A stretch of DNA of 6,236 nucleotides from a virus. The notes under the pieces are model-generated. The model worked only from the letters and a program-made list of their open reading frames with translations, ran no database searches and was not told the DNA's origin. The stretch is taken from IMG/VR virus record IMGVR_UViG_3300045988_075588, positions 1-6,236 of that record; one strand, 5' to 3'. A program made the translations under genes and the position numbers. The stretch's first letter is position 1; the number at the start of each line of letters is the position of its first letter. Below, piece after piece: positions 1 through 6,236 of this stretch.

Positions 1-55
1 GAAGCAAATAAGATTAAAGGCGTAGATACAGAAGCACAAAAAGCTACCATTGACA
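1..55. repeat. Terminal redundancy copy 1, identical to 6182-6236. This is an assembly signature of a circular genome.
   Basis: Base-by-base comparison: gaagcaaataagattaaaggcgtagatacagaagcacaaaaagctaccattgaca occurs at 1-55 and again at 6182-6236. Confidence 0.97.
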
Positions 56-630
56 ACCTGATAGCACAAACCTCAAACGAAAAAATAAAAAGAGGGCTAA
101 TATTAGGACAAATCAGAGTAGCAGATGCCGAAGAAGAACTCAAGAGAAATACCGCAGATTGGACGAAGGAAAAAGCCGAAGAAACACGCTGGAATGTTAA
201 AAGCCTCAAAAAAGGAATTGACAAACTAACAGCGGAAATTAACGGAGTAGAACTCGACAATGACCTAAAAAGAAGAACGATTGACAACAAAGTGAAAGAG
301 AGTTCCCTAACACTCCAAAATCTAATGGCTGAAATATTACTCAAAGGAAGCGAACGAAAAGTCAACGAAGAACAGGCAAAAGCAATTCCAGCGGAAATAT
401 TACAAGGGTGGGAAAAACTTGTCAAAGAAGGAAAAGAACTCATTATCGAAAGAGAAAAGATGGAAGCCTATACACAGGATATAATAAACAGATACGAACT
501 AGGTAAAAAAGGTCTAGATATCGAAGAACAAAAACTCATCAAAGATATTGTACTAGGAATGTTAGAAATAGCATCCAAGGGAGCAGGAGCAGCCATAGGC
601 GCAAAAGTGGGCAAAACAGGTCTTCAATAA
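1..630 (+). CDS. VP2: VP2-like DNA pilot / minor capsid protein, C-terminal part. It continues from 5774-6181 across the circular junction. The ORF-track entry 292-630 (GTG start) is only the tail of this ORF.
   Basis: Frame 1 is open from base 1 to the TAA at 628-630. Base 6182 equals base 1 and is in frame with the ATG at 5774, giving 345 aa in total. The translation is a long, highly charged, heptad-like helical region (AEANKIKGVDTEAQKATIDNLIAQ...KLVKEGKELIIEREKMEAY...) ending in a Gly/Ala-rich tail (ASKGAGAAIGAKVGKTG). The gene sits between the capsid module and the rep gene, as VP2 does in non-phiX microviruses. Confidence 0.8.
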   Translation, partial: EANKIKGVDTEAQKATIDNLIAQTSNEKIKRGLILGQIRVADAEEELKRNTADWTKEKAEETRWNVKSLKKGIDKLTAEINGVELDNDLKRRTIDNKVKESSLTLQNLMAEILLKGSERKVNEEQAKAIPAEILQGWEKLVKEGKELIIEREKMEAYTQDIINRYELGKKGLDIEEQKLIKDIVLGMLEIASKGAGAAIGAKVGKTGLQ

Positions 631-632
631 CT

Positions 633-1673
633 ATGTGTCTATATCCTAAACTCATACCAAATAAGCGGTACCTACCAACAAAAAAAAATGGTGGAGTACC
701 GCCTGTTTGCCCTGATGAAAGACTACGTTATGTAACAGCGGCATGTGGAGACTGCTATGAATGTAGAAAACAAAAGCAAAGACAATGGGTGGTAAGAATG
801 TCAGAAGAAAACAGGCAAACACCAAACGCCTACTTTCTAACACTGACAATCGATGATAAATCATACAAGCAAATAAGCAAAAAATACAAGTTAAAAGATA
901 ATAATGACATCGCAACAAAAGCTATAAGACTGTGTCTAGAAAGAGTACGAAAATTAACCGGAAAATCCGTAAAACATTGGTTTATTACAGAACTAGGGCA
1001 CGAAAAAACAGAAAGATTACATCTTCACGGAATAGTATGGGGTCTAGGTAACGACAAAAAAATAACAGACAATTGGAAATACGGAATCACATTCACAGGA
1101 TATTTCGTAAACGAAAAAACAATCAACTATATAACAAAATACATGTTAAAAATTGACGAAAAGCACCCAAAATTCAGAGGAAAAGTGCTTTGTTCGGCAG
1201 GAATAGGGGCAGGATACCTCAAGCGAGAGGATGCCAAAAGGCATGTATACAAACAAGGTGAAACAAACGAATCATACCGAATGAGAAATGGTGGAAAACT
1301 CAACCTACCAATTTATTACAGAAACAAAATATTTACAGAAGAAGAACGTGAAAAACTATTCCTAGACAAAATCGAAAAAGGAATTGTATACGTACTAGGC
1401 ATAAAAATAGACCTAAAAACCGAAGAATCACGATATATGGGCGTACTCATGAGTGAAAGAGAACGATGTGAAAGAATATATTACGACAATCCAAAAGATT
1501 GGGATAGAAGAAAATATCTTAACAGGATAAGAAAACAAAGACAGTGGGAAGAATCTAAAGCGAATATAATCGCCGAGAAATTAAAAGAAAAAGAGAGAAA
1601 AAGTGAAAATCGATTCAATAACGACATCGATTTATTTGCCAATCTATATCATAACGACCACTTCTATACATAA
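633..1673 (+). CDS. VP4: Rolling-circle replication initiator protein (microvirus VP4 / protein A-like HUH endonuclease)
   Basis: 346-aa ORF. It has an N-terminal Cys cluster (CPDE...CGDCYECRKQKQRQW), motif I FLTLT (nt 834-848), the HUH motif RLHLHGIVW (HLH at nt 1020-1028) and the two-tyrosine motif NYITKYM (Y166/Y170, nt 1128-1142). The Y-x-x-K-Y spacing matches the phiX174 A protein. The start follows the VP2 stop after 2 nt. Confidence 0.95.
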   Translation: MCLYPKLIPNKRYLPTKKNGGVPPVCPDERLRYVTAACGDCYECRKQKQRQWVVRMSEENRQTPNAYFLTLTIDDKSYKQISKKYKLKDNNDIATKAIRLCLERVRKLTGKSVKHWFITELGHEKTERLHLHGIVWGLGNDKKITDNWKYGITFTGYFVNEKTINYITKYMLKIDEKHPKFRGKVLCSAGIGAGYLKREDAKRHVYKQGETNESYRMRNGGKLNLPIYYRNKIFTEEEREKLFLDKIEKGIVYVLGIKIDLKTEESRYMGVLMSERERCERIYYDNPKDWDRRKYLNRIRKQRQWEESKANIIAEKLKEKERKSENRFNNDIDLFANLYHNDHFYT

Positions 1674-1684
1674 GCTACACTATG

Positions 1685-1711
1685 ACACAGCCAGCAACAC
1701 AACTGTGTTTT
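1685..1711 (+). terminator. Weak candidate intrinsic terminator after VP4
   Basis: acacag (1685-1690) pairs with ctgtgt (1703-1708), followed directly by a T run ending at 1711. The element lies 12 nt past the VP4 stop. The 12-nt loop is large and the stem has only 6 bp. Confidence 0.25.
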
Positions 1712-1733
1712 AATCAAACTACTTTGTATTCAA

Positions 1734-1941
1734 CACCTCGAGGCCGGGTGGCCAAGGGTGTATAACGGGAGGGTGAGGTATGCCTTAATCCGGGAGACAG
1801 CTACCTTAAGACCTGGATAAGGAAGTGACGTGCACCCGACCTACGGTCGTGGTGTGCGACTTCGTCGATATCAAGGTGCTAGTCGCTAAGGAGGGCTATG
1901 CGCCCTCTATTGCACCATCACCGTTCAAACGCCACGGAGGC
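1734..1941 (+). other. GC-rich, densely self-complementary non-coding island. It is a candidate ssDNA replication signal (complementary-strand origin) or a structured RNA. No family is recognised.
   Basis: Base composition shifts sharply from the A-rich genome. Helices paired by eye: 1783-1794/1812-1822 (11 bp, one bulged A, one G-T); 1832-1857 (about 10 bp, 3-nt loop) flanked by gaagt 1822-1826/acttc 1859-1863; gagggc 1891-1896/gccctc 1902-1907 enclosed by ggtgc 1875-1879/gcacc 1912-1916; ccgt 1921-1924/acgg 1934-1937. The only ORF here (1825-2034, GTG start) has atypical composition and runs through the promoter. Confidence 0.6.
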
Positions 1942-1995
1942 TTAAAGATACTATTGTTAAACAAGGTTAAAAGCTTCGGAAAATTATCAGAGAAC

Positions 1996-2026
1996 TTTGC
2001 AAAAACAAAAAATATAAGTATATTTG
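1996..2026 (+). promoter_or_regulatory. Bacteroidetes-type promoter (-33 TTTG / -7 TAnnTTTG). The predicted transcription start is around 2031-2033.
   Basis: TTTG at 1996-1999 and TAtaTTTG at 2019-2026 are separated by 19 nt. This matches the Bacteroides consensus TTTG-N(19-21)-TAnnTTTG. My manual scan of TTTG sites on the + strand found no other full bipartite match. A lone TAcaTTTG inside VP1 near 3517 lacks a -33 element. Confidence 0.6.
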
Positions 2027-2053
2027 TAGTGTAATAAAAAACAAGGAGGTTAT

Positions 2054-2212
2054 ATGAAAACTAAAAAATTACAAACAAAAGATTTAAGAGCGTTAAGAGA
2101 CCAAATGTACAATCTTATGCAAGATTCAATATTGAGTGAAAGCGAAAGGTATATTATACAATCAGCTGCACTAGTGTTATGTGATTTGATTAAATTGAAA
2201 AAGGGAGAATAA
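2054..2212 (+). CDS. Hypothetical small protein, 52 aa (MKTKKLQTKDLRALRDQMYNLMQDSILSESERYIIQSAALVLCDLIKLKKGE). It is below the ORF-track length cutoff.
   Basis: ATG at 2054 is preceded by a perfect AAGGAGG (2043-2049, 4-nt spacer). It is the first ORF downstream of the predicted promoter. The A-rich codon style resembles the other genes, and the TAA stop is at 2210-2212. Confidence 0.55.
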   Translation: MKTKKLQTKDLRALRDQMYNLMQDSILSESERYIIQSAALVLCDLIKLKKGE

Positions 2213-2221
2213 TTCTCCCTT
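2201..2221 (+). other. 9-bp hairpin whose 3-nt loop is the stop codon of the 52-aa ORF
   Basis: aagggagaa (2201-2209) / taa loop (2210-2212) / ttctccctt (2213-2221) is a perfect inverted repeat. No clear T tract follows, so a terminator role is uncertain. Confidence 0.6.
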
Positions 2222-2239
2222 AATAAAATATATGTTATT

Positions 2240-2419
2240 ATGAATAAATACACTTTAATATTTGAAAATGGCGATTCTATAAAAAAAATAGAAAAGTCAA
2301 CCAAGGCAATATTACGTAACAACTACGAATCAATTACATGGTTAGAAGAAAACGACGCAAGAGTAAAAAAACTAATCAATAATGGATATTGGATAAAAAC
2401 AATTATATGTATTAACTAA
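2240..2419 (+). CDS. Hypothetical small protein, 59 aa (MNKYTLIFENGDSIKKIEKSTKAILRNNYESITWLEENDARVKKLINNGYWIKTIICIN). It is below the ORF-track cutoff.
   Basis: ATG 2240 to TAA 2417-2419, translated by hand. It is on the same strand and has the same composition as its neighbours, and it fills an otherwise empty 200-nt stretch. Confidence 0.5.
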   Translation: MNKYTLIFENGDSIKKIEKSTKAILRNNYESITWLEENDARVKKLINNGYWIKTIICIN

Positions 2420-2433
2420 AAAAACAAAAAATT

Positions 2434-2634
2434 ATGGCAGCAACAAAATTTACAGCAATTTACGTAAACAACGAAGGAAAAGTAATCGAAAGAGAAATTC
2501 CAGGTATGAATACTTACAAAATAGCAGAAAAATTCGCTATAATATTAAATAATCCAGAAGAAACCAAATTAGTATGTGTAATAGAAACATGGAAATTATA
2601 TCCTAAAGAAAATGAAAAAACCGAAAAAGATTAG
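2434..2634 (+). CDS. Hypothetical protein, 66 aa
   Basis: ORF-track entry with an ATG start. It is part of the same-strand tight array, and its 3' end overlaps the next ORF by 23 nt. No recognisable motif. Confidence 0.55.
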   Translation: MAATKFTAIYVNNEGKVIEREIPGMNTYKIAEKFAIILNNPEETKLVCVIETWKLYPKENEKTEKD

Positions 2635-2866
2635 AAAATATGAAGCAGGGGGATATATTTTCGATACATTCAAAGAGCTAAAAAAATACGTGTACTTCAG
2701 CACATCAATAAAAATGAAAAAAATTTGTTACGAACTAGATGAAGATGTTATTACAAAAAAATATATCTTCACAAAACAAGAAAGGAGGTTAATATGTGAA
2801 AAAATTTATGACAAAGATGAAGAAGATTTAAAAGAATGGAATCAAAAACAACTTAAATTATTTTAA
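2612..2866 (+). CDS. Hypothetical protein, 84 aa, Lys-rich N-terminus
   Basis: ORF-track entry. It overlaps the upstream ORF and its TAA is 2 nt before the next ATG. No recognisable motif. Confidence 0.55.
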   Translation: MKKPKKIRKYEAGGYIFDTFKELKKYVYFSTSIKMKKICYELDEDVITKKYIFTKQERRLICEKIYDKDEEDLKEWNQKQLKLF

Positions 2867-2868
2867 AC

Positions 2869-3075
2869 ATGAAAATAACCGGAAACCAATGGGTAGAAAT
2901 TATTCGAGCTATATCTACGGCAATCATTGCTATAATTACGACCTTATGTGTGCAGTCGTGTACAATGAGTATGAGCATAGCGAAGAACAACAACAATGCA
3001 ACGCAACAGACGGAGCAGAAAGCAACAGCAAGCGCTGACAGTGTAAAAATTAATATCAATCCTAAAAAACATTAA
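2869..3075 (+). CDS. Small membrane-anchored or lipoprotein-like protein, 68 aa. It is a candidate lysis or superinfection-exclusion factor.
   Basis: MKITGNQWVEIIRAISTAIIAIITTLCVQSCTMSMS... carries an N-terminal hydrophobic segment of about 20 aa. It ends in VQSC, a possible signal peptidase II lipobox-like site. A polar N/Q/T/K-rich tail follows. Junctions on both sides are TAA-NN-ATG. Confidence 0.6.
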   Translation: MKITGNQWVEIIRAISTAIIAIITTLCVQSCTMSMSIAKNNNNATQQTEQKATASADSVKININPKKH

Positions 3076-3077
3076 AA

Positions 3078-3344
3078 ATGGAAAGAGAATTTAACGACAT
3101 GAAAGACGTATTCAAAGTGCTACCAACAACACAAGAAGAAAAAGAATACATGATTGTGATTGGAAAACATTTAGCAACAACAGAAAAATTCCCAACACGC
3201 GAAGCAGCAGAAGAAAAAATCAACGCTGTAGACTGGAATCTAGTTGCAGCGATGATATATGCATGCAAAGAAGCGGACGAATACGAAAAAAAATTAAACG
3301 CTCTACAAAAAAAGAATATTAACAAATCTAAAAAAGAAAACTAA
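3078..3344 (+). CDS. Hypothetical protein, 88 aa, acidic with a basic C-terminal tail
   Basis: ORF-track entry. It lies immediately upstream of VP1 with a 2-nt spacer. No recognisable motif. Confidence 0.6.
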   Translation: MEREFNDMKDVFKVLPTTQEEKEYMIVIGKHLATTEKFPTREAAEEKINAVDWNLVAAMIYACKEADEYEKKLNALQKKNINKSKKEN

Positions 3345-3346
3345 CC

Positions 3347-5281
3347 ATGGCAATACATAAAAATATTGGTAAAAACACCATAGGAGACAATAATAAAATG
3401 TCCGTAAGTCTACATGATTACAACATGTCGACACACGATTTATCAACAATCGTAAGAAACACACAAAGTCCGGGAACACTAGTTCCAAATCTATGCCTAG
3501 TAGCTCAAAAAGGAGATACATTTGATATCGACATCAATTCAAACGTACTTACACATCCAACAACGGGACCTTTGTTCGGTTCATTCAAACTAGAACATCA
3601 CGTATATACGGGACCGGTAAGACTATATAATAGTTGGTTACACAATAACCGGACAAAAATTGGACTGAACATGGAGCAAGTAAAATTGCCACAAATGAAA
3701 GTGAAAATAAAAACATTGTCGGATAGTCCTTCAAATGAAGAAACACAATGGATACAAGTAAATCCAAGTTGCCTACTAACTTATCTAGGTATCAGAGGAT
3801 ACGCTAATACACCCAATAGCGGAGAAGGAGAAGTAAGTAAAAATGCACTGCCTATATTGACATATTTTGATATATTCAAAAATTACTACGCAAACACGCA
3901 GGAAGAAAATTTCTACATGATTGGAACATCTCCAAAACTAGCAATAACAATAGGCGGCATAAAGATAACAGACCCAGACAACATAACAACCACCGAAGGA
4001 GCAGTAAACAACGGTAGTTCAATAACCATATTACCAACAACACTAAAAGAAAACGAAATAAAATTCAGGGTAAAAACATCATTACAAGCAAGAGAACAAG
4101 TAATGACAACGGAACAACTAGGGGATATAGAAATAGTCAGTAGCAAATGGAAACTAACAACAAACCTAATACCAACGGGGCAAACATGGTATATAACAGC
4201 AGTATATACAACAAAAAGAACATCTCTGGAAAAATATCCGCTAGAAAACCTAGATACAATCAGAGATAAAATACTAATGAGACCGGGAGATATGGTACTT
4301 GACATATCAAACGAAAGCATGAGCGTTGCACCATTCACAAATTTTGCGAAAAGAGACAACCAAGATATTTTAAACACAGCCTTTACACAATATGGACTAT
4401 GCCTAAAAACATACAACAGCGATATATATCAAAATTGGATTAACACCGAATGGATAGAAAGCGTAACCGGAATCAACGAAGCAAGTGCGGTGGATGTAAA
4501 AGACGGCAAACTATCCATGGACGCACTAAATTTAGCACAAAAAGTATACAATTTCCTAAACAGAATTGCAATAAGCGGAGGTACTTACAGAGATTGGCTG
4601 GAAACAGTATACACAGGCGGAAACTACATGGAAAGATGCGAAACTCCAATGTTTGAAGGAGGAGTAAGTCAGGAAATCGTATTCCAAGAAGTAATAAGCA
4701 ACAGCGCAAGCCAAGACGAACCGCTAGGAACACTAGCGGGAAGAGGCGTAACAACGGGACGCCAAAAAGGTGGACACATCCGAATCAAAGTAACAGAACC
4801 ATGTTATATAATGTGTATATGCTCAATCACGCCACGTATCGACTACGGACAGGGTAACACATGGGATACATATCTAAGCACTATGAATGATTGGCACAAA
4901 CCAGCACTTGACGGAATTGGATACCAAGATTCATTAAACGGTGAAAGAGCATGGTGGACGGACCACATTAAAACCAACGGAGGACCATTAGTAAAAACAG
5001 CAGCCGGGAAAACTGTAGCGTGGATAAACTACATGACAAATGTAAACAGGACATTTGGCAACTTCGCGCCAGGAATGCCAGAAAGCTTCATGGTACTTAA
5101 CCGAAATTATTCAATGAACAACGAAGGTCAAATAGAAGATTTAACAACTTATATTGACCCGGTAAAATTCAATTACATCTTTGCAGACACAAACCTAGAC
5201 GCCATGAATTTTTGGGTACAAACAAAATTTGACATCAAAGTAAGACGTCTAATCAGTGCAAAACAGATTCCTAACCTATAA
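3347..5281 (+). CDS. VP1: Major capsid protein (Microviridae F / VP1 jelly-roll)
   Basis: 644 aa. The conserved microvirus capsid blocks appear in the expected order: HDLS...GTLVP...KGDTFDI near the N-terminus; LPILTYFDIFKNYYAN; ALNLAQKVYNFLNRIAISGGTYRDWLETVY; ETPMFEGG; PLGTLAGRG; EPCYIMCICSITPRIDYGQG; KPALDGIGYQD. Confidence 0.97.
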   Translation: MAIHKNIGKNTIGDNNKMSVSLHDYNMSTHDLSTIVRNTQSPGTLVPNLCLVAQKGDTFDIDINSNVLTHPTTGPLFGSFKLEHHVYTGPVRLYNSWLHNNRTKIGLNMEQVKLPQMKVKIKTLSDSPSNEETQWIQVNPSCLLTYLGIRGYANTPNSGEGEVSKNALPILTYFDIFKNYYANTQEENFYMIGTSPKLAITIGGIKITDPDNITTTEGAVNNGSSITILPTTLKENEIKFRVKTSLQAREQVMTTEQLGDIEIVSSKWKLTTNLIPTGQTWYITAVYTTKRTSLEKYPLENLDTIRDKILMRPGDMVLDISNESMSVAPFTNFAKRDNQDILNTAFTQYGLCLKTYNSDIYQNWINTEWIESVTGINEASAVDVKDGKLSMDALNLAQKVYNFLNRIAISGGTYRDWLETVYTGGNYMERCETPMFEGGVSQEIVFQEVISNSASQDEPLGTLAGRGVTTGRQKGGHIRIKVTEPCYIMCICSITPRIDYGQGNTWDTYLSTMNDWHKPALDGIGYQDSLNGERAWWTDHIKTNGGPLVKTAAGKTVAWINYMTNVNRTFGNFAPGMPESFMVLNRNYSMNNEGQIEDLTTYIDPVKFNYIFADTNLDAMNFWVQTKFDIKVRRLISAKQIPNL

Positions 5282-5294
5282 AAATTATAACATT

Positions 5295-5612
5295 ATGAAA
5301 TATTCAAAACCAACAAAAAACAACGGGAGACTAGAATCCATAGAAATTTATGAAGGCGAAAGCATTGAAACAAAATGCGCAAGAGTACTGGAAAGTGGTG
5401 AACCAATCACAGACACCGCACCAATAATCTATACAGCAAAAGAAGATGGAGTACTACCGGCATACAATATCCGTACAGACAGATTCGATATCGCAATGGA
5501 CGCATACGATAAAATAACAAAAAATTCGGCAAAAAAGGAAATAGCACCTAAGCCGGAAAATTTCGGAAATGTACCTAATAAAACAGACGGAGGGTCACCA
5601 AGTGAAAACTAA
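5295..5612 (+). CDS. Hypothetical 105-aa acidic/Pro-rich protein. It may be an internal scaffolding (VP3-like) protein, inferred from position only.
   Basis: The ORF-track ORF 5256-5612 overlaps the VP1 end. The ATG at 5295, 13 nt after the VP1 stop, is the more parsimonious start. The gene lies between VP1 and VP2. No motif that I can name with confidence. Confidence 0.65.
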   Translation: MKYSKPTKNNGRLESIEIYEGESIETKCARVLESGEPITDTAPIIYTAKEDGVLPAYNIRTDRFDIAMDAYDKITKNSAKKEIAPKPENFGNVPNKTDGGSPSEN

Positions 5613-5616
5613 ACTG

Positions 5617-5636
5617 TTTGAAAAGGTATTTTCAAA
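5617..5636 (+). other. 8-bp A/T-rich hairpin just after the 5295-5612 ORF
   Basis: tttgaaaa (5617-5624) / ggta loop / ttttcaaa (5629-5636) is a perfect inverted repeat. No downstream T tract. Confidence 0.5.
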
Positions 5637-5639
5637 GCC

Positions 5640-5712
5640 TTGTAGGTAACAAGCACTTCGGAGTATTGTCCGGTTAAATTACCGGATAATACACGAAAGT
5701 ACGCACCTACAA
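5640..5712 (+). other. 73-nt rod-like imperfect hairpin (about 28 bp). It is a candidate ssDNA replication/packaging signal or an RNA structure.
   Basis: Four helices paired by hand. Basal helix 5640-5647/5705-5712 (8 bp). Then 5653-5654/5703-5704 (2 bp). Then 5655-5660/5694-5700 (6 bp, one bulged A). Apical helix 5663-5674/5681-5692 (12 bp including one G-T) with loop taaatt. Confidence 0.7.
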
Positions 5713-5736
5713 TTTAATATCAAGTAATATGAATAT

Positions 5737-5756
5737 CGCTTTGAAACATCAAAGCG
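5737..5756 (+). other. 8-bp hairpin 18 nt upstream of the VP2 start
   Basis: cgctttga (5737-5744) / aaca loop / tcaaagcg (5749-5756) is a perfect inverted repeat. Confidence 0.55.
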
Positions 5757-5773
5757 CGAAAATGTAAATAATT

Positions 5774-6236
5774 ATGATAGGAGCAATAATGGGAATAGGA
5801 GGAGCTCTAATGGGAGCACTCAACGCAAATAGCGCAAGCAGCCAAAGTTGGCAAAAGCAACACCAACTAATGGAAATACAAGCTGAATTGAACAGGAAAA
5901 ACGCCAAATTCAATACAGCCCAGGCAAAAGAAATGTGGAATTACACCAACTTTGAAAACCAAATGAAACACATAAAAGAAGCAGGACTAAGCCCGGGATT
6001 GATTTATGGAATGGGAGGACAAGGGGGTTCGACACAAGGAGCAGGAGCTGCAAACGGAGTAGGACTACCTCAAGACCAATCCGTAGGAATGGGTCTAAGA
6101 GCACAGGAAATCGGAGTAGAAATGGCAAACGCACTAAGTCAAATCAAACTTAACGAAAGCCAAGCAGACAAAAACAATGCCGAAGCAAATAAGATTAAAG
6201 GCGTAGATACAGAAGCACAAAAAGCTACCATTGACA
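5774..6236 (+). CDS. VP2: VP2-like DNA pilot / minor capsid protein, N-terminal part. It runs off the window end, and bases 6182-6236 duplicate 1-55.
   Basis: The ATG at 5774 is the first start after an in-frame TAA at 5765-5767, and no stop occurs up to 6236. Hand translation gives MIGAIMGIGGALMGALNANSASSQSWQKQHQLMEIQAELNRKNAKFNTAQAKEMWNYTNFENQMKHIKEAGLSPGLIYGMGGQGGSTQGAGAANGVGLPQDQ... The N-terminus is a glycine-zipper-like hydrophobic segment and a Gly-rich stretch follows, as in microvirus pilot proteins. The ORF is absent from the ORF track because it is truncated at the window edge. Confidence 0.8.
   Translation, partial: MIGAIMGIGGALMGALNANSASSQSWQKQHQLMEIQAELNRKNAKFNTAQAKEMWNYTNFENQMKHIKEAGLSPGLIYGMGGQGGSTQGAGAANGVGLPQDQSVGMGLRAQEIGVEMANALSQIKLNESQADKNNAEANKIKGVDTEAQKATID
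6182..6236. repeat. Terminal redundancy copy 2, identical to 1-55
   Basis: Exact 55/55 identity with the window start. Confidence 0.97.

Follow-up and report, generated by a model that had tools for sequence, protein, structure and literature searches.

Genome organisation and the gap downstream of rep

The analysed stretch of 6,236 nt (IMG/VR record IMGVR_UViG_3300045988_075588; below, the window) represents the complete circular genome of a microvirus, with a terminal repeat (positions 1-56 coincide with 6181-6236). All long open reading frames are on the plus strand. The ORF list comprises the pilot protein gene (from approximately 5774 across the window ends to 630), Rep/VP4 (633-1673), a group of small ORFs (2054-3344), the capsid gene VP1 (3347-5281) and a gene of a small protein ending at 5612. 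A preliminary description of this DNA noted a large gene-free gap of unusual composition between the Rep/VP4 stop codon at 1673 and the next credible start at 2054. Both observations are confirmed: the gap spans 1674-2053, and the GC content at 1701-1900 is 0.515, compared to 0.24-0.47 elsewhere in the window.

Within the gap, the GC-rich block lies between a hairpin and a promoter. The hairpin, called U1 here (1685..1711), was found by sequence inspection and consists of complementary arms acacagcc..actgtgt followed by tttt. The candidate promoter of the downstream gene block (1996..2026, plus strand) has the structure TTTG, spacer, TAtaTTTG, and presumably belongs to the Bacteroides type, whose consensus it fits. 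Both features had been reported before, U1 as a weak terminator-like hairpin; a simple scan detects the promoter and no terminator. The TTTG..TAnnTTTG layout is also seen downstream of the corresponding region in related genomes, and these Bacteroides-type motifs are the sole indication of the probable host of these phages.

A conserved non-coding island

The gap contains a conserved island with a core of approximately 190 nt (1758..1945), defined by nhmmer scores of 65-162 bits and by covariation; its working strand is likely to be the T-rich minus strand, as discussed below. Scanning with an nhmmer profile and with patterns yielded the full element at 104 loci, corresponding to 93 distinct sequences, and the replicon carrying it was in every case a microvirus-sized contig. 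A sensitive blastn search with the gap as query, covering 50,697 phage records, matched 27 records of microviruses (75-88% identity). The matching stretches are unannotated or lie beneath doubtful hypothetical ORFs. Since only one of the phage records resembles the window over the whole genome, the island is much better conserved than the sequences flanking it.

The island had been described as having no recognisable family, and the searches agree with this. No covariance model of Rfam 15 matched the island at E-values up to 10, or four of its relatives at E-values up to 1, and ARAGORN predicted neither a tRNA nor a tmRNA in the island. We found no previous description of it in the papers searched.

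The island is non-coding and has no conserved ORF. A frame open across the island exists in only 4 of 39 copies, and the best frame and strand differ from copy to copy. Of the 157 indel runs within the island, none has a length divisible by three. Thus the possibility, raised earlier, that relatives have a conserved protein-coding gene in the homologous region is not borne out: no reading frame is kept in the 39 copies.

Secondary structure and covariation

The region 1730-1945 is more stable than its dinucleotide shuffles both as DNA and as RNA (z-scores from -3.3 to -3.8). The RNA fold of the plus strand has an energy of -89.7 kcal/mol (z = -3.45), and the z-scores for the minus-strand RNA and the plus-strand DNA are -3.27 and -3.82, respectively. 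In 47-49 of 64 copies the plus strand folds marginally better than the minus strand. The wobble pairs give conflicting signs: three near-invariant terminal G-U pairs point to the plus strand, whereas internal A-C combinations point to the minus strand (pair 89/104 is unpaired in 14 cells among the 39 copies; a separate count gives A-C in 9 of 26 type-I copies). The signals are mixed, and neither the wobble pairs nor the minimum free energies of the two strands point clearly to one folding strand.

Covariation was analysed in 39 diverse copies of the island for five helices with 28 base pairs. Standard pairs fill 95.6% of the cells, compared to 81.2% in shuffles, and none of 500 shuffles reaches the observed value. 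In a control where the partner was moved by 1-3 columns, 27-51% of cells were paired. Both sides change in 19 of the 28 pairs (158 cells), and each of the five helices is compensated. The structure of the island is therefore under selection. One-sided (wobble) intermediates occupy only 2 cells, and nearly all changes lead from one Watson-Crick pair to another. Such scarcity of G-U intermediates would be expected of a DNA structure, where G-T wobbles are not well tolerated, and may hint that the pairing takes place in DNA.

Helix H2 is a long hairpin with one bulged T (1831-1841 with 1845-1856); it has 11 pairs, 7 of them with two-sided changes, and is 86-94% paired. Helix H3 (cgac ttc gtcg; 1857-1860 with 1864-1867) is paired in 100% of cells and contains 14 doubly changed cells; its third pair is GC in 26 copies, AU in eight and CG in five. 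The mini-hairpin H3b (gc tagtc gc; 1878-1879 with 1885-1886) has only 2 bp, again 100% paired, with two independent compensatory changes, G-C to A-U in four sequences and C-G to U-A in one. Helix H4 (ggagggc tatgc gccctct; 1890-1896 with 1902-1908) has seven pairs, six of which change on both sides. Helix H5 (ccgt tcaaacgcc acgg; 1921-1924 with 1934-1937) includes a pair that is CG in 22 copies and GC in 15, and another that is UA in 29 and CG in nine. The H5 loop reads GGCGTTTGA on the minus strand.

Three of these helices, H2, H4 and H5, had been proposed by eye (as hairpins at 1832-1857, 1891-1907 and 1921-1937), and covariation supports them. H3 and H3b had been overlooked. The remaining by-eye pairings do not survive the comparison. 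The extension 1822-1826/1859-1863 is incompatible with H3. The 3' partner in the pairing ggtgc/gcacc (1875-1879/1912-1916) covaries with H4 instead of ggtgc. The pairing gcgac/gtcgc (1856-1860/1882-1886) is disrupted in relatives, and the stem 1783-1794/1812-1822 is present only in the subtype to which the window belongs. A long-range GCACC/GGUGC helix predicted by RNAalifold was also considered; it is compensated in only two of about seven informative variants and was replaced by a covarying local extension of H2 (C-G to U-A, A-U to G-C). Two subtypes of the island diverge in its 3' part.

Additional hairpins are situated upstream. Equivalents of U1, subtype-specific and with compensatory changes, precede every island. 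The second upstream hairpin, U2 (1733..1761; acacc..ggcc gggt ggcc..gggtgt), was observed in the minimum free energy structure; it is retained in relatives of the window type, and other hairpins take its place in other subtypes. The motif TATAAC-GGGAGGG (1761..1773; CCCTCCC-G-TTATA on the minus strand), defined by conservation in the 39 diverse copies, contains invariant positions T9, A10, T11, A12 and G17. Read on the minus strand, it lies where the hairpin domain ends on its 3' side.

Two lineages and the strand rule

The island copies are split between two unrelated microvirus lineages. In the short-Rep lineage, which includes the window, Rep has approximately 325-346 aa, and VP1 and VP4 are respectively 37-85% and 39-97% identical to those of the window. 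In the long-Rep lineage, Rep has 443-611 aa and there is an overprinted ORF of approximately 175 aa. The proteins of the window had no tblastn match in the long-Rep phages, although the Rep and capsid proteins of both lineages belong to the same Pfam families. Among genomes retrieved via Rep, 26 of the 70 with a short Rep and 11 of the 77 with a long Rep contain the island, that is, its distribution is patchy. It is absent from phiHBP1, the only cultured Bacteroides microvirus, and thus a Bacteroides host does not demand the island.

In short-Rep phages the island follows Rep directly, on the strand that carries the genes, whereas in long-Rep phages it is opposite to all genes and faces, in convergent orientation, the 3' end of either the pilot gene or the capsid gene. 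The base composition of the two lineages is mirrored as well. In the short-Rep lineage, the frequencies of A and T at four-fold degenerate sites of the coding strand are 0.64 and 0.14; in the long-Rep lineage they are 0.12 and 0.69, and the C and G values are also mirrored; this holds in 70 of 70 short-Rep and 77 of 77 long-Rep genomes retrieved via Rep alone. All 71 unique gene-strand copies of the island are in genomes with the A-rich coding strand, and all 22 opposite-strand copies are in genomes with the T-rich coding strand, with no exceptions. Since the position and the composition are mirrored together, the A-rich strand carries the island in its window-plus sense without exception (93 of 93 unique copies).

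Islands from the two lineages may be up to 93% identical (L350 versus L280), and at least three subtypes are common to both lineages. It follows that the island moved several times and always kept its orientation relative to the strand asymmetry. Hence the strand rule is not a matter of simple inheritance, and the element is not lineage-specific: two unrelated lineages have it in common as a cassette. On the other hand, the rule derives from two lineages and approximately 3-4 transfers, which are not many independent events.

The packaged strand and a second candidate site

The strand rule draws attention to the mirrored composition of the short-Rep lineage and to an origin-like motif opposite to its genes. 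In phiX174, Chp2 and SpV4 the coding strand is the packaged strand. These coding strands are T-rich at four-fold degenerate sites (T 0.59, 0.51 and 0.65, respectively), and by analogy the packaged strand of the window would be its T-rich minus strand. If so, the working form of the island is the reverse complement of the sequence that had been folded in the preliminary description.

A phiX174-like non-coding site outside the island (site 2; 5698..5756, minus strand) agrees with this polarity. It has the structure AGCG..TTACTTGATATTAAAT..GGTGCGTAC, also written TTACTTGATATTAAAT..GCGTAC on the minus strand, is flanked by hairpins, and is identical in 12 of 12 positions to the phiX174 nick region ACTTGATATTAA. 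The site 2 profile matched 66 of 70 short-Rep genomes, in 65 of them opposite to the genes, and none of 75 long-Rep genomes. Distant environmental relatives also have this site, there within a hairpin loop; similarly, Chp2 and SpV4 have ACTTG in hairpin loops on their T-rich coding strands. We consider site 2 a better candidate than the island for the rolling-circle (Rep) origin of the short-Rep lineage, and its location on the minus strand would be an independent line of evidence for minus-strand packaging. An alternative is that site 2 is dif-like, as by eye 8 of 11 positions match in each arm, but the consensus scan was negative. Since the site is also kept in the environmental relatives, an origin is more likely.

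Among other isolates, the coding strand of phiHBP1 is T-rich. However, phiMH2K has an A-rich coding strand with the best origin-like hairpin on the same strand, and thus the composition may not always report packaging.

These observations lead to a tentative suggestion, to which we would give somewhat less than even odds, that the packaged strand can be recognised by the sense of the island, that the whole short-Rep clade (Alpavirinae-like phages and their environmental relatives) packages the strand complementary to mRNA and thus consists of 'negative-sense' microviruses, and that the cassette, a host-specific priming signal traded between unrelated microviruses, must land on the packaged strand. 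Even a single gene on the complementary strand of a microvirus was termed highly unusual by Roux et al. 2012 (PMC3394797). We found no account of such an arrangement for a whole clade of microviruses in the papers searched. What is observed is a large clade whose base composition mirrors that of phiX174 and whose phiX-like origin motif is opposite to its genes; if it does package the antisense strand, the textbook rule that microvirus genes are on the virion strand needs revision. This polarity, if correct, is more surprising than the island itself.

A candidate complementary-strand origin

The island most likely acts in cis as a strand-specific signal for DNA replication and operates as folded single-stranded DNA; the best candidate is a complementary-strand (sso/ssi-like) origin. 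We estimate the probability of this interpretation as approximately 0.45. A replication signal had been suggested in the preliminary description; its folded, intergenic and familyless nature stands, and such a signal fits the evidence best, whereas several of its helices and its range of lineages had to be corrected, and probably its strand as well.

The following mechanism may be proposed. After infection, the packaged circle would fold into H2, H3, H3b, H4, H5 and the upstream hairpins. The host primase or RNA polymerase would recognise the fold and start priming at its border, for which the conserved TATA/GGGAGG boundary is the candidate, and the single strand would be converted into the double-stranded replicative form. 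The cassette would be effective only on the packaged strand, presumably the T-rich one, that is, the minus strand of the window. As such a signal would be read by host enzymes and not by the phage Rep, it could be exchanged between unrelated microviruses infecting the same hosts.

The combination of features seen here, a non-coding element that folds as a single strand, is bound to one strand, is exchanged across Reps and has a patchy distribution, fits the published single-strand origins. These are highly structured sequences of about 160 nt that work only on the leading strand in an irreversible orientation, are flexible in position, limit the host range and are shuffled as cassettes (PMC5703833; PMC5714925). 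As in ssi and sso signals, intrastrand pairing in the non-coding island is selected. The single orientation of such origins may be reflected in the agreement of the island with strand composition in 93 of 93 copies from two lineages, provided that the packaged strand is the T-rich one. Near-identical islands occur together with very different Reps.

The plasmid origins ssoA, ssoU, ssoT and ssoW are comparable: they measure about 160 nt, are strongly folded, work in a single orientation on the displaced strand, vary in position relative to rep, restrict the host range and pass between replicons as cassettes (PMC5703833). They differ in being signals of Gram-positive rolling-circle plasmids that rely on RNA polymerase for priming; the island has no RSB motif. 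The similarity to CS-6 is confined to the hexamer TAGCGA on the minus strand of the island, part of which is in a covarying stem (PMC6395029). Overall, no alignable homology to characterised ssi/sso signals (G4 oric, RSB/CS-6) was observed, and only this hexamer and the CCC..TA boundary are alike.

The primase-dependent ssi of G4, oric, is likewise an intergenic group of hairpins in a microvirus and, if the strand of the island is assigned correctly, occupies the packaged strand as the island does. In G4 the annotated primer starts at the template 3' edge of the hairpin domain, ..GTCCCTACTG (primer 3970-3997, origin 3998), where the template reads CCCTACTG. The hairpin domain of the island ends on the minus strand with CCCTCCC-G-TTATA or CCCC-TATA, which may be analogous. 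However, the two cannot be aligned, the island is longer (approximately 190 nt plus the upstream hairpins) and has more helices, its host is probably from Bacteroidales and not E. coli, and its priming is putative. Other proposed counterparts are the phiX174 primosome site and the M13 minus origin. The intergenic region of M13/f1 likewise unites several hairpins with strand-specific replication signals in one non-coding region of a single-stranded phage, but these phages are filamentous, with a packaging hairpin and a defined RNA polymerase primer site, and the region is not homologous to the island.

Single-strand origin-like signals are already known as a kind, and the novelty would lie in the movement of the cassette among phages. 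If the cassette behaviour is real, replication signals, and not genes alone, move horizontally among microviruses. Microviruses outside the phiX174/G4 group rank with the most common phages in the human gut. The island provides a concrete candidate of approximately 190 nt, with defined helices, for the signal that turns the packaged strand into a transcribable duplex in microviruses other than phiX174 and G4.

Alternative functions

The strand rule and the structural conservation apply equally to another strand-specific DNA function on the packaged or displaced strand, such as a site where Rep or an accessory protein binds and controls the switch to packaging and the synthesis of single strands, or a signal for termination or pausing. 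Many copies contain a sequence similar to a Rep site, and the 5' arm of H4 has an alternative partner that covaries with H4 in both subtypes, suggesting a structural switch. Still, lineages with unrelated capsid and Rep proteins exchange the island, which argues for a host reader and not a phage-specific one, and to our knowledge Microviridae have no packaging signal apart from the Rep origin. We regard such a function as unlikely, although it is the strongest of the alternatives.

The same region could encode a structured non-coding RNA of approximately 190 nt in the window-plus sense, starting with GGGAGG after the TATA-like box. The low folding energy of the plus-strand RNA (z = -3.45), the near-invariant terminal G-U pairs on the plus strand and the conserved TATA..GGGAGG at the 5' boundary agree with this, and the size and multi-helix design resemble RNAs of riboswitch or ribozyme size. 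However, there is no reason for the orientation of an RNA gene to track strand asymmetry through repeated transfers. In addition, the long-Rep copies are antisense to the upstream gene and converge on its 3' end, which excludes, in this lineage, the earlier suggestion of a 3'-terminal RNA of a genome-length transcript, as the island is antisense to every gene. In that lineage such an RNA would also have to do without a promoter. The window has neither a promoter upstream nor a terminator downstream of the island, and no Bacteroides-type TTTG/TAnnTTTG is seen there by eye. The near absence of G-U intermediates at covarying pairs and the lack of Rfam matches also count against an RNA, which we consider distinctly improbable.

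A rolling-circle (viral-strand) origin within the island was initially our favoured interpretation. The unpaired linker ATATCAAGGT (1868..1877) has the complement ACCTTGATAT, which resembles the phiX174 nick site. The phiX174 gene A protein nicks CAACTTG^ATAT, and the Rep HUH nuclease could nick CACCTTG^ATATCG on the minus strand in this linker. When positions 1878-1849 of the window minus strand, CACCTTGATATCGACGAAGTCGCACACCAC, are compared with positions 4299-4328 of the phiX174 origin, CAACTTGATATTAATAACACTATAGACCAC, 10 of 11 positions around the annotated nick are identical and A.ACCAC is shared at equal spacing. Every occurrence of the motif is on the T-rich strand, and no further non-coding CTTGATAT exists in the long-Rep lineage. 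However, the full 30-mer matches in only 18 of 30 positions, which is no better than shuffles, and the apparent invariance of the linker turned out to be an artefact of collecting copies by means of a single exact 15-mer. In genomes collected without this bias, via Rep, the linker is GATATCAAGG, GATACTAAGG or GATACTATGG, even at approximately 90% Rep identity, and so the G^A site is not retained; at the cleavage sequence, relatives with approximately 90% identical Rep have CCTTAGTAT or CCATAGTAT. The phiX174 origin itself is a 30-bp unstructured site within gene A, whereas the motif in the island is not conserved in the family, and the better counterpart of this origin in the window is site 2 (~5698-5756).

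Site 2 is also an argument in its own right. It is clade-wide (66 of 70 short-Rep genomes) and on the same strand as the linker motif, and two cleavable origins in direct orientation are expected to produce sub-genomic circles, as in phiX174 two-origin plasmids. Further, a single Rep site should follow its Rep, whereas the island crosses Rep families and near-identical islands are paired with very different Reps. The 30-mer score, the clade-wide site 2 and the Rep-based sampling together made us reject the nick site, and a rolling-circle origin in the island now seems a poor candidate.

Finally, a lysogenic attachment site, either derived from the host (as suggested earlier) or similar to dif, and recalling the temperate Bacteroidetes microviruses with dif-like sites at their flanks (PMC3091885), is very improbable, as a 25-nt degenerate core of the island did not occur in any of 185,579 genomes, each representing one bacterial or archaeal species, the matches of an exact 15-mer scan of cellular genomes all lacked the full element, the 28-bp dif consensus was not found in the window at up to three mismatches, a VP1 search of cellular genomes returned a single mis-binned 4.9-kb contig and no prophage, no prophage junctions were found inside 1758-1945, and an attachment site does not need approximately 190 nt of covarying hairpins.

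A possibly related element in the long-Rep lineage

The long-Rep relatives that lack the island have a different GC-rich hairpin element of approximately 330 nt at the same place. It shares with the island the H5 loop GGCGTTTGA and the sequences ACTTCCTTAT and TATACACCC. These common modules suggest a wider family of elements assembled from shared parts.

Candidate replication origins

A non-coding site on the minus strand of the window (site 2, TTACTTGATATTAAAT..GGTGCGTAC, positions 5698-5756) matches the phiX174 nick region at 12 of 12 positions. It is kept in 66 of the 70 genomes of the short-Rep lineage, to which the window belongs, lies on the strand opposite the genes in all but one, and is frequently set in a hairpin loop. 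Site 2 is likely the Rep origin of the short-Rep clade. Next to it, about 73 nt form a long hairpin with almost perfect pairing (ttgtaggt..acctacaa, positions 5640-5712); this hairpin gave the sole Rfam match, a weak one at chance level (mir-3578, E 1.4). By eye, site 2 is also weakly dif-like.

The island-bearing genomes of the second lineage, long-Rep, contain a different motif, TGGCGAAGCCTATTTCA. This motif is non-coding, conserved and lineage-specific, and is situated on the coding strand in the upstream flank of the GC-rich multi-hairpin island (e.g. at about position 5276 of the long-Rep locus L346). A related sequence, GCGAAGCCCCTAG, is present in long-Rep relatives without the island. 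The motif may be the origin specific to the long-Rep clade.

After the pilot gene, about 40 of the 77 long-Rep genomes (L354-L399 and other long-Rep loci) carry a different element of about 330 nt (GAGCGATATACACCCGCCGCCCGCGTAGGGC.., GCGAAGCCCCTAGTTGTGT.., ACGCACAACTCACAC), likewise conserved and GC-rich and with several hairpins. Short modules are common to this element and the island. Most long-Rep genomes also contain an ORF of about 175-179 aa in another frame within the long Rep gene (e.g. positions 579-1106 of L254 and 4424-4963 of L029). This is reminiscent of phiX174, where gene B lies within gene A.

Strand composition

The base composition of four-fold degenerate sites makes the two clades mirror images of each other. 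Among loci L271-L418 and the window, these sites on the coding strand are A-rich (about 0.5-0.86) in all 70 short-Rep genomes and T-rich (about 0.46-0.73) in all 77 long-Rep genomes. This mirrored composition suggests that in the short-Rep clade, the window genome included, the packaged strand is the one antisense to the genes. The isolate phiMH2K (L268) departs from phiX174, Chp2 and SpV4: at these sites its coding strand is rich in A and C and poor in G (A 0.45, C 0.25, T 0.24, G 0.07). Either the packaged strand cannot always be read from composition, or the polarity of phiMH2K merits checking.

In the sole cultured Bacteroidota microvirus, Bacteroides phage phiHBP1 (L420, PV598014), the coding strand is T-rich (T 0.69), and the island, site 2 and the alternative element of about 330 nt are all absent.

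Possible switch within the island

The 3' arm of the island helix H4 (1890-1896/1902-1908) has a short copy 5-6 nt downstream, both in the window (1902-1916) and at the equivalent positions of type II islands. In both subtypes the copy varies in step with H4 (e.g. CCCTCT..CTCC, CTCCCT..CCCT, GCCCTAG..CCCTG), a hint that this region pairs in alternative ways or acts as a structural switch.

Assembly

The 56-nt terminal repeat of the window (1-56 identical to 6181-6236) stems from circular assembly. The 12.1-kb IMG/VR contig L080 is a head-to-tail dimer, and carries the island twice.
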